Positions 1 through 64,000 of a DNA stretch of 64,000 bases are shown here, piece after piece. The stretch comes from an uncultured bacterium (GTDB lineage Bacteria > Zixibacteria > MSB-5A5 > GN15 > FEB-12), in contig CBDVDR010000009.1 in assembly GCA_965372795.1 (NCBI GenBank), positions 58,599-122,598 of the forward strand. Reading direction: 5' to 3'. The position numbers and the translations under genes were made by a program. How positions within the stretch are numbered: the first letter of the stretch is position 1; the number at the start of each line of letters is the position of its first letter. The notes under the pieces are model-generated. The model saw only the letters and a list, made by a program, of their open reading frames with translations. It made no database searches and had not been told where the DNA came from.

Positions 1-894
1 ATCCTTAGATATGTTTCTTGAAGCGGAGAGAAAATTATCGGGAGAAATAAATGCCGGAATTGGCTCCTGTAAATTACCCACTGTATCCGGGATAAGCTTT
101 AATTGCAGATTGTGATAATATGAATCCCCATCCTTATTTGACGGATACCACGGGATGGTGGGATAGTTTACATATGGAAAAAAAGAAACAATCAAATAAT
201 TTTCAGATGCAACCGGCTGGTTATCAATAAATGCGGGTTTAAATTTTGCCCATTGAATGGCTGATTGAAGCTGAACATCGTATTGACTATATGTTGAAGA
301 TATTTTTTTGATTTCTACTGGATTTCCTGTTTCATCTATATTCACTTTAAACAATATAAAGGGATTGGCTGTCAAGCTATCGTTTGGCTCCAAATCACAA
401 TAATAGGTAGGGAAAAAATCTAATTTTGCAAATTCAACCTGAATTGAATCAAAAGCAGAGAAGTAAAGGGCTCTGTTAAATATTTTACGGGCGGTATCGA
501 TAGGAAAGTAAACTTCCGGGAAAATCACTTTTTTTTCAAATCGAAGAATACAAGGCAGTAAGAAAGCTACTTTCTTGCCATCTTTTTTTGCAGCCTCAAA
601 TTTTACAGACATCAAATTATCTCTAAAATAATCGACATAGGCTAAATCCTGTACTGTTTCAGGAGTTATTTTTTTAATCTTCCCCTTCTTATCTATAGTA
701 AGATGCACCTTCACATCGTAAATACCATCAACAATTGCAAGCCACCGTTTAGCCGGCTTAAACTTAAATGGTTTAGGAATCGGCAATTGCCAACCAAATA
801 ATTCGGGGCGATCCTTGGCAAAGGTTGATAAGGGGAAACAAACTAAGACTATTAAAATTAATAATTTTCTCATAAACACTTTTGGTCTCATCAT
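1..894 (-). CDS. Secreted protein with two TonB C-terminal-like domains (3' end runs off the window; absent from the ORF track)
   Basis: Manual translation MMRPKVFMRKLLILIVLVCFPLSTFAKD... stays open to base 1. Signal peptide, then two segments resembling TonB_C (VKVHLTIDKKGKI...KFEAAKKDGKKV and FKVNIDETGNPVEI...AKFKPAFIDNQPV). Confidence 0.6.
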   Translation of the reverse strand, partial: MMRPKVFMRKLLILIVLVCFPLSTFAKDRPELFGWQLPIPKPFKFKPAKRWLAIVDGIYDVKVHLTIDKKGKIKKITPETVQDLAYVDYFRDNLMSVKFEAAKKDGKKVAFLLPCILRFEKKVIFPEVYFPIDTARKIFNRALYFSAFDSIQVEFAKLDFFPTYYCDLEPNDSLTANPFILFKVNIDETGNPVEIKKISSTYSQYDVQLQSAIQWAKFKPAFIDNQPVASENYLIVSFFPYVNYPTIPWYPSNKDGDSYYHNLQLKLIPDTVGNLQEPIPAFISPDNFLSASRNISKD

Positions 895-1012
895 TATTTC
901 TTATTAAACAATAATAAAAGAGAGTGGCTTCACAAAAAACTAAAATTTTCAACTTGTTATAATTTGACTACGTTTGTAAAATACAAGAGATCATTTAAAC
1001 GAGTTTAATATT

Positions 1013-1894
1013 ATGAAAAAATATCATCAGATAACTATTGTTTTAGTCATTGCTTTTTACTCTTACTCATTCGGTCAGAGTTCAATTACTATTGATCATA
1101 TTGACGGTGAAATCTCCCCGGGAGTTGTAAATATCTATAATGACATAACTTTCTATTTTCGGATGACCAACAATAGTGGTTTTTCAATTGTAGGTTCCAC
1201 CAATGGATTTGAAATCTATTCACCGGATAATGCCGTTTGGGATACTATTATCCCTGAATTTACAAATTCAAATTACGTTACTATCTATGACAGCCTCATT
1301 TTCATCAACCAATTTAGTTCCAGAGAACCAAGTTATGATACTATCGGATTTGGCGGTTTTGATATACCAATCGGTGGAGAACCACCTGAACAAATAGGCA
1401 TCCCGACTGGATTTAATGAAGTTTTTGCTAAAATGACAATTCAATTTAGCAGTGGGAATGAAAATAAACATATCTGTATTGATTCTGCTTTTTATCGCTC
1501 GGGTGGAAACTGGGTTTGGTCATACATACGTCCAACGAATGGTGATCTTCGAGCTTCATGGAGTGGTCCTTTTTGCTATGAATTAACCAATATACCAACG
1601 GCTGTACATGAAATTTCGCCTGTTGATCTTCCAAAACAATTTAAGCTCCACCAAAACTCCCCCAATCCGTTTAATGCCAGCACCCGGATTGAGTTTGATC
1701 TCCCTCAAGTAACAGATTTTAATCTTTCGATATTTAATATTACCGGTCAGTTAGTAAAGTCTTTTTCATCTGAAAGAGCCAAAGGCAGTCAATCCATTAT
1801 CTGGGATGCGTCCTCGGTGGCGAGCGGAGTTTATTTGTACCGCCTATCTGCCGGTGAATTTCAGGATGTAAAGCGGATGGTTTTGATTAAATAA
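1013..1894 (+). CDS. Secreted protein with FlgD Ig-like / T9SS type A sorting-like C-terminal domain
   Basis: Signal peptide; C-terminal LHQNSPNPFNASTRIEF...SGVYLYRL...KRMVLIK motif. Confidence 0.8.
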   Translation: MKKYHQITIVLVIAFYSYSFGQSSITIDHIDGEISPGVVNIYNDITFYFRMTNNSGFSIVGSTNGFEIYSPDNAVWDTIIPEFTNSNYVTIYDSLIFINQFSSREPSYDTIGFGGFDIPIGGEPPEQIGIPTGFNEVFAKMTIQFSSGNENKHICIDSAFYRSGGNWVWSYIRPTNGDLRASWSGPFCYELTNIPTAVHEISPVDLPKQFKLHQNSPNPFNASTRIEFDLPQVTDFNLSIFNITGQLVKSFSSERAKGSQSIIWDASSVASGVYLYRLSAGEFQDVKRMVLIK

Positions 1895-2023
1895 AATGCG
1901 ATAAAACAAACAATCTCCGTTTTGTTTTTATTTGCTCAAAATCATAATAATAATTATATATAGTAATAGGATTGAGGATTAATCTCTAAAATTTGTAATT
2001 ATCTATTAAAAGGAGAAGATATT

Positions 2024-2143
2024 ATGGCTAAAGGGCAAGATAAGGGTCAAAAAGAAAACAAGAAAAAGGCTAAAAAATCTACCAAGGAAAAACGTAAAGA
2101 CAAAAAAGATAAGAAAAATAAGAAAACAAGCGATTCTGTTTAG
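2024..2143 (+). CDS. 39-aa lysine-rich small protein (below the ORF track cutoff)
   Basis: AAGGAG RBS upstream of ATG; MAKGQDKGQKENKKKAKKSTKEKRKDKKDKKNKKTSDSV; followed by a terminator. Confidence 0.7.
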   Translation: MAKGQDKGQKENKKKAKKSTKEKRKDKKDKKNKKTSDSV

Positions 2144-2182
2144 CTTGTAATATGAAAAGTAACCATTCTTTGAAATTGTCAT

Positions 2183-2213
2183 AAAAAAAGCCCTGTATCA
2201 ACAGGGCTTTTTT
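2183..2213. terminator. Bidirectional intrinsic terminator
   Basis: A7-GCCCTGT atca ACAGGGC-T6 between convergent genes. Confidence 0.85.
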
Positions 2214-2231
2214 GCTATCAAAATTCAATAT

Positions 2232-4529
2232 TTAATAATTATTATATAAATCTTCAATCGCATCAACAATCTTAGCAACGGTCGGTAAACAGGCAGCATC
2301 TCCATCCATTCCATAAGCGACTCTGGAATCAATGGCGGTAACCAGTTTAACCGGAGCTTCAAGATCAAACAATCCCTCACCACTGGTTATAATTCCTGAA
2401 ATTGTATTTGCAGAACCGCCATTAAAGCGATCCTCAGTTACCACAAGAACCTTGCCGCACTCTTTGGCAGTGTTTAGAATTGTTTCCTCGTCAATCGGTT
2501 TCAACGTCCGTAAATCGATAATACGTACATTGATACCTTTCTCACGAGCCAGTTCGGCAGCTTTTCTGCTCATTTGAACGGTTGTGCCATAGGTGATGAG
2601 TCCTATATCTGAAGCTTCTTCATTGTAAACTTTGGCTACTCCAAAAGGTATTAATTCATCAATATCAGGCAGTGCGGTTTCGATTGGAACCCCTTCCCAA
2701 TCCCGACGATTGTATAAGGCTACTGATTCGCAGAATAAAACCGGATCATCACATGCCCAGGCTGTTTTTAATAATCCAGCCGCATCATAGGCATTTGATG
2801 GAACAGCGATTAAAAGACTTGGAATGTTCATCCAGGTTCCCAGATTGCTCTCACTGTGCCAGAATGCCCCAGCACCCTGTTTGTAACCGCCATATGTGGT
2901 TCTGATCACCATCGGCATGGTCCATTGCCCATTGGACCGCTGATAAGTAGTACAGATTCGATCTTTGAGCACCTGAAAAGCGGGAGACATATAATCTAAA
3001 AATTGAATTTCAGGAATCGGACGCCGACCCTGATAACAATGTCCGGTTGCTCGACCCAAAATACCGGCTTCATCCAATGGAGTATTAAAACACCGATCGT
3101 TACCAAATTCACGCTGTAAATTTTTCGAAACCAGAAATACTCCGCCCTTGCCTTTGAGATTTTTCTGTTTTTCAACTTCCTGAATCATGTGACCCGAGAA
3201 ATCGGCGACATCTTCACCAAACAAAAGAACATCATCAGTCATTTGAAACAGATCAAACATCGTGTAATTGACTGCAAATCGCATTGTCATTGGACCGATA
3301 TCTTCAGGCAATTCAGGAGTTTGGTAATAGCCCTTTTCATGATATTCTTTAAATTTCTTTTTTCTATCTACTTTGGAAGCCTGACGATATTTTTTCCAGG
3401 TTTCTTTGGTCTTTTCAAAATCGTAAGCGTAGACCTTGTCCAGAATATGCTCTTTAGTTTTTGGTACAAAAGTCTCAACAGCTTTTATTGATAACTTGGT
3501 AATTTCTTTATCAAGTTCATCCCACATTGTACTAATCTCTTTGGGAGTAATGATGCCTTCTTCTATTAGAGTATTGGCAGTCTTTAAGACACAATCATTA
3601 TAAGTATGCCAATCCTGTTCTACCGGATCCATATAAAATGATTGATCATCCGATCCCGAGTGTGATCCCTCGCGGGTAACTTTAATATTTGCCAGAACCG
3701 GACCCTTGCCTGTTCGAGAATACTCAACGGCTTCTTTAACTTTTGCAAGAGAGTCTTTGATATCGGTACCGTCAATCTGCATGATTTTTAAACCAAAGCG
3801 CTGGAATCCTTCAAACGGCGTAGTTGGATCGCCCTCAGGGAACTGTTCTTCGACAGAAACAGAAATTGCCCAGCCACAGTTATAAATTGCAAATATATTA
3901 GGTGTTTTTTCAAAAGCTGAATAGAAAACCGCTCTTGCGAATTCAGGCGACGACGAAGAACCTTCACCAATACAACACAGTGCGATGGCATCACTCTTAT
4001 AGGCTCCACCAGGTATTGGTGCATTTTCTGAGATAGGAACCTGACATTTAATTGCAGCACCTAATCCGGCAGCTTCAAGAGCATGGGAACCGGTAGGAGA
4101 AGCCTGAGGAAGGATGCTGAACTGGGGATAAGCCGGATGAGCCGGGATTTGCTGCCCGCCAATCTGTGATCGGGAATCGCCAATGGCTTCAAGCATTTTT
4201 TCCCACAAGGAAGATCCTCGATGTAGATCAAATGCTTTATTTCTATAATATCCTATAAACGGATCGGTTACTCTTGTTTCTTCAGCTAAGGCAACATCGA
4301 TAAGTTCTTTACCGCCGCAGCCAATGAAAAACCGGTTGTAACCTTTTCTGAGCAATAGCTTTTCTTCACGCTCCACCCGTCTGGCTTTGAGCATGGTATA
4401 TAACATGCCCTTAAGTTCTTTAGGAGTTTTCCCTGAATATTCTTTGAGGGGCTTATTTTCGTCTTTTACCTTAGGCTTAGCCTCGCCCTCGTACTGAGTA
4501 AGTTTATCAATTAAAGTAAGCAGTTCCAA
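2232..4529 (-). CDS. 2-oxoacid dehydrogenase E1 alpha/beta fusion (TPP-dependent)
   Basis: GEGSSS...N TPP motif, GSHSGSDD loop, beta part GEDV...GGVF...FNTPLDEAGI...EIQFLDY; TTG start with GGAGG RBS. Confidence 0.9.
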   Translation of the reverse strand: MELLTLIDKLTQYEGEAKPKVKDENKPLKEYSGKTPKELKGMLYTMLKARRVEREEKLLLRKGYNRFFIGCGGKELIDVALAEETRVTDPFIGYYRNKAFDLHRGSSLWEKMLEAIGDSRSQIGGQQIPAHPAYPQFSILPQASPTGSHALEAAGLGAAIKCQVPISENAPIPGGAYKSDAIALCCIGEGSSSSPEFARAVFYSAFEKTPNIFAIYNCGWAISVSVEEQFPEGDPTTPFEGFQRFGLKIMQIDGTDIKDSLAKVKEAVEYSRTGKGPVLANIKVTREGSHSGSDDQSFYMDPVEQDWHTYNDCVLKTANTLIEEGIITPKEISTMWDELDKEITKLSIKAVETFVPKTKEHILDKVYAYDFEKTKETWKKYRQASKVDRKKKFKEYHEKGYYQTPELPEDIGPMTMRFAVNYTMFDLFQMTDDVLLFGEDVADFSGHMIQEVEKQKNLKGKGGVFLVSKNLQREFGNDRCFNTPLDEAGILGRATGHCYQGRRPIPEIQFLDYMSPAFQVLKDRICTTYQRSNGQWTMPMVIRTTYGGYKQGAGAFWHSESNLGTWMNIPSLLIAVPSNAYDAAGLLKTAWACDDPVLFCESVALYNRRDWEGVPIETALPDIDELIPFGVAKVYNEEASDIGLITYGTTVQMSRKAAELAREKGINVRIIDLRTLKPIDEETILNTAKECGKVLVVTEDRFNGGSANTISGIITSGEGLFDLEAPVKLVTAIDSRVAYGMDGDAACLPTVAKIVDAIEDLYNNY

Positions 4530-4766
4530 TTTAATCCTCCAATATTTCCATATTTTTTATATCTTATCTCTGGTATACAACAAACTTGTTTTGATTTTGC
4601 TCCCCAAAAAAACATTTTTTTATGAATTTGCAAAAGAATTATTAATAAAATTGAAAAAAATGTACCTTAGGGACATTTTCAGTCCTCGATTGATTTAACT
4701 TGAATTAAATCCTTAATTTAAATATTATATTTCTAGTACAAAATGATATAAAGAAAGGAAGCATAA

Positions 4767-6791
4767 ATGCCCTCAAATAGCAATAAAACAAAGACTAAGA
4801 GGACAAAAAGATATATCACAGAAGTGGACCTTTATAAGTTAAAAATTCCAACTTCAGTAGCGATTTCACCTTCTGAGAACAAAATCGCCTTTACTATTGA
4901 TCGGATGGATAAAAAAGAGAATAAATACTTCTCCAATATATTCATACTCGATATATCAACTGGATTAAGCCAGCAGTATACCCATGGTAATTATAATGAC
5001 CATACCCCGGTTTGGTCGCCGGATGGTGATAAATTAGCCTTTTTATCATCCCGGGACAAAAAAAGCTGTATTTACATCATTTCTGTATCCGGTGGGTCTG
5101 AAAAGAAGGTTTTTGATTGTGAGGGAGCTATTGGAAGCCTCCAATGGACTCCCGATGGGAAACAGTTCCTTATAAATATGAGATATAATGATTCTCATTT
5201 CATTGAAGATAGCAAGAAGAAAACAGAACCTCCCGTCTTCCGTCATGTTACCAGATTATTTTTCAGATTAGATGCGGTCGGATACCTGCCAAAAGACACT
5301 TTCCAAATTTACTCATTGGATATTGAAACCGGAAATACGAGAGTTATTACAAAAGGTAAAAGAGACAATATCTCTCCGAATCTTTCTTCTGACGGTAAAT
5401 GGATTACTTATGTTTCCAATCGCTCCAAAGATCCTGATCTGAATACAATGAGGGACGATCTTTTCATTATCCCGTTTAAAGGTGGAAAAGAAAAACTTAT
5501 CCCCACTCCTGCCGGTCCTGTTGCCGTTCCTATTTTCTCTCCCGATTCTAAACAGATAGCCTATCTCGGGCACGACAACCCGAATGATGCCTGGGGTGTA
5601 ACAAATATTCATATCTGGAAAGTCGGATTAAACGGTAACCCTAAAGCAAAAAATCTCATGCCTAAATTTGACCGCATGGCTTTGGATCAATCAATTGCCG
5701 ATATGGGTGATGTTCACGGTCCCGCCCCTATTTTCTGGTCAAAAGATAATAAACGTATTTATTTCGTTTCATCGGATACCGGTGCCACAAATTTATATTA
5801 TGTCCCTCATTCGGGTGGAAAACCGACCGGAATTTTCAAAGGAAAAAACCATATAAAAGCCTTCTCTGTAAACGGTAAAACAAAAGTTACCGCTTTAATT
5901 TATGCTGACATTAATAATCCCGGTGATATCGTCACCTGCCCAACTCAATACAAAGGTGAAAAGAAAGCGGTTCAACATACCGATTTAAACCGTTTTCTGT
6001 CTTCAGAAATTAAATTGGGTAAAACCAAAGATCTATTTTTCAAATCATTTGATGGCACCGAAGTTCAAGGCTGGCTGCTTTTACCTCCGAATTTTAACCC
6101 AAATAAGAAGTATCCATCAATCCTCCAGATTCATGGCGGACCAAGAACTCAATATGCTCATTCTTTTTTCCATGAAATGCAATTTCTCGCTGCCAAAGGG
6201 TATGTTGTTTTCTATACTAATCCAAGGGGAGGTTCCGGTCGCGGGGAAACCTGGGCCGATGCAATCGCCGGCGGATGGGGTGATCTTGATTATCAGGACT
6301 GCATGGCAGCCGCTGACTATATGGAAAATCTTAAATTTGTCCACCCTAAAAAAATGGGTGTCACCGGCGGATCATACGGCGGCTATATGACAAACTGGAT
6401 AATCGGACATACCAACCGTTTTGCAGGAGCAGTTACCCAGCGTTCGGTTGTAGATTTAAAATCTTTTGTCGGTTCCTCAGATATCGGGTTTGATCTTCCC
6501 CGAGAATTCGATGGCTCGCCCTGGACCAACAAAGAGAACTATGAACATCGCTCTCCGATTACTTACTTCAAAAAAGTTAAAACTCCGGTTCTAATCATTC
6601 ACAGTGAACAGGATTTAAGATGCCACATTGAACAGGCTGATCAGATGTTCGTCATGCTTAAATCACTTGGTAAAAAAGTTGAGATGGTTCGGTTCCCCGA
6701 AGAACCGCACGGGCTTTCAAGGCATGGACGTCCTGACCGCAGAGTTGCAAGACTTGAGTGGATCAATAAATGGTTCAAGAAATATTTATAA
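4767..6791 (+). CDS. S9 family peptidase (dipeptidyl/acylaminoacyl peptidase)
   Basis: PD40-like WSPDG propeller repeats, HGGP, GGSYGG nucleophile, EQDLRC and EEPHG triad residues. Confidence 0.93.
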   Translation: MPSNSNKTKTKRTKRYITEVDLYKLKIPTSVAISPSENKIAFTIDRMDKKENKYFSNIFILDISTGLSQQYTHGNYNDHTPVWSPDGDKLAFLSSRDKKSCIYIISVSGGSEKKVFDCEGAIGSLQWTPDGKQFLINMRYNDSHFIEDSKKKTEPPVFRHVTRLFFRLDAVGYLPKDTFQIYSLDIETGNTRVITKGKRDNISPNLSSDGKWITYVSNRSKDPDLNTMRDDLFIIPFKGGKEKLIPTPAGPVAVPIFSPDSKQIAYLGHDNPNDAWGVTNIHIWKVGLNGNPKAKNLMPKFDRMALDQSIADMGDVHGPAPIFWSKDNKRIYFVSSDTGATNLYYVPHSGGKPTGIFKGKNHIKAFSVNGKTKVTALIYADINNPGDIVTCPTQYKGEKKAVQHTDLNRFLSSEIKLGKTKDLFFKSFDGTEVQGWLLLPPNFNPNKKYPSILQIHGGPRTQYAHSFFHEMQFLAAKGYVVFYTNPRGGSGRGETWADAIAGGWGDLDYQDCMAAADYMENLKFVHPKKMGVTGGSYGGYMTNWIIGHTNRFAGAVTQRSVVDLKSFVGSSDIGFDLPREFDGSPWTNKENYEHRSPITYFKKVKTPVLIIHSEQDLRCHIEQADQMFVMLKSLGKKVEMVRFPEEPHGLSRHGRPDRRVARLEWINKWFKKYL

Positions 6792-6805
6792 AATAACTTT
6801 GCAGT

Positions 6806-6837
6806 AAAGCAGCATTAGCAATAGTGCTGCTTTTTTT
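6806..6837 (+). terminator. Intrinsic terminator
   Basis: AAAGCAGCATTA gcaa TAGTGCTGC followed by T7. Confidence 0.8.
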
Positions 6838-7255
6838 ATGAAGAGATTACCCGATAACCTTCAGCTTTTAAATAACGTACAGCTTCTGCTCTGGTGCGAA
6901 ATGTTTTTGAGACCGATTTTGCGCCGCCTCGATCAAACATCTTCAATAATTGTCCATAGCGAACCGGATTATTAATTACATAGGCCTGAACCACCATATT
7001 ATTTTTCATGCACCAGTCCATATGCTCGCCAATCTTATCAATAACCTCAGGGGTTCCGGCTTTCCAGTTTATTAAATCAATTAATTTAGCCCACGGTTTA
7101 GATATAATTGATGCTGCTTCTTCTTTGAAGTCTTCGTGATAACTAGAAGCGGTATCAATTCTCCAAACTCCAAAAACTTTGGCATACACGATACGATTTT
7201 TCTCATCCACACTTATATTATATTTGAATTGCCAGTCAGGCATTTGATGCTCCAT
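6836..7255 (-). CDS. Hypothetical protein, possibly STAS/SEC14 (SpoIIAA-like) fold
   Basis: 139-aa ORF with KLIDL..W and a C-terminal FRTRAEAVRYL motif. Confidence 0.55.
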   Translation of the reverse strand: MEHQMPDWQFKYNISVDEKNRIVYAKVFGVWRIDTASSYHEDFKEEAASIISKPWAKLIDLINWKAGTPEVIDKIGEHMDWCMKNNMVVQAYVINNPVRYGQLLKMFDRGGAKSVSKTFRTRAEAVRYLKAEGYRVISS

Positions 7256-7503
7256 GAAAATTTAAAGATTATTAGAAATGTAAAGTACTCTTCTAAGTTG
7301 AGATAAATTGAGTAAAATGTCAATTCTTTTATTTACACCGCCTAATTTATCCAGACATTATCTCTTTTCAAGTTATATAGTTTTATTCAATTTTAACAAT
7401 ATTATTCGAAAATCTTTGTTAGATATATCCCTTCCTCATCTTATCTATATACGATTCAAAGGCAAGTTTTGTTAAGTTTGTTTATACTTTTTTAAGCCAA
7501 TAA

Positions 7504-8331
7504 TCAATTATGAATGTATATCAATTTATTTTTATAATCGATTGTAATTTTATGTTGGTATAAAAAAGTTGAACCGAGAATTCCTTCAAATTCTGCGCGC
7601 GGAAGAGATCTTTTTAAACGTTTAAAATCATTAATAATGAAGGCAACATTATTTGATAACAATACATCACTCACTTTAACACTTTTAAAAAGCTCATATT
7701 TAGACTCAGAAGGTTGAATATCCAATTTGTCAGCCAGAGATTTAGAAATTGAAGTAAAAGATGCACAATAATCAAGAATCATTGGCGCCTTAATTTCATC
7801 CTCAAATATCGCATCAACCAAGATTAGATGCCTATACATCTCAAATGAATATTCATGATACTTATTCCCATTTAAAAATTCAGGTTTTTCAGGTTCAAGC
7901 AATATAGTTTTATTGGGGTAATCAATCGTAATATAAAACCCTTTTAGTATCTGATACCCAATAACACCATCAGGCATTCCTGCCGATTTATCCTTAATAA
8001 TATCTGTCATATCAATTGCAATCGCTTTGATATTTGTTAGAACTTCATCTCCAATTTGAAGCGATTTAATACTGATAGGTGATGCCTTTGAAATACCTTT
8101 AACACCGGTAACTGGACGGCTCGGACGAGAAATTATATTGAGATTATTTTCCCTGGCAAAGGTGCGGTCTATATAAAATTGGTCAGCTCCGGTATCAATA
8201 CCGAAGGTTCCTGTTACTTTTCCGTCGATTGTAACCTGCACTTCAACCAGACCCCGTTGGGGATCAAAAGGAAGGCTGCTCCCGAAAGTGGAAGCAGCCA
8301 TTATAAATATTATAAGCAATTTAATGATCAT
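7504..8331 (-). CDS. Secreted two-domain retropepsin-like aspartyl protease
   Basis: Signal peptide; IDTGA...DGVIG and LDYCA...EGILG...ITIDY repeats. Confidence 0.85.
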   Translation of the reverse strand: MIIKLLIIFIMAASTFGSSLPFDPQRGLVEVQVTIDGKVTGTFGIDTGADQFYIDRTFARENNLNIISRPSRPVTGVKGISKASPISIKSLQIGDEVLTNIKAIAIDMTDIIKDKSAGMPDGVIGYQILKGFYITIDYPNKTILLEPEKPEFLNGNKYHEYSFEMYRHLILVDAIFEDEIKAPMILDYCASFTSISKSLADKLDIQPSESKYELFKSVKVSDVLLSNNVAFIINDFKRLKRSLPRAEFEGILGSTFLYQHKITIDYKNKLIYIHN

Positions 8332-8351
8332 TGCAGTTTCTTAACAAAAGA

Positions 8352-10687
8352 TTATACCAGTGATTCTGACCGTCGACGGATATATACTATAATTGATCCA
8401 ATCAAAATTAGTGTCGTACCTAACCATACAAAGTTGATAATCGGTTTGTTAGCAATTGTCATAATTAATCTGTCCGGAGGACCAATCTCCATCATGCCGG
8501 GAATTGTAATTGTTACCAAGTTTTGATCTGCCTGGATTTGTGAAATCTGCATTGAATATTCGTTATTCAACCCAAATTCTGCAGGCATATCAATTATTTT
8601 ATCATCATCATAAACTCTTATAGGTTCAAGTTGGGCAACATACCCTTCAGATTCCACAGTAATATTGGCAATGATTGTCATTCCAGGGTTCGAGCTTGAA
8701 TTATCGCCTTGTTCATAACCATTAAAAGTAAATTTATAAATCCCTAATGTAGTAGAATGTCCCTCCATAATTGAGAGACCTTGACCACTATTTAGTTCCT
8801 GTATCTGTTCAGGTGAAAAATACAGATCATATAACAAAGTCTTATAAACATAAGGCTTTTTCATTATTCCATCAAGTCGCTCTGAATAGTATAGCTGCGG
8901 ACGAGCTTCCTTAATACCGGAACCATCATCATAAGTGAGAATCAGTTTATTATGAGGAAACTCAATATCGTTTTCCATACCAACATATGAGATATCAAGA
9001 CCAAACGCCTGTTCAGTTTCACCGCGAGGAATCACAATTCTTTCATCAACTGAATAAGCTGCTGAACCGAGAATGCCTATCAGCATCAAACCAAATCCGA
9101 AATGTGACAACTGTCCACCCATCAATTTCCATCGACCGGGTAAAAATCCAATCATCGCCACTAAGTTTGTGGTTATTAACAGACCAGCAGAGGCAAAGTA
9201 TAAAATGTATAAATAATTCTTAACGCCCAAGATCCAAGAGATTGCGATTATCAATACAAATGTTCCGATTGACCATTTCAACTGCTTCAACAGATCAGAT
9301 TTTAAAGCAAACATGATTAAACCGGTGACAGTCAAGGTGAAGATAATTCCAAATGTTAAACCGGCATCTAAAACGAAATAGAACAATCCAAAACCGACTA
9401 AAGTTGACCCAAACAATGCCATGTATAATTTATTTTTCCAATTGTCAGGGGTATAGGAATTATAATTCAACAAAGGAGCAACCGTCAAAAATAGTGCGTA
9501 AATAATTGCTATCGGTAATGCAAAACTGTTATAAGTTGACAGATCAGCGGCTCGAGCTTCATTTGTGAATACTGAAGTAGTAAATGGCAATGAAGTCCAG
9601 AACAGTACAATCACGCTGAATAAAAACAGAAGGGTCATTCCGGCAAATAGTGAAAATTCCTTACCATAGTAATTATAATTCAACGGTATGTTTTCAATTG
9701 ATCTAATTCTCGGAATGAAAAATGCCAGAGTCATCACAGTATATAAAATCAAAAATCCGATTAAATATTGGTTTATTCCTAAATCAACAAAACTATGAAC
9801 CGAAAAATCAGCTAAGACACCGCTTCGAGTTAAAAATGTACCGTAGATAACTAAGATAAAGCAGAATGCTGACATTAAAATATTAGTCTTCCTCAAGGCA
9901 CCTGAACGGCGTTCTATAATCATGCCATGAATCATTGCCAGAGAAACAAACCACGGTATAAAAGATGAGTTCTCAACCGGATCCCATGCCCAAAATCCTC
10001 CCCATCCGAGAGTCTTATAAGCCCAGTATCCACCAAGAATATTACCGGCGGCAAGCGTCAATGTGGTAATGACAGCCCATGGAAAAGCCTGCTTACCCAG
10101 GTTGAATAATCATTTTTCAACAAAGCCGCCATCGCCAGAGCAAATGGCACCGCTGCCATTGCATAACCGACAAAAATGACCGGCGGATGAATTACCATCC
10201 ATGGATCCTGAAGCAACGGGTTCAGACCGGCTCCATCGGCAGGAACAAAATCAAGCATCGCAAACGGCGATAATTTAACCATAATAAACAGGAAGAACAG
10301 ATTAACGGCTGAATAAACTGCCATCGCATAATTCCGATACTGTCCGCCCCGGTTTAAAATTAAATATCCAAATAAAGCACTAAATGTTATCCATAATAAG
10401 TAGGTACCTTCCTGCCCACCCCAAAATGATGAGAGAAGATAGAAAAAGGGAAGTGACCGATCAGAATATTCATAAACATATTTGATAACAAACTGATGAC
10501 TGAAAAACAGATAGTATAGATATACAAAAGCTAAAAGAATAATTCCTGTGAAGTAATTATAGCTTTTACGAGCAAGTACTTCAAATGATTTGTTACCGCG
10601 CGCTGTTAGAAAAAAAGCAACTCCGGCAATAACATTAAATATCAGCGCAAGAAAGACTAATAGATCACCGGGGAAATCATATGACAT
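8352..10687 (-). pseudogene. ccmF: Cytochrome c heme lyase CcmF, split into two ORFs (10058-10687 and 8352-10061) by a 1-nt frameshift near 10093
   Basis: N-part has WGGQEG, GLNPLLQDPWMVIHPP; C-part has WAYKTLGWGGFWAWDPVEN, TRSG...SVHSF. Adding one A joins them as WVKQAFPWAVITTLTLAAGNILG. Could be a sequencing error. Confidence 0.85.
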
Positions 10688-10689
10688 TT

Positions 10690-11133
10690 TTATTCTCCAT
10701 CTTCTCCGACTGCTTCATTATGTTTGGTTAATTCCTGGTATTCTTCGCCATCTTCACCCTGATATTTCGATGGGCATTTTACCAGCATCTGGTCAGCAAC
10801 AAAAACATCTTCATCCGTTGTTTTACCTTTAAGCACAACTGATGTTGCCTGATCAAAATTACCCGGTACGACCCCGTAATAAACAACCTGCATTGTCTCT
10901 GCGCCGACTTTATCATCTGCTTCGGCATCATAAACTGCAAATTCCAAACGAGAATCATCAGTGTTGTAACTTACTTTTTCAAAATCAATCTTACCCATAA
11001 CCTGAACTGTTCTGTCAGCCAGACGGGCTTCAGGAATTGTGACATATTGAATTGTAGTTTCAATAAAGGCTGTTGCACCCCAACCCATAAAGACAACAAT
11101 TATAATTCCGCCAATTATATATTTTGCTTTCAT
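10690..11133 (-). CDS. ccmE: Heme chaperone CcmE, cysteine (CxxxY) type
   Basis: N-terminal TM anchor, YYGVVPGNF, KCPSKY motif; ccm context. Confidence 0.9.
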   Translation of the reverse strand: MKAKYIIGGIIIVVFMGWGATAFIETTIQYVTIPEARLADRTVQVMGKIDFEKVSYNTDDSRLEFAVYDAEADDKVGAETMQVVYYGVVPGNFDQATSVVLKGKTTDEDVFVADQMLVKCPSKYQGEDGEEYQELTKHNEAVGEDGE

Positions 11134-11243
11134 TACATTTTCTCCTCAAGGCTTTTAACTCTTTTATCTAATCTAAATAAAAATAAGAACAGCCCGGTCC
11201 AAACCGATAACGTAACCGCTAATGCGATATAATTACCATCCAT
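11133..11243 (-). CDS. ccmD: CcmD-like small membrane protein (36 aa, not in the ORF track)
   Basis: MDGNYIALAVTLSVWTGLFLFLFRLDKRVKSLEEKM: one TM helix plus charged tail, between ccmC and ccmE, TAATG overlap with ccmE. Confidence 0.85.
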   Translation of the reverse strand: MDGNYIALAVTLSVWTGLFLFLFRLDKRVKSLEEKM

Positions 11244-11903
11244 CTATTCATCCTCCTTATCAGAGTTGATACGTTCTATACGACGTATCCTATTTGCCAG
11301 GTTAAACATCCAAAAATAAATTATTGTAAAAAGACCCAGCGATGTGAAGAATATCATCCTCACAACCGGACCCATAGTAAATTTTATGTTTTCATTAATA
11401 ATTGAATCATCAGGGTGAAGTGACGGAGTTACTCGCGGGATAACAAAAATAAGAAATGGCACCGTTATAAACGCAAAAATTGAATAAACTCCGGCAAGCA
11501 TTGCCCGACGTTCTTCAATTTCAACCGCTCCCCTTAAGGCAAAATAAGCGCCATAAATCAGAAGCAGAATGAAAACAGAGGTTTCCCTCGGGTCCCAATT
11601 CCAAAATGATCCCCAGGTAACTTTTGCAAATATTGCGCCGGTGATGGTTGCCAAAAAGCAAAAGATAAAACCCAAACGGGCTGCTTCGGCAGCTTTATCA
11701 TCCATTTCAATATTTTTTGTCTTGAGATACCTGATTGAATAGATCATCGACATTAAAAATGCCAGCACGCAAATCCAGGCTTGTGGTATATGATAATAGA
11801 ATACCCGGCTTGCTTCACCGATCATTTTTTGAGGGGCAGAAGTGATAAAACTGAACACTATCATCACGCCCATCGCTATAAATAATAACAATTTCCACCA
11901 CAT
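11244..11903 (-). CDS. ccmC: Heme exporter CcmC
   Basis: YYHIP and WGSFWNWDPRET (WWD) motifs. Confidence 0.93.
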   Translation of the reverse strand: MWWKLLLFIAMGVMIVFSFITSAPQKMIGEASRVFYYHIPQAWICVLAFLMSMIYSIRYLKTKNIEMDDKAAEAARLGFIFCFLATITGAIFAKVTWGSFWNWDPRETSVFILLLIYGAYFALRGAVEIEERRAMLAGVYSIFAFITVPFLIFVIPRVTPSLHPDDSIINENIKFTMGPVVRMIFFTSLGLFTIIYFWMFNLANRIRRIERINSDKEDE

Positions 11904-11953
11904 AATAAACTTATAACAATCCTTTCATTTTTCGTTCCCAAGTATAATCATAT

Positions 11954-11971
11954 TTGTGAAAAAAGCCACAA
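11954..11971. promoter_or_regulatory. Rex-like operator upstream of ccmC
   Basis: TTGTGAA-AAAA-GCCACAA versus consensus TTGTGAA-N4-TTCACAA; next to a minus-strand TATACT -10 element. Confidence 0.4.
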
Positions 11972-12011
11972 AATTCAAGAGAAGATATATCCATTTTTGA
12001 AGATTTTTTTG

Positions 12012-12695
12012 TTAGTCCTGCCATACGAATTTAAAGAGCAAAACTGACATAACCGTCATGACAACTGAAAATGCTATCAAAAACTGGAATTCAGTCATTA
12101 CTTCTGTAAATGGTTGATTATTAAGAGCTTTCTCGGTCCCTTTAACAAGCACCATCAGTAAAGGCAATAGGATTGGAAATGACAAAACAGCAAACAAAGC
12201 CCCTTTAACTGATGCTCTGGCTATAATAGCAGCCACAAGGGTCGTAGCGGAACAAAGGCAAAAGACCCCAAGCAGTAATACAACAATAAATACCGGAAGG
12301 TTGTTTGTCGGGGCATCGGTAAAGACAAAAAACATAGGAGTAATTATAAGTGACATTATACTTAATAGAGTCAGATTAAAAAACAGCTTCCCCAGATAAA
12401 TCGGATCAGGATCAGCATTCAATTTTAACGCCAAAGCTGTCCCGGTCTCTTCTTCTCTTATAAAAACCTGGGCTAAGCCTGACATGGCTGAAAAAAACAT
12501 GATAACCCAAAACAGAGCTGATTGTATTTTTGGTGACAGGCTCGCTTGTCCTAATGAAAAAGATACTACCGAAAGAGTCGTAATTCCAAACATCATGATT
12601 GCGTTCAAAGCATACTTTGTCCGCAGTTCCAGCCGCATATCTTTGGCGAATACGGCAAAAGTTTTACCGATTAACCCAGAGCTGCTTTTGCGCAA
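12012..12695 (-). CDS. ccmB: Heme exporter permease CcmB (likely TTG start at 12695)
   Basis: KDMRLELRTK, REEETGT, six TM segments; GAGGAG RBS before the TTG. Confidence 0.9.
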   Translation of the reverse strand: MRKSSSGLIGKTFAVFAKDMRLELRTKYALNAIMMFGITTLSVVSFSLGQASLSPKIQSALFWVIMFFSAMSGLAQVFIREEETGTALALKLNADPDPIYLGKLFFNLTLLSIMSLIITPMFFVFTDAPTNNLPVFIVVLLLGVFCLCSATTLVAAIIARASVKGALFAVLSFPILLPLLMVLVKGTEKALNNQPFTEVMTEFQFLIAFSVVMTVMSVLLFKFVWQD

Positions 12696-13281
12696 GACTG
12701 TACTCCTCTTTTTCGTTAGTAGCAACAATTACGATACTTTTCTTACGGAATTCTTCCACAATATCAAAAACAATCTTCTTGCCATCTTCATCAAGGTTCG
12801 AAGTTGGTTCATCTAAAAATAAAAATGCCGGATTTTTGACTATCGCTACAGCGTATTTTAGTCTTTGTTTCATTCCTGAAGAATACGTGCCGACTAAATC
12901 CATGCCCCTGCCTGACAAACCGACCTTTTCAAGAAGGCTTTCAATTTCTTTGCCGGTGACATTATTACCCGCAACCGTAGTGAAAAATTTTAAATTCTCT
13001 TCAGCAGAGAGCTGGTCATAAAGATTTAAATAAGGTGAAACAAGAGAAATACCGGCTCGAACCTGATCGTCATCCATCAGTTTATCATCATTATAATAAG
13101 ACACTTTACCTTTGGTTGCGGTAAAAGTTCCCATCATGACTTGTAACAAGGTTGATTTACCCGAACCGTTTGGTCCAACCACTGCCATTGATTCACCGGT
13201 AGACAGATTAAATTCAAGGTTTTTAAAAACCTTAATTCCGCCAAAACGCTTTGATAATTTCTCTGCCTTAATATGAAACAT
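12664..13281 (-). CDS. ccmA: Heme exporter ATPase CcmA
   Basis: GPNGSGKST, YSSGMKQR, LDEPT; ccm context. Confidence 0.9.
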   Translation of the reverse strand: MFHIKAEKLSKRFGGIKVFKNLEFNLSTGESMAVVGPNGSGKSTLLQVMMGTFTATKGKVSYYNDDKLMDDDQVRAGISLVSPYLNLYDQLSAEENLKFFTTVAGNNVTGKEIESLLEKVGLSGRGMDLVGTYSSGMKQRLKYAVAIVKNPAFLFLDEPTSNLDEDGKKIVFDIVEEFRKKSIVIVATNEKEEYSLAQKQLWVNR

Positions 13282-13319
13282 ATCGGGGAATAAAGGGTAT
13301 TTAGCTGAAAAATCAAAAT

Positions 13320-13347
13320 AAAAAAAGCGGTCTAATGACCGCTTTTT
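13320..13347. terminator. Intrinsic terminator
   Basis: A7-GCGGTC taat GACCGC-T5. Confidence 0.75.
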
Positions 13348-13367
13348 AAACTAAATATCTCTTTAAT

Positions 13368-14084
13368 CTAACTTTCGTCCTTAACCTTATATAATCTGCG
13401 AACAGGTAATGTAAATCTGGTACGTGCTTCATCCTGAAACTCTATTGTAAATGAATTCTGAAATTCCTTTTTTATAGAATCTTCTTTCACAATCACTGTC
13501 CCAACTGCCGTATCCCCCGCTTTTACAATAGAAGGAAGTTCAATATCGTAGAATCGTCCCGGTTCGGCAACAACACTCATTTTAATATCCTGATCACTTT
13601 TATTTATAATCTCAAACTTTGATTTCCGTCTGACTTTCGCCTTAAACTGAGAAACATCAATTCTTAATGGATTTATAATAATCGGTCGGGATGCAAAGGG
13701 GTCCGGTAACGGTTCAGTTAATATTTTCAAATAAGTTTTTTTGTCATTTACGTTTGATTCAAAAGATGGCTTTTTAATAACATGCCCTCGGTATTTTCTT
13801 GTATCAAAATAAATTTTCAACAAAACACTATCGCCGGGAACTACAATTGTATCCTGAATTGGTGCCCGGGTACATCCACAGCCGGGGTCGATATTCCTTA
13901 AAATAAGAGTCTCATCACCAGTTGATTTAATCCAAAATTCATGTTCTACCGTTACACTCTGGCTGACTTTGCCAAAGTTAAAATAAGTTTCTGATAGTTC
14001 AAAAGATGCTCCGGCATTGGTAACCGAAAAACAGCTGAATACAAAGACTATCAAGGCTGTACTAAATAATATTTTCTTAATCAT
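13368..14084 (-). CDS. DUF1573-domain Ig-like exported protein
   Basis: FNFGKV...IDPGCGCT motif; signal peptide. Confidence 0.8.
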   Translation of the reverse strand: MIKKILFSTALIVFVFSCFSVTNAGASFELSETYFNFGKVSQSVTVEHEFWIKSTGDETLILRNIDPGCGCTRAPIQDTIVVPGDSVLLKIYFDTRKYRGHVIKKPSFESNVNDKKTYLKILTEPLPDPFASRPIIINPLRIDVSQFKAKVRRKSKFEIINKSDQDIKMSVVAEPGRFYDIELPSIVKAGDTAVGTVIVKEDSIKKEFQNSFTIEFQDEARTRFTLPVRRLYKVKDES

Positions 14085-14101
14085 AGTTTTATAATCGGAA
14101 A

Positions 14102-14812
14102 TTATGATATTGGGTTTAGCAGTCTGGACCAGCGAACTTTATCAAAAAAGTGAATTGCATTAAAGATAAAGACTCGCGGCACTGACAACGGATCGGTGGC
14201 TGATATTTCAGGCGCCGGATGAATAGTATCGTCCCATGACCAATGAATTAACATCGCTTCACCTAAAATATAATCTTCCGGAACCGGACCCCAAAATCTT
14301 GAGTCGAATGAGTTATCGCGGTTATCACCCATCATAAAATAAGAATTTCTGGGCACAATGTAAGGACCGTAATTATCACGGGGCGGACGCGGATGAATCA
14401 CCGGATTTCCATCTTTATTGAGATCAATGAATTTACCATGTTCCGGCAATTCAAATTCTTTATTATTAACATAAAGTACTTTATCAATCACCTGAACCGT
14501 GTCTCCGGCCGTAGCAATACATCGTTTGATATATTTTGTAACTCCATCCCTTGGGAAAATAAAAATTACTATATCCCCTGCTTCCGGTTCTCTAAAAGAA
14601 GGCAGTTTCCAATCAACAAGCGGTACGTGGGCACCATAGATAAACTTGTTGGCGAGTAAAAAATCACCAACTAAAAGAGTATCTTCCATTGAAGAAGATG
14701 GAATTTTGTAGGCTTCAACAATTGATGTTTTAATAATTACAGCCAGGATAACCGCCGCAAAAATTTGTTTAAAATTATCCCAGGCAGAAGCGCTTAAATT
14801 AGATTTTGCCAT
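14102..14812 (-). CDS. lepB: Signal peptidase I
   Basis: IPSSSMEDTL, YIKRC, GDNRDNSFDSRFWG. Confidence 0.95.
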   Translation of the reverse strand: MAKSNLSASAWDNFKQIFAAVILAVIIKTSIVEAYKIPSSSMEDTLLVGDFLLANKFIYGAHVPLVDWKLPSFREPEAGDIVIFIFPRDGVTKYIKRCIATAGDTVQVIDKVLYVNNKEFELPEHGKFIDLNKDGNPVIHPRPPRDNYGPYIVPRNSYFMMGDNRDNSFDSRFWGPVPEDYILGEAMLIHWSWDDTIHPAPEISATDPLSVPRVFIFNAIHFFDKVRWSRLLNPIS

Positions 14813-14893
14813 AAAGAACTATTCCTAAATATTCCCAGTTTTTATTTTCATTTTTTTATACGACTTTATAAATAAGAAGTTCAAGTTAAATCA

Positions 14894-15961
14894 TCAGACA
14901 CCTTTAAACAACCTCATTATATCGTTATAAGTCACGAAAATAATCAGAGTCAAAAGTAGAACCATGCCCACCTGTTGAGCTATGATCCTCGCCTTCATTG
15001 ATAACGGACTCCCTTTAACCGCCTCGATAGCCAAGAACACAAGATGTCCGCCGTCAAGAACCGGAATCGGCAGTACATTTAAAACGGCTAAATTGACCGA
15101 GAGTAAAGCCATGAAAAAGAATAGCGATTTGGCTCCCTTTTCAGCCTCTTTGCCTGATTGCTTGGCAATAAATAAAGGACCTCCGATCATATCAGCAGAG
15201 ATATTTCCCGAGACAAGATTTACAACAAATCTGAGGGTTTCATATACAATTACATGAGCGGAAACAAATCCTTTATTAACAGCCTCAATAACACCATATC
15301 GTTCATAATCTATTACTTTTTCATAAAACCCTATTATTCCGATGGAATCGATTGACCCGTCCGGTAATGGCATCGGTGTTATTCTGGTTGTTATATCTGA
15401 CCGAATGGTATCTGTACCTCTGACCCAGGTTAGAGCAAGTGATTCCTCAAGTTTCGCATTTATTCTCACGCGGAGAGAATCATAATCAGTAATTGATTCA
15501 CCATCAATTCCAATAATCACATCATCAGCCTGTAACCCAGCCGCAGAAGCGGGATAATCATCAGTCACCTGACCGACAATAATTTTTTCATTATCAAAAA
15601 TCGGTCTTCCGCCGAATAAAGCAATTCCGATTAGCAAAACAATCGCCAGTACATAATTCATAAACGGACCGGCAAAAATAACTGCGGCTCTTTGAAGCAC
15701 AGTTTTTGACATAAATTCATTATCAGCGCCGGTTGTCTCTTCATCAGGATTTTCGCCAATCATTTTCACATATCCGCCCAGCGGGATTAGTCCGATGCAA
15801 TAAGTGGTTTCACCATACTTTTTAGAGATTAAGTTTGGAGGGAATCCAAGGGAAAATTTTTCAACTTTTATACCTACTTTTTTAGCGACTAAAAAATGTC
15901 CCAATTCATGGATAAAAATTAATATTCCAAGTACAAAAATAAATGAAACGGCTGTCAACAT
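14894..15961 (-). CDS. rseP: RIP metalloprotease RseP
   Basis: HELGH, PDZ domain, NVLPIPVLDGG. Confidence 0.95.
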   Translation of the reverse strand: MLTAVSFIFVLGILIFIHELGHFLVAKKVGIKVEKFSLGFPPNLISKKYGETTYCIGLIPLGGYVKMIGENPDEETTGADNEFMSKTVLQRAAVIFAGPFMNYVLAIVLLIGIALFGGRPIFDNEKIIVGQVTDDYPASAAGLQADDVIIGIDGESITDYDSLRVRINAKLEESLALTWVRGTDTIRSDITTRITPMPLPDGSIDSIGIIGFYEKVIDYERYGVIEAVNKGFVSAHVIVYETLRFVVNLVSGNISADMIGGPLFIAKQSGKEAEKGAKSLFFFMALLSVNLAVLNVLPIPVLDGGHLVFLAIEAVKGSPLSMKARIIAQQVGMVLLLTLIIFVTYNDIMRLFKGV

Positions 15962-17121
15962 ACTAAGTTTCCAATCTTTTCTTGTGCAAATTTTCTGGCA
16001 GCTTTGTCAGCTTCCAAAACATCAGTTAGATTCGGTTTATCGGTGATATCAATATTCTCAACTGTATCTCTAATAAGATCAGCAATATTCGTAAATGAAA
16101 TTTCCTTATTCAAAAATGCGCTCACTGCAATTTCATTAGAGGCATTAAAAACAGCCGGGGCTGTGCCACCGGTTTTGGCAACCTCAAAAGCAATTTTTAA
16201 AGCAGGAAATTTTTCAAAATCAGGTTCTTCAAAAGTCATTTTACCAAGTTTCGCAAGATTAAGCGCTCCAAATTCTGACTCCACCCGTTCCGGCCAGAAC
16301 AAAGCATAAGAGATAGGCAGTCTCATATCAGGAGCAGACAGTTGAGCTATCATCGAAGAATCAATAAACTCTACTAAAGAATGAATGATCGATTGAGGAT
16401 GGACAACGACCTGAACCTGCTCTATTGGAATCTGGAATAAATTAACCGCCTCGATTACTTCAAGCCCTTTGTTGGCCAGGGTTGCTGAATCAATTGTAAT
16501 TTTGGCACCCATCTCCCAGGTCGGATGTTTTAAGGCCTGTTCCGGAGTGACATTGGCAAGATCTTCAAGTGACATTTCGCGAAACGGACCGCCTGATGCG
16601 GTTATAATAATATTTTTAACTTCTTCCGCTTTACCGGAATTTAAAGCCTGCCAGATAGCGGAATGTTCGGAATCTATCGGAAGGATTTTCTTTTTGTATT
16701 TCTTAATCAATTCAGGAAACAGCGGTCCTCCGGCTACCAAAGATTCTTTGTTAGCCAGTCCCAAATCTTTGCTATTTTTGATAGTTTCAATTGAGGCTTT
16801 CAATCCGGCCGCACCGACAATGGCATTAATCACCAATTCTGTTTTTGGAAGTCTGGTCAAATCGAGCAGTTCATCTTCGCCGATTAGAATTTTAACTTTT
16901 TCATCTTTCAACCTTTGTGAAAGAACTCTCCCCTTCTCTTCATCAATAACCCCCAGATATTCCGGGCGGTATTTACGGAATTGTTGCTCAAGTAAATCAA
17001 TTCGTGAGTTACATGCCAGAGCATTTATTATGAATGAGTCTGGATGGCGGTCAACAACTTCAAGGGTTGAACAGCCGATTGATCCGGTAGAGCCAAGTAT
17101 GACTATATTCTTTGTTATCAT
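15955..17121 (-). CDS. dxr: 1-deoxy-D-xylulose-5-phosphate reductoisomerase
   Basis: LGSTGSIG, ANKESLV, PIDSEH, HPTWEMGAKITIDSATLANKGLE. Confidence 0.97.
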   Translation of the reverse strand: MITKNIVILGSTGSIGCSTLEVVDRHPDSFIINALACNSRIDLLEQQFRKYRPEYLGVIDEEKGRVLSQRLKDEKVKILIGEDELLDLTRLPKTELVINAIVGAAGLKASIETIKNSKDLGLANKESLVAGGPLFPELIKKYKKKILPIDSEHSAIWQALNSGKAEEVKNIIITASGGPFREMSLEDLANVTPEQALKHPTWEMGAKITIDSATLANKGLEVIEAVNLFQIPIEQVQVVVHPQSIIHSLVEFIDSSMIAQLSAPDMRLPISYALFWPERVESEFGALNLAKLGKMTFEEPDFEKFPALKIAFEVAKTGGTAPAVFNASNEIAVSAFLNKEISFTNIADLIRDTVENIDITDKPNLTDVLEADKAARKFAQEKIGNLVC

Positions 17122-17170
17122 ATCATTTTATAAACGAGTATATTTTGTCGGAGTTCCACTAAAACTTAAT

Positions 17171-17201
17171 AAAAAAAACAGGCGGGTTAAAAACCCGCCT
17201 G
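17171..17201 (-). terminator. Intrinsic terminator after the cyclophilin gene
   Basis: CAGGCGGGTT/AACCCGCCTG stem with a T8 tail on the minus strand. Confidence 0.75.
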
Positions 17202-17225
17202 ATTATTATTTTATGAAAATATCCT

Positions 17226-17933
17226 TTATAGTCGGTTACCCTCAGCATCAGATTGATAAGCTTCTCTAAGGTAAACATCATCAACAGGTTTGGAAGGTTC
17301 GCCTTGAGCAGTTTTGGTGACCTCTACAGTTGCTAACTTATGAAGCACTTCATAACCCTTAATCAATTGACCAAAAACTGTATATTTACCATCAAGCGAC
17401 TGGGTACTGCGATTTCTTTCAATACAGAGAAAAAACTGACTGGATGCAGAATTCGGGCTTGAAGATCGAGCCATTGACAAGGTACCTTCCTGATGAGGCA
17501 AATCTGAAAATTCAGCATTCAGATAATAACCGGCATTACCCATTCCGGTTCCGGTTGGGTCGCCACCCTGAATCATAAAACGATTTATAATCCGGTGAAA
17601 TATTGTACCCTTATAAAAATCATCCATCGAACGCGCCAAAAATGAATCAGCATGAGCCGGGGCAACATCATGATAAAGCTCAAGGGTCAAATTACCAAAA
17701 TCAGTAACTATGGTTACAAATTTGTTGTTTTCATTCCTTACCGGATATACAACCTGAGCCAGACTGTCAAAATTCAGTCCACCGGGCTGAGCAGGAGTTT
17801 GAGCTTGCTGAGCTGTTTCTTTCTTTTTATTCTCATCCACTTTTTTTGTATCCTCATCAGAACTCGAGCATGATACGAATGCAAAAGCTACTAACATAAA
17901 TGCCAAAGTTACTATTAATTGTTTTTTCATCAA
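17226..17933 (-). CDS. Cyclophilin-type peptidyl-prolyl isomerase lipoprotein
   Basis: Lipobox FVSC; FHRII..FMIQGGDPTGTG, LSMAR, SASSQFF, LDGKYTVFG. Confidence 0.93.
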   Translation of the reverse strand: MMKKQLIVTLAFMLVAFAFVSCSSSDEDTKKVDENKKKETAQQAQTPAQPGGLNFDSLAQVVYPVRNENNKFVTIVTDFGNLTLELYHDVAPAHADSFLARSMDDFYKGTIFHRIINRFMIQGGDPTGTGMGNAGYYLNAEFSDLPHQEGTLSMARSSSPNSASSQFFLCIERNRSTQSLDGKYTVFGQLIKGYEVLHKLATVEVTKTAQGEPSKPVDDVYLREAYQSDAEGNRL

Positions 17934-18011
17934 ATTTCCCTTCTTTTCTATTTATTCAAGAGAGGCAAATATATAAAATTTAGCCTTTTCATCAAGCTTT
18001 ACTTTTAAATG

Positions 18012-19211
18012 TTACCTGATCCCTTTTAAGTAAGCTTTTGTTGCCTCCCTAATTTCAGCATTTAGTTTCCCGGCTGTTTCAGGGGTAGCCAACCCGAATT
18101 TTTCAAAAAGATCAACTTGATAGACTGTTGTGTCCTGAGGATGGCACCAAAAAACAACCTCCGATTCATCATCCATAATATAAGTAATAATAACAGCCGG
18201 CAAAGTTGGGTCGCTGGTATCCAAATAAATTGAATCACATTCTCCAAATTGTAAATCAATAACAATATCATCTCTATAAGAAGACCCGATACCGATACCG
18301 CTTAACATTGTCCCTTCATAGCGTTTATTCATGGAATTATCAGGCTGTAGATATAATGAATCAACTACGATAACACCATGTACAGATGTTGTATCTTCAG
18401 CAATTCCGGTAATACCATAATCATACAGCAAAACAACCACTCCAAGTTCAGCTTCATAGTTGGCAAATGTTACCACCAAATTTTGAGCAACATAAGTATC
18501 CAAAGATGCCGGTTCACCATTGAAATTTTTCACATCCTGATATCGGTCATTAAAAAGAACAAATTGTGCCTGACCGGAATTTTTCGGTTTGAGCATATCA
18601 GCCCGGATATAGACATCAGTTGAATCAAAACCAGAAAATCTGGCTCTGATCACTGCGTAACCAAGTTCACCGTCGAAATTATATTCGGCAGTAACTTTTC
18701 CGTTGGAATCGGTACGGATGGAATCGGTTGACAAAGTTCCATCACCCTCTAAAATTGTAAAGAAAATATCAGCATCGCTTATATTTGACTGTGACACATC
18801 AGTGAGGGTAAATTCAAGCGGATTATCCAAAGAACTGCTTAACATCGTTCCTTTGTAAAAAATCCCATTGGTAGGCGACAACAAAAACGAAGTGGCAACC
18901 TCGACTGTTACAAAAGCAGTATCACGACCAGCATTGTTAAATGCAATCAATCGGTAGTCGGTTGTTTCAGTTGGAGCCACAGAAGTTTGTCTTACCGTTG
19001 TAAAACTCCCCCCTGCCGGAGATACCACCACCGAATCAGCTTCCGATACGGTCCAGGAAAGGGTCGCTGAACTGTTAAGTATAATTTTTAAAGGATTCGC
19101 TGTGAAGGCTGAGATCGTTGGCGGATTCTGCACTGATTCAGTCGGGTTGTCATCAGAACAAGCCCAAATTAGCAGACTCAAAATTAGAATACAAAAAATA
19201 ATTTTTTTCAT
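18012..19211 (-). CDS. Lipoprotein with Ig-like domains
   Basis: Lipobox IWAC; ATLSWTV and TDSNGKVTA Ig-like motifs. Confidence 0.65.
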   Translation of the reverse strand: MKKIIFCILILSLLIWACSDDNPTESVQNPPTISAFTANPLKIILNSSATLSWTVSEADSVVVSPAGGSFTTVRQTSVAPTETTDYRLIAFNNAGRDTAFVTVEVATSFLLSPTNGIFYKGTMLSSSLDNPLEFTLTDVSQSNISDADIFFTILEGDGTLSTDSIRTDSNGKVTAEYNFDGELGYAVIRARFSGFDSTDVYIRADMLKPKNSGQAQFVLFNDRYQDVKNFNGEPASLDTYVAQNLVVTFANYEAELGVVVLLYDYGITGIAEDTTSVHGVIVVDSLYLQPDNSMNKRYEGTMLSGIGIGSSYRDDIVIDLQFGECDSIYLDTSDPTLPAVIITYIMDDESEVVFWCHPQDTTVYQVDLFEKFGLATPETAGKLNAEIREATKAYLKGIR

Positions 19212-19232
19212 GAATTTATATACACCTATTAA

Positions 19233-19928
19233 TTATGGACGGAAATAATATTTAAGACCCAAGCCAAGATTCAAATATTTGGGACGATCACCGGTACCCA
19301 GGAAATCATAGCTGTTAACCGAAGACAGAGTGACAAAATTCCTATGGGTCTTTTTCTCCCAGATTTTCACATCAAAACCAAAGTTGATAGCCATCCCCAA
19401 ATTTAGCTTGGTATCCGAATTAAAATTATTAGCGGTTAGTGAGTAAAATCCGGTTTTTAAACCAAGCCCTATAAAAGGCGACCATTTCATATTTGTCATT
19501 TTGTTCATGAAATAGTTCAGATTAAAATCAATGTCATATAAACTTAAATTAAAATCGCCTTGTCCAAGATAAATTATTCCCACTTGAGGGATAATTGTTG
19601 AATCCTGCAGCCTAACATTTGTATATGCAAATCCGATTGAATATAACAGATGATCATTTCTGATCTGACCATAATTTAAACCGAATTTAAATCCTGATTT
19701 AAAAATTTCATCACCTGCAACCGAAGGGTTGCCGGGATTGCCGTCAAAATAGTCGGACCACTTACTGTTGTGGAAACCGTCATAATTTCCGGTTGGAATC
19801 GAGTATCCGAAATAAAAATCCATCACCGAAAGTCGGGCAGGCACTTTTGTAATTGAGTGAGCCGGACTAATCATAATTGACAGCACGAATAGAACTAATA
19901 GGGCTGATTTAAATAAGTTAGCTTTCAA
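19233..19928 (-). CDS. Outer-membrane beta-barrel protein
   Basis: Signal peptide, alternating beta-strands, C-terminal LGLGLKYYF. Confidence 0.7.
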   Translation of the reverse strand: MKANLFKSALLVLFVLSIMISPAHSITKVPARLSVMDFYFGYSIPTGNYDGFHNSKWSDYFDGNPGNPSVAGDEIFKSGFKFGLNYGQIRNDHLLYSIGFAYTNVRLQDSTIIPQVGIIYLGQGDFNLSLYDIDFNLNYFMNKMTNMKWSPFIGLGLKTGFYSLTANNFNSDTKLNLGMAINFGFDVKIWEKKTHRNFVTLSSVNSYDFLGTGDRPKYLNLGLGLKYYFRP

Positions 19929-20107
19929 AATCTTTCTCCTTTTACTGTTTCTGTTAAAATAGATACTTATTTAGTCAAACTCTGTCAAATAGTAACATCA
20001 CCCAGAGTACAAATTTATACTAAATAATGAAGTTTATGACCATATTTGGCTCAATTTATGATTATTTTTGGCTGATTGCCGATAATTAGACTTTACATTA
20101 AAAATGC

Positions 20108-20140
20108 TTGACTGATTTGATTTTGTTACTAAATTCACAA
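20108..20140 (+). promoter_or_regulatory. Sigma70 promoter overlapped by a Rex-like operator (20123-20140)
   Basis: TTGACT-16-TAAATT; TTGTTAC-TAAA-TTCACAA. Confidence 0.55.
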
Positions 20141-20163
20141 AGCATTGTAAATTAAGAAAGGTA

Positions 20164-21084
20164 ATGATGACGTCTTCAAAAATAATAATAGTTGGCGCCG
20201 GAGTCATGGGACAAGGGCTTGCTGAAGCAGTCGCCTCTTCCGGGACAGAAGTTTTATTAATAGATAAAACTACCAAACTTGCAGAAAAAGGTATCAAAGG
20301 AGTCATTGAATCAATCGACCGCGAGATTGAACGATGGGGATTAACTGAAGCTGATAAAAGAGCAATTCTTGCCCGAATCCACCCTTCGTCCGATCTATCG
20401 CTTGCTGAAGATGCAGAGATTGTCATTGAAGCTATCCCAGAAGTTTTTGAAGCAAAGAAAGATTTATTTATAAAACTTGATACTTTCTGTAATCCTAATA
20501 CACTCTTGATAACAAACTCCGGAACTCTTTCTATCTCGGAAATCGCCGCCACAACTAATCGTCCTGAAAAAATAATCGGCATGCATTTTCTAAATCCGGT
20601 AACAAAAATCCCGCTGGTTGAAATTGTTAAAGGTCTTAAAACCGACGATGAAACATTCCGAAAAGCTGTCACCTTTGCGGAACTGCTTGATAAAAAATGG
20701 ATCACCGTAAATGAATATCCCGGCTATGTGACAACCCGTATAATTGTCCCTCTTCTTAATGAAGCGATGCATGTCTTAATGGAAGGCGTAGCTTCAGCAG
20801 AAGATATTGACGAAGCGATGAAACTTGGTTTTGGATTTAATGTCGGACCGCTAACCCTGGCTGATATGATGGGTTTGGATGTGGTTATGTCATGGATGGA
20901 AAATCTCCTTCACGAGCTTTCCGAACATAAATACAACCCCTGTCCCCTGCTTCGAAAAATGGTTCGCGCCGGACATCTTGGCGTCAAATCCGGATTAGGA
21001 TTTTTTGAATACGACAACGAGGGCAACAAAGTTGGATTAAATAATCACAAAGAAAATTCTATTCCATCAGGAGTTCCTCAATGA
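20164..21084 (+). CDS. hbd: 3-hydroxybutyryl-CoA dehydrogenase
   Basis: GAGVMGQG, EAIPE, GMHFLNPV, GPLTLADMMGLD, LGVKSGLGF. Confidence 0.88.
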   Translation: MMTSSKIIIVGAGVMGQGLAEAVASSGTEVLLIDKTTKLAEKGIKGVIESIDREIERWGLTEADKRAILARIHPSSDLSLAEDAEIVIEAIPEVFEAKKDLFIKLDTFCNPNTLLITNSGTLSISEIAATTNRPEKIIGMHFLNPVTKIPLVEIVKGLKTDDETFRKAVTFAELLDKKWITVNEYPGYVTTRIIVPLLNEAMHVLMEGVASAEDIDEAMKLGFGFNVGPLTLADMMGLDVVMSWMENLLHELSEHKYNPCPLLRKMVRAGHLGVKSGLGFFEYDNEGNKVGLNNHKENSIPSGVPQ

Positions 21085-22289
21085 AAATTCTGGTTATCAA
21101 TTGCGGGTCTTCATCAGTCAAATACCAGCTAATAGATACTGTTAATGAATTATCCCTCGCCAAAGGAACAGTATCCCGAATAGGGATGTCGGCTTCGGTT
21201 CTCTCGCATAAACCGCATGATCGCGAAGAAGTAAAAGTTTCTGGCGAAATTTTGGATCATATTGTTGCTATTGAATATGTGATTTCGATTTTACTGTCAA
21301 AAAATCATGGTGTGATTGAAGATAAATCGGAAATCAATGCCATCGGTCACCGGGTTGTTCATGGCGGTGAAAAATTTACTGATTCTGTGTTGGTAACTCA
21401 GGATTTAATGTCTGAAATCCGCAATCTTATCGAACTGGCACCGCTGCACAACCCCCATAATATAAGAGGTATCAACGCCTGTATGAAAACTCTTCCGGGT
21501 GTTCCCCATGTTGCGGTTTTCGATACTGCTTTCCACCATAAGATGCCACCGCACGCTTATATTTATGGCATCCCTTATATTTTATATAAACGATATGGAA
21601 TCCGGCGTTATGGTTTTCACGGTACCTCACATAAATATGTAAGCGAACAAGCTTCTAAGATGCTTGGCAAACCACTCGAAGAATTAAAACTGATTACCTG
21701 TCATCTTGGAAATGGCGCTTCAATCACCGCTATTGATAAAGGCATATCGATTGATACGTCAATGGGATTCACTCCCCTTGAAGGATTGTTAATGGGCACT
21801 CGTTCAGGTGATTTGGATCCGGCAATTATTCTTCATATAATGGCTCGCGAAGAATTGTCTCTCCATGAAGCCAATACTCTTTTAAACAAACATTCAGGAC
21901 TGGCTGGAATTTCAGGTTTATCTTCGGATATGAGAGAAGTTGTCGAGGGTGCTAATGATAATAACGCCAATGCAAAACTTGCCCTTGAAATCTTTTGTTA
22001 TCGCTTGAAAAAATATATCGCCTCTTATATTGCGGCTATGAATGGTCTTGATGCATTGGTCTTCACAGCCGGGGTTGGTGAAAACTCGCCTGAAGTTCGT
22101 TCATTAACTTGTAATGAGATGGACTTTTTGGGAATATCGATTGATGATGCTAAGAATAATTCTGCAAAAGCGATTGAGGCTGATATAACTGCTGAAAACG
22201 CTCGGGTTCGCACTCTGGTAATTCCAACTAATGAAGAACTGGTAATTGCCCGTGACACCAAACGCATCGTAGAAGAATCAAATAAATAA
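21081..22289 (+). CDS. ackA: Acetate kinase
   Basis: INCGSSS, GHRVVHGG, APLHNP, RYGFHGTSH, IPTNEE. Confidence 0.96.
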   Translation: MKILVINCGSSSVKYQLIDTVNELSLAKGTVSRIGMSASVLSHKPHDREEVKVSGEILDHIVAIEYVISILLSKNHGVIEDKSEINAIGHRVVHGGEKFTDSVLVTQDLMSEIRNLIELAPLHNPHNIRGINACMKTLPGVPHVAVFDTAFHHKMPPHAYIYGIPYILYKRYGIRRYGFHGTSHKYVSEQASKMLGKPLEELKLITCHLGNGASITAIDKGISIDTSMGFTPLEGLLMGTRSGDLDPAIILHIMAREELSLHEANTLLNKHSGLAGISGLSSDMREVVEGANDNNANAKLALEIFCYRLKKYIASYIAAMNGLDALVFTAGVGENSPEVRSLTCNEMDFLGISIDDAKNNSAKAIEADITAENARVRTLVIPTNEELVIARDTKRIVEESNK

Positions 22290-22307
22290 GTATATCGAAT
22301 TATTATT

Positions 22308-22339
22308 AAGGCAGGTGAATTTATCACCTGCCTTTTTTT
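22308..22339 (+). terminator. Intrinsic terminator
   Basis: AAGGCAGGTGA attta TCACCTGCC followed by T7. Confidence 0.85.
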
Positions 22340-22364
22340 AATTCTTATTAAACGGCTTTTTAAA

Positions 22365-22610
22365 TTAAATTATCTTTTCAAGCATAATTGTCCCGATTGA
22401 AACAATAATACTTAAGTCTGAATAATATTTGTACTTGGCTCCCTTTTCAGTATAAGCTTTGCATATCCCATCGTATCCGATATACCAATGCTTTGGATTA
22501 TACCAAAGTAACGACTTACCAAAGTTTGTCATATGTTTTCGGGCAATAAACCTAAAGACCAAACCATTGCTTAGTAATAAAATTATAAGAGCTTGTATAA
22601 CTTTTTCCAT
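22365..22610 (-). CDS. 81-aa two-TM membrane protein, paralog 2 (putative immunity protein)
   Basis: GGAGG RBS before ATG 22610; 47/81 residues identical to 22855-23100 by manual ungapped alignment. Confidence 0.75.
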   Translation of the reverse strand: MEKVIQALIILLLSNGLVFRFIARKHMTNFGKSLLWYNPKHWYIGYDGICKAYTEKGAKYKYYSDLSIIVSIGTIMLEKII

Positions 22611-22676
22611 CGTTCCCTCCTGCAATTTAAACGACTTCGAAAAACCCTGAGTTGGTTATGTTTTTTAGATACTTAT

Positions 22677-22705
22677 AAAGTATGGAATTATTCAAAACCT
22701 GTCAA
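22677..22705 (-). promoter_or_regulatory. Sigma70 promoter for paralog 2
   Basis: TTGACA-17-TACTTT. Confidence 0.6.
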
Positions 22706-22771
22706 CAATAAATTTATACTATTGTCCATAATTGTCAGAAAAAATGCCAGTGTAGAATATATACTCTTTCT

Positions 22772-22805
22772 AATAAACAAGGCGGGTATAAAATACCCAC
22801 CTTGT
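22772..22805 (-). terminator. Intrinsic terminator after paralog 1
   Basis: Minus strand ACAAGGTGGGTA/TACCCGCCTTGT stem (one G-U pair) followed by TTATT. Confidence 0.6.
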
Positions 22806-22854
22806 CTTTGTTGCCAATATTTCATGCCGACACATCACCCCTCGGCAATCTTAT

Positions 22855-23100
22855 CTACACAACTTTCTCAAGCAGCATCAACCCTATCGCCATCAGAAAA
22901 AACAACTTTGAACGATACTTAAGTTTAGCACCTTCAGCAGTGTACATTTTACATACATCATTATAACCGGTATACCAGTTTTTTGGATTGTACCACTTAA
23001 GCGACTTTCCAAACTGAGTCAATTGCTTACCAGCTTTAAATCGAAAAAATAATGCCACACTTAAGGATACGATCAAAAGTGCTTGTATAATTTTTTCCAT
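22855..23100 (-). CDS. 81-aa two-TM membrane protein, paralog 1 (putative immunity protein)
   Basis: AGGAGG RBS; 13 nt downstream of the lipoprotein gene; shared FGKSLxWYNPKxWYxGY motif. Confidence 0.8.
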   Translation of the reverse strand: MEKIIQALLIVSLSVALFFRFKAGKQLTQFGKSLKWYNPKNWYTGYNDVCKMYTAEGAKLKYRSKLFFLMAIGLMLLEKVV

Positions 23101-23113
23101 TTTCCCTCCTGTG

Positions 23114-24052
23114 TTAATGATCCCACAGATCGAAAAGATCCATGATCTTGCAAGTTATTGCCCCAGCCGCACAAGGACCACATATCGGGTTAACCCCTTC
23201 CGGACATTTTACTGCTGTACAAATTTCCATTATTGTACAAAGCGTACTTGCCCAATCAGGTCTCTCGCCCAATTGCTGGGTTGTGTCGGCATAGCTATTA
23301 TAGAACCAATCGCCAAAATCCTGATTTACAATTAAATCAGTTACGATTTCACCATTGGTATTATTATGCAAAGTGTTATCAGATTCATAGAAATCATGAA
23401 AATCTACCAAAGTTGCCAATATTTGAGAATCTAACCCACTATACTCGGTTATATCAAAACTGCTCCTGTTACTCGATAGTAACTCCTGCAAAGCCCTGAT
23501 TGTGTCAGAATCGGTTGTATCAAATACAAAAGTATCAACCGATCCATTAATATTGTAAATTTCAGTGCGGGTTGTTGAGGATATTATTCTCTGAATATCC
23601 ATTGAATCAGAGGTTGTTTTCTCATTCAGCCATAAAATTTCAGAATTACTGGTATCGACCGACACATCATACTCCCAAAGAAGATTTCCGCTTGTATCTT
23701 TCAATGTTGTTGTATGTCCGAAAATGTTTGCGTTCTCATAATAATCGGTAATAAATCGATACTCGGTAGTATCATTCGAGTCGTAAACAGCCATGTAATA
23801 AGTTACTTTGGCATTCGTCGTATCAATTATTACTGAGACTATCGTTACTGAAAAGTCAGTTATTGAAAATGTATAAGGCAGCGGACTCGGCGGGTCTGGC
23901 AAACCTGGAAATGTATCTATTGGACCAAGAGCTATCCCCGTCCCCAAATTACTATCAACAACTTTCTTATCTAATGAATCACAACCGATTAGATAAACAT
24001 AAACGGTAACCATTAATAAACTAACTATTATGAAAAGCATTCTTTTTTTCAT
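23114..24052 (-). CDS. Lipoprotein with acidic body and Cys-rich C-terminal domain (likely start 24052)
   Basis: MKKRMLFIIVSLLMVTVYVYLIGC lipobox; C-terminus CTIMEICTAVKCPEGVNPICGPCAAGAITC (6 Cys). Confidence 0.75.
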   Translation of the reverse strand: MKKRMLFIIVSLLMVTVYVYLIGCDSLDKKVVDSNLGTGIALGPIDTFPGLPDPPSPLPYTFSITDFSVTIVSVIIDTTNAKVTYYMAVYDSNDTTEYRFITDYYENANIFGHTTTLKDTSGNLLWEYDVSVDTSNSEILWLNEKTTSDSMDIQRIISSTTRTEIYNINGSVDTFVFDTTDSDTIRALQELLSSNRSSFDITEYSGLDSQILATLVDFHDFYESDNTLHNNTNGEIVTDLIVNQDFGDWFYNSYADTTQQLGERPDWASTLCTIMEICTAVKCPEGVNPICGPCAAGAITCKIMDLFDLWDH

Positions 24053-24281
24053 AATGATTTCCTTTCTCAATTGATTTTTTAAAATTGTTTTTTTTGCGTA
24101 AAATCGATTGAGAATTACTACGTATAACTCATCCCGTACCTCCTTCTCATAAATATTATTTCCCCGAGACATCCCTGGTGATGTTGACGTAATTAATATT
24201 GTTACTTTTAGAGTAGTGCCCTTTGCGTTTTTCTAAAAAATGCTAATAACTCTAAAAATGCGTGTTAACCCTAGTGTTCTT

Positions 24282-24310
24282 ATTTTATATAATCATCTTA
24301 TTTCTGTCAA
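24282..24310 (-). promoter_or_regulatory. Sigma70 promoter for the Cys-rich lipoprotein
   Basis: TTGACA-17-TAAAAT. Confidence 0.65.
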
Positions 24311-24445
24311 CCAAAAAAACAAACAATGCGATTATTTTTTTTGTTAAATTATCCTTGACTAATCTTGTCAGCAATAAATATTGCATTAATTAAAATAGGC
24401 CGACCTGTTCAGACCCACATATATTCATATATAATTTTCTCCTCT

Positions 24446-24904
24446 TTACGTAAAAGCTATCATTTTGGGGTGCACTAATCGCTCAAAATCATCGTAAGAA
24501 ATCCTAACCAGCTCAGTATGTGCTCCGGCATTAAAGGCAATCTCTTCATCATCTGCCAACCGGCGAGCAACCAGTACTTTCAACCCATACAGGTTGCCAA
24601 AAGGAGGCATGGCACCGGGGGCGCATCCCGGAAATACATTCTTAAATTCATCTTCAGTTGCAAGTTCAACCGAATCAGCACCAAGTTCCTTTTTTAAACT
24701 AGCTAATTTCACTCGATGAGATGATGGTAAAACTGTCATAGTTAATATCCCGTTGATTTTAACCATTACAATTTTAGCCAGTTCTTTCGCCGGAACATGA
24801 GCTGAGGCTGCAATTTCATGGGCTGTATATGCCGGAGAATGGTTGATTGTTACATATTTGACATGGTTGTCATCCAGGAAGTCCTTCAATTTTTTGGTAG
24901 GCAT
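24446..24904 (-). CDS. YbaK/EbsC family aminoacyl-tRNA deacylase
   Basis: ELAKIVMV, CAPGAMPPFG, FNAGAHTE. Confidence 0.9.
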   Translation of the reverse strand: MPTKKLKDFLDDNHVKYVTINHSPAYTAHEIAASAHVPAKELAKIVMVKINGILTMTVLPSSHRVKLASLKKELGADSVELATEDEFKNVFPGCAPGAMPPFGNLYGLKVLVARRLADDEEIAFNAGAHTELVRISYDDFERLVHPKMIAFT

Positions 24905-25034
24905 AGGAACCTCCTTAAAATAGATTATTCATAAATCTAATTTTAGTTTCATATATGATACGTTCCATTTTACTGTTTAGAGGGGTTTAAGTGGATATAA
25001 ATTTACCGAACAATCTTGGTAGACTAAAATTTAT

Positions 25035-25067
25035 AAAAAAAGGCAAGCCTTCGAAAAGACCTGCCTT
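25035..25067 (-). terminator. Intrinsic terminator after icd
   Basis: AAGGCA...TGCCTT imperfect stem with a T tail on the minus strand. Confidence 0.6.
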
Positions 25068-25120
25068 ACTGTAGCAGCAAAAATTTAAGTAGCCGGGCTA
25101 CTTACTTCCAAGTAATCTCG

Positions 25121-26368
25121 TTACTTCATATTCTTGATGATATAAGAAGCAAAATCGGCTGTACCAACTTTTCTTGCGCCTTTCATCTGACGTTCGAGAT
25201 CATAAGTAACCGTCTTTTTATCTATCGTCTTCTGGATCGCCTTAGTGATCAATTCACCGGCTTTATTCCAGCCCATGTAGTCAAGCATCATCACAGCTGA
25301 AAGGATGACAGAACCCGGATTGATAACATCTTTATCAGCATATTTCGGAGCCGTTCCATGAGTCGCTTCGAATAAACCGATATAATCACCAATGTTAGCT
25401 CCCGGAGCCATACCCAAACCTCCAACCTGAGCCGCACAAGCATCAGACAGATAATCACCATTCAAGTTTGGACAAGCCAGAATATCATATTCATCCGGAC
25501 GGGTCAAAACCTGCTGGAAAATAGAATCAGCAATACGATCTTTAATAAGGATTTTGCCCTTTGGCATTTTCCCTTTGAATTTCGACCAGAGTTCATCCTC
25601 GGTTACGATTTTGCTTCTGAATTCTTTGATAGCAAGTTCATAACCCCAGTCACGGAAAGCACCTTCGGTAAATTTCATAATATTACCTTTGTGTACCAGT
25701 GTTACTGATGGGATTTTTTTAGCAATAGCGTATTGAATCGCTTTACGAACCAATCGTTTTGTTCCACTAACAGAAATCGGTTTGATTCCTATTCCGGAGT
25801 CAGAACGAATATTTGTTTTCATATTCTTGTTAAGCCAGTTGATGACTTTCTTAACATCTTTGGAACCTTTTTTCCATTCAATACCGGCATAGACATCTTC
25901 GGTGTTTTCACGGAAAATAACGACATTCATTTTTTCCGGATGAACGACCGGAGAACCAACGCCCTTAAAATAACTGACCGGGCGCACACAGGCGTAAAGG
26001 TTCATAATCTGTCGCAATGAAACATTCAATGAACGGAAACCGCCGCCGATTGGAGTAGTCAATGGTCCTTTAATGGCAACCAGATGTTTTTTTATAGCAG
26101 TGATAGTTTCATCGGGAAGCCATTCACCATACAGATCATTGGCTTTTTCACCGGCATAAATTTCCATCCAGACAATCTTCTTTTTCCCTTTGAAAGCTTT
26201 TTCAACAGCAGCATCTACTACTCGTTTGGAAGCTTTCATAATATCGCGGCCGATTCCATCACCTTCGATGAACGGAATAATCGGATCGTTCGGAATAGAA
26301 AGTTTTTTGTTCTTTACTTTAATACCTGTTCCGTTAGTCGGCTCAACAATATGTTTGTACTTTGCCAA
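25121..26368 (-). CDS. icd: NADP-dependent isocitrate dehydrogenase
   Basis: [51 protein letters not shown]. Confidence 0.97.
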
Positions 26369-26379
26369 TTTCTTTCTCC

Positions 26380-27309
26380 TTATTTGTAGCCGAGTTCTTT
26401 AAGATGCTTTTTATACGTCTTAGCCGAACCCTTTAATGCGGTTAATTCACTTTTACCAAGTTTTAATTGGATGATTTTTTCGACACCCTTAGCACCCAAA
26501 ATAACAGGTACGCCAATATAGATGTCTTTGATTCCGTACTGACCAGTCAAAAATGCAGATGCCGGCAACAGTTTTTTCTCATCATTAAAAATCGCTTTAC
26601 ACATATTAACAGAAGCAGCAGCCGGAGCATAATATGCTGAACCGGTACCAAGCAGTTTAACAATTTCACCACCGCCAAAACGGGTACGATCAACAAGTTC
26701 TTTGATTCTTTTTTTATCGATCAATTCTGTGATCGGAATACCTGAAACAGTAGTGTATCTTTCCAGCGGTACCATAGTATCACCATGTCCACCGAGAACC
26801 ATTGCTGAGATATCAGTCATAGCAACATTCAGTTCCATTGCGATAAAGGCTCTGAATCTGATTGAATCAAGAACTCCGGCTTGACCGATAACACGGTTTT
26901 TAGGGAATCCGGTGGCTCTTTGCATATGGAAAGTCATCAGATCAAGAGGATTTGAAACGACAATGACAAAACTCTTCGGGGCATATTTTTTGATCTCTTT
27001 ACCGCATGATTTTACAATAGCAGCATTTTTAGCTAAAAGATCTTCACGTGTCATTCCTGGTTTACGAGCCAATCCGGCAGTCATAATTACAATATCAGCA
27101 CCTTTTAAATCAGAAAATTTGTTAGTGCCTTTAACCATCGCATTATACCCGCGAACCGGACCAGCCTGGGTTAAATCAAGAGCTTTACCTTGAGGAACGC
27201 CTTTGATAATATCAATCAAAATGATATCGGCAAAATTTTCTTCAGCAAGGTATTGAGCACAAGATGCGCCAACATGTCCTGCACCGATAACGGCGATTTT
27301 CTTATTCAT
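26380..27309 (-). CDS. mdh: Malate dehydrogenase (LDH-like)
   Basis: [26 protein letters not shown]. Confidence 0.95.
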
Positions 27310-27330
27310 ACTTCCTCCGAAAAATTTAAT

Positions 27331-28563
27331 TTAAGTGTTTTTATATTTTATAACCATATTTCCAGAATCATGCACAATGCAAAGACTAATAGAATCCTCT
27401 TTTAAAAGTCTTCCTTTAATAAATGTTTCTAAATCATGTACCGGCTCATAAAAAACATGCCGGGTAAATTCATCCTTGAGTTTTGAAAAAATCCCGACAA
27501 AAAAGCGTTTCGACATCCCATTCACCCGTGACAATTTATGTGAACCAAATTTGCATTGTCCGTCTTTGGCTCTGTTTTTTTCTTTATCCCACTCATTGGC
27601 AAGGTTATAAAACTTATCTGAACCGATACCATCATCACAAGCTGTTACTAAGATCACAGCACCATCATCCTTTACCGACATCTGTACATTCTCCAACCCC
27701 TTTTGTGCCTGATACAAACTATGATCAAGTGGCGGGTGCATCACGCTAAGAATCAAATCGTATTTGATTTCGGTTTCTTCTAAATATAATTCTTCCGCAC
27801 TTTTAATACCTTCTTGAAATGTTTTTTGAACATCTCCGCAAAATACCGAAGCTATATTCTTTTTTGAATCAAATACAATCTGAATACTTAAAATTTTTGA
27901 ATCATCGAACAGGCTAAACAATTCGTCCAGATGCTCAGCCATCGGGTTACCCTTGATACGGCAAGGCTGCGCCTCAAGTGAATTCGCCAGATTATGATTG
28001 CGTTCAATAGTTGCAAAATCTGTCAAGCCCGGGAAAAATGATTTCCTCCCGCCTGAAAAACCGGCAAAATAATGAGGTTCAACCGAATTTATTACAATTG
28101 CACGATCATGTTTGAACAGTTCTTTATCGAGATAAACCGGCTGCTCAAATTTATCGGTGCCGATCTCTCTCATTGTAGATAAATCAAAGGCATCATGAAC
28201 AACAATGCGGTCTTTCACAATTTTAAGAAACTTACCGAATATCTTTTCAAGCTGTTTTTGATTGGGTTTATCATGAGTTCCGGCAGCGATAAGAAAAGTT
28301 GCCCGGGTTAATACTGTACTGTTCAGCTTATCAAGCCATTCTAATATTGTTGGCGATGGGGTGTTTCGGTGAGCATCATTTAAAATTATAAGGGGTGAAT
28401 CACCTTGAAGAAACTCATCCCCGTTAGCTCGACTTAAAAGGTCGGTAAAGTCCTCAAATGAAAGCGGGCAGGTAGCTGCCTTTGGTCGATATTGATCAAC
28501 CTGTACATTCTCAGGAATAGTAATCGCTATTCTTGAGTTGTCATAGTCCAGCTCTACTTCCAT
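27331..28563 (-). CDS. LarA-family (nickel-pincer) alpha-hydroxyacid racemase
   Basis: DAHRNTP, AAGTH, VEPHYFAGFSGGRKS, YQAQKG motifs. Confidence 0.85.
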   Translation of the reverse strand: MEVELDYDNSRIAITIPENVQVDQYRPKAATCPLSFEDFTDLLSRANGDEFLQGDSPLIILNDAHRNTPSPTILEWLDKLNSTVLTRATFLIAAGTHDKPNQKQLEKIFGKFLKIVKDRIVVHDAFDLSTMREIGTDKFEQPVYLDKELFKHDRAIVINSVEPHYFAGFSGGRKSFFPGLTDFATIERNHNLANSLEAQPCRIKGNPMAEHLDELFSLFDDSKILSIQIVFDSKKNIASVFCGDVQKTFQEGIKSAEELYLEETEIKYDLILSVMHPPLDHSLYQAQKGLENVQMSVKDDGAVILVTACDDGIGSDKFYNLANEWDKEKNRAKDGQCKFGSHKLSRVNGMSKRFFVGIFSKLKDEFTRHVFYEPVHDLETFIKGRLLKEDSISLCIVHDSGNMVIKYKNT

Positions 28564-28596
28564 TTATAGTTCTACACTACTTTCTTAGGTACTAAT

Positions 28597-28998
28597 CTAC
28601 TGTCCGAAATGAAACGCGGCTTCAATCGCTGCATTTTCATCCGAATCAGATCCATGTACCGAATTTTTTTCAATATCCAATCCGATTTCAAATCGGATCG
28701 TTCCACATGCTGCATTTTTGGGATCGGTTGCACCGATAAGAGTCCGCAAATCTTCGACAGCATTTTCTTTCTCAAGTTCCATAGCGACAATCGGTCCGGA
28801 AATCATAAAAGCCACCAGATCATTCAAAAATGGTTTGCCTTCATGTACTTTATAAAATTCCCGGGCTTTTTCTTCAGTGAGTCTTGTTAATTTGATATTA
28901 ACAATCACAAAACGTGATTTTTCTAGGCGTGATATCACATGACCGATCAAATTACGTTCAGTCGCATCCGGTTTAATCATTACAAGAGTTCTGCTCAA
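28597..28998 (-). CDS. ndk: Nucleoside diphosphate kinase
   Basis: IKPDA, HEGKPF, GTIR, NSVHGSD. Confidence 0.96.
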   Translation of the reverse strand: MSRTLVMIKPDATERNLIGHVISRLEKSRFVIVNIKLTRLTEEKAREFYKVHEGKPFLNDLVAFMISGPIVAMELEKENAVEDLRTLIGATDPKNAACGTIRFEIGLDIEKNSVHGSDSDENAAIEAAFHFGQ

Positions 28999-29011
28999 AA
29001 TTATCTCCGTA

Positions 29012-29593
29012 TTATTTTGATTCTTTCATTTTCGTTGCTTCGTCAAACCCGATTTGCAAAGCTTTTCTGTTTTTATCTTCGGTCCCTTGAGGAGCTCTTG
29101 CCAATACTGCTTCGGTAAGATGCTCAAGAGTCACAATATCAGTCAGAGCAGCGATGGCACCTAACGCAATTACATTGGCTACCATGATGTGGCCAACTTC
29201 TTGACGAGCAAGGCGGGTAAAATCCATACCGAAATAATTATCAGTTGGAAACTCAGTACAGAGACTGGTGTCAATTATAAGAATTCCACCCTCTTTGAGA
29301 TCGCCATAGTATTTATCAAGTGATTCCTGAGTCATCGCCAGAAGCAGGTCAAGTTTCATAGCTTTGGGATAGAATATTTCACTGTCAGAAACAACCAAAT
29401 CAGCTTTGGATGCTCCCCCACGTGCTTCCGGACCGTAAGATTGAGATTGAACAACTTTTTTACCTTCGTTCAATCCAACCGCTTCACCGAGGACAACCGC
29501 ACCAAAAATCATCCCTTGTCCGCCAGAACCGGATAAACGCACTTCAAATCGGTCCTGAGGAATTTCTATTTTATCTAAAAATTTTGCAGCCAT
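29012..29593 (-). CDS. korC: 2-oxoacid:ferredoxin oxidoreductase gamma subunit
   Basis: SGSGGQG, QSYGPEARGG; likely start 29593. Confidence 0.9.
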   Translation of the reverse strand: MAAKFLDKIEIPQDRFEVRLSGSGGQGMIFGAVVLGEAVGLNEGKKVVQSQSYGPEARGGASKADLVVSDSEIFYPKAMKLDLLLAMTQESLDKYYGDLKEGGILIIDTSLCTEFPTDNYFGMDFTRLARQEVGHIMVANVIALGAIAALTDIVTLEHLTEAVLARAPQGTEDKNRKALQIGFDEATKMKESK

Positions 29594-29600
29594 TATTACC

Positions 29601-30440
29601 TCATTTAACCAGATGGGAATCAACTACATGTTGATACTCATCACAGAATTCTGTATTATCATCTTCATGAACAACACCAAGAATATGCTTACCGACCAGC
29701 TCTTCCTTAGTCATTTTATCAGCTTTTGCTTTCATTACTGAATCATCTTTAAATTGATTCAGCATTGCCACGGCGTCACCTTTACGATTCAAACGACCAT
29801 AATAGGTATGACAATTTGAGATTGCTTCTAAAAGAGAAAAACCGCGATGTTCCAAAGCCTTGCTGATCATTTTTTCCAAATGGATTGCATGATAAACAGT
29901 GCCTCGAGCAACAAAAGAAGCTCCGGCTCCGGTTGCTAAACCGCAGGGATCAAAATTCTTTTCAACATTTCCATAAGGTGAAGTTGTTGCAATTGACTTC
30001 GGAGGAGTTGTCGGAGAACACTGACCGCCGGTCATTCCATAAATATTATTGTTAATCAATATTGTTGTGATATCAATATTTCTCCGGCATGCATGAATAA
30101 AGTGATTGCCGCCGATTGCTAAGGCATCACCGTCACCGGTAATCACGATAACTTTCATATGCGGCTGAGCAAATTTAACGCCGGTTGCAAAGGGCAATGC
30201 CCGACCATGAGTTGTATGAAGCGTATGAAAATCCATATAAATCGGAAGTCTGCTGGAACAACCGATTCCGGAAATCATCGCAATATTGTCTTTGTCATAT
30301 CCGAGTTTATCAATTGCTCGAACCAAAGCACCCATCACAATTCCGTTACCGCATCCGGGACACCAGACACTCGGGAATTTTTTCTTGGGACGGAGGTAGT
30401 TCATGAAAACATCAGATTTTTGTTTTACAACAGTAGCCAT
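29601..30440 (-). CDS. korB: 2-oxoacid:ferredoxin oxidoreductase beta subunit
   Basis: WCPGCG, GIGCS, GDGD...NN.IYGMTGGQ. Confidence 0.93.
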   Translation of the reverse strand: MATVVKQKSDVFMNYLRPKKKFPSVWCPGCGNGIVMGALVRAIDKLGYDKDNIAMISGIGCSSRLPIYMDFHTLHTTHGRALPFATGVKFAQPHMKVIVITGDGDALAIGGNHFIHACRRNIDITTILINNNIYGMTGGQCSPTTPPKSIATTSPYGNVEKNFDPCGLATGAGASFVARGTVYHAIHLEKMISKALEHRGFSLLEAISNCHTYYGRLNRKGDAVAMLNQFKDDSVMKAKADKMTKEELVGKHILGVVHEDDNTEFCDEYQHVVDSHLVK

Positions 30441-31573
30441 TACAGCACCTCCTCAAGTTTTTCTAACAATTGCATTGGTGTCATAATCTCACCGTCGTAA
30501 CGCTGTAACGAATGCACTTCTTTATCTTTAAGGACCCGTTCAACCTCTAGAACAATTTGCCCCATGTTTAATTCACCGACGATTATTTTTTTCGCCTTGG
30601 AACAAAGGTCTTTTAGCTGTTCTTCCGGGAAAGGCCAGATAGTATAAAGTTGAATCACACCAACTTTGACACCGGCTTTACGCGCTATTGAAGCGGCTTG
30701 TAAAGCGGCTCTTGCAACTGAACCATAAGCTACAAAAATGACTTCCGCATCATCAATCATCTCGGTCCGAAGCTTGAAGATTTCATCTTTATAGTTTTCA
30801 ATTTTATTTCTGAGTTTATCCAATTTCGGGAAAATTTCTTCAGGATTATTGGTCGAGAAACCCATAGGATCATGAGTTAAACCGGTAACATGAAAACGAT
30901 ATCCTTTTCCATAGCCTGCCATCGGAGAAACCAGATTCTCTGTGAATTCATATGGCTTAAAATTTTCCGGACCTACTGTTGGAGTAACTCTATTAATTAT
31001 TTCAATTTCGCCCGGCTCAGGCATAGTTACGATCTCACGCATATGCCCGATCACCTCATCAAGGAGGATCGTAACCGGAGTATGAAATCTTTCTGCAAGC
31101 GAAAAGGCTCGGATAGTTTCTGTTAAAGATTCTTCAACCGTTGATGGAGCAACAGCAATTGAAGTAAAATCGCCATGAGTTCCCCATCTGGCCTGCATCG
31201 TATCAGACTGACTCACTTTGGTTGGTAGTCCGGTTGAAGGACCACCGCGCTGAACATTTACTATGACACATGGAGTCTCGGTCATATAAGCATAACCAAT
31301 ATTTTCAAGCATCAATGAATAACCGGGACCTGAAGTTGCCGTCATCGTTTTTCTACCGGAAACCGAAGCTCCGATAATCGCAGCAATTGATCCTATTTCA
31401 TCTTCCATTTGTATGAAACGACCACCTAATTTAGGCAGTTCGCGAGCACAACCTTCAGCGATTTCTGTCGAAGGTGTAATCGGATACCCGGCATAGAATG
31501 TCATTCCCGAATAAATGGCGCCTTCCACACAAGCTGCATTACCTTGAAGTAATTTCTTTTTTCTTTCTGCCAT
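30440..31573 (-). CDS. korA: 2-oxoacid:ferredoxin oxidoreductase alpha subunit
   Basis: YPITPSTE, QMEDEI, TSGPG, QRGGPSTGLPT; likely start 31573. Confidence 0.93.
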   Translation of the reverse strand: MAERKKKLLQGNAACVEGAIYSGMTFYAGYPITPSTEIAEGCARELPKLGGRFIQMEDEIGSIAAIIGASVSGRKTMTATSGPGYSLMLENIGYAYMTETPCVIVNVQRGGPSTGLPTKVSQSDTMQARWGTHGDFTSIAVAPSTVEESLTETIRAFSLAERFHTPVTILLDEVIGHMREIVTMPEPGEIEIINRVTPTVGPENFKPYEFTENLVSPMAGYGKGYRFHVTGLTHDPMGFSTNNPEEIFPKLDKLRNKIENYKDEIFKLRTEMIDDAEVIFVAYGSVARAALQAASIARKAGVKVGVIQLYTIWPFPEEQLKDLCSKAKKIIVGELNMGQIVLEVERVLKDKEVHSLQRYDGEIMTPMQLLEKLEEVL

Positions 31574-31584
31574 TGCCGCGTTCC

Positions 31585-31848
31585 TTACTTGTAATTTGAA
31601 ATTATGGCAAGATCGGGGCAATGAATCCAGCATATCGAACACTGGGTACAACTATCCGGTCGCGCCTGTACAGGTTTACCATCATGATCAGGTTCGAAAA
31701 CCTGAGTTGGGCATAGGGCGATGCAAAGATTACAGGCTTTGCACCATGACAAATTGATTTCCAAAGGTGCTGGACCATTGGAGTAATCATACTTGGATTT
31801 GACAGCCTTTTTTTCTTTTGAATCGTCTGTCATTTTTGACTCAGTCAT
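31585..31848 (-). CDS. korD: 2x[4Fe-4S] ferredoxin (delta subunit)
   Basis: CKACNLCIALCP and CTQCSICWIHCP. Confidence 0.9.
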   Translation of the reverse strand: MTESKMTDDSKEKKAVKSKYDYSNGPAPLEINLSWCKACNLCIALCPTQVFEPDHDGKPVQARPDSCTQCSICWIHCPDLAIISNYK

Positions 31849-31892
31849 TATTATCCTCGATGAATCTTATTTTAGTTTCTTATTTTCTATTA

Positions 31893-32819
31893 CTATACAG
31901 CAGCTTTCTTCTCTGCATTTATTCTCTTAATCAATTCTTTTGCGTTGCCGCCTTTTAAAAGCTCTTTCATCAAACCTGGAATCTCTGTCGGAGAACCCGC
32001 AACCGGAATACCAACTTTGTTTAAAGCAGCAATTTTATCTAAGGCCGTTCCGGTTCCACCAGAAATAATCGCACCGGCATGCCCCATACGTTTTCCGGGA
32101 GGAGCTGTTTGCCCGGCAATAAAACTAACAACCGGCTTGGTCAGTTTTTTCTTGATATATTTTGCGGCATCTTCTTCATCAGTGCCGCCGATTTCGCCAA
32201 GCATTACGATTCCTTTAGTCGATCTATCTGCTTCAAAAGCTTCCAAACAATCAATAAAGTTTGTTCCGATAACCTGATCGCCACCGATTCCAATACAAGT
32301 TGACTGTCCCATACCGGCACTGGTAAGCGCCCAAATCGCTTCATAGGTCAAGGTTCCTGATCGTGAGACAACTCCGATGTTGCCTTTTTTGACAATGCTT
32401 CCCGGCATAATCCCAACTTTTGATTCACCCGGACTAATTAATCCGGGACAGTTAGGACCGATCAAGCGAATACCCTTCTCTATTACGAGTGGGTAAACTT
32501 TCATCATCTCATTGGCAGGTACGCCCTCGGTGATACATACAATAGTCTTAATTCCAGCATCAATCGCTTCAAAAATAGCATCTATTGCAAACGGAGGAGG
32601 AACATAAATAACTGAAGTGTTGGCTTTGGTCTTTGCAACCGCATCTTCAACCGTATTATAGACCGAAATACCGGAGACTTTTGTACCGCCTTTACCCGGA
32701 GTCACTCCGGCAACAACGTTAGTTCCATAAGCTTTCATCTGTTCAGTATGGAATGAACCATCCCGACCGGTAATTCCCTGAACAATTAATTTTGTTCTTT
32801 TATTAATAAAAATCGACAT
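31893..32819 (-). CDS. sucD: Succinyl-CoA synthetase alpha subunit
   Basis: [27 protein letters not shown]. Confidence 0.97.
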
Positions 32820-32835
32820 CTAAATTATCCTCTCT

Positions 32836-33975
32836 TTATGCTTCAGAACCTGCAAGTTCTATAGCCTTCTTAACGACAGCATCAAGGGTATCGCCAAACG
32901 GCAGGTTTACAGATTTCAGAATTGTCTTAGCTTTGTCCGCATTGGTACCAGTCAAACGAACCACTACCGGCACGGTTGGATTCAGTTCTTTAAAAGCAGC
33001 AACAATACCGGTGGCAACATCATCACAACGGGTAATACCGCCGAAGATATTGATCAGGATTGCTTCTATTTTAGGATCAGAAAGAATAATTCGCATTGCC
33101 GTAACAACTTTTTGAGGATTTGACGAACCGCCGATATCAAGGAAGTTTGCCGGTTCACCGCCATACCGTTTTACCAGATCCATTGTTGCCATGGCAAGTC
33201 CGGCACCGTTTACGATACAACCGATATTACCATCAAGCTTAATAAATGATAAACCGTCATTACGAGCGGTTACTTCGCCCGCTTCTTCAGCATCCAAATC
33301 ACGCATTGCTTCAATATTTTTCTGACGATACAAAGCGTTGTCATCAATATTTAATTTGGCATCAATAGCGACAATGTCTCCGGCTGAATTAGAGATCAAC
33401 GGGTTTATTTCAACTAAGGAAGCATCTGCATCCCAGAATATTTTATAAAGTTTTAAAATTATATCAGTAGCTTTTCTAACTTGGCTTGGTTCACGATAAA
33501 GTTTGTAAGCTAAATTTCGAGCTTGAAAATTTTTCAATCCGAGTACCGGATCAACATAGAGTTTAAAAATTTTCTGAGGTGTTTTAGCGGCGACTTCTTC
33601 AATATCAATACCACCGGCTGGTGAAACCATAATCACCGGTTTTTTTGTAGCCCGATCCAATATTATTCCTACATACGATTCAGTAATAATATCTTCGGCT
33701 ACCGTGATTAAAACTTTTTTTACGGTTAAACCTTTGATTTCCATTCCAAGTATCTTCTGTGCTAATACCTTGGCAGCTTCCGGTGTTTCAGCATATTTAA
33801 TACCACCGGCTTTCCCTCGTCCGCCAACATGAACCTGAGATTTCACCATTACCGGCTTTCCATATTCTGTCGCGAGTCGATGGGCTTCCGGTGCTGTTGT
33901 AACTACTTCACCCGGAGGTACCGGAATACCGGCAGCTACAAAAATTTCTTTAGCTTGATACTCATGAACCTTCAT
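32836..33975 (-). CDS. sucC: Succinyl-CoA synthetase beta subunit
   Basis: HEYQAK, GGRGKAGG, NGAGLAMATMD, NIFGGITRCD. Confidence 0.97.
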   Translation of the reverse strand: MKVHEYQAKEIFVAAGIPVPPGEVVTTAPEAHRLATEYGKPVMVKSQVHVGGRGKAGGIKYAETPEAAKVLAQKILGMEIKGLTVKKVLITVAEDIITESYVGIILDRATKKPVIMVSPAGGIDIEEVAAKTPQKIFKLYVDPVLGLKNFQARNLAYKLYREPSQVRKATDIILKLYKIFWDADASLVEINPLISNSAGDIVAIDAKLNIDDNALYRQKNIEAMRDLDAEEAGEVTARNDGLSFIKLDGNIGCIVNGAGLAMATMDLVKRYGGEPANFLDIGGSSNPQKVVTAMRIILSDPKIEAILINIFGGITRCDDVATGIVAAFKELNPTVPVVVRLTGTNADKAKTILKSVNLPFGDTLDAVVKKAIELAGSEA

Positions 33976-35345
33976 ATCAACTGTCCCTTATCATTATTAT
34001 AATTTAAATATTCTTTTGCATATTTTTCTAAAATTTCCGCTTGATTGTCAGATGGATCATCAAGGACTTTTTCCATCAAATACTCAAGAACCTCTCCAAT
34101 AACCGGACCCGGTTCAAGCGAAAACAATTCCATAATTCTAACTCCGTTAATCTCCAGATCAGATAATCCGAAGGGAGGTTTCTTAGCTATTTCATCACGT
34201 ATCCGTTTTTCAAAAACATCAACATCATCCGTATTACCACCCATCCCCTGAGCAATCACATCAGCCCGGCGGAGATCTAAGAGATCAAAAATCAAATCTA
34301 ATCCGGTTTTTCGAATCAAGCGACGCATCCCTTTATCTGACACCTCAGTCGTGAACATATGCCGTTCGACTAAAACTTGAACTTCATTGATAAAATCATT
34401 TGAATAACGAAGTCGTCGTAATACTTTTTTTGCGGTTCGGGCGCCAACTGACTCATGGCCATAAAAAGTAGCACCCTTTTCGACAATTCTTTTGCATTGC
34501 GGTTTATTTATATCATGAAACATCGCCGCCATACGAATTCGTAAACGAGCCGGACAGGCATCAATAATTCGAAGCGAATGCTCATAGACATCATAAGCAT
34601 GGTATCCTCCCGGTTGATCAACCCCGATACATTCAGCCAGTTCGGGAAGAACCTCTTTTAAAAGTCCGGTTGATTCCATCACTCTGAATCCATCCGATGG
34701 ATTTTGAGATAGAGCCAATAATTTACTTAACTCTTCATTGATTCTTTCCGGTGAAACCGAATTTATCAACGAAGCATTTTCCCGCATCAACCGGAAAGTT
34801 TCCGGTTCAATCATAAATTTGAATCTGGCTGAAAACTGCACCGCACGCAACATCCGAAGCGGATCATCTTTAAAAGATTCCTGATATACTATTTTAAGCT
34901 GTTTTTTCTCAAGATCAATCATTCCATCCAGCGGATCGATCAATTCATTACTTCCCAGTTCAACCGCCATAGCGTTGATAGTGAAATCACGGCGAGCCAG
35001 GTCTTCTTCAACGTTCAGCTGTGGATCAAACGAGACGTTAAAATCTTTATGCCCTATTCCGGTTGAAAACTCTTTTCGAGGCAAAGCGATATCAAAAGTG
35101 TGCTGGGAATTGCTTTTATACTGCGTAAATTTTATCACTCCAAAACTTTGTCCAACCAGATCAATTTTCCCAAACGGTTTTAAAAGCTTCGTTAATTCTT
35201 TGTAGGAAATTCCGGTTACCAGATAGTCGTAGTCTTTGATTGATGCAGCATCGCCCAAATATTTATCTCTCACTGCACCGCCGACTTCATATATCTTACC
35301 ATTCTTCAATATGGCGTCGACTGCATCTTTAGAAAGTCTGCACAT
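33972..35345 (-). CDS. cca: CCA tRNA nucleotidyltransferase with HD domain
   Basis: VGGAVRD, DYD, RRDFTINA, DDPLRMLR, H...HD; likely start 35345. Confidence 0.88.
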   Translation of the reverse strand: MCRLSKDAVDAILKNGKIYEVGGAVRDKYLGDAASIKDYDYLVTGISYKELTKLLKPFGKIDLVGQSFGVIKFTQYKSNSQHTFDIALPRKEFSTGIGHKDFNVSFDPQLNVEEDLARRDFTINAMAVELGSNELIDPLDGMIDLEKKQLKIVYQESFKDDPLRMLRAVQFSARFKFMIEPETFRLMRENASLINSVSPERINEELSKLLALSQNPSDGFRVMESTGLLKEVLPELAECIGVDQPGGYHAYDVYEHSLRIIDACPARLRIRMAAMFHDINKPQCKRIVEKGATFYGHESVGARTAKKVLRRLRYSNDFINEVQVLVERHMFTTEVSDKGMRRLIRKTGLDLIFDLLDLRRADVIAQGMGGNTDDVDVFEKRIRDEIAKKPPFGLSDLEINGVRIMELFSLEPGPVIGEVLEYLMEKVLDDPSDNQAEILEKYAKEYLNYNNDKGQLI

Positions 35346-35346
35346 G

Positions 35347-36297
35347 TTAATCCGGTATAATTCTTGTTCCAGCATTGCCATCAATTGCCGAAGAGGCATT
35401 CTCCAAAGAGGTTATCGTTACCAGTTCGCCACCGCTTTCAAGAAAGCTAATCGCTGCCTTAATTTTTGGTCCCATCGACCCGGGCGGAAAATGACCATCT
35501 TCAACATATTTCTTTATTTCCGAAAGTTTTATTTCACCTAAATCTTTTTGATTTGGCTGACCGAAGTTTATCGAGACTTTATCAACTGATGTCAAAATTG
35601 ATAAAATTTCCGCATTTATTTCATTGGCTATCACAGCCGAAGCATAATCTTTATCTATAACAGCATCAATTCCTTCATAATCTCCATTATCTTTGATATA
35701 AACAGGTATGCCACCCCCGCCGCCGGCAATAACAATTGCTCCATAGTCAATCAGATGCTTAATCATCTCCGCTTCAACTGCTTTTATCGGTTTAGGCGAA
35801 GGAACCACCCGCCGCCAACCTCGATCAGCATCTTTCCTCATCGCCCATCCCCGGGTTTCAGAAAAAATGCCGGCTTCCTTCTCAGTATAAAACTGGCCGA
35901 TAAATTTTGTAGGATTTTCAATCGCCGGATCATTTTTATCAACGACCATTTGAGTTATAACAGTAATTACAGAACGATCTATCTTTTCTTTTTTTAGACG
36001 GTTTTGTAATGACTGCTCAATCATATAACCCATCCCGCCTTCAGTATTAGCAACCAATACACCCAGCGGAAGGATCGGAGTTTTTCCACGCGAAATTTCA
36101 TTACGCAATAAAGCATCTCCAACTTGAGGACCATTTCCATGTGAAACAACCAGATTATAGCCGTTTCTGATCAGACCAATAATTCCATCAAGTGACTTAC
36201 GGGTATTTGCAAATTGGTTGGCAATCGTATCTTCCTGATCAGATCGGGTTATGGCATTGCCACCAAGTGCTATCACAGCTGTTTTTTTATTACCCAT
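35347..36297 (-). CDS. arcC: Carbamate kinase
   Basis: ALGGNA, HGNGPQVG, WRRVVPSP, AVIDKD, GSMGPK. Confidence 0.96.
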   Translation of the reverse strand: MGNKKTAVIALGGNAITRSDQEDTIANQFANTRKSLDGIIGLIRNGYNLVVSHGNGPQVGDALLRNEISRGKTPILPLGVLVANTEGGMGYMIEQSLQNRLKKEKIDRSVITVITQMVVDKNDPAIENPTKFIGQFYTEKEAGIFSETRGWAMRKDADRGWRRVVPSPKPIKAVEAEMIKHLIDYGAIVIAGGGGGIPVYIKDNGDYEGIDAVIDKDYASAVIANEINAEILSILTSVDKVSINFGQPNQKDLGEIKLSEIKKYVEDGHFPPGSMGPKIKAAISFLESGGELVTITSLENASSAIDGNAGTRIIPD

Positions 36298-36310
36298 ATT
36301 CTTTTCTAAA

Positions 36311-36342
36311 ATAAAATAAGGGTCGGAATAATCCGACCCTTA
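36311..36342 (-). terminator. Hairpin/terminator between the arcE-like gene and arcC
   Basis: TAAGGGTCGGA/TCCGACCCTTA 11-bp stem followed by TTTTATTTT on the minus strand. Confidence 0.65.
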
Positions 36343-36351
36343 ATTGTTCTT

Positions 36352-37701
36352 TTATTTTTTCTTCGCAGCCTTTTTCGCTTTAGGTTTACTGAAGAAATCT
36401 CCAATCAATGAACCAAGTTCCGGAGAACCGATTTCCTGAAGACTGTAGAAAACACGAACGTTTTTCTTTTTAATTTTCAAGATACGGCTTAAATCAATCG
36501 GAGTTGCAATTATAACTAAATCGCATTTAGTACGGTTGATTGTTGTTTCAAGGTCTTTAATCTGCTGGTTGCCATATCCCATAGCCGGTAAAAGAACACC
36601 GATATCAGGATATTTCTCAAAAGTTTTGGTTATCGACTTAACTGTGTAAGGACGAGGGTCAACCAGTTCGGCGGCACCGTATTTCATAGCTGCAACAACA
36701 CCGGCACCATAAGGCATTTCACCATGAGTCAAAGTCGGACCGTCTTCTACGACCAGCACTTTTTTACCGCGAATAAGTTCCGGCTTGTCAACCAGAACCG
36801 GCGAGGCGGCTTCTACAACCACAGCATTTGGATTATATGTTGCAATATTTTCTCTTACTTCAGCAATACTATCATTATCAGCAGAATCAATTTTGTTAAT
36901 AACAATGATGTCAGCTAACAGCAAATTATTCTGTCCCGGATAATAACTAATTTCATGACCCGGACGATGAGGATCAACAACTGTTATCATCAGGTCAGGT
37001 TTGTAGAATGACATATCATTGTTTCCGCCATCCCATAAAATCACATCAGCTTCTTTTTCAGCTTCACGAATAATCATTTCATAATCAACACCGGCATAAA
37101 CAACAATACCGTTAACGATATGAGGTTCGTATTCTTCACGTTCTTCAATCGTGCATTTGTGCTTATCAAGATCTTTCAAAGTTGCAAAACGCTGGCAAGC
37201 CTGTTTGGCAAGATCACCATAAGGCATAGGGTGACGAATTGCGACAACCCTCTTACCCATTTCCTGCAGGACTTGAGCAACCCGGCGAGTAGTTTGAGAT
37301 TTTCCACATCCGGTACGAGTGGCGCAAACAGCAATAACCGGCTTGGTTGATTTAATCATGGTTGGGTCTCCGCCTTCAACTGCAAATCGTGCTCCGGCAG
37401 ACATTACCATAGCGGCTTTTTCCATGATGTACTGATATGGAACATCAGAGTATGAGAATATAACTTCGTCAATATCATGTTTTTTAATCAGCTCAAGCAG
37501 CTTCTCTTCGTCATAAATCGGAATCCCTTTTGGATACAATTTACCGGCAAGAGCGGCAGGATATTTACGACCGTCAATATCAGGAATCTGGGTAGCGGTA
37601 AAAGCTACGATTTCGACATCAGCATTGTTGCGATACAGAACGTTGAAATTATGAAAGTCACGCCCGGCAGCGCCCATGATAATTATTTTTTTCTTAGCCA
37701 T
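36352..37701 (-). CDS. arcE: Cyclic 2,3-diphosphoglycerate synthetase-family P-loop enzyme, probable arginine synthetase ArcE
   Basis: GAAGRDFHNFN, ATQIP, RTGCGKS, RHPMPYG, IEEREEYE, WDGGNND, EDGPTLTHG; adjacent to arcC. Confidence 0.75.
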   Translation of the reverse strand: MAKKKIIIMGAAGRDFHNFNVLYRNNADVEIVAFTATQIPDIDGRKYPAALAGKLYPKGIPIYDEEKLLELIKKHDIDEVIFSYSDVPYQYIMEKAAMVMSAGARFAVEGGDPTMIKSTKPVIAVCATRTGCGKSQTTRRVAQVLQEMGKRVVAIRHPMPYGDLAKQACQRFATLKDLDKHKCTIEEREEYEPHIVNGIVVYAGVDYEMIIREAEKEADVILWDGGNNDMSFYKPDLMITVVDPHRPGHEISYYPGQNNLLLADIIVINKIDSADNDSIAEVRENIATYNPNAVVVEAASPVLVDKPELIRGKKVLVVEDGPTLTHGEMPYGAGVVAAMKYGAAELVDPRPYTVKSITKTFEKYPDIGVLLPAMGYGNQQIKDLETTINRTKCDLVIIATPIDLSRILKIKKKNVRVFYSLQEIGSPELGSLIGDFFSKPKAKKAAKKK

Positions 37702-37874
37702 TTATAAACTCCATTAAATAAATTTCATTTTTAAATTAACACAATCAACTATCTACTATATCCCTATCACTTAGATAGAGGATGCTTGCCAGATAAACAA
37801 GATCAGGTATAAAACTAAATAACCTGAATGATGAGAATCTATATATTTACAACGTGTCAATTTAATACCTCAAA

Positions 37875-39368
37875 TTATTGGTTGTCGATCTGGGGTCTTT
37901 GCAAAGAACCGGAGAAATCAACATAAACTGATTTCCATTCGCTGAACACATCAAGAGCCGCCGTGGCAGCTTCACGGTGTCCGTTGCCGGTCTCTTTAGT
38001 TCCGCCAAATGGCAGATGAGTCTCGGCTCCGATTGTTGGAGCGTTGACATAAAAGATTCCGGTATTCACATCACGCATAGCCCTGTATGCCTGATTAACA
38101 TCCTGTGTATAAATAGAAGCAGACAAACCGTAAGGTGTATCATTAGCCATTTCAATCGCCTGATCCAAATTATCAAAAGAACCAATTCCAAGTACCGGTC
38201 CGAAAATTTCTTCTTTCCAGATCCGCATATCCTGAGTCACTTCACTAAAGATAGTCGGCTGAGCAAAGAATCCTTTATCATAATCACCACCGGTTAATCT
38301 TTCACCGCCGGTAACAAGTTTCGCGCCTTCGTTCTTACCAATTTCGATATATTTCAAAACCGTATCAAGCTGACCCTGGTTGATTGATGGTCCCATCTGA
38401 ACTGATGGATCAAGACCGTTACCAACTTTCAAACTGGCTACTCTCTCTGCCAAACGTTTTGTCATCTCACCAACAACATCCTTGTGGCAAATCAAACGAC
38501 TGGTAGCGGTACAACGCTGACCGGTAGTTCCAAAGGCACCCCAAAGTGCGCCTTCAATCGCCAATTCAAGATTCGCATCTTCCATAACAATCTGTACATT
38601 CTTCCCGCCCATTTCCAGACAGGCATGTTTGAATGTAGTAGCACAGGCTTCGGAAACTTTACGACCGACATCGGTTGAACCGGTGAATGAAACAATCTTA
38701 ACATTAGGATTTTTAATGATCGGTTCACCAAGCACACTGCCTGAGCCGGTTACCATATTGATTACGCCCGGAGGTATGCCTTCTTCTTCACAGGCTTTCA
38801 TTAGATTAACAACTGAAAGAGGAGTATCTGTAGCTGGTTTGATGACAATTGTGTTACCACAAATCAAAGCCGGCATCATTTTCCAGGCTGGAATAGCCAT
38901 CGGGAAATTCCATGGTGTAATAAAAGATGCTACCCCTAAAGGCTGACGGATGGTCATGTTGAATTTATTTTCCATCTCTGACGGTGTTGTCATTCCAAAC
39001 AGACGACGACCTTCACCAGCCATGTAAAAAGTCATGTCAATGGCTTCTTGTACATCACCGCGAGTTTCATTCAATACTTTACCCATCTCACGAGTCATGT
39101 CGCTGGAATGCTCTTCTTTTTTCGACCATAACCTTGAAGCTATGCGATAAAGAATCTCACCCCGTTTTGGTGCCGGGACTAAACGCCACTTTTTGTAGGC
39201 TTCAGATGCTGCATCTATTGCATTTTTAATATCTTCTGCATTAGATTTTTGAAAAACACCAACGACTTCATCGGTATTGGCAGGATTTATATTTTCGTAG
39301 GTCTCACCTGATTTTGAACTTACCCATTCGCCGTTAATAAAATTTTTAAATACCTTCGAATCACTCAT
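37875..39368 (-). CDS. NAD(P)-dependent aldehyde dehydrogenase
   Basis: PWNFP, FTGST, LEMGGKN, GQRCT, EEIFGP. Confidence 0.95.
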
Positions 39369-39425
39369 TTCTAATCTCCGCTATCTTCAAATAATTCTTT
39401 TACTTCCATCAATATTTCTTATCTT

Positions 39426-39489
39426 TTGTGAATATATTCACACCCAAAAAACAATAGGGCAAATATAGTTTTTAGTTTAATATTGTCAA
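39426..39489 (-). promoter_or_regulatory. Sigma70 promoter plus Rex-like operator (39426-39443) for the aldehyde dehydrogenase
   Basis: TTGACA-16-TATATT; palindrome TTGTGAA-TATA-TTCACAC, one mismatch from the Rex consensus. Confidence 0.65.
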
Positions 39490-39706
39490 CCGATTTTAAA
39501 GTGAATACAAAAGTTTTTTCCTTTGTCGTTCAAAGAGTTACGGTCGACTCAAGACATTTCCAGATTAGAGTTATCTTATTTACGAGTAAATGGTCACTAA
39601 CCAGTAGCCATTTTGAGAAAACAAAATTCAATATTTTTAAAAATACTTTTTGACTTTTCCATGGGGCTGTACGTAAATACATATAGAACAACTCTTTAGG
39701 AGAACT

Positions 39707-40324
39707 ATGCTTTCAATATTATTGACTTCGTTACTTAGCCTGCCGTTATACCCGCTAAATCCAATTGTACAGGATACGGTAAATCTTACAAATATGCATA
39801 TTGCGGCTGGATTTAATGGTCCTAATCAAGTTATTACCGCCGGTCCGGAATTGTCATTAAAATACGAAGTTTTATTTTCTCATCCCTTCGTATTTAGAGC
39901 TGCTGTTGATTATAATTATGGAAGCATCAATTCTAAATTATACCCTTATGGTAAAATTCATTCTATTACACCCTCAATTGAAGCATTTGTATATCGCGGC
40001 ACAGATAAACTTACCGGATATCTGGGCATAGGAATTGTATATACTTACACTAATTTTAAGTTAAGTCCCCGGTCTGCTGATTCATTGAAACAAAATCATT
40101 CGATTACCAGTGTCAGAATAAAAAATGCCCCCGGTTACCGATTATCTCTGGGTCTTAGAATTCGTAAAAGTTATTCTATGGAAATGGGGATTACTGAAAT
40201 AAAGCCGGACTTTATTTTTGTAACAAAGTTATCTGAAACATCTTATTCTGAAAAATTACGAAAATCAAGAATAAGTGATGTTCGTTTTACCCTGGGATAT
40301 TTATTGCCTATTAAAATATTCTGA
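39707..40324 (+). CDS. Putative small outer-membrane beta-barrel protein
   Basis: AGGAG RBS, alternating strands, GYLGIGIVY, C-terminal RFTLGY. Confidence 0.55.
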   Translation: MLSILLTSLLSLPLYPLNPIVQDTVNLTNMHIAAGFNGPNQVITAGPELSLKYEVLFSHPFVFRAAVDYNYGSINSKLYPYGKIHSITPSIEAFVYRGTDKLTGYLGIGIVYTYTNFKLSPRSADSLKQNHSITSVRIKNAPGYRLSLGLRIRKSYSMEMGITEIKPDFIFVTKLSETSYSEKLRKSRISDVRFTLGYLLPIKIF

Positions 40325-40326
40325 TT

Positions 40327-41466
40327 TTACTTGGCTTTACTTTGATATAGCTCAAGAAATTCTTTACGAAATTCAGTAAATCGATTCTCTTCAATTGAAG
40401 TTCTAATATTTTTCATCAAATTTTGAAAGAAATAAGTCGAATGATATGACGCTAATACGATTCCGGTTATCTCCGATTGATTATACAGATGTCTTATATA
40501 CGCCCGACTGTATCGGCTGCAAACTTTACAATCACAGTTCGGATCAAGCGGACCCTCATCATTGGCATACTCGGCATTGCGGTATACAATCTGACCTTCC
40601 GAGGTAAAAACATTCCCCGTTCGGGCATTTCTGGTTGGCAAAACACAATCAAACATATCAATCCCATAAGAGACCGACATAAATAAATCCTCGGGATACC
40701 CAACCCCCATCAGATAACGCGGTTTATCTTCCGGCAAATACTGAATTGTATGAGCAAGCATTTCTTCCATCTCATCTTTTGATTCCCCTACTGATAATCC
40801 ACCGATGGCATTGCCGGGAAAATCAAGCGACACGATCTGTTCCGCAGAAATCGTACGCATCTCTTTATAAGTCGACCCCTGAACAATCCCGAACAGATTT
40901 AAATCTGTATTATTTTCTTCGTTAAGTTCATTATGTTTTTCAAGGCATATCTTCGCCCAGTCATAAGTCCGATTAACTCCCTGCATCGCCAGTTCTTTAT
41001 CAGCCGGATATGGTACGCACTGATCAAACGCCATAATTATATCGGCGCCGATTTCATGTTGAATCTCCATTACTTTTGCAGGAGTAAACATATGCCGCGA
41101 ACCATCTATATGTGATTGAAACTCCACCCCTTTATCACTGATCTTTGAAATATCTTTTAATGAGAAAACCTGAAAGCCGCCACTATCAGTTAAGGTCGGT
41201 TTATTCCAGCCGTTAAAAGATGCCAAGCCGCCCTGATCTTTTATAATTTTTGTACCGGGTCTCAAATAAAGATGGTAAGTATTACCTAAAATAATTTCCA
41301 CTCCGCATTCATCAAGATCATGCGAGGTTAAAGCTTTAACAGCCCCCGAGGTTCCCACCGGCATAAACGCCGGAGTTTGAAATTTCCCGTGTGAAGTTAT
41401 TACTTCCCCTCTGCGGGCGGAGTTATCTGAATTAATAGGTGAATATATTTTCTTAAGCTGAGTCAT
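40327..41466 (-). CDS. tgt: Queuine tRNA-ribosyltransferase
   Basis: FMPVGT, NTYHLYLRPG, TDSGGFQVFSL, DMFDCVLPTRNAR, CDCKVC zinc site. Confidence 0.97.
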   Translation of the reverse strand: MTQLKKIYSPINSDNSARRGEVITSHGKFQTPAFMPVGTSGAVKALTSHDLDECGVEIILGNTYHLYLRPGTKIIKDQGGLASFNGWNKPTLTDSGGFQVFSLKDISKISDKGVEFQSHIDGSRHMFTPAKVMEIQHEIGADIIMAFDQCVPYPADKELAMQGVNRTYDWAKICLEKHNELNEENNTDLNLFGIVQGSTYKEMRTISAEQIVSLDFPGNAIGGLSVGESKDEMEEMLAHTIQYLPEDKPRYLMGVGYPEDLFMSVSYGIDMFDCVLPTRNARTGNVFTSEGQIVYRNAEYANDEGPLDPNCDCKVCSRYSRAYIRHLYNQSEITGIVLASYHSTYFFQNLMKNIRTSIEENRFTEFRKEFLELYQSKAK

Positions 41467-41478
41467 GTGATAATCTAT

Positions 41479-42843
41479 TTAATCCATAGCCAATTCAAAT
41501 ACGTCCTCGACATTGGCAATCGAATCAATTTTAACCGTTTTGCTTTTCAACTGTGAAATATTTGTTGTCGGAAAAATAACCCGATCAAAGCCCATCTTCG
41601 AGGTTTCATTCAACCTGCGATCCGCCATCGTAATTCCACGAACTTCACCCGACAAACCAACCTCACCGCAAATAACTGTTTTTGGATCTATCGGTTTATT
41701 CAAAAGCGATGATACAATAGCGGTAATAATCGGGAGATCAAGCGCCGGTTCAGAAAGTTTCAACCCGCCGGCGATTGAGACAAATACATCATGGGTAGCC
41801 ATCGGATAACCGCATTTTTTCTCTAAGATCGCAAGCAACAACGCTAATCGTTTGTTATCAATTCCTCCGGCAACCCGCTGGGGGGTTCCATAGTTTGCAG
41901 AGGTTACCAAAGCCTGAATCTCAACTAAAATCGGTCGGCTCCCCTCGCATACCGCAGCAATTGCCGAACCTGATTTAGGCGTGGAATTATGTTCTGATAA
42001 AAATAACGATGATGGATTGGAAACTTCGATCAGCCCTTCAGGCTTCATTTCAAATAGTCCGATCTCTGCCACCGAGCCAAATCGGTTTTTTGCCGCCCGA
42101 AGCATCCGGTAGAGGTGCGTGCTGTCGCCCTCAAAATAAATCACCGTATCAACCATATGCTCAAGCACCTTCGGTCCGGCAACCATCCCGTCTTTGGTGA
42201 CATGGCCAACCAAAAAGAGAACCAGACCTTTTGCCTTGGCTAAATTGATTAGACGATTTGCCGACTCCCTAACCTGAGCAACCGTACCGGGAGGACTATC
42301 AAGCATAGATGAGGCAATTGTCTGGATAGAGTCTATCAGAATTATTTGAAAATTTTCACTGTCAATAGTATTGATTACTTCTTCAAGGTTAGTTGAGTTC
42401 ATCGCCGTTATGTTGTTTCCGGGAATCTTCAATCGCTCGGCGCGGATTTTTATTTGTGGAAGTGATTCTTCTCCGGTGATATACAATACGGGTAATCCAA
42501 GTCGCGAGTAAGATTCAGCGGCTTGTAAAATTAGGGTCGATTTGCCTATTCCCGGTTCTCCCCCCAGTAAAACCGTCATCCCGGGTATAACCTGTCCGCC
42601 CAGAACCCGGTCAAATTCATCAATCCCGGATTTATATCCGACCATCTGCTTAGTATCAATTTCAGCTATAATTTGTTTCTCGGCGGCATTATATTTTTTG
42701 GCAACACTTTTCTTAACCGGTATTTTTTCTTCAATCAATGTATTCCACTGACCGCACTCTCGACACTGCCCCTGCCAGCGGGTATGTTCGGCACCGCATT
42801 CTGAGCAAAAATAGGCTGTTTTTATTTTTCTACTGCTTAACAT
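41479..42843 (-). CDS. radA: DNA repair protein RadA/Sms
   Basis: C4 zinc finger, GEPGIGKST, KNRFG. Confidence 0.97.
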   Translation of the reverse strand: MLSSRKIKTAYFCSECGAEHTRWQGQCRECGQWNTLIEEKIPVKKSVAKKYNAAEKQIIAEIDTKQMVGYKSGIDEFDRVLGGQVIPGMTVLLGGEPGIGKSTLILQAAESYSRLGLPVLYITGEESLPQIKIRAERLKIPGNNITAMNSTNLEEVINTIDSENFQIILIDSIQTIASSMLDSPPGTVAQVRESANRLINLAKAKGLVLFLVGHVTKDGMVAGPKVLEHMVDTVIYFEGDSTHLYRMLRAAKNRFGSVAEIGLFEMKPEGLIEVSNPSSLFLSEHNSTPKSGSAIAAVCEGSRPILVEIQALVTSANYGTPQRVAGGIDNKRLALLLAILEKKCGYPMATHDVFVSIAGGLKLSEPALDLPIITAIVSSLLNKPIDPKTVICGEVGLSGEVRGITMADRRLNETSKMGFDRVIFPTTNISQLKSKTVKIDSIANVEDVFELAMD

Positions 42844-43601
42844 TATCTTACTTTTATAGGTCCTTTCGCACTTCCGGCAATAAATTGACGGACGATCTCA
42901 TTATCACAATTTCTAACTTCATCCGGGGTACCATCAAATTCAACCCGCCCATTATACAACATTATCATTCGATTAGCTATCTTATATGCAGAGGTCATAT
43001 CATGGGTAACGGTAATTGATGTCACATTCAATTTGGTATTCAAATTAACAATTAATTCATTTATTAAATCAGCGGTTATCGGGTCCAGCCCGGTTGTTGG
43101 CTCATCATAGAGCAAAACCTTCGGGTCCGAGGCAATCGCCCGCGCCAGTCCGGCACGTTTTCTCATTCCACCCGAAAGTTCCGAGGGCATTTTATTAGCG
43201 GCATCGACAAGCCCGACCATTTCAAGTTTTTCCATCACTTTTTCATCTATAACATCCTGTGGAAACTGTTTTGATTCTTTTAATCCAAGCCCGACATTCT
43301 CCGCAACCGTCATGGAATCAAAAAGTGCCGCTGACTGAAAAAGCATTCCCATCTGCCGTTGAATTTCTATTATTTTTTTACTGCTCAAAGATTCCAAATC
43401 ATTATTTTCATAAAAAATCCGCCCGCTGTCGGGAATCAAAAGATGTATAATATGTTTTATCAACACCGATTTCCCACAGCCTGACTGTCCGATTATAACC
43501 AGCGACCCACCCTCTTTGATAGTCAGATTGACCCCTTGCAAAACCGGTTGACCGTTAAAGCTTTTATAAAGCTCTTCAATTTTTATAAGTTCGTTATTCA
43601 T
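42843..43601 (-). CDS. mlaF: MlaF/Mkl-type ABC ATPase
   Basis: GQSGCGKS, FQSAALFDSM, LSGGMRKR, DEPTTGLDP. Confidence 0.88.
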   Translation of the reverse strand: MNNELIKIEELYKSFNGQPVLQGVNLTIKEGGSLVIIGQSGCGKSVLIKHIIHLLIPDSGRIFYENNDLESLSSKKIIEIQRQMGMLFQSAALFDSMTVAENVGLGLKESKQFPQDVIDEKVMEKLEMVGLVDAANKMPSELSGGMRKRAGLARAIASDPKVLLYDEPTTGLDPITADLINELIVNLNTKLNVTSITVTHDMTSAYKIANRMIMLYNGRVEFDGTPDEVRNCDNEIVRQFIAGSAKGPIKVR

Positions 43602-43602
43602 A

Positions 43603-44382
43603 TCAAATATTAAATAGAATTACTGCAAATACAAAATTAAGAAATAAAATTAACACCGATGATAGCACGACCGAAGTTGTCGTTGCTCGGCCAACCCCTT
43701 CGGCACCGCCCTCGGTTGCAAAACCTTCATAGCATCCGACTATCCCGATAATCAATCCAAAAACCGAGGCTTTAATTAAACCATTTATAAAATCTGACAT
43801 TTTAAATGAATCCCTGAAGCCATCCAAAAATGTTTCCCAGGTAAGATCCACCCCGACCACCGATACAAACAAAGCTCCCATTATCGCAATAAAATTGGCA
43901 AACATTACCAAAAACGGTACCATCAACAGACAGGCAATTACACGAGGCATCACCAGATATCTAATCGGGTTAATCCCCATTGACTCCAAAGCATCAATCT
44001 GTTCGGTAACTTTCATCGTGCCTAATTCGGCAGTTATTCCCGACCCGACCCGTCCTGCTATTACAAGCGCCGACAAAACCGGGGCAAGTTCGATTACGAC
44101 CGCTTTGCCAACTGCCTGTCCAAGCAGTCGCAAAGGTGCCCCTATAAATTTAAACTGATAAGCTGCCTGCCAGGCGGCAACCGCCCCGACAAAGATAGAA
44201 GTTATTAATATTAATGGCAGAGATTTTAATCCCAGCAGATAAAGCTGTTCGAAGATCAAACGAGGTGAATAAAATATTTTTTTCAATGATACAACGAACC
44301 GGATAAACATTAAAAAAAGCCCCCCGAGTTTGTAAATAAATGCAATACTCTGACGGCCTATAGCTTCTACTCCGAAATTCAT
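43603..44382 (-). CDS. mlaE: MlaE-family ABC permease
   Basis: ELAPVL...AGRVGSGITAELGTMKVTEQIDAL, GGAEGVGRATT. Confidence 0.93.
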   Translation of the reverse strand: MNFGVEAIGRQSIAFIYKLGGLFLMFIRFVVSLKKIFYSPRLIFEQLYLLGLKSLPLILITSIFVGAVAAWQAAYQFKFIGAPLRLLGQAVGKAVVIELAPVLSALVIAGRVGSGITAELGTMKVTEQIDALESMGINPIRYLVMPRVIACLLMVPFLVMFANFIAIMGALFVSVVGVDLTWETFLDGFRDSFKMSDFINGLIKASVFGLIIGIVGCYEGFATEGGAEGVGRATTTSVVLSSVLILFLNFVFAVILFNI

Positions 44383-44390
44383 TTATCCCC

Positions 44391-45845
44391 CTAAAAAGGC
44401 ATATCTCCGCCTTGGATCGGTTCAACATCGTGAGGAACTTCCCTCTGACCTTTGTAGGCCATATTTTCAAAGCGGGCAAACTCTTTTATAAAATTCAAAT
44501 TTGCCACCCCGGTCGGACCATTTCTCTGCTTGGCAACGATTATTTCCGCCTTGCCTTCAACCTCGATATATTTTGGATCAGATTTTTCCAGATGTGACAT
44601 ATAAAATTCGGGACGATAAACAAAAATCACTAAATCAGCATCCTGTTCAATTGCGCCCGATTCACGCAAATCACTAAGCTGCGGACGTTTCTCTCCGGTT
44701 CTTTGCTCAACCTGACGGGATAACTGCGAAATTGCAATCACCGGAACATCAAGTTCCTTTGCCAGAGCTTTCAAACTTCTTGAAATCGTAGAAATTTCCT
44801 GTTGACGGTTTTCTGCCCGTCCATGCCCCGACATCAATTGCAGATAATCAACGATTATCAGACTGACATCATGTTGAGCTTTTAATCTTCGAGCTTTCGC
44901 ACGCATCTCAAGGGCTGTCAATGACGCCGAATCATCAACAAATATAGGAGCCGATTGTAAAATATTCCCGGAATGGGTAAGTTTTGGCCATTCATCATCT
45001 CTAAGTTTACCCGAGCGAACTTTTTGCTGATTGAGTTTAGCCCGTCCGCACAACATCCTTAGTACCAGCTGTTGTGCCGACATTTCTAATGAAAACATGC
45101 CAACCCCAAGCGGATCATCTTTTTGGGTTGCAATATGTTCGGCAATATTCATCGCTAATGATGTTTTACCCATCGAAGGACGACCGGCAATAATTATCAA
45201 ATCACCCTTATTAAGTCCAAGGGTCAATTCATCGAGTTCATGATAGCCGGTTTTGATCCCTGCCAAGCCACCCTGGTTGATATGCATCTCATCAATCTCT
45301 TCAAGAGACTTATTGATGAGTTCTTTCATCGGAGCAAAACCTTTGCGAAGCCGGCTTTCAGAAATTCTAAATATCGATGATTCGGCTTGATCCAAAAGAT
45401 CATGAACCGGTTTTTCAAGCGAATAACAACTTTGGGTTATTTCATTGGATGTATTAATCAATCGCCTAAGAAGAGCTTTTTCTAATATTATAGAGGCGTG
45501 TGAGCCTACATTGGCTGTGGAAGCAACCATTTCGGCTAATTCAACCAGATAAACCCTTCCGCCAATCTTCTCAAGCAGCTGCTCTTTCAAAAGTGTCTCG
45601 GCAACAGTCGTTATGTCGCATGGTTCTGATTTTTCATAAAGCGTAAGCATCGCCCTGAAAATATGCTGATGTTTCGGAGAATAAAATACCAGTTCATCAT
45701 CTATAACTTCAATAACCCTGTTAATCGCTTCCGCATCTTTTAGAAGCGCCCCGAGTACCGCCTGTTCAGTCTCAAGCGACTGTGGCGGCTGAAGTTTCGA
45801 AATATCTTTATTCTGTTGTACCCTGTATGCCATAATATCTTTCAA
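44391..45845 (-). CDS. dnaB: Replicative DNA helicase (start may be 45833)
   Basis: PPQSLETEQAVLG, GRPSMGKT, DYLQLM, SQLSR, DLRESGAIEQDAD, KQRNGP. Confidence 0.98.
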   Translation of the reverse strand: MKDIMAYRVQQNKDISKLQPPQSLETEQAVLGALLKDAEAINRVIEVIDDELVFYSPKHQHIFRAMLTLYEKSEPCDITTVAETLLKEQLLEKIGGRVYLVELAEMVASTANVGSHASIILEKALLRRLINTSNEITQSCYSLEKPVHDLLDQAESSIFRISESRLRKGFAPMKELINKSLEEIDEMHINQGGLAGIKTGYHELDELTLGLNKGDLIIIAGRPSMGKTSLAMNIAEHIATQKDDPLGVGMFSLEMSAQQLVLRMLCGRAKLNQQKVRSGKLRDDEWPKLTHSGNILQSAPIFVDDSASLTALEMRAKARRLKAQHDVSLIIVDYLQLMSGHGRAENRQQEISTISRSLKALAKELDVPVIAISQLSRQVEQRTGEKRPQLSDLRESGAIEQDADLVIFVYRPEFYMSHLEKSDPKYIEVEGKAEIIVAKQRNGPTGVANLNFIKEFARFENMAYKGQREVPHDVEPIQGGDMPF

Positions 45846-45858
45846 TCACATTTTTTTA

Positions 45859-46605
45859 TTAATAAGAATCGTATCTCGCTTTGAGCATTTTCATATCAGC
45901 CCAGGTATCTCTTTTATAGCCCGGAAAACGAAGCAAAGCCGCCGGATGATAAGTCACCATCATTGGAACGCCGTGATACTCATGCCACTGACCGCGAAGT
46001 TTCCCAAGCGGGGTGTTTGTATCAAGTAAGGCTTGCCCGGCAATTCGCCCTAAAGAACAAATAATTTTCGGTTTTATAAGCGCTATTTGTTCCTGCAAAT
46101 AAGGAAAACATTTTTCCATTTCTTCCGGCAACGGATCACGATTTGCAGGCGGTCGGCATTTTAAAATATTGGCGATATAAACATCTTTTCTGGAAAACTG
46201 AATTGCTGCCAGAATTTTATCAAGCAACTCTCCGGCACGCCCGACAAACGGTTCGCCAGTTTGGTCTTCTCGCTGACCGGGGGCTTCCCCGACAAACATC
46301 ACATCAGCATTTGGATTTCCAACGCCATAAACAAATTTGTCTCTCGTATCTCCCAAAGGACATAAATGACAATTACAAATTGCTTCATTATGAGCTATAA
46401 CCGTTTCAAATTCTGATTTCATACTTGTTGTTAACGACTCCCGGGTTGGCATTTTTGTTTCCTCTAAGGCTGATTCTACTGAAATAACTTCTCTAGCTTC
46501 TTTCAATTGAACTGGATTTATGATTGCCTGATCAAGTCCTATCTCTATTTGAGCCAGCAACGCCCGTTTAACTAATTCTTTAAGACTACTGTTATTATCA
46601 TTCAT
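45859..46605 (-). CDS. udg: Family 4 uracil-DNA glycosylase
   Basis: CHLC, GEAPG, PFVGRAG, KCRPP, YHPAALLR. Confidence 0.93.
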   Translation of the reverse strand: MNDNNSSLKELVKRALLAQIEIGLDQAIINPVQLKEAREVISVESALEETKMPTRESLTTSMKSEFETVIAHNEAICNCHLCPLGDTRDKFVYGVGNPNADVMFVGEAPGQREDQTGEPFVGRAGELLDKILAAIQFSRKDVYIANILKCRPPANRDPLPEEMEKCFPYLQEQIALIKPKIICSLGRIAGQALLDTNTPLGKLRGQWHEYHGVPMMVTYHPAALLRFPGYKRDTWADMKMLKARYDSY

Positions 46606-46631
46606 ATCATAATTTTCCCCAGAAACCCATA

Positions 46632-47264
46632 TTACATTAACGAAGCTATTAATTCAAGCAATTTAACCGATATTTCACTCTTTGTCGAAAGAGAAAATTC
46701 AATCGGATCTTTACCGGGCACAAATACTGTCACTTGATTGGTATCAGAGTTAAATCCGGTATCTTTTCCTGTTCTATTCAATACGATCACATCAAGCTTT
46801 TTCTCTTTTAATTTCTTCTGAGCATTCTTGATATGATTATCAGTTTCGAGAGCAAATCCGACTATTAACTGTTTCTTGGTTCGTACCTTGCTGACTTCTT
46901 TCAAAATATCAATAGTAGGTTTAAGAGCCAGGTTTAAATCTGACTTATCCTTTTTAATCTTTTTAGAAATGAATTTTTGAGGTGTAAAATCTGAAGGTGC
47001 CGCAGCCATGATCAAGCAGTCATGAGATTTAATCTCTTGAAGCGTTTTTTCAGCAAGTTCATCGGTAGTTTCGATATTAATTAAATTCACATTTTCAGGT
47101 GGTGTCAAAGCTACCGGACCGGATATCAGAGTCGTCTCCCAGCCAAGATTTACCGCTGCTTCGGCTAAAGCATAACCCATTTTGCCTGAGGAATAGTTGG
47201 TTATATATCTGACCGGATCAATTTGTTCGCGAGTGGGACCCGCTGTGATCAAAATCTTAGTCAC
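46632..47264 (-). CDS. coaB: Phosphopantothenate-cysteine ligase (CoaB domain)
   Basis: ITAGPTREQIDPVRYITNYSSGKMG, GFALET. Confidence 0.93.
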   Translation of the reverse strand: MTKILITAGPTREQIDPVRYITNYSSGKMGYALAEAAVNLGWETTLISGPVALTPPENVNLINIETTDELAEKTLQEIKSHDCLIMAAAPSDFTPQKFISKKIKKDKSDLNLALKPTIDILKEVSKVRTKKQLIVGFALETDNHIKNAQKKLKEKKLDVIVLNRTGKDTGFNSDTNQVTVFVPGKDPIEFSLSTKSEISVKLLELIASLM

Positions 47265-47833
47265 TACGTGACTTTTTTTTTACTGTGATTCGAGAAATAC
47301 TCTTTAATCTGTTTAAATATATCTTCAGGTTCAGCAACCCTTCCAACCCCCCAATGATGACAAGCCATCTCTCCATCAACCGGATCAACAAACAGATATC
47401 CGGTCTCTTTCAGAAATTTGTAATTCTTCTGCGTAATCTTGTTTAACCACATTTGAGGATTCATTGCCGGGGCAATCATAACATCTTTTGCAGTTGCACA
47501 AATTATTGTAGTCAATATATCATCAGAAATCCCCGATGAAACTTTACCCAAAAAATTAGCCGTTGCCGGAGCTATGACAAACAGATCAGCCCACTCCGCC
47601 ATATCAATATGCCGGGTTGCAATATAACCTTGATCGGGAAACATATTAACCACGACCGGATTCTCAGATACTGTTTCAAGGGTAAGTGGAGTTATAAACT
47701 TAGTCGCCGCCTCAGTCATAATAACTTTAACCAATGCCCCTTCTTTTATCAAAAAGCGGACAAGGTACGGCGTTTTATAACAGGCGATACCACCCGTTAA
47801 ACCGATTATAATTTTTTTGTCTTTAAGTGACAT
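47264..47833 (-). CDS. coaC: Phosphopantothenoylcysteine decarboxylase (CoaC domain)
   Basis: GLTGGIACYK, HID, APATAN, APAMNPQMW, MAC. Confidence 0.93.
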   Translation of the reverse strand: MSLKDKKIIIGLTGGIACYKTPYLVRFLIKEGALVKVIMTEAATKFITPLTLETVSENPVVVNMFPDQGYIATRHIDMAEWADLFVIAPATANFLGKVSSGISDDILTTIICATAKDVMIAPAMNPQMWLNKITQKNYKFLKETGYLFVDPVDGEMACHHWGVGRVAEPEDIFKQIKEYFSNHSKKKVT

Positions 47834-47838
47834 CGGAT

Positions 47839-48312
47839 TTAATTTATAAGATTAGAGCTGCCAAATTCAGGATCAAAAATCGAAATGGCATCAATATCAT
47901 CAATATCCCTGAACAAAACTGATGATGCTAATAATTTAATTTGATCGAGTTCAACCGGGAAATTACTGACCATATTTGCCCGTTCCACAATCGTTTCAAA
48001 CTGCTCATTATCAATCAAAGACAAAGACAGTAACTTGAAAAGAAAGCCTTGGGCGCTGGTTGAAAGTTGTTGTCTTTCAAGATCAGTTAAAACCCGATTA
48101 GCAATGGGCATTTCCGGAAATTCTGAGAAATATTTCTCGGGGGAATTTTCATATCTTTCCAACAACCAGGAATATGCCGAAGTTATTTCAGAATCGGTAT
48201 AACCCTTTGCTTTTAAAGATGTTGAAAAATCGTCTATATTCAAAAAATGGTCCTGGTTGTCGCGGAAGTAATCAATCAGAAGGACCACAATCTCAAGTAT
48301 CCTATTTATCAT
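47839..48312 (-). CDS. Smg/DUF494 family protein
   Basis: LKAKGYTDSEITSAYSWL, RVLTDLERQQL, FETIVER. Confidence 0.8.
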   Translation of the reverse strand: MINRILEIVVLLIDYFRDNQDHFLNIDDFSTSLKAKGYTDSEITSAYSWLLERYENSPEKYFSEFPEMPIANRVLTDLERQQLSTSAQGFLFKLLSLSLIDNEQFETIVERANMVSNFPVELDQIKLLASSVLFRDIDDIDAISIFDPEFGSSNLIN

Positions 48313-48386
48313 TTCTTCTCCTTAAGAAGTCTTGATCTAAGATACAGTACCTGAGTTTACTTAACAAGGTTTTTATATAAAAAAGG

Positions 48387-49046
48387 CTAATTTTGAAGTT
48401 CATCCCATAAAGGAAGCACTATCTTTTCAGAATCTACGGTTTCAATGGCTGAAAATGATAACTGAATTGTCACTCTTTCAGCAAGCTTCAGAAACAAAGC
48501 TTTGGGGCGTGGAATTTTATAAGCATCCAAAAATATTGAAAAATTAGTTTTAATGTTTAATTGATCTTTTCCGGATGCATTAACGCCTCTTTTTAAACTC
48601 AGATCAGATGTTAACTGCCTCTTTACCCCATGGATATAAAAATAACCGGTGACTTCAAGTTTATATTCCTGTTGGTCAATGACTTTTGCCGGCAAATTTG
48701 CAACCGACAGCAGTTCAAAATATGCGTAGGGAAATTTATCTGTATGAAGATGGTTGTCCCTCATATGACCATCTCGCGTTTCAATACCAGTTTTGAGCGT
48801 TCTAAGATCGACCCGGATTACACCGGTTATCTTATTAGTTGGGTTATCAAAATCAAAATTTATATTACCAATTAAATCTTTTGTCTCACCCGATAAAAAT
48901 TCTAATTTTGCTGCTGACTTAAACTGCACCGAATCAGTCCCTGATTGTGGATCAAGGGAAAATTCTTTGGCTGCCCCATTACCGAAAATAATGAAAATAA
49001 ATAAGACAACCGATAATTTAAGCCTAATTATCTTGTGCTCCTTCAT
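48387..49046 (-). CDS. YceI-family lipid/polyisoprenoid-binding protein
   Basis: KTGIETRDGHMRDNHLHTDKFP, IHGVKR; signal peptide. Confidence 0.88.
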   Translation of the reverse strand: MKEHKIIRLKLSVVLFIFIIFGNGAAKEFSLDPQSGTDSVQFKSAAKLEFLSGETKDLIGNINFDFDNPTNKITGVIRVDLRTLKTGIETRDGHMRDNHLHTDKFPYAYFELLSVANLPAKVIDQQEYKLEVTGYFYIHGVKRQLTSDLSLKRGVNASGKDQLNIKTNFSIFLDAYKIPRPKALFLKLAERVTIQLSFSAIETVDSEKIVLPLWDELQN

Positions 49047-49770
49047 TAATCCAGTCACGAATTATATTTTGTTCTGCTGTTGATAGAGCCGCGCCACCAA
49101 ATGGCATTCTTGCACCAAACGGAGGTGTTGAAGTTACTTTCAAATATAAATTACTTGCATTTGCATTTCCTGAAACTACTATCATTCCATTGTCACCGGA
49201 AGCATTTACGACCGAGTTATAACTTCCGCTACCCAAAGTCATTCCACCCTGGCTGAATCCTGAACCATGACAAGCTGTAATAGCACATCGACTTTGAATT
49301 ATTGGTTTAACCTCAGAATCAAAACTGACCAGGACGGGTTGCTGATCATTGTCGGTTATTGTAACAACTCCAACACTGTCATCATTTGTAAAAGCTGTTG
49401 CGATACTGCTCAAGACCAAACTAAATGATTCTGTTGGTTCAACGTCGGAATCATCAATAGTAGTAATATCTATCGTTGTACTGGTCGCCCCCGCAGCGAT
49501 TGTTTTGGTGCCCGTAACCGGGGTATAGTCCGCAGCCACAGCCGTGCCGGGCGTGGAAGCATAAGTAAATATGACATCAGCAGTTCCCGATTTGGAGAGG
49601 GTAACATTCAAGGTTGCAACTGCTCCTTCAGTTACAGTTACATTGGAGATTGATAATAAAGGAGGCGTACCATTACTCGGACCAGTGGGAGAATCGCCCT
49701 CATCAGAACAACCGGTAATTATTACACTCAAAATCAGAAGTACAACTACACTTTTTAGAACTTTCATCAT
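49024..49770 (-). CDS. Lipoprotein with a Calx-beta domain and a C-terminal monoheme cytochrome c domain (CX4CH)
   Basis: Lipobox ITGC; VTEG...DDSDVEPTESF...TITDND; FDSEVKPII.SRCAITACHG...RMP...IRDWINEGA. Confidence 0.8.
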   Translation of the reverse strand: MMKVLKSVVVLLILSVIITGCSDEGDSPTGPSNGTPPLLSISNVTVTEGAVATLNVTLSKSGTADVIFTYASTPGTAVAADYTPVTGTKTIAAGATSTTIDITTIDDSDVEPTESFSLVLSSIATAFTNDDSVGVVTITDNDQQPVLVSFDSEVKPIIQSRCAITACHGSGFSQGGMTLGSGSYNSVVNASGDNGMIVVSGNANASNLYLKVTSTPPFGARMPFGGAALSTAEQNIIRDWINEGAQDN

Positions 49771-49782
49771 AACTCCTTTTAA

Positions 49783-50829
49783 TTAATAACCTACATGAAA
49801 TTGTAGAAAAAAATCATCCTCACCTTGATAAGGTCCTTTAAAATGATGGGTATAAGATGGTCTTAGCTCAAAAAACGGTATTGGAAATATCTCAAGAGAC
49901 AATCTTATATTTTCATCAGTTCCATCTTCAAGATTTCTATTCCCGTCAAAAAAATTATATTCTGAAATAAAATAAAGTCCGTATTCCAAACGAACCGTTA
50001 AGTTGGAATAAAAAATCAGCGTGTCGCTGCTTTCCCCAACCAGATCAAGCTCGCTAAGAAAAGTAAATCTATCGTAAGATATGCCGCCATAAAAAGAGCG
50101 GGCATCATTAAATCCTGAAAATGAGCCGGCTTTATCCTCACTGATTCGATAAGAAATTCCGGATATAAATCCAAAATCAGAGATATTGTCATATCTTACA
50201 ATATTGAAACCATAAACCCCGTGGTTATTAGGATTGAATAATTCGGTTGAAATCTGAAATCCTTCAAGCTCTGTTCCAACTGACATACCATCCAGATAAA
50301 CATTTGATCTGTGTCCTGTTCTCTCCCGGATAAACGATTTATGGTCTGCAATTTTCAATCCATAGGTCGGATAAAATTTGCCAAGCTTTAGATAATGTTT
50401 TTTATTCTCCAGATACAATAAGGCATAATTTTCAAAAACCGAAGTTACTCCAAACGGGTCTTCCCCGATCCGGATCTGATAGATAAAGTTGTTAAATGGT
50501 TTCATAGCGAAGTAAAGATCGGTTTGCATTCTGAAAATACGCCCGTCATCAATTATCAAATACCTGCTGTCAAACCCAAACTGAACTGACTCGGAAAGTC
50601 GAGGGCTTCGATAAAATTCTTGAAAATATTTTTTTGTTTGAGGTAAGACAAGTTCATTGAAGGCTGTTGAATAATTCCCAAACTCATTTCTCATGCCGCC
50701 GCCGTTTGGATTAATATGACAACTACCGCAGGAAGTACTATTCTCTACGGCCAACCGGGGCAAAGAAAGGACTGAACTGGTGATTATTAATAGTAGGACA
50801 GATATGGGAACCAATATATTACGATTCAA
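49783..50829 (-). CDS. Fused cytochrome c / outer-membrane beta-barrel (Cyc2-like architecture)
   Basis: Signal peptide then LPRLA..CGSCHINPNGGGMRNEFG; remainder beta-strand-rich, ending FLQFHVGY. Confidence 0.7.
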   Translation of the reverse strand: MNRNILVPISVLLLIITSSVLSLPRLAVENSTSCGSCHINPNGGGMRNEFGNYSTAFNELVLPQTKKYFQEFYRSPRLSESVQFGFDSRYLIIDDGRIFRMQTDLYFAMKPFNNFIYQIRIGEDPFGVTSVFENYALLYLENKKHYLKLGKFYPTYGLKIADHKSFIRERTGHRSNVYLDGMSVGTELEGFQISTELFNPNNHGVYGFNIVRYDNISDFGFISGISYRISEDKAGSFSGFNDARSFYGGISYDRFTFLSELDLVGESSDTLIFYSNLTVRLEYGLYFISEYNFFDGNRNLEDGTDENIRLSLEIFPIPFFELRPSYTHHFKGPYQGEDDFFLQFHVGY

Positions 50830-51072
50830 TATGAAACTCCTAAATTATAGGTTCATGATAATCCTAAAACATAAAGTGGAGCAGTTTTGTTCCCTTTGTC
50901 GACTTTAATTCAATTGTACTAATAATATCAAGCTATTAACAGACCGGGTCTTGCCTGTTTTGAAAATAATTTGCCTATATAAGTTAAATTTGTAGCCTTT
51001 ATTTCTCTAAATCCCCAACTTCAAAGCTCGATTTTCGGTAGACAGACCTATATATGTCTTTTATCTTTAGGC

Positions 51073-51621
51073 ATGAGTTTAATATCAAATAAAAAAATGA
51101 TTCAGGCGATGACCTCAAACGACAGCAGTTTCAACGGCAAATTTTTTGTCGGAGTTACTTCGACAAAAATCTACTGTCTCCCATCATGTCGCGCTAAACT
51201 TCCGCTTTTAAAAAATGTTACTTTTTTTAAAAGTCGTGAAGAAGCTATCGCTTTTGGATTACGGGGTTGTAAACGATGTCGTTCTGAAAGCTACCCCGAT
51301 GTCTTGCCAAATTGGGTTCATCCCCTCTTGAATTATTTAAAAAACAACTACCTTGAAAAACTAAGCTCTGATAAACTTATGAAAATTACCGGAGTTGAAA
51401 TTTCAACTATCCGCAGATATTTTAAACAACACCACCATACGACCCCGCTTGCTTTCCACCGGAGACTTCGTCTCAATTATGCGCTTTTGTTAATTAATAG
51501 CGGAGCCACATACCTTGATGCGGCTTTTGAAACCGGCTGGGAATCCTCAAGCGGATTCAGGGAAGCGTTTAAAAAACAATTCGGGCAGCCCCCCGGGAGA
51601 TTTTATAATGAACAAAATTGA
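51073..51621 (+). CDS. adaA: AdaA-like methylphosphotriester repair / AraC regulator
   Basis: YCLPSC...GCKRC zinc site, AraC HTH (SSSGFREAFKK). Confidence 0.88.
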   Translation: MSLISNKKMIQAMTSNDSSFNGKFFVGVTSTKIYCLPSCRAKLPLLKNVTFFKSREEAIAFGLRGCKRCRSESYPDVLPNWVHPLLNYLKNNYLEKLSSDKLMKITGVEISTIRRYFKQHHHTTPLAFHRRLRLNYALLLINSGATYLDAAFETGWESSSGFREAFKKQFGQPPGRFYNEQN

Positions 51622-52129
51622 ATTTCTATTTTTTGATTCTCCCTTAGGAGAGATGGTCGCCGGCGCCACCGGGAAAGGCATCTGTTTTCTCGAATGGGAA
51701 GACCGGGGCGGAATTGAACGAATTTTAAAACGAGTTGGAAAACGTTATCGTTTAGAAGAAATACGAGTTGAAGATAATAAATTTATTTCTCAGCTTCAAA
51801 AAGAATTAGATGCCTACTTTGATGGCTCTCTCAAAGAATTTAAAACTCCCTTAGACATCAAAGGCACTGCTTTTGAAAAACAGGTTTGGCAGCAACTTTT
51901 AAATATCCCCTCCGGCGACACAAAATCATACGGACAAATCGCCGAAGCGGTTGAAAAACCAAAAGCTGTCCGAGCCGTTGGGCGCGCCAATGGCATGAAT
52001 TATATTTCTATTGTAATTCCCTGCCACCGCGTTATAGGAGCCGATGGTTCCCTCACCGGATACGGCGGTAAACTTTGGCGTAAGAAAAAACTATTAGAAC
52101 TTGAAAGTAATTGTTTATCTCTATTCTAA
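51608..52129 (+). CDS. ogt: O6-methylguanine-DNA methyltransferase
   Basis: RAVGRAN, IPCHRVIG; likely ATG at 51608. Confidence 0.93.
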   Translation: MNKIEFLFFDSPLGEMVAGATGKGICFLEWEDRGGIERILKRVGKRYRLEEIRVEDNKFISQLQKELDAYFDGSLKEFKTPLDIKGTAFEKQVWQQLLNIPSGDTKSYGQIAEAVEKPKAVRAVGRANGMNYISIVIPCHRVIGADGSLTGYGGKLWRKKKLLELESNCLSLF

Positions 52130-52138
52130 AATTCACAT

Positions 52139-52167
52139 AAAAAAAGGTGCCATAAAGGCACCTTTTT
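52139..52167. terminator. Bidirectional intrinsic terminator
   Basis: A7-GGTGCC ataaa GGCACC-T5. Confidence 0.85.
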
Positions 52168-52187
52168 ATATTCAATCAAAATATCAT

Positions 52188-53756
52188 CTAATGTTTGAAA
52201 TGACGATTCCCGGTAAATACCATCGCAATATCAAATTTATCCGCCGCCTCAATTACAGCCTCATCCCCTTTGGAACCACCGGGTTGAATAACTGCGGTAA
52301 TACCCGCCTCAGCTGCAACCTCAAGTCCATCAGCCATCGGGAAAAAGGCATCCGATGCCATCACCCCGCCTTTGGCTCGCTCCCCGGCACGCTTAACAGC
52401 CATAAAACCGGAATCGACTCGTGAGGTTTGCCCCATACCGACTCCAACAGTGGCATTCCCATTAGCAAGAACAATCGCATTCGACTTCGTATGTTTGACA
52501 ACTTTCCAGGCAAACATCAAAGATTTCATTTCTTCTTTGGTCGGCTCTCTTTTTGTCACAACTTTCAATGAATCCTGATCGGTTACAAAATCATCCGCCG
52601 ATTGGGCAAGCATCCCGCCTGAAATATATTTATAAAATACTTGATCAGCTTTACGTCCGTTTGCTATTTCCGGTAACACCAAAAGCCTTCTGCTTTTCTT
52701 TTTCTTCAAAAGTTTAAAAGCATCATCAGTAAATGATGGTGCCAGCATACATTCCACAAACGGTGTTTTATGAAGAATTTCCGCACAAGCCAAATCAACT
52801 TCTCTATTAAGCCCGATAATACACCCAAAGGCTGACAGTGGGTCAGATTCATAAGCCCGTTTATAGGCTTCGGCAATAGTAACTCCAACCGCCGCCCCGC
52901 ATGGGTTAGCATGTTTCAACACACAGGCAAACGGTTCGTCAAAATCAAGCAGCATATCCAGACAAGCATCCAGATCGCCATAATTATTGTATGACAATTC
53001 CTTGCCCGAAAGAATTTGTGCTTTTAAAAGTGTCGGGGCTTGATAATTTCCCAATTCATAAATAGATGCTTCCTGATGCGGATTTTCTCCATACCTCAGC
53101 GATGTTTTTTTGTGTAAACTTAAACTTAATTCCTGCGGGAATTTATCCAACTTGGATTCTCTTGAATTAAAATAAGCTGCTATCGCTGTATCATAAATTG
53201 ACGTCATCGAAAAGGCTTTAGCGGCGCAATGCTGTCTGAAGGGAAGGGTTGTCACGCCGTCTCTTTCTTTCAACTGAGAAATCAGCAATTTATAATCAGC
53301 CGGATCAACAATCACCGTAAGATCATTGAAATTTTTTGCCGCCGCCCGAATCATGGTCGGTCCGCCAATATCTATATTTTCAACAATCTCTTCATCGGTG
53401 GAATCTGCTCGGGCAAGTGTCTGTTGGAATGGGTAAAGATTGACAACTACCAAATCTATTGAGCGATAATCCGATTCACTCATCTGAGCAATGTGATCTT
53501 CACTATCTCTGCGAAACAAAATACCGGCGTGTACTTTCGGATGCAATGTTTTCACCCGTCCATCAAGTATTTCCGGCGATCCTGTAAATGAAGAAACCGA
53601 GATAGCATTAACTCCGCCATCTTTCAAGGTCTTCAACGTTCCACCCGTAGAAATTATCTCAACGCCCATATCCTGAAGATGCAACCCAAGATCAACAACT
53701 CCGGTTTTATCCGAAACTGAAATCAAGGCTCGCTTTACTGTTTTATTATCTGTCAT
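52188..53756 (-). CDS. purH: Bifunctional AICAR transformylase/IMP cyclohydrolase
   Basis: ALISVSDK, GRVKTLHP, LRYGENPHQ, SDAFFP, RHFKH. Confidence 0.98.
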   Translation of the reverse strand: MTDNKTVKRALISVSDKTGVVDLGLHLQDMGVEIISTGGTLKTLKDGGVNAISVSSFTGSPEILDGRVKTLHPKVHAGILFRRDSEDHIAQMSESDYRSIDLVVVNLYPFQQTLARADSTDEEIVENIDIGGPTMIRAAAKNFNDLTVIVDPADYKLLISQLKERDGVTTLPFRQHCAAKAFSMTSIYDTAIAAYFNSRESKLDKFPQELSLSLHKKTSLRYGENPHQEASIYELGNYQAPTLLKAQILSGKELSYNNYGDLDACLDMLLDFDEPFACVLKHANPCGAAVGVTIAEAYKRAYESDPLSAFGCIIGLNREVDLACAEILHKTPFVECMLAPSFTDDAFKLLKKKKSRRLLVLPEIANGRKADQVFYKYISGGMLAQSADDFVTDQDSLKVVTKREPTKEEMKSLMFAWKVVKHTKSNAIVLANGNATVGVGMGQTSRVDSGFMAVKRAGERAKGGVMASDAFFPMADGLEVAAEAGITAVIQPGGSKGDEAVIEAADKFDIAMVFTGNRHFKH

Positions 53757-53758
53757 TA

Positions 53759-54661
53759 TTACTTCCCTGTTAATAAGCGCTGTGCTTCACGATATCGTTT
53801 TGCAGACGCTTCAATCACTTCATCCGGCAAAACCGGACCCGGAGGACGTTTGTCCCATTTTAATTCATTAAGATAATCCCTGATCGGCTGCTTATCAAAA
53901 GATGGCTGACCTTTGCCAATCTCATATTTATCCATAGGCCAGAAACGACTTGAATCAGGTGATAACACTTCATCAATTAATATAAATTTACCATCTTTAA
54001 AACCAAATTCAAATTTTGTATCAGCAATGATAATACCCTTGGTCATTGCATAGTCAGCCGCTTTAGTATAGATAGCAATCGATTTCTCGCGACATAACTC
54101 GGCGGTTTCCTTACCAATATCTTCTACTAATTGATCGTAACTGATATTAGCATCATGCCCGTCATCATTCTTAGTCGATGGTGTAAACAGAGTCTTGGGA
54201 AGTTTTTCTGATTCTTTTAAATCTGCCGGAAATTTAAATCCATGAACAACATTGGAACCTTTTTTGCGAACCCCAAGAAGCTCTTTCCACATTGATCCGG
54301 ATATATAACCGCGAACAATACATTCACAATCTACCCGTTCTGCTTTGATCACGATCATTGAACGATTCTCTAAGATATCCCGATATTGCTTTAACGGTTC
54401 CGGATACTCATCAACATTGGCAGTAATCAAATGGTTATCAACCACATCTGCGAGGAAGTCAAACCAAAAAAGTGACATCTGGGTTAAGACAGCCCCTTTT
54501 CCGGGAATACCATTTGGCATAACAACATCAAAAGCGGAAATTCTATCAGAAGCAATAAACAATAATGAATCACCCAGATCATAAATGTCTCTTACTTTCC
54601 CTCTATTAATTAGGGGATATTCTTTTATGTCTGTAGTAAGAACTATTTTCTGTTCACTCAA
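53759..54661 (-). CDS. purC: SAICAR synthetase
   Basis: GKVRDIY, SDRISAFD, ADTKFEFG, PDSSRFW, DKQ. Confidence 0.97.
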   Translation of the reverse strand: MSEQKIVLTTDIKEYPLINRGKVRDIYDLGDSLLFIASDRISAFDVVMPNGIPGKGAVLTQMSLFWFDFLADVVDNHLITANVDEYPEPLKQYRDILENRSMIVIKAERVDCECIVRGYISGSMWKELLGVRKKGSNVVHGFKFPADLKESEKLPKTLFTPSTKNDDGHDANISYDQLVEDIGKETAELCREKSIAIYTKAADYAMTKGIIIADTKFEFGFKDGKFILIDEVLSPDSSRFWPMDKYEIGKGQPSFDKQPIRDYLNELKWDKRPPGPVLPDEVIEASAKRYREAQRLLTGK

Positions 54662-55262
54662 AATTATATTCTCCTTTTATTAGTTTTTGTAATACTCTTG
54701 GATAAAATTTATGTTCAAGCTCTAAAACCTTTTTTGCAAGAGTTTCGGGAGTATCATCACTTTCAACTGCTACTCTTGCCTGCTCCAGAATTTTTCCATT
54801 ATCATAAATCTCATCAGCAAGGTGCACCGTTACCCCGGATTCTGTATCTTTATTTGCAATTACGGCTTCATGTACAAAATGACCATACATCCCTTTCCCC
54901 CCATATTTGGGAAGAAGAGCCGGATGGATATTCACAATTCTATTTTTAAAATATTGCACTACTTTTAGGGGGAGAAGCTGCATATATCCGGCTAAAGCGA
55001 TAAATTCAATGTCATAATCTAAAAGCTTCTTCAGCAACACTTCTGCAGCTATTTCTGCCGATTCATATTTTTTTGACTTAAAGACAAAGCTGTCAATCGA
55101 CTCATTCTTTGCCCGCTCCAATCCATAAGCTTTATATCTGCTTGAAATAACAAGCGAAATTTTCCCCGTTAAAATTCCGGCTTTGGAACCGTCAATTAAA
55201 GACTGAAGATTCGAACCGCCTCTGGATATAAAGACAGCTATATTTGTTTTTTTCTCAGCCAT
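54654..55262 (-). CDS. purN: Phosphoribosylglycinamide formyltransferase
   Basis: GSNLQS, NIHPALLP, SGVTVH. Confidence 0.96.
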   Translation of the reverse strand: MAEKKTNIAVFISRGGSNLQSLIDGSKAGILTGKISLVISSRYKAYGLERAKNESIDSFVFKSKKYESAEIAAEVLLKKLLDYDIEFIALAGYMQLLPLKVVQYFKNRIVNIHPALLPKYGGKGMYGHFVHEAVIANKDTESGVTVHLADEIYDNGKILEQARVAVESDDTPETLAKKVLELEHKFYPRVLQKLIKGEYNFE

Positions 55263-55475
55263 GTATTCTCATTATATTCAAAGTCCAACTTAAATCAATA
55301 ATTTAATAATAATCTGCAATGAAGGCTTATCTTAGATTAATCTCAAGTCTAATTATTCAAAATATGCTTCGGAAACAATTTTTTTTTCTGAATTATTAGA
55401 ATAAAATAATATTCTTAATCATGAAATTATTGATGAATTTATCGCCCGCTTATTGTAATACTTCGAATAAGCCCA

Positions 55476-56279
55476 CTAACTATTTGAATCAACGAAACTT
55501 AGCAACTCTTTATTAAATTTGTCCGGAGCTTCAAGGTTCAGCATATGCCCCACACCTTCGTAAACTGATAATTTACTCCCAATAATCCGTTTGTTCAATT
55601 CTTCAGATAGCGGTATAAAAATCTTATCAAGTTCACCGACAAATATTCTGGTCGGAACCCTTATCTCATGAACCAACTCAATATCTTTCTGTGAGGGATA
55701 CTTGCCCCGCATCGGGTCAACCCAGATCGCCCCGCTATGTTCAAGCATCATCTGTTCAATTAAATCTCTTATATCCTTATGATCTTTTTTGTACCACATC
55801 AATGCTGTTTTCATCCATTTCAGTCTTGCCGCTTCAATCCCCTGCTCAACAGCAATATTATCAATTTTCCGAATTTTAGGTCCCACATAAAAACCGGCGG
55901 CGCCCGTATCAACCAGAGTTAATGATTTTAAATACCTGGCATATTTTAAGGCGAACCCTATCGCTGTCGATCCCCCCATTGATAACCCCACCAGATGAAT
56001 CTTATCAACGCCAAGTCGGTCAAGCATCAGTTTCAAATCTTCAACCCGATGATCACGGCTGTAATTGGTTTTAGGCACAGCAGACAATCCGTGCCCCCGC
56101 GCATCCGGTGCAAACACCCGATATGATTTACCGAAAAATTCAATTTGGGGGTGCCACATTCTGCGATCAAGCGTAAATCCATGTAAAAAAACAATCGGAG
56201 ATTGCTCGCTTGCAGTTTGTGATTCAGGTTCTTTATAATCGTAATATATTTTTATATCTTCCAAATTCAGATACGGCAT
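55476..56279 (-). CDS. Alpha/beta hydrolase
   Basis: HGF, DARGHG, GLSMGG, GELD, GH. Confidence 0.9.
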   Translation of the reverse strand: MPYLNLEDIKIYYDYKEPESQTASEQSPIVFLHGFTLDRRMWHPQIEFFGKSYRVFAPDARGHGLSAVPKTNYSRDHRVEDLKLMLDRLGVDKIHLVGLSMGGSTAIGFALKYARYLKSLTLVDTGAAGFYVGPKIRKIDNIAVEQGIEAARLKWMKTALMWYKKDHKDIRDLIEQMMLEHSGAIWVDPMRGKYPSQKDIELVHEIRVPTRIFVGELDKIFIPLSEELNKRIIGSKLSVYEGVGHMLNLEAPDKFNKELLSFVDSNS

Positions 56280-56415
56280 AAACTAATTTCCTTTAATATT
56301 GTCTAATTGCAATGGAAAGCTCTCCACTCATTAATGGTGAATATATATAATATGTTCCGGGAAATTCATTCTAAATGAATTTGAAAAAAATAATAGATTT
56401 GATAATATCTAAAAA

Positions 56416-57213
56416 CTATTGAAGAACCAACTCTGCTTCTGGTAAAACTGCCAGCTTTTCAATTATTATTCGTGACTCATCATTGAGGTTTTCCAAAAAT
56501 ATCTGCTTGCCTTTAAATTCACATAACGCTTTTACCTGACTTTTGGAAATTGCCCGAATTCCGTTTAACTGTAAATATTCACCTTGAAATTCAGCCAGAG
56601 CCTTAGCATGATCATTTCCTATCCAGAGCAGTCCTGACAAACAAAGATTCTCTCCTTTAAAAGTTGCGAGGGTCTTCGCTTGCTCATTGGATATATAGTC
56701 TAAATTTTCAAAGATTAGACAATTAACCGGTAAATTTACCAGCAGTTGAACCTGTTCATCAGTTAATTTTTTATCAGAATCAATTACTAATATCTCCCCT
56801 TTAAAATCACCGGAAAGTTTGGTAATGTCGTTTTTAATCTTTGTTATCTTTTGAGCAATAAGGTTATCTGATTTCTGATCCAAAAACTGATAAGCATTAA
56901 TTGTCATTGAAGATGTGTAATTATCATAGTAAAACATAAATCCGCTATAATCCATCTCGTCAATAGACACCGCATTTTTGCGATATTTTTCTTTTAAAAC
57001 CCCATAGTTATCATCTTTTTTCTCAACTATCATGACCGAAGGAAGCCTGATTGAAGTACTTATTCTCTCCCAGCTTAAAGAGTCATTAAGCATATAATAT
57101 GCTGATATCGGCAATTCAGCTTTTACTTTAGGAGGACCGGCGCAGGCAAAGATCATTATAAATGAAACTAAGATAAAAAACAAAAGTAGTCTTAAATAGT
57201 GATTTGAACGCAT
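56416..57213 (-). CDS. Lipoprotein with C-terminal LRR-like ~22-aa repeats
   Basis: Lipobox IFAC; repeats ISNEQAKTLATFKGENLCLSGL / IGNDHAKALAEFQGEYLQLNGI / ISKSQVKALCEFKGKQIFLENL. Confidence 0.65.
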   Translation of the reverse strand: MRSNHYLRLLLFFILVSFIMIFACAGPPKVKAELPISAYYMLNDSLSWERISTSIRLPSVMIVEKKDDNYGVLKEKYRKNAVSIDEMDYSGFMFYYDNYTSSMTINAYQFLDQKSDNLIAQKITKIKNDITKLSGDFKGEILVIDSDKKLTDEQVQLLVNLPVNCLIFENLDYISNEQAKTLATFKGENLCLSGLLWIGNDHAKALAEFQGEYLQLNGIRAISKSQVKALCEFKGKQIFLENLNDESRIIIEKLAVLPEAELVLQ

Positions 57214-57281
57214 CTGTTTCCCTAATTCCTCTCATATTTCTGCTTATACTGAAATATAGCTACTTTAATCTATATTGCAAT

Positions 57282-57310
57282 AAAAAAAGGGGCAAAAGCC
57301 CCTATTTTTT
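57282..57310. terminator. Intrinsic terminator after glnA
   Basis: A7-GGGGC aaaa GCCCC-T-rich. Confidence 0.75.
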
Positions 57311-57329
57311 ATTTAATATGGAAAAATAT

Positions 57330-58655
57330 TTATAATATCGGCAGATATTTATCTATTTCATTTTGAGAAACATGAGTGCGATATTCATCCCATTCGATTT
57401 TCTTGTTTGCAATCAATTTCTCAAAAACATGAGTTCCAAGGGTCTCTTTAACAAACTCTGAACTCTCAAACTCACTTATAGCATTTACCAGACTATCCGG
57501 AAGGACATCAATATTTAAATCCTGTTTCTGCTTCTCAGACATATGGAAAATGTTTTCTTCGATTGATGCCGGAAGTACATACCCCTCATCAATCCCTTTC
57601 AAACCGGCGGACAGCATCGTTGCAAAGGCTAAATACGGATTTGCTGCCGGATCCGGCGATCTCAATTCAATCCGGGTAGCCTTCTCTTTACCAACCCGAT
57701 ACCCGGGCACCCGAACCATGCTCGAACGATTCTTCCTGCCCCAGCTAACATAAACCGGTGCTTCATACCCCGGTACCAGCCGTTTATATGAATTGACCCA
57801 TTGATTGGTTATCAAAGTGAACTCTTTTATATGTTTTAACACGCCCGCCATAAACTGTTTTGCCATAGTTGAAAGATGGTATTCGTCGGCTTGGTCGAAA
57901 AACAGATTCTTATCACCATCAAATAGAGACATATGACAATGCATTCCGCTTCCGTTCTGTCCATAAAGCGGTTTTGGCATAAAGGTTGCGTAAATATTAT
58001 TCTCAAGGGCTATCTCTTTGACAATAAAACGGTATAACTGCGAGAAATCAGACATCACCAGCGCTTCCTGATATTTCAGGTCTATCTCATGCTGACTCGG
58101 TGCCACTTCATGATGCGAGCACTCGACCGCAATCCCTATCTGTTCCAGGGCGCTAACGGTCTGTTTCCGAACTCTGGTTCCCAAATCAACGGTGCCATAA
58201 TCAAAATAGCCGTCATGATCCAAAAGCCCGAGATTATCTGAACCCTTGAAATAGAAATACTCTATTTCAGGACCGACATAAAATGTCCAGCCTTTATCAT
58301 TTACTCGTTTTAAGTTTTTTTTCAAAACCCAGCGCGGATCTCCTTCATAAGGACTTCCATCCGGATGAGTTATATCACAGAACATCATCGCCACTTTTTC
58401 ACCGGCAATATCCCATGGTATTATCCGGAAAGTCACCGGGTCCGGCATAGCCATCAAATCCGACTCCTCAATCCGGGCAAACCCTTCAACTGAGGAACCG
58501 TCAAAACCCTGTCCTTCTTCCATCACCTGCTCTATTTCACTTCGAGTGATCGACATTCCTTTGATTTTTCCCAGTATGTCGGTGAAACACAAGCGGATAT
58601 ACCTAACCCCGGCTTCGTCGATTAATTTAATAATATCATCTTTTGTTTTGGTCAC
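57330..58655 (-). CDS. glnA: Glutamine synthetase type I
   Basis: FDGSSVEGF, HHEVAPSQHE, FMPKP..NGSGMH, SYKRLVPGYEAP, RIELRSPD. Confidence 0.95.
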   Translation of the reverse strand: MTKTKDDIIKLIDEAGVRYIRLCFTDILGKIKGMSITRSEIEQVMEEGQGFDGSSVEGFARIEESDLMAMPDPVTFRIIPWDIAGEKVAMMFCDITHPDGSPYEGDPRWVLKKNLKRVNDKGWTFYVGPEIEYFYFKGSDNLGLLDHDGYFDYGTVDLGTRVRKQTVSALEQIGIAVECSHHEVAPSQHEIDLKYQEALVMSDFSQLYRFIVKEIALENNIYATFMPKPLYGQNGSGMHCHMSLFDGDKNLFFDQADEYHLSTMAKQFMAGVLKHIKEFTLITNQWVNSYKRLVPGYEAPVYVSWGRKNRSSMVRVPGYRVGKEKATRIELRSPDPAANPYLAFATMLSAGLKGIDEGYVLPASIEENIFHMSEKQKQDLNIDVLPDSLVNAISEFESSEFVKETLGTHVFEKLIANKKIEWDEYRTHVSQNEIDKYLPIL

Positions 58656-58833
58656 TTTATAGCTTCCTCCAGAATTCTTTGTAGATTTATTAACGACTAA
58701 TTTAATCTTTAACTTTTAGATTAACAATTAAAAATTGAAGTCGTTCTCTGATTTTTTATGAAAATTGTCTTTCCGACCAATATCAAAGACTATTACAGTC
58801 TTATTTTCGAGACTATTCCAGTCTTACTTCCCG

Positions 58834-59331
58834 CTATTCCACTTCAAGTGACAGTTTAATTACTTTGTTCTCCGGCTTAAGCTGTCGACACTTAACTCCT
58901 GCCATATCAAATATTTTTCTGGCCGCTATAAATATATCACTTCCGTTATACTTATCAGAAAGAAAAACAACTTCCTTAATTCCTACCTGTACAATCAGCT
59001 TGGCGCACTCATTACAGGGGAACAATGAGACATACATTGAGGCTCCCTCAAGCTGCGGTTTATTGGAGGAATTCGTGATAGCGTTCATTTCGGCATGGCA
59101 CACATAGGGATATTTTGTGTCCAGAAAATCCCCTTCCCGATCCCAGGGAAGTTCGTCGTCGTTACATCCGGTTGGAAACCCGTTGTACCCGATACCGATA
59201 ATCCGGTTATTGGAGTTGACGATACAGGCGCCTACTTGGGTTGATGGGTCTTTGGAGCGATGGGCTGAGAGTTGGGCAATTGCCATAAAATACTCTTCCC
59301 AGCTGATAAAATCTGTTCGTTTTTTTTGCAT
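58834..59331 (-). CDS. dCMP deaminase
   Basis: [23 protein letters not shown]. Confidence 0.95.
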
Positions 59332-59436
59332 GATGACTTAAATCTTTTGACCGTTTATTTTATTGATAACCAGTATGTTTTGGCCGTTTTGTTTCATGGC
59401 AAATTATAGAGTATTCAATTTCCCTTTGCAAGCGAA

Positions 59437-59529
59437 TTGTCATCCTCGCCCCTTTTGTCATCCTCGCGCACGCGGGGATCCAGTCTTTCTCCCGTAGGTC
59501 AGTCCGCCAAGGCGGATGTGCTCCTGACA
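59437..59529. repeat. REP-like palindromes (GTCAT-type with partial 18-nt-period duplication, then GTAG-type)
   Basis: TTGTCATCCTCGC twice, GTCATCCTCGCGCACGCGGGGATCCAG, and GTAGGTCAG-TCCGCCaaGGCGGA-..CTGAC. Confidence 0.7.
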
Positions 59530-59570
59530 TTATTTCCTTGTAACTCTTTTTGTTGTTTGGTAGTACACGG

Positions 59571-59777
59571 AAATGGGTTCGTTTTGTTACTTTTGTATAC
59601 TTGCGCATATTTCAAATGTTTCGGTACTTTAAAGGTGCTTTGTGTGATTTTCTGTGTTTTTTTACATCGTGTGATTTATTGATTTTTGTAGTTCGAATTT
59701 TGGACATAGCTCAACGTTCCTCTTTTTATAAAGGGACGCGGAATAGCATTCACCAATGAAATTGTGGGGAAATTGCG
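59571..59777 (-). repeat. Left copy of a long imperfect inverted repeat (partner 63337-63563)
   Basis: Collinear reverse-complement match, with exact blocks of 26 nt (59595-59620/63513-63538), 17 nt (59761-59777/63337-63353) and 14 nt (59571-59584/63550-63563). Confidence 0.9.
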
Positions 59778-59792
59778 TATGATTTCTCTTGA

Positions 59793-59857
59793 GTAGGTCA
59801 GACTACCAAGTGGCCGACCTTGTTTTTGCAGTAGGCAGAATCACTTAGGTCCTGCCT
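59793..59857. repeat. Two GTAG-headed REP-like hairpins (may also terminate the cassette transcript)
   Basis: GTAGGTCaG...CcGACCT and GTAGGCAG...CTGCCT. Confidence 0.6.
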
Positions 59858-59863
59858 TTTATT

Positions 59864-60367
59864 CTATATCCAATTTATGATATTGTTATAATTAGATCCT
59901 AACGTAGCTCCTGAAATTAACGTAATTAACCAAATAATAAACGAAACAAGTCTTCTTGTATTCTTGCCCTCTTCTGATTTAGCTGTGAGCTCTTTTCTAA
60001 GGGATACTTCCATTTCTTCCTTAAATGCTGAATAGTGTTCTTTATTAATATTTGATATTACTTCATATTTTTGTGCTAACCTTTTTTTATCCTCGATCTC
60101 ATTCAACAAAGTGTCTAATTGAGTTGTTTGTGTAGCTAACTCTGTTTGCATCGATGATATGATATTATTAGCTCTGTTAAGGTGGAATCGTGCTTCTTCA
60201 ACCTTTTCTTTTTCATCTTTAGTTTCGGGGAAAAAATCAGCAAAATGTTTTCCAATAGTATGAGTTGTAATCACTTGAATCTGATCTTCAGTAAATAATG
60301 ATCCATTTATTAAACGTATCAATTCCATTGTAATTTTATTATATAGTTGAATAACATTGAATATCAT
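59864..60367 (-). CDS. Coiled-coil protein with C-terminal transmembrane helix
   Basis: Heptad-like E/K/Q-rich middle; RRLVSFIIWLITLISGATLG at the C-terminus; AAGGTG RBS. Confidence 0.7.
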   Translation of the reverse strand: MIFNVIQLYNKITMELIRLINGSLFTEDQIQVITTHTIGKHFADFFPETKDEKEKVEEARFHLNRANNIISSMQTELATQTTQLDTLLNEIEDKKRLAQKYEVISNINKEHYSAFKEEMEVSLRKELTAKSEEGKNTRRLVSFIIWLITLISGATLGSNYNNIINWI

Positions 60368-60491
60368 TTACATCACCTTAAATAAAGTTAAATTATATTT
60401 TGATATAATTTTTATATCCCTGAACATTTCAAAAGCGCACAAAATAATAATTTAATTACTATGCCAGTTATCCCACACCTTGTAGTTAGTG

Positions 60492-61799
60492 TTAATAATT
60501 CATATAAAAATCACAAACGTTATAGTAAACTTTTCTTTCTGCATCACTTGGAATATATCGTTCTTGCGATAACCAAGGAATAGATGGAAATTCCTCTATC
60601 CCATCTATTCCTAATCTTGTTATGCAACTGATATCTATTGATGGATTAAATAGCTTCTTGATATCTTCACTTTCTCTTAGGTCATATATACTTCTATGAT
60701 TTAATATCATAGCAGACAGAAACGTCGCAAAAATTGTATTACTATTGACAATTCTTTTCTTTTTAAAAGAATCAAAATAAGTTACTTTTGAGTCCTGGTT
60801 GATGTAAAGATACTTTGAAGCTTCAAAACAAATTGTTACTCGCCAATCTGGTTCATGCCCATCATGACATTGGTGTTTATATACCAATTCTGCCTTTCTG
60901 AGAATAATTTTAATAAGCCGTATTGTCATAGTGGGAGACTTTATTAACTCATCCAAAAAGGAAATAATTTGTCCTTTATTGTTTTCTCCCGACCAAGCCA
61001 CATACCCATTCGGCCAATTTTTCTGACCTTCAAAAAGTGTGTCTTCAAACACACTCTCGACAAACTTCTCTAGTCCATTGTGTTTTGGATTAAAAAACTC
61101 GAAATAATCAATACATTTTAAATAAGAGTCTATGTTTTTTTCATAGTTCTCTTCACCCATTGGTACAACAACAATGACTTTTTTACTTAGACATGAATCT
61201 CTTAAAAACTGCTTCAAGGTTTCCAAAAAGAATACACCAGAATCACCTGATCTGTCAATATCTTCAACAACTATAAAAATATTTGAATCCTGCTTGTTAA
61301 TAATATCAGTTAATATATTTTGTATATCAAACACTCTCGTTGCAGGTGAGATTTTAAATATTTCAATGAACTTATTTAATACTTTGAGAGATGGAAACTT
61401 ATTTGTAAATCTCAACAGTAAATCCGCTGAGAGATCAACCTTCTCAGACTTTGCATCTTTCCCATCTATTTTTTTTTGAACTTCATTCCTATTTCCTACT
61501 TGATCCGCAAAATCTAAAACAAATCCTTCCCATAAATCTTTTCTTTCAGGGTATTTCCAAGCATCAAAATTAATCCATATCTCTTTATTTTCTTTCTTAT
61601 TTTGCTTTTCTTTTTGGATTTGGTAAAGCATAGTGCTCTTACCAGTGCCGAATTTTCCGATCAAACCTATTATGGCTGTTCTATCAATAGTTTCTAACCT
61701 GTTTGAGAATGCAGTAATTGATTCAGAAAAATCTAATAGATCTTCAACTCTGCAATCTTCTTGTATTAGATCATAATTTTTTATAAATCCATCTGTCAT
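60492..61799 (-). CDS. KAP-family P-loop NTPase
   Basis: Walker A GKFGTGKST, FDAWKY KAP signature, Walker B IFIVVEDIDR, YLKCID. Confidence 0.85.
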   Translation of the reverse strand: MTDGFIKNYDLIQEDCRVEDLLDFSESITAFSNRLETIDRTAIIGLIGKFGTGKSTMLYQIQKEKQNKKENKEIWINFDAWKYPERKDLWEGFVLDFADQVGNRNEVQKKIDGKDAKSEKVDLSADLLLRFTNKFPSLKVLNKFIEIFKISPATRVFDIQNILTDIINKQDSNIFIVVEDIDRSGDSGVFFLETLKQFLRDSCLSKKVIVVVPMGEENYEKNIDSYLKCIDYFEFFNPKHNGLEKFVESVFEDTLFEGQKNWPNGYVAWSGENNKGQIISFLDELIKSPTMTIRLIKIILRKAELVYKHQCHDGHEPDWRVTICFEASKYLYINQDSKVTYFDSFKKKRIVNSNTIFATFLSAMILNHRSIYDLRESEDIKKLFNPSIDISCITRLGIDGIEEFPSIPWLSQERYIPSDAERKVYYNVCDFYMNY

Positions 61800-61801
61800 A
61801 A

Positions 61802-63238
61802 CTATTTTTTACTCTTACTTTCTTTAAATAGAATTGTTGAGAATCCTTTTATCTTTTCAAAAAGTTCATCAAAAGTAACAATATCGACATCTCTACTATT
61901 GCTTCTAAATAGTTCAAATGATTTTTTTTCATCTTTATTGTGTTTAGATAAAGTACCTACTATAACGATACATTTTGAATTATATGATTGAATAGAGTCA
62001 TTACTTTTAGATTGTAAACTATAGAACTCTTTTTGTAAATTGTCTCTTTGGTCAAGAACTTGATTTATTGCTGCATTAAGTTCTTTGTTTATTGCAAACA
62101 CATCATTACCGCGATAGGGGATCTTGCCTGTAAGTAAAGGTGTTTTGTGAGTCTTGATTTCAATTAAAGCAATATTGTCTGTTAGTTGATTCTTGTAAAT
62201 AAAGTCGGATACTTTCCCACCTGTACCATGAATGCCCTTTCCACCTACATAAGCTTCATCTTCATATAATAGAACGGGAAATGAGAACAATTGAGAAAAA
62301 ATCCAACTATACTCCTTAAAAAACTTCTGCCATCTTTTCTCAAGTTTAGGGGTATGATGCATCTGTTTCATCATTTCCTGAAATTTATCGATAACTTCCT
62401 CAATATAGTATTCCTCAATCTTCTCTTTTGTTATCAATACTTGTTTTTTATCAAGTTTTTCACTGACTTGAGATATATTGTTCACTATATCAAAAAGAGA
62501 AGTAATATCATCAGCAGATAGTTCGCTATTGTTCAATTTGCTCTGTTTTATAAATCTGTTTAAGCTACCCTTTGTATATTTTGTGATTGTACTTTTAAAC
62601 TTATTCGGAAACAGCTTTGCGAGAATATTTACTTCTAATTCCTTTTGCTTATTGGTTTGCTCTACAATTAGAGAGTTTAATTGTGGATATATCTCATTAA
62701 GATCGTTTGCATTGAGAACAATAGTTTTATTTCTATATGATGTCTTTCGTGTTCCACTAACAATTACCGAAGGCAACTTTAATTGCTTGTCTAAAGCTTT
62801 AAGAAGACCATTCAATACTTTTGTAAAACCATATCCCTTTCCCCATACCTTATTGAAACCTCGAGGTAACTTTTCAGGCATATTTTCATAAACAATTGAA
62901 ATTATATTTTTATATTTAGGAATTCCAGTTTTCCAGAACGGATAATGGATAACTTTTTTTACGTTTTTAAAGATTTCTTTTGATTTAATATTTATATTAT
63001 TTTGTTTATCTATGTAATGATAGACATCCTTGGTTGTCGCCTGGTTAACCAGTATTTCATTTGGTTCTAAAGGATTTTGAGTAACTTTCTTCTTTGCTAC
63101 TTTCTTCTTGGCTACTTTTTTCTTAGCTACTTTTTTCTTAGCTACTTTTTTCTTAGCTACTTTCTTCTTAGCTACTTTCTTCTTTGCTACTTTCTTAACA
63201 GCTGTTTTTCTTTTGGTCACTTTCTTCTTTACAGCCAT
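61802..63238 (-). CDS. sduA: Shedu (SduA, DUF4263) anti-phage nuclease with histone-H1-like N-terminal repeats
   Basis: EKRWQKFFKEYSWIF, YVGGK, SDF...LIEIKT PD-(D/E)xK core, AAINQVLDQR, FELFR...IVTFDEL; GGAGG RBS favours a start at 63238/63241. Confidence 0.88.
   Translation of the reverse strand: MAVKKKVTKRKTAVKKVAKKKVAKKKVAKKKVAKKKVAKKKVAKKKVAKKKVTQNPLEPNEILVNQATTKDVYHYIDKQNNINIKSKEIFKNVKKVIHYPFWKTGIPKYKNIISIVYENMPEKLPRGFNKVWGKGYGFTKVLNGLLKALDKQLKLPSVIVSGTRKTSYRNKTIVLNANDLNEIYPQLNSLIVEQTNKQKELEVNILAKLFPNKFKSTITKYTKGSLNRFIKQSKLNNSELSADDITSLFDIVNNISQVSEKLDKKQVLITKEKIEEYYIEEVIDKFQEMMKQMHHTPKLEKRWQKFFKEYSWIFSQLFSFPVLLYEDEAYVGGKGIHGTGGKVSDFIYKNQLTDNIALIEIKTHKTPLLTGKIPYRGNDVFAINKELNAAINQVLDQRDNLQKEFYSLQSKSNDSIQSYNSKCIVIVGTLSKHNKDEKKSFELFRSNSRDVDIVTFDELFEKIKGFSTILFKESKSKK
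63084..63196 (-). repeat. 15-nt coding tandem repeat encoding (AKKKV)7
   Basis: GCTAC recurs at 63096, 63111, 63126, 63141, 63156, 63171, 63186; differences between units are synonymous. Confidence 0.95.
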
Positions 63239-63291
63239 CATTCCCTCCATTTTATAATATGTCCAGAATAATTCTTCCCACGATTTTATAA

Positions 63292-63320
63292 AATATACTG
63301 AACATCACCTGATTCGTCAA
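63292..63320 (-). promoter_or_regulatory. Sigma70 promoter for the Shedu-KAP cassette
   Basis: TTGACG-17-TATATT just inside the right inverted repeat. Confidence 0.6.
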
Positions 63321-63336
63321 CGATTTATTCACCCCC

Positions 63337-63563
63337 CGCAATTTCCCCACAATATCAATGGTGAATGAGAAATCGTACCCCTTTATAAAAGGAGGAACGG
63401 TGAGTTATGTCCAAAATCCCAACCACGAAGTATGCGTAAGTATACAAAATTCACAAAATCACACGATGCAAAATAACACTCAAATTCACAGAATGTGCCC
63501 TTACGGTACCGTAACATTTGAAATATGCGCAAGTATACGAATAATGAGCAAACGAACCCATTT
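63337..63563 (+). repeat. Right copy of the long imperfect inverted repeat (partner 59571-59777)
   Basis: See left copy; carries an extra ~19-nt insertion near 63424-63442. Confidence 0.9.
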
Positions 63564-63617
63564 CATAAATCAAATTGAGAATGTTAAAATTACGCCAGAG
63601 AAAAATACACGAAGTGT

Positions 63618-63859
63618 GCAAACGAACCCATTTTCGTTGTACAACACGCCACCCCAACAACTTACACCGAAAAAAAGGCAGGTCTGCGGGGAGACCTGCC
63701 CTACGAAGAAAATTAACCAAGTATGCGTACGTATACAAAGTATGATTGATTATAAAACACACTAAATGAGCAAACGAACCCATTTTGGTTGTACAACACA
63801 CCACCACAATGACTTACACCGAGAAAAAGGCAGGTCTGCGGGGAGACCTGCCCTACGAA
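63618..63859 (+). repeat. Two ~90-bp direct repeats (period 152) with GCAAACGAACCCATTTT, a 27-bp GTAC..ACTTAC site and a GTAG-type REP hairpin
   Basis: Copies start at 63618 and 63770; identical GGCAGGTCTGCGGGGAGACCTGCCCTAC at 63677 and 63829. Confidence 0.9.
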
Positions 63860-63871
63860 AATATAAAACAC

Positions 63872-64000
63872 ACGAAGTGTGAGATTGCTTCGCTTTGCTC
63901 GCAATGACAGGTCGAAGACATAGACACACCATGTGTGCGAAGTATACGAAGTGTGAGATTGCTTCGCTTTGCTCGCAATGACAGGTCGAAGACATAGACA
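63872..64000 (+). repeat. Two exact 55-nt direct repeats (period 74) containing the REP-like GAGATTGCTTCGCTTTGCTCGCAATGAC
   Basis: 63872-63926 equals 63946-64000; the array may continue beyond the window. Confidence 0.9.

Follow-up and report, generated by a model that had tools for sequence, protein, structure and literature searches.

A conserved lipoprotein and small membrane protein gene pair in Zixibacteria: a candidate toxin/immunity cassette

Background

The pore-forming domain of colicins is a ten-helix bundle whose hydrophobic helical hairpin inserts in the membrane, and their immunity proteins are integral membrane proteins. Glycocins present two antiparallel helices with intramolecular disulfides and depend on a glycosyltransferase and dedicated exporters; gallocin A is reportedly a disulfide-stapled helical-hairpin bacteriocin. 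SitA/SitI (PMC5562445) are myxobacterial lipoprotein toxins and their immunity proteins, a family found in Myxococcales only, with nuclease-type C-termini that act in the cytoplasm, soluble SitI immunity proteins (the SUKH family is an example) and delivery that depends on TraAB outer-membrane exchange. CdzC and CdzD of Caulobacter (PMC5380434) are hydrophobic, small-residue-rich, cell-associated proteins proposed to form pores; they rely on a type I system for export and aggregate through GxxxG zippers, and CdzI is a small inner-membrane immunity protein with three predicted transmembrane (TM) segments. The Cdz paper also remarks on inner-membrane immunity proteins (PMC5380434). TspA of Staphylococcus aureus, according to PMC9484751, is a Gram-positive type VII secretion substrate that depolarises membranes and is neutralised by a membrane protein, TsaI; TsaI-type genes occur in strings of non-identical paralogs. 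According to bioRxiv 10.64898/2026.07.27.741052, the halocin C8 precursor ProC8 carries a Tat signal and provides immunity through its own N-terminal part.

The locus considered here consists of a lipoprotein gene and two small membrane protein genes, all on the minus strand of the window, that is, the whole 64,000-nucleotide stretch of DNA that was analysed. Judged from sequence, the chances are about even that these three genes encode a secreted toxin and its immunity proteins, as a cassette belonging to a previously undescribed family.

The lipoprotein and its hairpin tip

The lipobox of P0001, L-I-G-C24 (MKKRMLFIIVSLLMVTVYVYLIGC), fits the pattern [LVI][ASTVI][GAS]C of Lgt/Lsp substrates. 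The signal is of the Sec/lipoprotein type and has no twin arginine, C24 is nearly invariant in a 60-sequence alignment, and a lipobox-like motif is present in 83 of 103 full-length representatives; by these marks P0001 is predicted to be exported via Sec and lipid-anchored at Cys24. A longer alternative frame (352 aa, ATG at 24172) exists; the ATG at 24052 is preferred because AAGGAAA lies 8 nt upstream of it and because the N-termini of homologues align there. The features of the locus are collected in Table 1.

Table 1. Features of the locus, with positions in the window
Feature	Positions	Strand	Basis
Lipoprotein gene P0001, 312 aa, candidate toxin	23114..24052	-	ORF and homologues
Signal peptide with lipobox LIGC, residues 1-24	23981..24052	-	Sequence and alignment
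Predicted ten-strand antiparallel beta-sheet body, residues 60-177	23522..23875	-	AlphaFold2 model, pLDDT blocks 91-98
Predicted four helices, residues 182-257	23282..23509	-	AlphaFold2 model and alignment
Predicted Cys-laddered hydrophobic alpha-hairpin tip, residues 266-312	23117..23257	-	Model, Cys covariation, hydropathy
Promoter match TTGACA-17-TAAAAT, sigma-70-like, upstream of the lipoprotein gene	24282..24310	-	Consensus scan, 11/12 positions; consensus match alone
Small basic two-TM protein P0002, 81 aa, candidate cognate immunity protein	22855..23100	-	ORF, composition, linkage
Hairpin resembling an intrinsic terminator, with a 15-bp stem, downstream of small gene 1	22775..22807	-	Fold and consensus scan
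Promoter-like TTGACA-17-TACTTT upstream of the paralog; -10 weak	22677..22705	-	Pattern match
Paralogous small two-TM protein P0003, 81 aa, candidate extra (orphan) immunity protein	22365..22610	-	ORF, alignment

In the AlphaFold2 model the beta-sheet body is followed by a C-terminal module of helices, the last two of which make up a hydrophobic antiparallel alpha-hairpin; residues 28-59 form a low-confidence linker. The tip helices are predicted at 266-282 and 291-307, with pLDDT 91-97 in a separate model of the C-domain, and mean hydropathy is 1.27 for the tip against -0.37 for the body. The six tip Cys (C272, C278, C283, C291, C294 and C301) fall at positions paired across the two predicted helices, as in disulfide-laddered alpha-hairpins. 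The tip aligns in 118 representatives: all of them have C272 and C301, 117 have C283 and C291 (the one exception lacks both), and C278 and C294 occur together in 84, are both missing in 32 and are discordant in only 2. From model and alignment together, two or three nested Cys pairs (272-301, 278-294 and 283-291) are predicted to join the helices of the hairpin. A metal-cluster reading of the Cys is rejected in view of the Sec-type signal and the arrangement of the four invariant Cys as two pairs at opposite ends of the hairpin.

Across the family the tip is the best-conserved part, with a mean identity of 0.31 against 0.18 for the body, which does not support the expectation of a constant N-terminus with variable tips; a single close pair of loci, taken up below, behaves differently. 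Such conservation sets the tip apart from those of classical polymorphic toxins, which are swapped, and would count against the toxin/immunity reading. The tip also occurs on other bodies: on lipoproteins of 233 and 238 aa in loci L039 and L040, and on variant lipoproteins in L047, L055 and L062; this speaks for the toxin/immunity reading. Matched against longer proteins, the tip profile found only family members of ~300 aa and no fusion to another delivery domain, which is weak evidence against the toxin/immunity reading.

When cluster representatives (50% identity) are searched, the family has 121 relatives at E<=0.001, and neither it nor the small-protein family is matched in Pfam or NCBIfam. 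The nearest ESM Atlas clusters are labelled 'Lipoprotein' (score 0.83, under the 0.9 lead level), Foldseek against the PDB returned nothing at E<=0.001 for the whole P0001 model or the C-domain, and the best E of the C-domain profile against PDB sequences is 0.72. The best wide VIA-align hits are at the tool's noise level: Z 6.3 for the whole model (lipovitellin sheet, porin-like, JlpA) and Z 6.1 for the C-domain (generic hairpins). The family, fold, PDB-sequence, PADLOC and PHROGs searches linked the proteins to none of the known families or folds of toxins, pore formers or immunity proteins, which counts against the toxin/immunity reading.

The small membrane proteins

P0002 (K+R 13 against D+E 4) has two hydrophobic segments, and its gene begins 13 nt after the lipoprotein stop (gap 23101-23113); P0003 is identical to it at 47 of 81 positions (E 6e-36), and AGGAGGG precedes the ATG of both. 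Between them, the terminator stem, with its core at 22784-22798 in the consensus scan, is followed on the minus strand by UUUAUU; the 121-nt stretch that bears it folds with z = -5.45, and none of 200 shuffles folds as well. TTGACA-17-TACTTT occurs once in the window and at least once in 5 of 100 shuffles; it is weak evidence for a promoter because the -10 hexamer fails the consensus-scan criteria, and it matches consensus less well than the site upstream of the lipoprotein gene. No sequencing run is listed that covers 22300-24350. The original prediction, an acidic, Thr/Asp-rich lipoprotein with a hydrophobic six-Cys end, a basic two-TM 81-aa gene 13 nt behind it, then a terminator and a paralog, is borne out in each of these elements, down to the quoted tip letters and the composition of P0001 (D+E 45 against K+R 16, T 37, D 32, 7 Cys); the promoter that it assigned to the paralog stands as a site in the sequence, at the reduced strength just stated.

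A word-indexed protein search with P0002 alone found only P0002 itself; the profile search (A3) found 18 proteins, unnamed or called 'hypothetical protein'. The loop between the hydrophobic segments carries a conserved NPxxWxPxWK..FTPxG, and this suggests that the small proteins may have a function of their own. It averages K+R 7.0 against D+E 1.8, so that the small proteins should expose just their TM helices to the periplasm. They would lie in the inner membrane with the basic loop in the cytoplasm.

Relation to described systems

The locus resembles SitA/SitI (PMC5562445) in its N-terminal lipobox, in an active part that would be C-terminal here too, in a candidate immunity gene directly downstream and in a polymorphic, accessory distribution; it differs from SitA as described above, since the tip here is a predicted hydrophobic, Cys-laddered hairpin and the partner a two-TM protein. 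The family searches gave no nuclease or SUKH match. With Cdz (PMC5380434) it shares a hydrophobic candidate toxin part and a small, here candidate, inner-membrane immunity protein; the lipid anchor, the Cys ladder and the beta-sheet body have no counterpart in Cdz proteins, and CdzI has three predicted TM segments.

A hydrophobic helical hairpin paired with a small inner-membrane candidate immunity protein is also reminiscent of colicins; the module here comprises four to six helices rather than a bundle of ten, no receptor or translocation domain is recognised, and no colicin is among the Foldseek and VIA matches, the latter at noise level with the best Z values given above. Two antiparallel helices joined by intramolecular disulfides, predicted here, recall gallocin A and the glycocins, but those are small secreted Gram-positive peptides with dedicated exporters; neither a dedicated exporter nor a glycosyltransferase lies near the three genes. 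TspA/TsaI (PMC9484751) would be comparable through a membrane-depolarising toxin and a membrane-protein antidote, both candidates here, and through its strings of paralogs.

The likeness to halocin C8-type prepro-proteins that was originally proposed is not supported. A Cys-rich hydrophobic C-terminal part and a precursor of ~300 aa are indeed shared with ProC8. The models TIGR04449 (halocin_C8_dom) and PF22862 (Hac8_like_N), however, have no match in P0001 at E<=1, nor in 60 family members (Pfam) and 36 C-domains (NCBIfam), the Tat signal is absent, and immunity would reside in a separate downstream gene.

Distribution and linkage

The sample comprises 285 genomes of the phylum, an uncultured one of sediments and Zixibacteria by the names of relatives; the class-level and phylum-level sets are identical. 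The lipoprotein is found in 43 of these genomes and the small family in 109. A small gene is present in 40 of the 43, the other three holding partial lipoprotein matches or a contig end only. At 28 of 30 lipoprotein loci a small-gene homologue lies downstream on the same strand (one exception is at a contig edge, the other a frameshifted copy), with a gap of <80 nt or an overlap in 24 of the 28. A search with seven close lipoprotein sequences yielded two genome loci and three metagenome loci. A small two-TM ORF lies directly 3' of the lipoprotein in every one of L045-L047 and L039/L040. The lipoprotein and the small membrane gene are a conserved pair, and the 28 loci, together with L045-L047, have the gene order of polymorphic toxin systems, in which the immunity gene comes immediately downstream.

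The small genes also multiply and persist by themselves. Two or three are found at 11 of the 30 loci, the lipoprotein has decayed and the small gene been kept at L020, L029 and L056, and four of the six copies in this genome are solo; Pfam identified no common partner among the neighbours of solo small genes. In a genome of the same genus (G001) the lipoprotein was not found and ack has a different neighbour. The lipoprotein would thus appear to be accessory (43/285, not found in G001), which counts for the toxin/immunity reading. Small genes unlinked from the lipoprotein were originally named as a finding that would refute that reading; four in this genome are just that, but they are not counted as a refutation, because orphan immunity genes would present the very same picture.

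Linkage, asymmetry and patchiness of this kind would equally be produced by a self-directed, toxin/antitoxin-like or abortive-infection module, in which loss or titration of the small protein, as on phage attack or when the cassette is lost, lets the exported hairpin permeabilise the membrane of its own producer. One solo small gene does adjoin an NTPase gene, which from its sequence we take to encode a KAP-type P-loop NTPase, in a context resembling a defence island. Nevertheless, PADLOC finds nothing, PHROGs nothing below E 0.09, the sampled loci are set among housekeeping genes, and orphan antidote genes spread over the genome are better suited to protection against the toxins of others; we consider such a module highly improbable. 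Derivation from phage, as a lysis or exclusion cassette of a holin-like two-TM protein and a spanin-like or exclusion lipoprotein, is hardly credible: phage lysis cassettes do contain small two-TM proteins and Cys-bearing outer-membrane lipoproteins, but in PHROGs the small genes match nothing and the lipoprotein nothing at E<0.09, endolysin and other phage genes were not found in the flanks in the window or at the sampled loci, and the lipoprotein is far larger than spanins.

Orphan tips and the closest pair

Genome G271 holds a full lipoprotein gene with its small gene, followed by two signal-less tip fragments, each with a small gene of its own; the DNA of the main tip and small gene is 68% identical to that of one orphan cassette over 523 nt. 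In G284 a single orphan tip has a small gene and is accompanied by three more. The fragments start at a conserved FxxFY...NxLxxNxDG motif within the four-helix segment. C-terminal pieces with their own immunity genes are what polymorphic toxin systems leave as orphans; here they were seen in one family of the phylum (f20) only, a point against the toxin/immunity reading. A small family wider than the lipoprotein and the existence of orphan cassettes fit a toxin/immunity system. Conserved pairing, additional small genes and orphan tip fragments together form the pattern that comparison would show for a toxin accompanied by immunity genes, both cognate and orphan, and to this extent the original conception is partly supported.

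L046 and L047, the closest pair of loci, are 73% identical in the body, 86% before the tip, 56% in the tip and 50% in the small gene. At the DNA level the body is 80-96% identical, identity drops to 40-47% in hairpin helix 1, and in the small gene the 3' half is 50-60% identical; the two peaks of divergence thus lie in hairpin helix 1 and in TM2 of the small protein, which is listed in favour of the toxin/immunity reading. The tip outpaces the body in this one close pair only; family-wide it is best conserved. In a Mantel-type test the divergence of the small protein has a partial r of 0.21 with body and with tip alike, so there is no specific covariation of tip and immunity protein. Complex predictions for the tip (residues 225-312) with P0002, both entered as alignments, scored 0.14 and 0.12 against a mark of 0.32 and count neither for nor against an interaction.

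Part of this evidence can be accommodated by a non-toxic accessory envelope complex, in which a lipoprotein held by its N-terminal lipid and by a C-terminal hairpin docked on the small inner-membrane protein serves as tether, scaffold or redox/thiol sensor, the small protein having its own function and the lipoprotein being optional. That tip and small-protein loop are the most conserved parts, that the small family is much the wider and often solo, that, with DsbB/VKOR largely absent from the phylum, the invariant Cys pairs could work as a redox switch, and that residues 28-59 look tether-like all suit such a complex. It leaves unexplained why signal-less tip fragments each keep a small gene, why small genes come in strings of two or three, why the lipoprotein decays while the small gene is retained and why L046 and L047 have local maxima of divergence in tip and small gene; nor does the small protein have an output domain. 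We regard it as rather unlikely.

Of the original conception of a toxin with cognate and orphan immunity genes, then, the pairing (28/30), the multi-gene loci (11/30), the wider spread of the small family (109 against 43 of 285) and the orphan tips speak in its favor; the halocin C8 likeness and the variable tips are not supported.

Disulfide chemistry and a possible mechanism

DsbB, VKOR, DsbA and Thioredoxin_4 were all not found in this genome; in the phylum VKOR is present in 13 and DsbB in 1 of the 285 genomes. The presumed tip disulfides would accordingly be formed with no known catalyst, and this counts against the toxin/immunity reading. A crude test on 60 lipoprotein-like ORFs gave no even-Cys bias (25 even, 22 odd).

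The toxin/immunity reading nonetheless yields a definite picture. The C-terminal hairpin would be the active part and would damage the cytoplasmic membrane of unprotected cells from its periplasmic side; the small proteins would neutralise it through helix-helix contact within the membrane, protecting attacked neighbours and also the producer itself during transit of the lipoprotein. P0003 and the four solo copies elsewhere in the genome would add immunity to variants made by relatives. Delivery might proceed from the cell surface, in vesicles, through membrane exchange or after the tip has been cleaved off. A bolder version, which we think distinctly unlikely, makes this a new class of interbacterial weapon in an anaerobic, uncultured phylum: a lipid-anchored hairpin with a Cys redox latch, reduced and tame in a Dsb-less producer, oxidised and membrane-breaching in the target or outside, with orphan two-TM antidotes dispersed across the phylum that counter it within the membrane.

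Implications

Paired Cys in a phylum largely without DsbB and VKOR raise the question of where and when disulfides arise in proteins that anaerobes export. G271, with its three tip/small-gene modules, would be a ready-made set for comparing cross-immunity. If the toxin/immunity reading is right, both proteins found new families, a membrane-attacking module built on a Cys-laddered hairpin and an intramembrane immunity protein of 80 aa, and the toxin would be one delivered on a lipoprotein, a mode whose experimental documentation so far is, to our knowledge, mainly that of myxobacterial SitA. It would also provide a first handle on antagonism between bacteria in Zixibacteria, a phylum without cultured model organisms.

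The lipoprotein gene and its small neighbours

The original prediction described an acidic, Thr/Asp-rich lipoprotein with a basic, two-transmembrane (two-TM) 81-aa protein encoded next to it, and the sequence confirms this: the body of the lipoprotein (P0001) contains 45 D+E, 16 K+R, 37 T and 32 D, its stop codon is separated by 13 nt from the first small gene, and the product of that gene (P0002) has 13 K+R vs. 4 D+E. The six-Cys end that had been singled out is exactly the last 47 residues of P0001 (the tip). The relation of P0002 to its paralog (P0003) was reproduced, and the terminator placed after the first small gene is there as a hairpin within a 121-nt stretch of folding z = -5.45. The promoter assigned to the paralog fares less well: the pattern is present, its -10 element is below what the consensus scan requires, and 5 of 100 shuffles match it. 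AGGAGGG precedes the ATG of each small gene. For the lipoprotein, ATG 24052 is a likelier start than 24172, which opens a frame of 352 aa, because AAGGAAA lies 8 nt upstream of it and the N-termini of homologs align there; the public gene call (P0004, 352 aa) begins 40 codons 5' of the signal peptide (24053-24172). Judged by sequence appearance, both flanks are presumably housekeeping genes: 21081-22289 (plus strand) would encode acetate kinase, and 24446-24904 a YbaK-like protein.

Features of the lipoprotein locus and of related loci
Feature	Location	Coordinates	Strand	Remark
Lipoprotein gene P0001	window	23114-24052	minus	312 aa
Signal peptide, lipobox LIGC	P0001		minus	lipidated Cys at position 24
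First small gene P0002	window	22855-23100	minus	81 aa, two hydrophobic segments
Hairpin, 15-bp stem, then UUUAUU	window	22775-22807	minus	downstream of first small gene
Paralog P0003	window	22365-22610	minus	identity to first small gene 47/81
TTGACA-17-TACTTT	window	22677-22705	minus	single occurrence in window
Better promoter match	window	24310-24282	minus	upstream of lipoprotein gene, consensus scan
Full lipoprotein gene	G271 (L041)	1908-2798
Small gene of full gene	G271 (L041)	2811-3050		unrelated gene after
First tip fragment	G271 (L041)	4203-4412		without start or signal
Small gene of first tip fragment	G271 (L041)	4421-4660
Second tip fragment	G271 (L041)	open frame to 4943		own small gene to 5193
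Short lipoprotein and two-TM ORF	L039	3671-4619
Short lipoprotein and two-TM ORF	L040	3440-4412

One-sided linkage

Of the phylum's 285 genomes, 43 have a match to the lipoprotein profile (30 among the 198 of high quality), and a phylum-level search returned the identical set. The lipoprotein was not found in the same-genus genome G001, where the ack neighbour is a different membrane protein of 129 aa. The conserved pairing of lipoprotein and small gene that had been anticipated is found, and it is one-sided. In 28 of 30 fetched lipoprotein loci, HMMs place a homolog of the small protein after the lipoprotein gene and on its strand, the exceptions being a locus that ends at a contig edge (L030) and a frameshifted lipoprotein copy with a weak small ORF (L035); since seeds of the small-protein HMM came from 4 of the 28, the independent finds are 24/26. 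The two genes overlap or lie <80 nt apart in 24 of 28 loci (remaining gaps 111, 118, 437 and 476 nt), and 11 of the 30 loci contain more than one small gene (two or three). The pairing recurs in three metagenome loci and in two loci of MAGs labelled 'uncultured Gammaproteobacteria' (L039 and L040); in these two, the lipoprotein body is shorter (233/238 aa), the very similar tip ends in C.IMDLF.LW, and a two-TM ORF of 63/71 aa follows that the small-protein HMM does not match at E<=0.01. Here the tip is on another body and, given correct MAG labels, possibly outside the phylum too.

The small family occurs in 109 of 285 genomes, among them 40 of the 43 with a lipoprotein; in the other three, the lipoprotein match is partial or the contig ends. 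The window's own genome has six copies, two of them in the window and the other four solo (two on contig C7, one each on C2 and C17). Within L053 (2581-5233), the C17 copy lies downstream of a 573-aa protein, which we take to resemble a KAP-type P-loop NTPase, and a 186-aa membrane protein, in surroundings that look like a defence island; the C2 copy (L052) has ~370 nt upstream of it a 523-aa lipoprotein (3385-4956) whose many CxxCH-like motifs make it look like a multihaem cytochrome.

Twenty small-gene loci were sampled from genomes lacking a lipoprotein match. One (L063) has a divergent family member of 312 aa and four Cys directly upstream, another (L056) decayed lipoprotein fragments beside the small gene, and a third (L064) a weak lipoprotein match 1.4 kb off; L055 and L062 have other lipoproteins with hydrophobic Cys/Gly-rich ends, three loci are at contig edges, and about twelve are solo. 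The 69 genomes counted as 'small-only' are thus a maximum. An unannotated protein of ~145-200 aa lies upstream in L057 (3273-3824), L065 (3311-3820), L070 (2346-2939) and L006 (3361-3798); the C-terminal parts are alike by eye, the starts are lipobox-like at least in L057 and L065, Pfam has no match for these proteins, and they may be another recurrent partner of small genes.

Predicted fold and paired cysteines

Both protein families lack prior description, as the original prediction, which recognised neither, had it: Pfam and NCBIfam have no family for P0001, P0002 or P0003, Pfam has no match among 60 lipoprotein and 40 small-protein relatives, and no published description of the lipoprotein family was found in the main texts of the toxin/immunity, bacteriocin and Zixibacteria literature. 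Exhaustive HMMER searching yields 121 lipoprotein representatives (of clusters at 50% identity) at E<=0.001, 53 of them at E<=1e-10; almost all representatives are 280-330 aa long. Relatives that bear a name are 'hypothetical protein' of Candidatus Zixiibacteriota. PADLOC and PHROGs gave no useful match, and that the locus is a phage cassette seems very improbable.

The AlphaFold2 model of P0001 from a 60-sequence alignment (mean pLDDT 85.9, pTM 0.74) has a linker of low confidence following the lipid anchor (residues 28-59), ten antiparallel strands (60-177) and six helices (182-194, 206-221, 232-242, 244-257, 266-282, 291-307). The C-terminal 135 residues modelled alone retain these helices, the last hairpin at pLDDT 91-97; since pTM is then only 0.47, they probably rely on the β-sheet as a scaffold. 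Foldseek found no solved structure at E<=0.001 for the whole model or the C-domain, and the best VIA-align Z-scores (6.3 and 6.1, respectively) are at a level that the tool rates as common. Conserved in the alignment are the lipobox, E144/D149, E164-x-Y-x2-N, FxxFY...NxLxxNxDG and, in the tip, C-x5-C-x3-K-C ... N-P-x-C-x2-C-x6-C; mean hydropathy is 1.27 for the tip vs. -0.37 for the body.

Among the 118 of 121 representatives with the tip aligned, all have C272 and C301, 117 have C283 and C291 (the remaining one has neither), and C278/C294 are both present in 84, both missing in 32 and discordant in 2. The pair position sums, 573 (272+301), 572 (278+294) and 574 (283+291), fit an antiparallel ladder 272-301 / 278-294 / 283-291 across the predicted helices. 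On alignment and model, the Cys pairs are real contacts, and the disulfides putative. DsbB, VKOR, DsbA and Thioredoxin_4 have no match in the window's genome (completeness 98.65%), which carries a DsbD/CcdA-type reductive module; VKOR is found in 13 and DsbB in 1 of 285 genomes, and among the 43 lipoprotein-bearing genomes G113 alone has VKOR. By these profiles, known oxidative disulfide machinery appears nearly absent from the phylum. A crude count of 60 lipobox-plus-SD ORFs of the window's genome gave no even-Cys preference (25 even, 22 odd, 13 none; cytoplasmic-like control 243/256).

Divergence, orphan cassettes and decay

A variable tip had been expected; judged from the aligned sequences, the tip is conserved family-wide, not hypervariable. 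Over 30 pairs it is the best-conserved part of the lipoprotein (mean identity 0.31, vs. 0.18 for the body and 0.19 for the pre-tip; small protein 0.24), and small-protein divergence tracks body and tip alike (partial r 0.21 each). The closest pair, L046/L047, goes the other way in this one comparison, with protein identities of 73% (body), 86% (pre-tip), 56% (tip) and 50% (small protein); its DNA identity is 80-96% in the body and falls to 40-47% at hairpin helix 1 and, in the small gene's 3' half, to 50-60%. Between G166 and G045, two genomes of one genus, body identity is 49% and tip identity 30%, and the small genes are rearranged. Directly upstream of its truncated family member, L047 has a second lipoprotein (265 aa, unrelated body) with a hydrophobic Gly/Cys-rich end, final LAQLW, and a 68-aa two-TM ORF next, apparently a second tip-plus-small-gene pair of another kind within one locus (2962-3981).

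The main rival to a toxin is that the locus encodes a non-toxic complex of the envelope, or a redox sensor, and that the small protein serves a role of its own; conservation of tip and loop fits this, as does the missing Dsb machinery. We consider that rival rather doubtful; it leaves unexplained the gene strings and the orphan cassettes of tip plus small gene. Genome G271 has, beside the full pair, two such modules, whose tip fragments start close to NxDG, the conserved motif. Over 523 nt, the stretch from ~residue 209 of the main gene through its small gene shares 68% DNA identity with the last module. In G284 (L042), a full gene and a small gene are accompanied by an orphan tip (3741-4076) and three further small genes; in G277 and G281, which belong to the same family of the phylum, the profile search finds tip-only matches with an internal stop, each beside a small-gene match. 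In L020 and L029 the lipoprotein gene is broken and the small gene intact. A self-directed module of the toxin/antitoxin kind we regard as decidedly unlikely.

A candidate membrane toxin and its putative immunity proteins

The best-supported reading, to which we give about even credence, is that of a secreted lipoprotein toxin: exported, it would strike the cytoplasmic membrane on its periplasmic face by means of a hydrophobic, Cys-laddered hairpin, and the 80-aa proteins would neutralise the hairpin within the membrane. This reading rests on the export signal, the predicted hairpin with paired Cys, the one-sided linkage, the accessory distribution, the strings of small genes, the orphan cassettes and the basic small-protein loop, which is probably cytoplasmic because of its charge (K+R 7.0 vs. 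D+E 1.8). Toxicity, a membrane target, neutralisation inside the membrane and any route of delivery are our inferences. The original toxin/immunity proposal finds partial support, all of it from comparative genomics (linkage, strings, orphan cassettes); its variable tip and its halocin analogy find none. The halocin C8 models TIGR04449 and PF22862 (named in bioRxiv 10.64898/2026.07.27.741052) match neither P0001 nor 60 members (Pfam) nor the C-domains (NCBIfam), and the signal is not Tat. ProC8 has its immunity inside the same precursor, whereas the candidate immunity to P0001 is a separate downstream gene.

Closest by logic is SitA/SitI of myxobacteria, with a lipobox, a C-terminal toxin and a downstream immunity gene in common; SitA toxins are nucleases, their immunity proteins are soluble, and transfer is TraAB-dependent (PMC5562445). 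CdzC/D-CdzI likewise combines hydrophobic toxins that stay cell-associated with an immunity protein that is small and sits in the inner membrane (PMC5380434). TspA/TsaI pairs a membrane toxin with immunity paralogs that are membrane proteins and occur in strings (PMC9484751). The system is of a known kind, built from two undescribed protein families.

Follow-up and report, generated by a model that had tools for sequence, protein, structure and literature searches.

Most defence systems lie in variable islands, and the route by which such islands are built is obscure when neither an integrase nor a transposase is present. The integron is an intI-attI-cassettes platform; REP, BIME and REPIN repeats with their RAYT genes are dispersed between genes, lineage-specific, orientation-sensitive, often arrayed and co-distributed with one gene; and dif modules are flanked by inverted sites. 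The dif modules of Acinetobacter plasmids are reported to carry accessory, toxin-antitoxin or resistance cargo between short conserved sites; they have no recombinase of their own, and their movement is presumed to depend on a site-specific system encoded by the host (PMC6449649, PMC13141974, PMC7399989). Likewise, work on mobile insertion cassettes and MITE/TIME composites describes passengers lying between ends derived from a parent element, without a transposase, with mobilisation presumed to occur in trans (PMC3913671, PMC5444012, PMC4133298). Furuta, Abe and Kobayashi (2010; PMC2853133) described transposon-like R-M units with long imperfect inverted repeats and no transposase. In their clear cases the repeats are 26-65 bp long, the target is duplicated over 8 bp and genomes with an empty site exist; the authors leave open a transposase acting in trans.

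In this study, we analysed a cassette in a Zixibacteria genome in which a three-gene anti-phage cargo forms an insertion of about 4.9 kb between two housekeeping genes. The features are given below in coordinates of the window, which is the whole stretch of 64,000 nucleotides that was analysed; the window end is a contig end, and comparison of contig ends showed that the sequence continues into contig C19.

58834..59331, minus strand: dCMP deaminase gene (Pfam dCMP_cyt_deam_1, 3.3e-28), a housekeeping gene that flanks the left unit on its core side
59437..59484, no strand assigned: outer locus-specific 48-nt inverted-repeat arm, REP-like, with its partner beyond the window at C19:167-214
59494..59527, plus strand: GTAG-headed REP hairpin, from a separate repeat family much larger than that of the unit
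59529..59570, plus strand: outer tail of the left unit (TTCCTTGTAAC...GTACACGG); homology between copies reaches about 45 nt outward of the core
59571..59777, plus strand: left unit (nhmmer E 3.7e-63; inner-end profile E 1.1e-9)
59612..59707, minus strand: predicted small ORF of 31 aa (MSKIRTTK...) that reads outward within the left unit, with AAGAGGAACG ahead of it
59793..59862, plus strand: REP-like hairpins downstream of the cargo operon, in direct repeat with 59494-59511
59864..60367, minus strand: cargo gene 3, an ORF for a 167-aa protein with a hydrophobic C-terminal stretch
60492..61799, minus strand: cargo gene 2, encoding a P-loop NTPase of the KAP family (Pfam KAP_NTPase 1.2e-8; score 35 bits, cut-off 20)
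61802..63250, minus strand: cargo gene 1, Shedu SduA (PADLOC SduA 2.6e-83; Pfam SduA_C 3.2e-26)
63292..63320, minus strand: promoter-like site of the cargo operon (TTGACG-17-TATATT, 10/12, best-scoring in the region scan)
63337..63563, minus strand: right unit (nhmmer E 6.5e-61; inner-end profile E 2.1e-11)
63564..63859, minus strand: three further short core-bearing units (repeat families and core scan)
63872..64000, plus strand: tandem repeat of 74 nt at which the assembly breaks; C19:1-52 is identical to the last 52 nt

The imperfect inverted repeat that had been claimed for this locus is real. Pairwise alignment of the two arms (59571-59777 and 63337-63563, inverted) gave 82% column identity with one 19-nt indel and exact blocks of 26, 17 and 15 nt, and a repeat search recovered two collinear inverted segments (59592-59690 versus 63443-63541, 99 nt, 83%; 59685-59777 versus 63337-63429, 93 nt, 82%). 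The left unit has its core at 59571-59584 and its inner palindromic box at 59748-59775; the right unit has its box at 63339-63366, its core at 63550-63563 and an additional 19-nt internal duplication. As the original prediction had it, the arms enclose three ORFs and no more, and these are AT-richer (GC 0.25-0.34, compared with 0.40-0.48 in the glnA and deaminase flank); all three are encoded on the minus strand. For the promoter that it placed between the arms there is a candidate, the sigma-70-like site (63320..63292, minus strand), in non-repeat DNA between the right arm and the first gene.

The PADLOC match to SduA spans residues 27-479, and the Pfam SduA_C match scores 92.8 bits against a cut-off of 27; cargo gene 1 therefore carries the nuclease domain (DUF4263 / SduA_C) that we take to define Shedu. 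Its N-terminus is lysine-rich, with nine KKKVA repeats that correspond to a 15-nt tandem repeat in the DNA. The KAP NTPase has weak PADLOC matches to PifA and QatA, and cargo gene 3 is without a family match, its Pfam and PADLOC matches all being sub-threshold. SduA is present in 2 of 201 Zixibacteria genomes, and the cargo is thus sporadic. Pfam and PADLOC searches found no transposase or integrase gene inside the cassette. With the R-M units of PMC2853133 the cassette shares compact defence cargo between imperfect inverted repeats and the lack of a mobility gene inside. The Zixibacteria arms differ in their length of about 210 nt, their many copies, their polarity and their link to a conserved gene family; no target duplication or empty site was found at the Zixibacteria locus.

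The original prediction had pointed past base 64000 for a mobility gene, but no transposase follows there; the sequence runs directly into an SPFH gene (C19:318-1058). About 4934 nt separate the SPFH and dCMP deaminase genes here, whereas they are adjacent, with a spacer of 74-603 nt, in at least 22 related loci (12 of 38 and 10 of 32 in separate searches, with 20 relatives listed). Because the two genes are adjacent in relatives and about 4.9 kb apart here, the cassette is an insertion, and the locus is accordingly not invariant. Deaminase orthologues in Zixibacteria loci are 76-89% identical. The relatives with adjacent flanking genes are related at genus level or beyond, and the DNA between those genes could not be aligned. 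No empty site at strain level was found in a same-genus genome, the contigs of which break exactly at these junctions, or in the closest metagenome contig (89% identity), which has a different neighbour gene. When 37 deaminase loci in relatives were inspected, the core adjoined the gene in none, and one core was located 4989 nt upstream; given its absence beside these genes, the slot is not pre-marked in relatives.

The arms are members of a dispersed repeat family with a unit of about 207 nt, found at about 31 intergenic loci in the genome. Searching the genome with nhmmer gave 36 unit matches at about 27 loci, scanning for the core gave 49 matches at one mismatch or fewer, and a 10-mer gave 61 matches compared with 11 for the reversed control. 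The unit consists, in order, of an outer tail, the invariant core AAATGGGTTCGTTT, a variable body and the inner palindromic box ATTCAYCAATGA/ATTGGTGGGGAAT; read by eye, its putative terminal inverted repeat is no more than an imperfect match of about 14 nt between the outer tail (TCATTGTGGTGATT) and the inner box. Mean pairwise identity among copies is 66%, and that of pair-mates is 82% (this locus), 74% and 57%; judging from these values, the copies are old and the pair-mates are not recent duplicates. Stretches identical between copies reach 24-28 nt around the core. The best match of the right arm is a copy on C17 (85%), and the two arms are not exclusive sisters. A block of SD plus ATG is present in 24 of the 27 unit copies scanned and, together with the first codons (MSKI.TTK), is among the best-conserved parts of the unit; the reading length varies from 1 to 82 aa, and the ORF is absent from many units, including almost all of those seen in genome G186. 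RNAalifold analysis of 49 copies revealed no consensus RNA structure around the core on either strand, and the unit RNA folded no better than shuffled sequences (z=0.05). Short tandem units without coding sequence show the same invariance of the core. In the short units beside the right arm, cores are present at 63620-63633 and 63772-63785, two units have a GC hairpin followed by a T-run, and a terminator-like site is found at 63702..63675 on the minus strand.

The units are polar, with the core side facing housekeeping genes and the inner side facing accessory cargo. Nearest on the core side are the deaminase gene, frr, queA, gatD, gyrA, secA, mnmA, a tRNA synthetase gene, cdaA and others, and the inner-side cargo includes Shedu with KAP, Gabija, Hachiman, AbiE, SoFic, EcoRII-type R-M, STAND NTPases and ORFans. 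Among the 24 islands with an assessable inner side, 10 have PADLOC defence proteins there at E<=1e-8 (Shedu, GajA/B, HamA/B, AbiEi/Eii, SoFic at two loci, MTase/REase/Vsr, PD-T4-6 kinase, KAP QatA-like and PDC-M48B), and six more have defence-like or toxin-antitoxin Pfam domains (NB-ARC twice, SocA/Panacea, Roc-COR, DUF4238 and HSDR_N_2). At 16 loci the unit is upstream of the cargo operon, and the cargo is mostly transcribed away from it. A unit is present at one end only in 18 of the 24 islands, and when eight candidate far ends were searched with a relaxed profile, a second end was recovered on C5 only.

Cargo lies between two inverted units at six loci, the Shedu locus included. Neighbouring loci less than 5 kb apart were arranged '+ then -' with cores outward in all five cases, and a 10-mer rescan added a sixth inverted pair on C5, around two SoFic genes, bringing outward cores to 6/6; all of these brackets enclose accessory cargo. 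When the 31 loci were placed at random, a mean of 0.32 inverted pairs was obtained and five were never reached in 20000 trials; orientation shuffling alone gave P=0.001 for inverted brackets. An abundant, randomly oriented repeat unlinked to cargo boundaries, at a locus that does not vary, had been named beforehand as evidence against the predicted element; the family is indeed abundant, but it is oriented non-randomly and linked to cargo boundaries, with outward cores and the cargo on the inner side. No target-site duplication was found at the outer flanks of the six pairs, the true tips of which are uncertain, in agreement with the earlier statement that none is visible.

At two loci, the same unit ends were found around a gene, termed gene X, that encodes 179 aa of no known family. 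The two gene X loci are 91% identical along a stretch of exactly 594 nt that runs from the inner box and stops 7 nt beyond the core, and their neighbours are unrelated (a STAND NTPase at one, Hachiman at the other). Because this likeness extends over exactly 594 nt beside unrelated cargo, the unit is a discrete module. The inner box of the gene X module matches that of the unit (nhmmer E 1.1e-5 and 9.4e-5), and the two also have the outer core region of 24 nt in common. Moreover, whichever of gene X and the small ORF is present, it is always directed outward from the palindromic box. Gene X had no Pfam or NCBIfam match. Its structural model is an all-helical hairpin or bundle for which Foldseek returned nothing at E<=1e-3; the best VIA Z was 8.1, to generic helical hairpins, and no match had an enzyme-like fold. 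The nearest ESM Atlas clusters consist of hypothetical proteins, commonest in Acidobacteriota, Planctomycetota and Cyanobacteriota. The arrangement resembles a MITE and its IS, or a non-autonomous transposon, in that a multi-copy short element shares its ends with a longer gene-bearing module, and it resembles a mobile insertion cassette or IR-flanked defence unit in that passengers lie between inverted ends with no transposase inside. It differs from MITE composites in that gene X is without a transposase family or fold match, target duplications were not found, any terminal inverted repeat of the unit itself would be the imperfect one read by eye, and most Zixibacteria islands are one-ended.

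The core was found in 64 of 201 genomes (f1, 32/72; f2, 3/3; f3, 10/12; f4, 15/21; elsewhere, 3/92) and is conserved across one order. The distribution of gene X across the phylum mirrors that of the core (f1, 31/72; f2, 3/3; f3, 10/12; f4, 17/21; elsewhere, 5/92), whereas Y1_Tnp is present in 185/201 genomes. Within f1, 22 genomes have both core and gene X, 10 the core only, 9 gene X only and 31 neither; among genomes with at least 10 cores, gene X is present in 21/23. Polarity recurs in two other genera, where, over 22 core clusters, the nearest inner gene had no Pfam family in 14 cases and the nearest outer gene had none in 7. Among the matches listed for other genera, neighbouring pairs 0.7-6 kb apart were inverted in one case of five and direct in four. 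In another genus the unit architecture is kept (the core, then GTGATTT..GAATTTG at the inner end) but the body sequence is not. In this genome some two dozen small islands have one polar boundary element in common, and a second, inverted copy closes six of them. The element is conserved throughout an order and tracked by one uncharacterised gene family, so that what was a vague 'hot spot' becomes a system open to testing, for which both the site and a candidate protein are defined.

No recombinase gene was recognised near any unit. The genome has three Y1_Tnp matches, none with a core within reach, and four matches to PF00589 (tyrosine recombinase; two on C6, one on C12 and one on C10), none at a unit locus. 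As to the trans-acting enzyme originally envisaged, the genome does contain Y1/HUH transposase genes, though none of them is linked to the repeat. The likeness to REP/REPIN-RAYT systems is that the unit family is dispersed, lineage-specific, orientation-sensitive, often arrayed and accompanied by one co-distributed gene. The unit, however, is without a conserved hairpin or GTAG head, gene X is not a Y1/HUH gene, and Y1_Tnp is near-universal in the phylum and not beside the core; the unit family thus shows neither the conserved palindromic hairpin nor the cognate, repeat-flanked Y1/HUH gene of REP/REPIN-RAYT systems. Like dif modules, these are recombinase-less accessory modules bracketed by short conserved sites. 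In contrast to dif modules, they occupy chromosomal intergenic sites rather than plasmids, and a 28-bp XerC/XerD-type site had no strict match in the genome when searched with a consensus pattern, from which the Zixibacteria dif may differ; loose matches were scattered and outside the units. As in an integron, diverse, promoter-proximal cargo begins at a palindromic site from which a conserved gene is directed away, and in other genera cores occur in direct arrays between cargo genes; unlike in an integron, there is no tyrosine recombinase at the loci and no attC-like site after the cargo, and the cargo has its own promoter.

The leading interpretation, a tentative one, is a transposase-less cargo cassette bounded by the ends of a gene-X-linked repeat family. 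The Shedu-KAP-TM operon would be horizontally acquired cargo, inserted between the SPFH and dCMP deaminase genes and delimited by two inverted copies of a polar, dispersed unit. That unit would be to the 594-nt gene X module what a MITE is to its parent element, with ends alike and interior different, and the cassette would be a two-ended member of a family of cargo modules without a transposase of its own. We infer that joining takes place at the units and that the cassette moved as a whole; modules may be joined to the chromosome at the unit ends by sequence-specific recombination or transposition acting in trans, with the gene X product or a host recombinase as candidates for the catalyst. 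The 'composite element' is one of several readings that fit the data. The leading interpretation has to accommodate six pairs without a target-site duplication, the lack of a strain-level empty site, old copies with pair-mates as far apart as 82%, 74% and 57%, the 18/24 single-ended islands, the four direct pairs out of five listed in other genera, a gene X model without an enzyme-like fold, and the lack of a recombinase gene near the units.

Several of the same observations suit another reading, possible though less probable, in which the units belong to a second REP/BIME-like family of repeats resident between genes. They would mark or create slots permissive for recombination and would not travel with the cargo. 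Cargo would enter or be swapped by homologous or homology-facilitated recombination via the units or the flanking housekeeping genes. The age and divergence of the copies (66% mean identity) and the predominance of single-ended islands fit this, as do the packing of the region with other repeat families, including the further-out 48-nt inverted pair, and the presence of the core next to secA in two genera (G000 contig C33 and G186 locus L150). Identity between copies around the core extends over up to 24-28 nt, about the minimal length for RecA-dependent exchange, which also favours this reading. Strict polarity and 6/6 outward-core brackets, however, are not expected from passive accumulation, homology ends sharply at the inner box directly beside unrelated cargo, and the core adjoins the deaminase gene in 0/37 related loci.

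It is unlikely, in our view, that the unit is a small gene or a cis-regulatory or insulator module controlling or insulating foreign operons, with an operator-like palindrome, an outward small ORF or gene X, a conserved 3' signal, and an inverted pair insulating both sides. Such a module would account for the conserved SD+ATG block and MSKI.TTK codons, the constant outward reading, the 16 units upstream of cargo transcribed mostly away from them, and an architecture kept in another genus where the body sequence is not. Small-ORF lengths from 1 to 82 aa, the many ORF-less units, the lack of RNA structure at the core or in the unit fold, and a core just as invariant in short non-coding units argue against it; moreover, it leaves the foreign nature of the cargo unexplained and is compatible with cassettes and resident repeats alike. 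An equally doubtful extension of the cassette interpretation makes gene X the specificity factor of an undescribed cassette-capture or cassette-mobilising system. Here unrelated defence cargo would be joined at a palindromic box from which gene X is directed away, in a layout like that of intI and attI in an integron, the invariant 3' core would be a second recognition site, and the gene-less units of about 207 nt would be non-autonomous derivatives bracketing cargo such as the Shedu cassette. Coincidence, that is two independent insertions of an abundant repeat, is very improbable despite the dozens of family copies and the closer match of the right arm to C17 than to its partner, because of the placement statistics (0.32 pairs expected, 5 to 6 observed), and every bracket has accessory cargo inside.

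REP-like elements had been predicted to cluster on both sides of the cassette, and their hairpins were indeed read in the sequence. The 48-nt outer arm and its C19 partner are inverted and 87.5% identical over 48 nt (blastn, E 5e-10), and the 16-mer GAGGATGACAAAAGGG of this arm has only 4 occurrences genome-wide at one mismatch or fewer. At the same tolerance, GTAGGTCAG of the GTAG REP hairpin occurs 372 times, and this GTAG-REP family, distinct from the unit, coexists with it in the genome.

The original prediction placed an imperfect inverted repeat at 59571-59777 and 63337-63563, and this structure was recovered as described. A repeat search of the window returned collinear, inverted arms (59592-59690 vs 63443-63541 and 59685-59777 vs 63337-63429) at 82-83% identity. 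Pairwise alignment of the left and right arms gave 82% identity; the exact blocks measured 26, 17, and 15 nt, and the single 19-nt indel corresponded to an internal duplication within the right arm. Three ORFs were found between the arms, all on the minus strand:

61802-63250, minus strand, SduA/Shedu (PADLOC 2.6e-83)
60492-61799, minus strand, KAP P-loop NTPase
59864-60367, minus strand, 167-aa protein with a hydrophobic C-terminal stretch

The GC content of this cargo was 0.25-0.34, compared with 0.40-0.48 in the flank, and the region separating the right arm from sduA contained the top promoter-like site. Only 2 nt separate the stop of sduA from the start of the KAP NTPase gene (61799-61802), which suggests that the two genes are translationally coupled; given this spacing, the KAP and TM genes may be part of Shedu and need not represent a second system. 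SduA was present in 2 of 201 Zixibacteria genomes, and no close SduA relatives were found in the genome-contig database. The N-terminus of SduA contains nine tandem 15-nt repeats encoding (V)AKKK units (63045-63239); this region matched the histone-H1-like HC2 family below threshold and resembles a DNA-binding tail. An Rfam scan of 59300-64000 detected no known RNA family, the only match being a sub-threshold one to tmRNA inside the KAP gene.

The genomic position of the cassette was examined by comparison with relatives. A conserved gene run ending in a 255-aa gene, which we read from its sequence as SPFH-like, preceded the dCMP deaminase gene at at least 12 of 38 related genome loci and at 10 of 32 metagenome loci. 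In relatives, the spacer between the SPFH-like gene and the deaminase measured 74-603 nt and usually contained one terminator hairpin. The window (G000:C9:58599-122598) ends with its contig (C9), inside a 74-nt tandem repeat (63872-64000), and its last 52 nt are identical to C19:1-52 of another contig of the same genome, which opens with the same genes (SPFH gene at C19:318-1058, minus strand). Because this 52-nt end is shared and C19 then carries the SPFH-like gene that adjoins the deaminase in relatives, C9 and C19 were placed adjacent in the genome. The spacer here is thus ~4934 nt, a figure that depends on the copy number of the 74-nt tandem repeat. The core of the repeat adjoined the deaminase in 0 of 37 other genome loci. 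The same-genus genome G001 gave no empty site, with contig ends 92 nt ahead of the start of the deaminase gene and 250 nt beyond frr; when metagenomes were scanned with the deaminase, the nearest contig was 89% identical and had another neighbour. An outer, locus-specific 48-nt inverted pair (59437-59484 and G000:C19:167-214 of the source genome; 87.5% identity) was also observed. It brackets the entire 4.9-kb insert outside the repeat units, and the locus has a nested palindromic layout; a 16-mer of the motif had just 4 genomic occurrences. We considered and rejected the possibility that a palindrome already present had served as the insertion site, because in relatives the spacers contain an ordinary terminator hairpin and lack the 48-nt outer motif.

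The genome-wide search proposed in the original prediction established that the arms belong to a multi-copy family. The left arm matched 32 places in the genome, and a profile built from seven full copies yielded 36 hits at ~27 intergenic loci. Each unit comprises a ~45-nt outer tail, a core, a variable body, and an imperfect palindrome (ATTCAYCAATGA/ATTGGTGGGGAATTTG) on the inner side; homology between copies ends at this palindrome. The core, the outer 14 nt (AAATGGGTTCGTTT), had 39 exact occurrences in the genome and 49 at up to 1 mismatch; a rescan with a 10-mer gave 61 hits, compared with 11 for the reversed control. Mean identity among copies was 66% (82% for the two arms of the Shedu locus). 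On the outward strand of most units in the source genome, an SD+ATG block was followed by a small ORF starting MSKI.TTK. Given that this ORF ranged from 1 to 82 aa, that most units of G186 (a genome of another Zixibacteria genus) had no ORF, and that the core was equally invariant in non-coding short units and in other units, we read the constraint on the core as one on DNA rather than on a peptide. When solo inner boxes were sought at the far ends of cargo, the only convincing one was C3:50566-50601, just past a 346-aa ORFan; on the opposite side of this ORFan stands a full unit oriented the same way, so the gene is flanked by two direct inner boxes. The genome also contains a distinct and very abundant GTAG-headed REP family (e.g. 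59494-59511 and 59793-59810; GTAGGTCAG, 372 occurrences genome-wide at up to 1 mismatch), alongside three Y1_Tnp genes, of which one is a pseudogene.

The nearest genes were then compared on both sides of every locus, with crude ORF calls (longest reading frames, 90 aa or more). The core side carried housekeeping genes, those for dCMP deaminase, frr, queA, gatD, gyrA, secA, mnmA, a tRNA synthetase, cdaA, a histidine/aromatic amino-acid lyase, and a PstS-like gene. Accessory genes lay on the inner side. This side could be assessed for 24 islands, of which 10 carried PADLOC-recognised proteins there: Shedu, GajA/GajB, HamA/HamB, AbiEi/AbiEii, SoFic (at two loci), MTase/REase/Vsr, PD-T4-6 kinase, a KAP QatA-like protein, and PDC-M48B. 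A further 6 encoded NB-ARC STAND NTPases (two), SocA/Panacea, Roc-COR, DUF4238, or HSDR_N_2; 6 had ORFans only, and 2 looked ordinary (TPR; ABC-F with a subtilase). On outer genes, PADLOC gave just two generic matches, a methyltransferase and a DEAD-box helicase. A complete Gabija system was located at G000:C17:43835-47731 (L057:7835-11728 in locus numbering; GajA 5.4e-253, GajB 9.3e-164), inserted between frr and uppS-cdsA, with one unit adjoining frr.

At two loci of the source genome, the unit body is replaced by a gene, here termed gene X:

C1:153667-154203, gene X, 179-aa ORF in place of the unit body
C2:295068-295604, gene X, 179-aa ORF in place of the unit body

Gene X is preceded by the inner box and ends in the core, which supplies its last codons (KTNPF). 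The two loci were 91% identical across a stretch of exactly 594 nt that runs from the inner box and stops 7 nt beyond the core, next to cargo that is unrelated between them. Gene X had no match in Pfam or NCBIfam, and its 183 homologues were all annotated as hypothetical, none with a Pfam domain. The predicted structure was all-helical and confident (pLDDT 83), with no significant fold match (Foldseek pdb, VIA wide). The nearest ESM Atlas clusters were unnamed hypothetical proteins, most frequent in Acidobacteriota, Planctomycetota, and Cyanobacteriota, and the N-terminus carried the conserved motif NAxKSTGPKTxEGKxxSSxNAxKHGL. Zixibacteria genomes contained up to 8 gene X matches each. The phylum-wide distribution of gene X mirrored that of the core; by contrast, Y1_Tnp was nearly universal. 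An exact core adjoined gene X on the opposite strand in four other genomes (by coordinates among the matches listed), and core-like motifs were found at or after the 3′ end at 6 of 14 more distant loci, with a few more variants by eye. In 14 other genomes the 5′ neighbours were unrelated cargo, and the 3′ neighbours included guaA and hflX. A conserved partner gene upstream was rejected, as 15 inner neighbours were unrelated except for one orthologous pair.

No recombinase gene was found near any unit locus, no target duplication was seen, the IS110 family had no match in the source genome, and a search for an Xer/dif-type site, using a consensus that may not be the host's, gave nothing convincing. 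We tentatively favor a reading in which the Shedu cargo would be a cassette carrying no transposase, its ends would be members of the gene-X-linked element family, and an activity supplied in trans would join it to the chromosome. It is less likely that the units are instead resident repeats serving as recombination slots. Even less probable is a regulatory or insulator module, which would be compatible with the other readings; the core is conserved in non-coding units, no consensus RNA structure was found around it, and unit RNA folded no better than shuffled sequences. The closest known relatives are IR-flanked, transposase-less R-M units (PMC2853133), mobile insertion cassettes and TIME composites, dif modules, REP/RAYT elements, and integrons. 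Defining features of each were checked here, and several were not found. In the literature on Zixibacteria, defense, and repeats, no title or abstract opening among the papers listed concerned the unit.

Neighbouring loci less than 5 kb apart were arranged plus then minus, with cores outward, in all 5 of 5 cases, and the 10-mer rescan added a sixth bracket on contig C5. The brackets enclose a STAND NTPase with gene X, two SoFic genes, a SocA toxin-antitoxin pair, the Shedu operon, a Dcm-EcoRII-Vsr system, and a 370-aa ORFan; in 2 of the 6, the core region alone stands at one end. A chance arrangement is scarcely credible, as random placement expects 0.32 such pairs, 5 were never reached in 20000 trials, and orientation-only shuffling gave P=0.001. 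An abundant, randomly oriented repeat with no link to cargo had been named as the opposing case; the repeat proved abundant, but its inner side carries accessory genes and its brackets are oriented. A 22-kb C17 "island" between inverted units was rejected because it contains housekeeping uvrC, uppS, cdsA, and thiolase.

In other genera, whole-unit BLAST against 30 relatives returned one weak hit only. By sequence comparison, the core carries over across genera and the unit body does not; units of G047, from another genus, kept the architecture and not the body sequence. Of 22 core clusters in G186 and G047, 14 had a nearest inner gene with no Pfam family, compared with 7 for the nearest outer gene. 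Among the cores listed, 4 of 5 neighbouring pairs 0.7-6 kb apart were direct and the remaining one was inverted, so the closing inverted copy is not general. G186 also contained head-to-tail core arrays with a period of 114-117 nt (loci L150-L159, e.g. G186:C1:480236-480480), always at the housekeeping side of cargo.

Follow-up and report, generated by a model that had tools for sequence, protein, structure and literature searches.

A predicted Type 1B Shedu nuclease with a polycationic AKKKV repeat tail, encoded in a low-GC and apparently acquired defence cassette

SduA from the window (the whole 64,000-nucleotide stretch of DNA that was analysed) is a 478 aa protein with the domain layout of a Type 1B Shedu nuclease, to which a polycationic tail built from seven AKKKV-type units is added at the N-terminus; judged by sequence comparison, this tail is shown to be an outlier among the Shedu relatives examined. 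The explanation considered on balance probable is that an N53-type Shedu gene was acquired from elsewhere, that its tail grew within the present host lineage, and that the tail would act as a non-specific DNA tether. The parts of this explanation differ in strength: confidence is high for the anatomy of the protein and moderate for the local origin of the tail, while the DNA-tether role, proposed by analogy, is held with lower confidence. The gene, the parts of its product and its upstream signals are placed as follows:

61802..63238, minus strand: sduA, 478 aa (Shedu Type 1B, consisting of N53, DUF4263 and the added tail), from the open reading frame, Pfam SduA_C (3.1e-26) and PADLOC SduA
61862..62344, minus strand: DUF4263/SduA_C nuclease of the PD-(D/E)xK type, residues 299-459, with D345, E360 and K362, from Pfam, alignment and Foldseek
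62345..62548, minus strand: helical linker, residues ~231-298, with model helices at 242-258 and 264-290; it aligns with the linker of Bacillus cereus SduA
62549..63073, minus strand: N53 N-terminal domain (putatively NRF1-type) with a long helix, residues ~56-230, from AlphaFold (pLDDT 91) and the Table S3 listing
63083..63238, minus strand: polycationic tail, residues 1-52, made of MAVKKKVTKRKTAVKK followed by 7 x VAKKK and a final V, from translation, a sub-threshold HC2 match and AlphaFold
63086..63190, minus strand: seven 15-nt core units (GTA GCN AAG AAR AAA), from Tandem Repeats Finder and the unit table
63244..63248, minus strand: Shine-Dalgarno GGAGG, 5 nt before the ATG at 63238
63292..63320, minus strand: promoter-like TTGACG-17-TATATT, matching 10 of 12 positions in a consensus scan; a weak candidate, with 31 such sites in the region against 19.7 expected

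The longest open reading frame across the locus runs from 61802 to 63250 on the minus strand; its 5' end reads ATGGAGGGAATGATGGCT, and the third ATG lies at 63238. This third ATG is likely the start, giving a protein that begins MAVKKK, because GGAGG (63248-63244) stands 5 nt upstream of it; the coordinates 61802 to 63238 of the preliminary description are correct, and the minus strand is an added detail. Past codon 7 the next in-frame ATG, GTG or TTG is that of Met123, which lies within the conserved N53 domain, and a start at this position would delete conserved N53 strands of the predicted structure. Because the Shine-Dalgarno sequence precedes ATG 63238 and there is no in-frame start from codon 7 to Met123, the tail must, on this reading of the sequence, be translated; initiation downstream of the repeat is contradicted by the same two features. 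The exact 478 aa form is recorded in the protein database on two contigs, the longer of which is 270,505 bp.

The C-terminal side of SduA carries the DUF4263 nuclease, as first described. Pfam SduA_C (PF14082) covers residues 299-459 and, with 92.9 bits, lies well above its cut-off of 27; the PADLOC SduA model PDLC00384 covers residues 27-475 (3.6e-83). D345, E360 and K362 are invariant in a 31-sequence alignment consisting of the query and 30 homologues, and align with the DFLY and EIK motifs of 8ti8. The alignment profile matches B. cereus SduA (8ti8) over the linker and nuclease at E 1.4e-57; the full AlphaFold model (pLDDT 79) matches 8ti9 in Foldseek at E 8e-12 with a TMt of 0.81. By its sequence SduA is an intact Shedu nuclease in which the catalytic residues are all present, and its activity is predicted.

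The N-terminal domain was at first taken for an unknown domain of ~230 aa, however it has already been catalogued. The survey of Gu et al. (PMC10441436) groups 7,687 Shedu proteins according to their N-terminal domains, and in Table S3 of that paper N53 appears as an N-terminal family of Type 1B with an NRF1 fold, its function being given as not known. Six species with loci matching the query (Flavobacterium aquidurense, Chitinophaga rupis, Brumimicrobium salinarum, Seonamhaeicola W255, Cyclobacterium xiamenense and Carboxylicivirga linearis) are all catalogued there as 4263N53+DUF4263, and four also stand on the Type 1B sheet; this matching to Table S3 is by species or strain name rather than by accession. 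The tblastn matches in Chitinophaga rupis, Carboxylicivirga linearis, Seonamhaeicola W255 and Flavobacterium aquidurense span the query from ~34-61 to 470; the match in Brumimicrobium salinarum (61-470) fits this pattern, and that in Cyclobacterium xiamenense, on a short contig, covers 153-470 only. From these correspondences the N-terminal domain is assigned to N53, Type 1B of Gu et al.

A separate AlphaFold model of residues 55-230 has a pLDDT of 91. When this N53 model is compared with the PDB through Foldseek nothing is found at E <= 0.001, and VIA-align against 48,161 chains gives no Z >= 5, with most rows covering only the long helix at 130-176. Matches over most of the model come only from E. 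coli SduA and are weak, with Z below 5: 8ps4_A has Z 3.9 and rmsd 5.4 over 136 residues, and the isolated N-domain 8ps6_A has Z 3.8 and rmsd 4.6 over 118 residues. The modelled kinship of N53 with the end-clamp domain of E. coli SduA is considered no more than suggestive, as these scores fall short of any safe threshold.

That the protein begins with an (AKKKV)7 tail is borne out by translation and by Tandem Repeats Finder, which reports a 15-nt tandem repeat at 63084-63196 with 7.5 copies, 94% matches and a score of 184. The seven VAKKK units occur in four nucleotide versions that all encode one peptide, at a mean pairwise identity of 0.917; the variation is confined to two third-codon positions, one in the Ala codon (A/T/C) and one in the second Lys codon (G/A), both synonymous, so the preliminary description was also right that the units differ solely at synonymous positions. 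A single peptide encoded by seven units may reflect either selection or recent origin. The net charge is ~+27 across the first 66 residues. AlphaFold models the tail as a helix from residue 7 to 47, and this is read as no reliable structure because the pLDDT is ~65-76 in the helix and below 50 at both ends (residues 1-8 and 48-55).

The likeness to histone H1 first attributed to the tail holds for its composition and its pentamers, however it does not extend to the family models, all of which score below their cut-offs: Pfam HC2 reaches 24.4 bits against 40 over residues 3-54, the NCBIfam Hc2 model 19.5 bits against 135, and the Burkholderia-type H1-like model 22.7 against 80. By these profile scores the tail is H1-like in composition and repeat type only and falls outside the Hc2 family (PF07382, NF038052 and NF038053). 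The count of seven units comes from the assembly alone, as no sequencing run with more than 14% of the sampled words was found. In four runs the cover over the repeat (63073-63198) derives from thousands of short contigs at 90-99% likeness that continue into unlike sequence; the unique flanks of the repeat are without run cover, save 62947-63009 in one DNA run. All that this cover demonstrates is how common coding repeats of the AKKKV type are in the marine and sediment data concerned.

The preliminary description proposed a survey of DUF4263 proteins for such tails, and none is found in 119 homologues, 80 genomic loci or 81 published N53 entries. The homologue search returned 689 proteins at E <= 0.001, of which the best 120 (the query and 119 homologues) are listed; no comparable repeat tail is present in these 119. 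Among the homologues listed, P0088 starts MAKKVKKKVAKKK, a 13-residue miniature of the tail, while in P0083 and P0117 the extension is moderately basic and ~30 residues long. The peptide before the conserved TK.VYHY, measured in 112 homologues with seven truncated or motif-less records left out, has a median of 15 residues (3-41) and a net charge of +1 (-5 to +9), compared with 66 residues and +27 in the query. The closest homologue among those listed is P0002, a 364 aa record of 66% identity that is N-terminally incomplete; the highest identities among full-length homologues are 53-56%, and wherever the species is named it belongs to another phylum.

The wider searches cover genomic loci, the published catalogue and the literature. 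At the 80 genomic loci the open frame upstream of the match, extended to the next stop, holds no lysine repeat. In the 81 N53 entries of Table S3 (PMC10441436) the N-length is 159-268, mostly 241-256, compared with ~298 for the query, and no entry among the 81 has a comparable extension; an unstructured polycationic extension is likewise not found among the survey's 79 N-terminal families in its available text and tables. When residues 1-60 are searched against a 5.8-billion-protein collection, 74 matches are found at E <= 0.001 among 8,000 scored candidates, and PF14082 occurs in the query only. In the available text of the Shedu papers of Gu et al. and Loeff et al. histones are not mentioned and lysine never refers to a tail. 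Literature matches listed for AKKKV, VAKKK and KKKVA include no bacterial tails, and searches joining Zixibacteria with histone and lysine-rich returned nothing relevant.

The gene belongs to a cassette of three genes, from 59864 to 63238, which is bordered by inverted repeats:

59582..59777, no strand assigned: left arm of the inverted repeat, ~200 nt, from pairs I1/I2, 82-83% complementary
59864..60367, minus strand: ORF of 167 aa, the last cassette gene, with no family above threshold
60492..61799, minus strand: KAP-family P-loop NTPase, 435 aa, Pfam KAP_NTPase at 35 bits against a cut-off of 20; it starts 2 nt after the sduA stop
63337..63541, no strand assigned: right arm of the inverted repeat, 82-83% complementary to the left arm

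The cassette has a GC content of 27-34%, compared with 38-46% in its flanks and 38% in the genome. Neither the cassette nor a relative of the Shedu body is found in 40 relatives of the host, ranging from the same genus to the same order; seven of the 40 do match the query, all to residues 1-60, and the sole match to the body, in G005, is weak (E 5e-4, 22% identity, residues 283-464). The flanking inverted repeats are made from a repeat that is dispersed over many contigs, and base 64000 of the window is the contig end, with one flank of the cassette beyond it. Judged from composition and distribution, the low-GC Shedu cassette is shown to be foreign and horizontally acquired. A terminator scan of the cassette gives no sites.

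The KAP NTPase and the 167 aa ORF were considered as conserved partners of Shedu and rejected, as no relative of either adjoins Shedu in 80 loci. Relatives of the KAP NTPase occur at five metagenome loci with 39-70% identity; Shedu is present at none of the five, and no relative of the 167 aa ORF is found beside KAP homologues. Four of the five lie inside type I restriction-modification (R-M) operons, with HsdS upstream in each and HsdM present in three; all three loci that reach far enough have HsdR downstream. Because KAP is absent at the 80 Shedu loci and its relatives sit in type I R-M operons, the cassette is read as a small mosaic of defence genes rather than as Shedu with a dedicated partner pair; such a mosaic fits the report that Shedu is often found with R-M systems (Gu et al., PMC10441436).

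The repeat motif itself is encountered well beyond Shedu. Each of the 73 non-query matches to residues 1-60 has between 1 and 24 AKKKV units; the carriers are adenylate kinases, at the C-terminus, and DksA, CarD, fumarate hydratase, ParA-like proteins and others, at the N-terminus, with no defence nuclease among the 73. In the host genome (3.35 Mb, 38% GC) an exact (AKKKV)3 coding pattern is present at three loci, namely Shedu, a SWIB-domain protein and a 104 aa H1-like protein. The same pattern is found in 13 of the 151 genomes of the phylum, that of the host included, and a reversed control pattern in none of the 151; the SWIB and H1-like ORFs of relatives carry AKKKV-type repeats whose unit numbers differ. 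A looser census of the genome, requiring K+R >= 40% and simple residues >= 90% in a 30-residue window of ORFs of at least 80 aa, gives 11 ORFs; the tails that it recovers include those of pyruvate phosphate dikinase (N-terminal), inositol-1-phosphate synthase (C-terminal) and ribosomal protein L22 (C-terminal). From these distributions the tail motif emerges as a module of wide occurrence, characteristic of the host lineage and not special to Shedu. Because AKKKV-type tails are also found on metabolic and ribosomal proteins, a Shedu-specific capture of invading DNA, as the preliminary description had it, becomes one option among several.

The arrays of the host genome differ in uniformity: the H1-like array has a mean unit identity of 0.802, with 11 versions in 12 units and three peptides, and the SWIB array 0.785, with 8 versions in 9 units and three peptides. 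Because the Shedu array is more uniform (0.917) than these resident arrays, it is read as young; it would have arisen locally by in-frame expansion, a local origin to which moderate confidence is attached. In blastn the Shedu repeat is 77-87% identical to the resident SWIB and H1-like arrays, inside the repeats only, which is the level expected from a common peptide and codon habits alone; no 5' non-coding similarity to the resident tailed genes is detected. Copy-in from a resident tailed gene is by these comparisons neither shown nor excluded. A donor that already carried the tail is a further admissible source; the case for a local origin is also tempered by the missing front end of the P0002 record and by the lack of upstream non-coding similarity to resident tailed genes. 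The earlier suggestion that repeat number tunes the tail is plausible in that the unit numbers of the SWIB and H1-like proteins vary between related genomes, however no second allele of the Shedu gene was found.

Shedu N-terminal regions are described by Gu et al. (PMC10441436) as variable regulatory or sensor modules, in agreement with what was stated at first for this protein. According to the available text of Gu et al. (PMC10441436) and Loeff et al., the solved Shedu proteins are tetramers held together by their nuclease domains, with both ends occupied by the N-terminal domains; these N-terminal domains restrain the nuclease, and their removal leaves a toxic enzyme. Free dsDNA ends are clamped by the N-domains of E. 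coli SduA, which also bring the DNA into place to be nicked (Gu et al., PMC10441436; Loeff et al.). The statement that lysine-rich pentapeptide repeats typify chlamydial Hc2 likewise agrees with the published account, in which these pentamers vary in number (PMC2848022).

It is hypothesized that the short N-terminal peptide of an imported N53 Shedu (median 15 residues, ~+1) was lengthened in the host lineage, with in-frame amplification of a 15-nt unit yielding the 52-residue tail. By analogy with the solved structures, four tails, each accounting for most of the +27 net charge of residues 1-66, would jut from both ends of the Shedu tetramer, at the N53 domains; they may bind polyanions without sequence preference and so hold the enzyme on DNA, and this tethering would give more encounters with the DNA feature that N53 recognises. 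Repeat slippage could make the tail length and unit number adjustable. A further elaboration, which is possible but rather doubtful, has a host chromatin-protein repeat fitted to the imported nuclease, such that four (AKKKV)7 tails park the tetramer on the nucleoid beside the SWIB and H1-like proteins, where it samples DNA for its trigger (e.g. free ends) with slippage tuning the hold; if true, this nucleoid parking would be a host-specific adaptation of a horizontally acquired defence gene.

The DNA-tether explanation is opposed by the presence of like tails on enzymes without a DNA role (pyruvate phosphate dikinase, inositol-1-phosphate synthase, adenylate kinase and fumarase) and on L22, and the tail need not concern DNA or defence. 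It could be a tolerated by-product, left by the near-neutral growth of AAG/AAA-rich 15-nt units at the ends of genes in a lineage that is AT-rich and prone to slippage; the similar tails on many unrelated proteins, the youth and uniformity of the array, and the fact that no other N53 Shedu examined needs a tail are consistent with this. However, the unit differences are all synonymous and the frame is kept, the resident arrays retain their AKKKV-type peptide despite many synonymous changes, which argues for selection on the peptide, and four tails of ~+27 should scarcely leave a DNA-acting tetramer unaffected; a neutral by-product is rated unlikely, though it is the best placed of the alternatives.

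Less likely again is that the tail targets another polyanion or compartment (polyphosphate granules, RNA, ribosomes or a condensate, for instance) and governs the availability of the enzyme rather than DNA capture. A Pseudomonas H1-like protein, AlgP, reportedly acts on polyphosphate granules (PMC9239181), and the similar tails on metabolic enzymes point the same way; nothing particular to the Shedu protein favours such targeting, however, and the exact AKKKV pattern of the genome lies on the SWIB and H1-like proteins, both of the chromatin type.

An autoinhibitory or cleavable pro-peptide, whose removal or displacement would unmask the N53 sensor or the DNA channel, would accord with the way in which Shedu N-terminal regions hold the nuclease in check, but it is improbable: the cassette contains no protease gene, the tail contains no cleavage motif, and the available text of Gu et al. 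and Loeff et al. offers no precedent. It is still less probable that assembly error accounts for the array or for its number of units, or that translation starts downstream of the tail, since the identical 478 aa protein on two contigs, one of 270,505 bp, the Shine-Dalgarno sequence before ATG 63238 and the lack of an in-frame start until Met123 outweigh the position of this short-repeat region close to a contig end and the failure to find a sequencing run with the organism.

Research on Shedu centres on N-terminal sensing and on restraint of the nuclease, and the tailed N53 protein would provide a natural test with and without a tail; the question that it poses is whether non-specific DNA affinity alters triggering, self-toxicity or range. 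The case also illustrates how a lineage-typical low-complexity module may become attached to a gene that has only recently been acquired; should the tail turn out to be neutral, there would be nothing unusual about the case.

Compared with known systems, SduA is most readily placed with the N53 Shedu of Type 1B (PMC10441436), with which it shares the N-terminal domain, helical linker and DUF4263 layout, homologues at 37-56% identity and the conserved D/E/K residues; it differs from them in ~50 extra (AKKKV)n residues, which bring its N-length to ~298 compared with 159-268, and among the N53 members examined it alone has a KAP NTPase gene downstream. The nuclease domain is like that of B. cereus SduA (8ti8/8ti9; E 1.4e-57, TMt 0.81), however the B. 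cereus protein has an sPC4/Whirly N-domain and belongs to Type 1A, whereas the query has N53 and belongs to Type 1B. E. coli SduA (8ps4/8ps5/8ps6) has a similar layout with a weak N-domain match (Z 3.8-3.9); unlike the query, both the B. cereus and the E. coli proteins are without a polycationic tail. Chlamydial Hc2 (hctB) and the H1-like proteins (PF07382, NF038052 and NF038053) have similar lysine-rich pentamers (PMC2848022), with profile matches below cut-off; Hc2 is a stand-alone nucleoid protein, whereas the repeat of the query is a tail on an enzyme. The (AKKKV)n-tailed housekeeping proteins of metagenomes share the pentamer with the query and carry it at the N- or C-terminus, often starting from MAVKKKV or MAKKKV. 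The tailed N53 Shedu represents a known defence enzyme in an unusual local form rather than a new kind of system.

Lysine-rich tails comparable to the N-terminal (AKKKV)7 tail of Shedu are carried by other proteins of the source genome, G000:

C2:199586-202450, pyruvate phosphate dikinase, N-terminal Lys/Ala-rich tail
C13:68958-70154, inositol-1-phosphate synthase, C-terminal Lys/Ala-rich tail
C15:19547-20113, ribosomal protein L22, C-terminal Lys/Ala-rich tail
C7:86245-86556 (locus L101), small H1-like protein, with relatives at loci L083 and L088

Among the 73 metagenome proteins matched by Shedu residues 1-60 (P0121-P0193; E <= 0.001), exact (AKKKV)n tails recur, the longest with 24 units; the tail is C-terminal on adenylate kinase, and N-terminal on DksA, CarD, and fumarate hydratase. 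A literature search for the (AKKKV)n tail motif found no publication on it. The small H1-like protein begins with MRKAKKTTKRKV, followed by (AKKKV)n and a conserved Cys-rich C-terminus (C..K.K.GK.CKR....GKFCS.HK); it is found in several related genomes, among which the number of units differs. It may bind zinc and act as a nucleoid protein. At window 63077-63271 (+), the antisense frames of the Shedu repeat contain Phe/Leu-rich ORFs 49-64 aa long; these are not genes but mirror images of the lysine repeat.

The low-GC three-gene cassette containing sduA is flanked by inverted repeats, with tandem repeats at the contig end:

59582-59777 and 63337-63541, inverted repeats of ~200 nt
60492-61799 (-), KAP-family NTPase gene, downstream of Shedu
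63602-64000, tandem repeats

The two inverted-repeat arms are 82-83% complementary, and further copies of their ~80-nt core are found on many contigs of the genome; the repeats could represent a REP- or MITE-like element, or be a sign of cassette mobility. The tandem repeats comprise 106-nt copies spaced 152 nt apart (91% identity) and a 55-nt unit with an exact second copy 74 nt away; they probably caused the assembly break at the window end.

Relatives of the KAP-family NTPase (44-70% identical; L092-L095) lie within type I R-M operons at four of five metagenome loci, with hsdS upstream and, where the locus extends far enough, hsdR downstream; the NTPase gene may have an accessory role in type I R-M systems that has so far gone unstudied.
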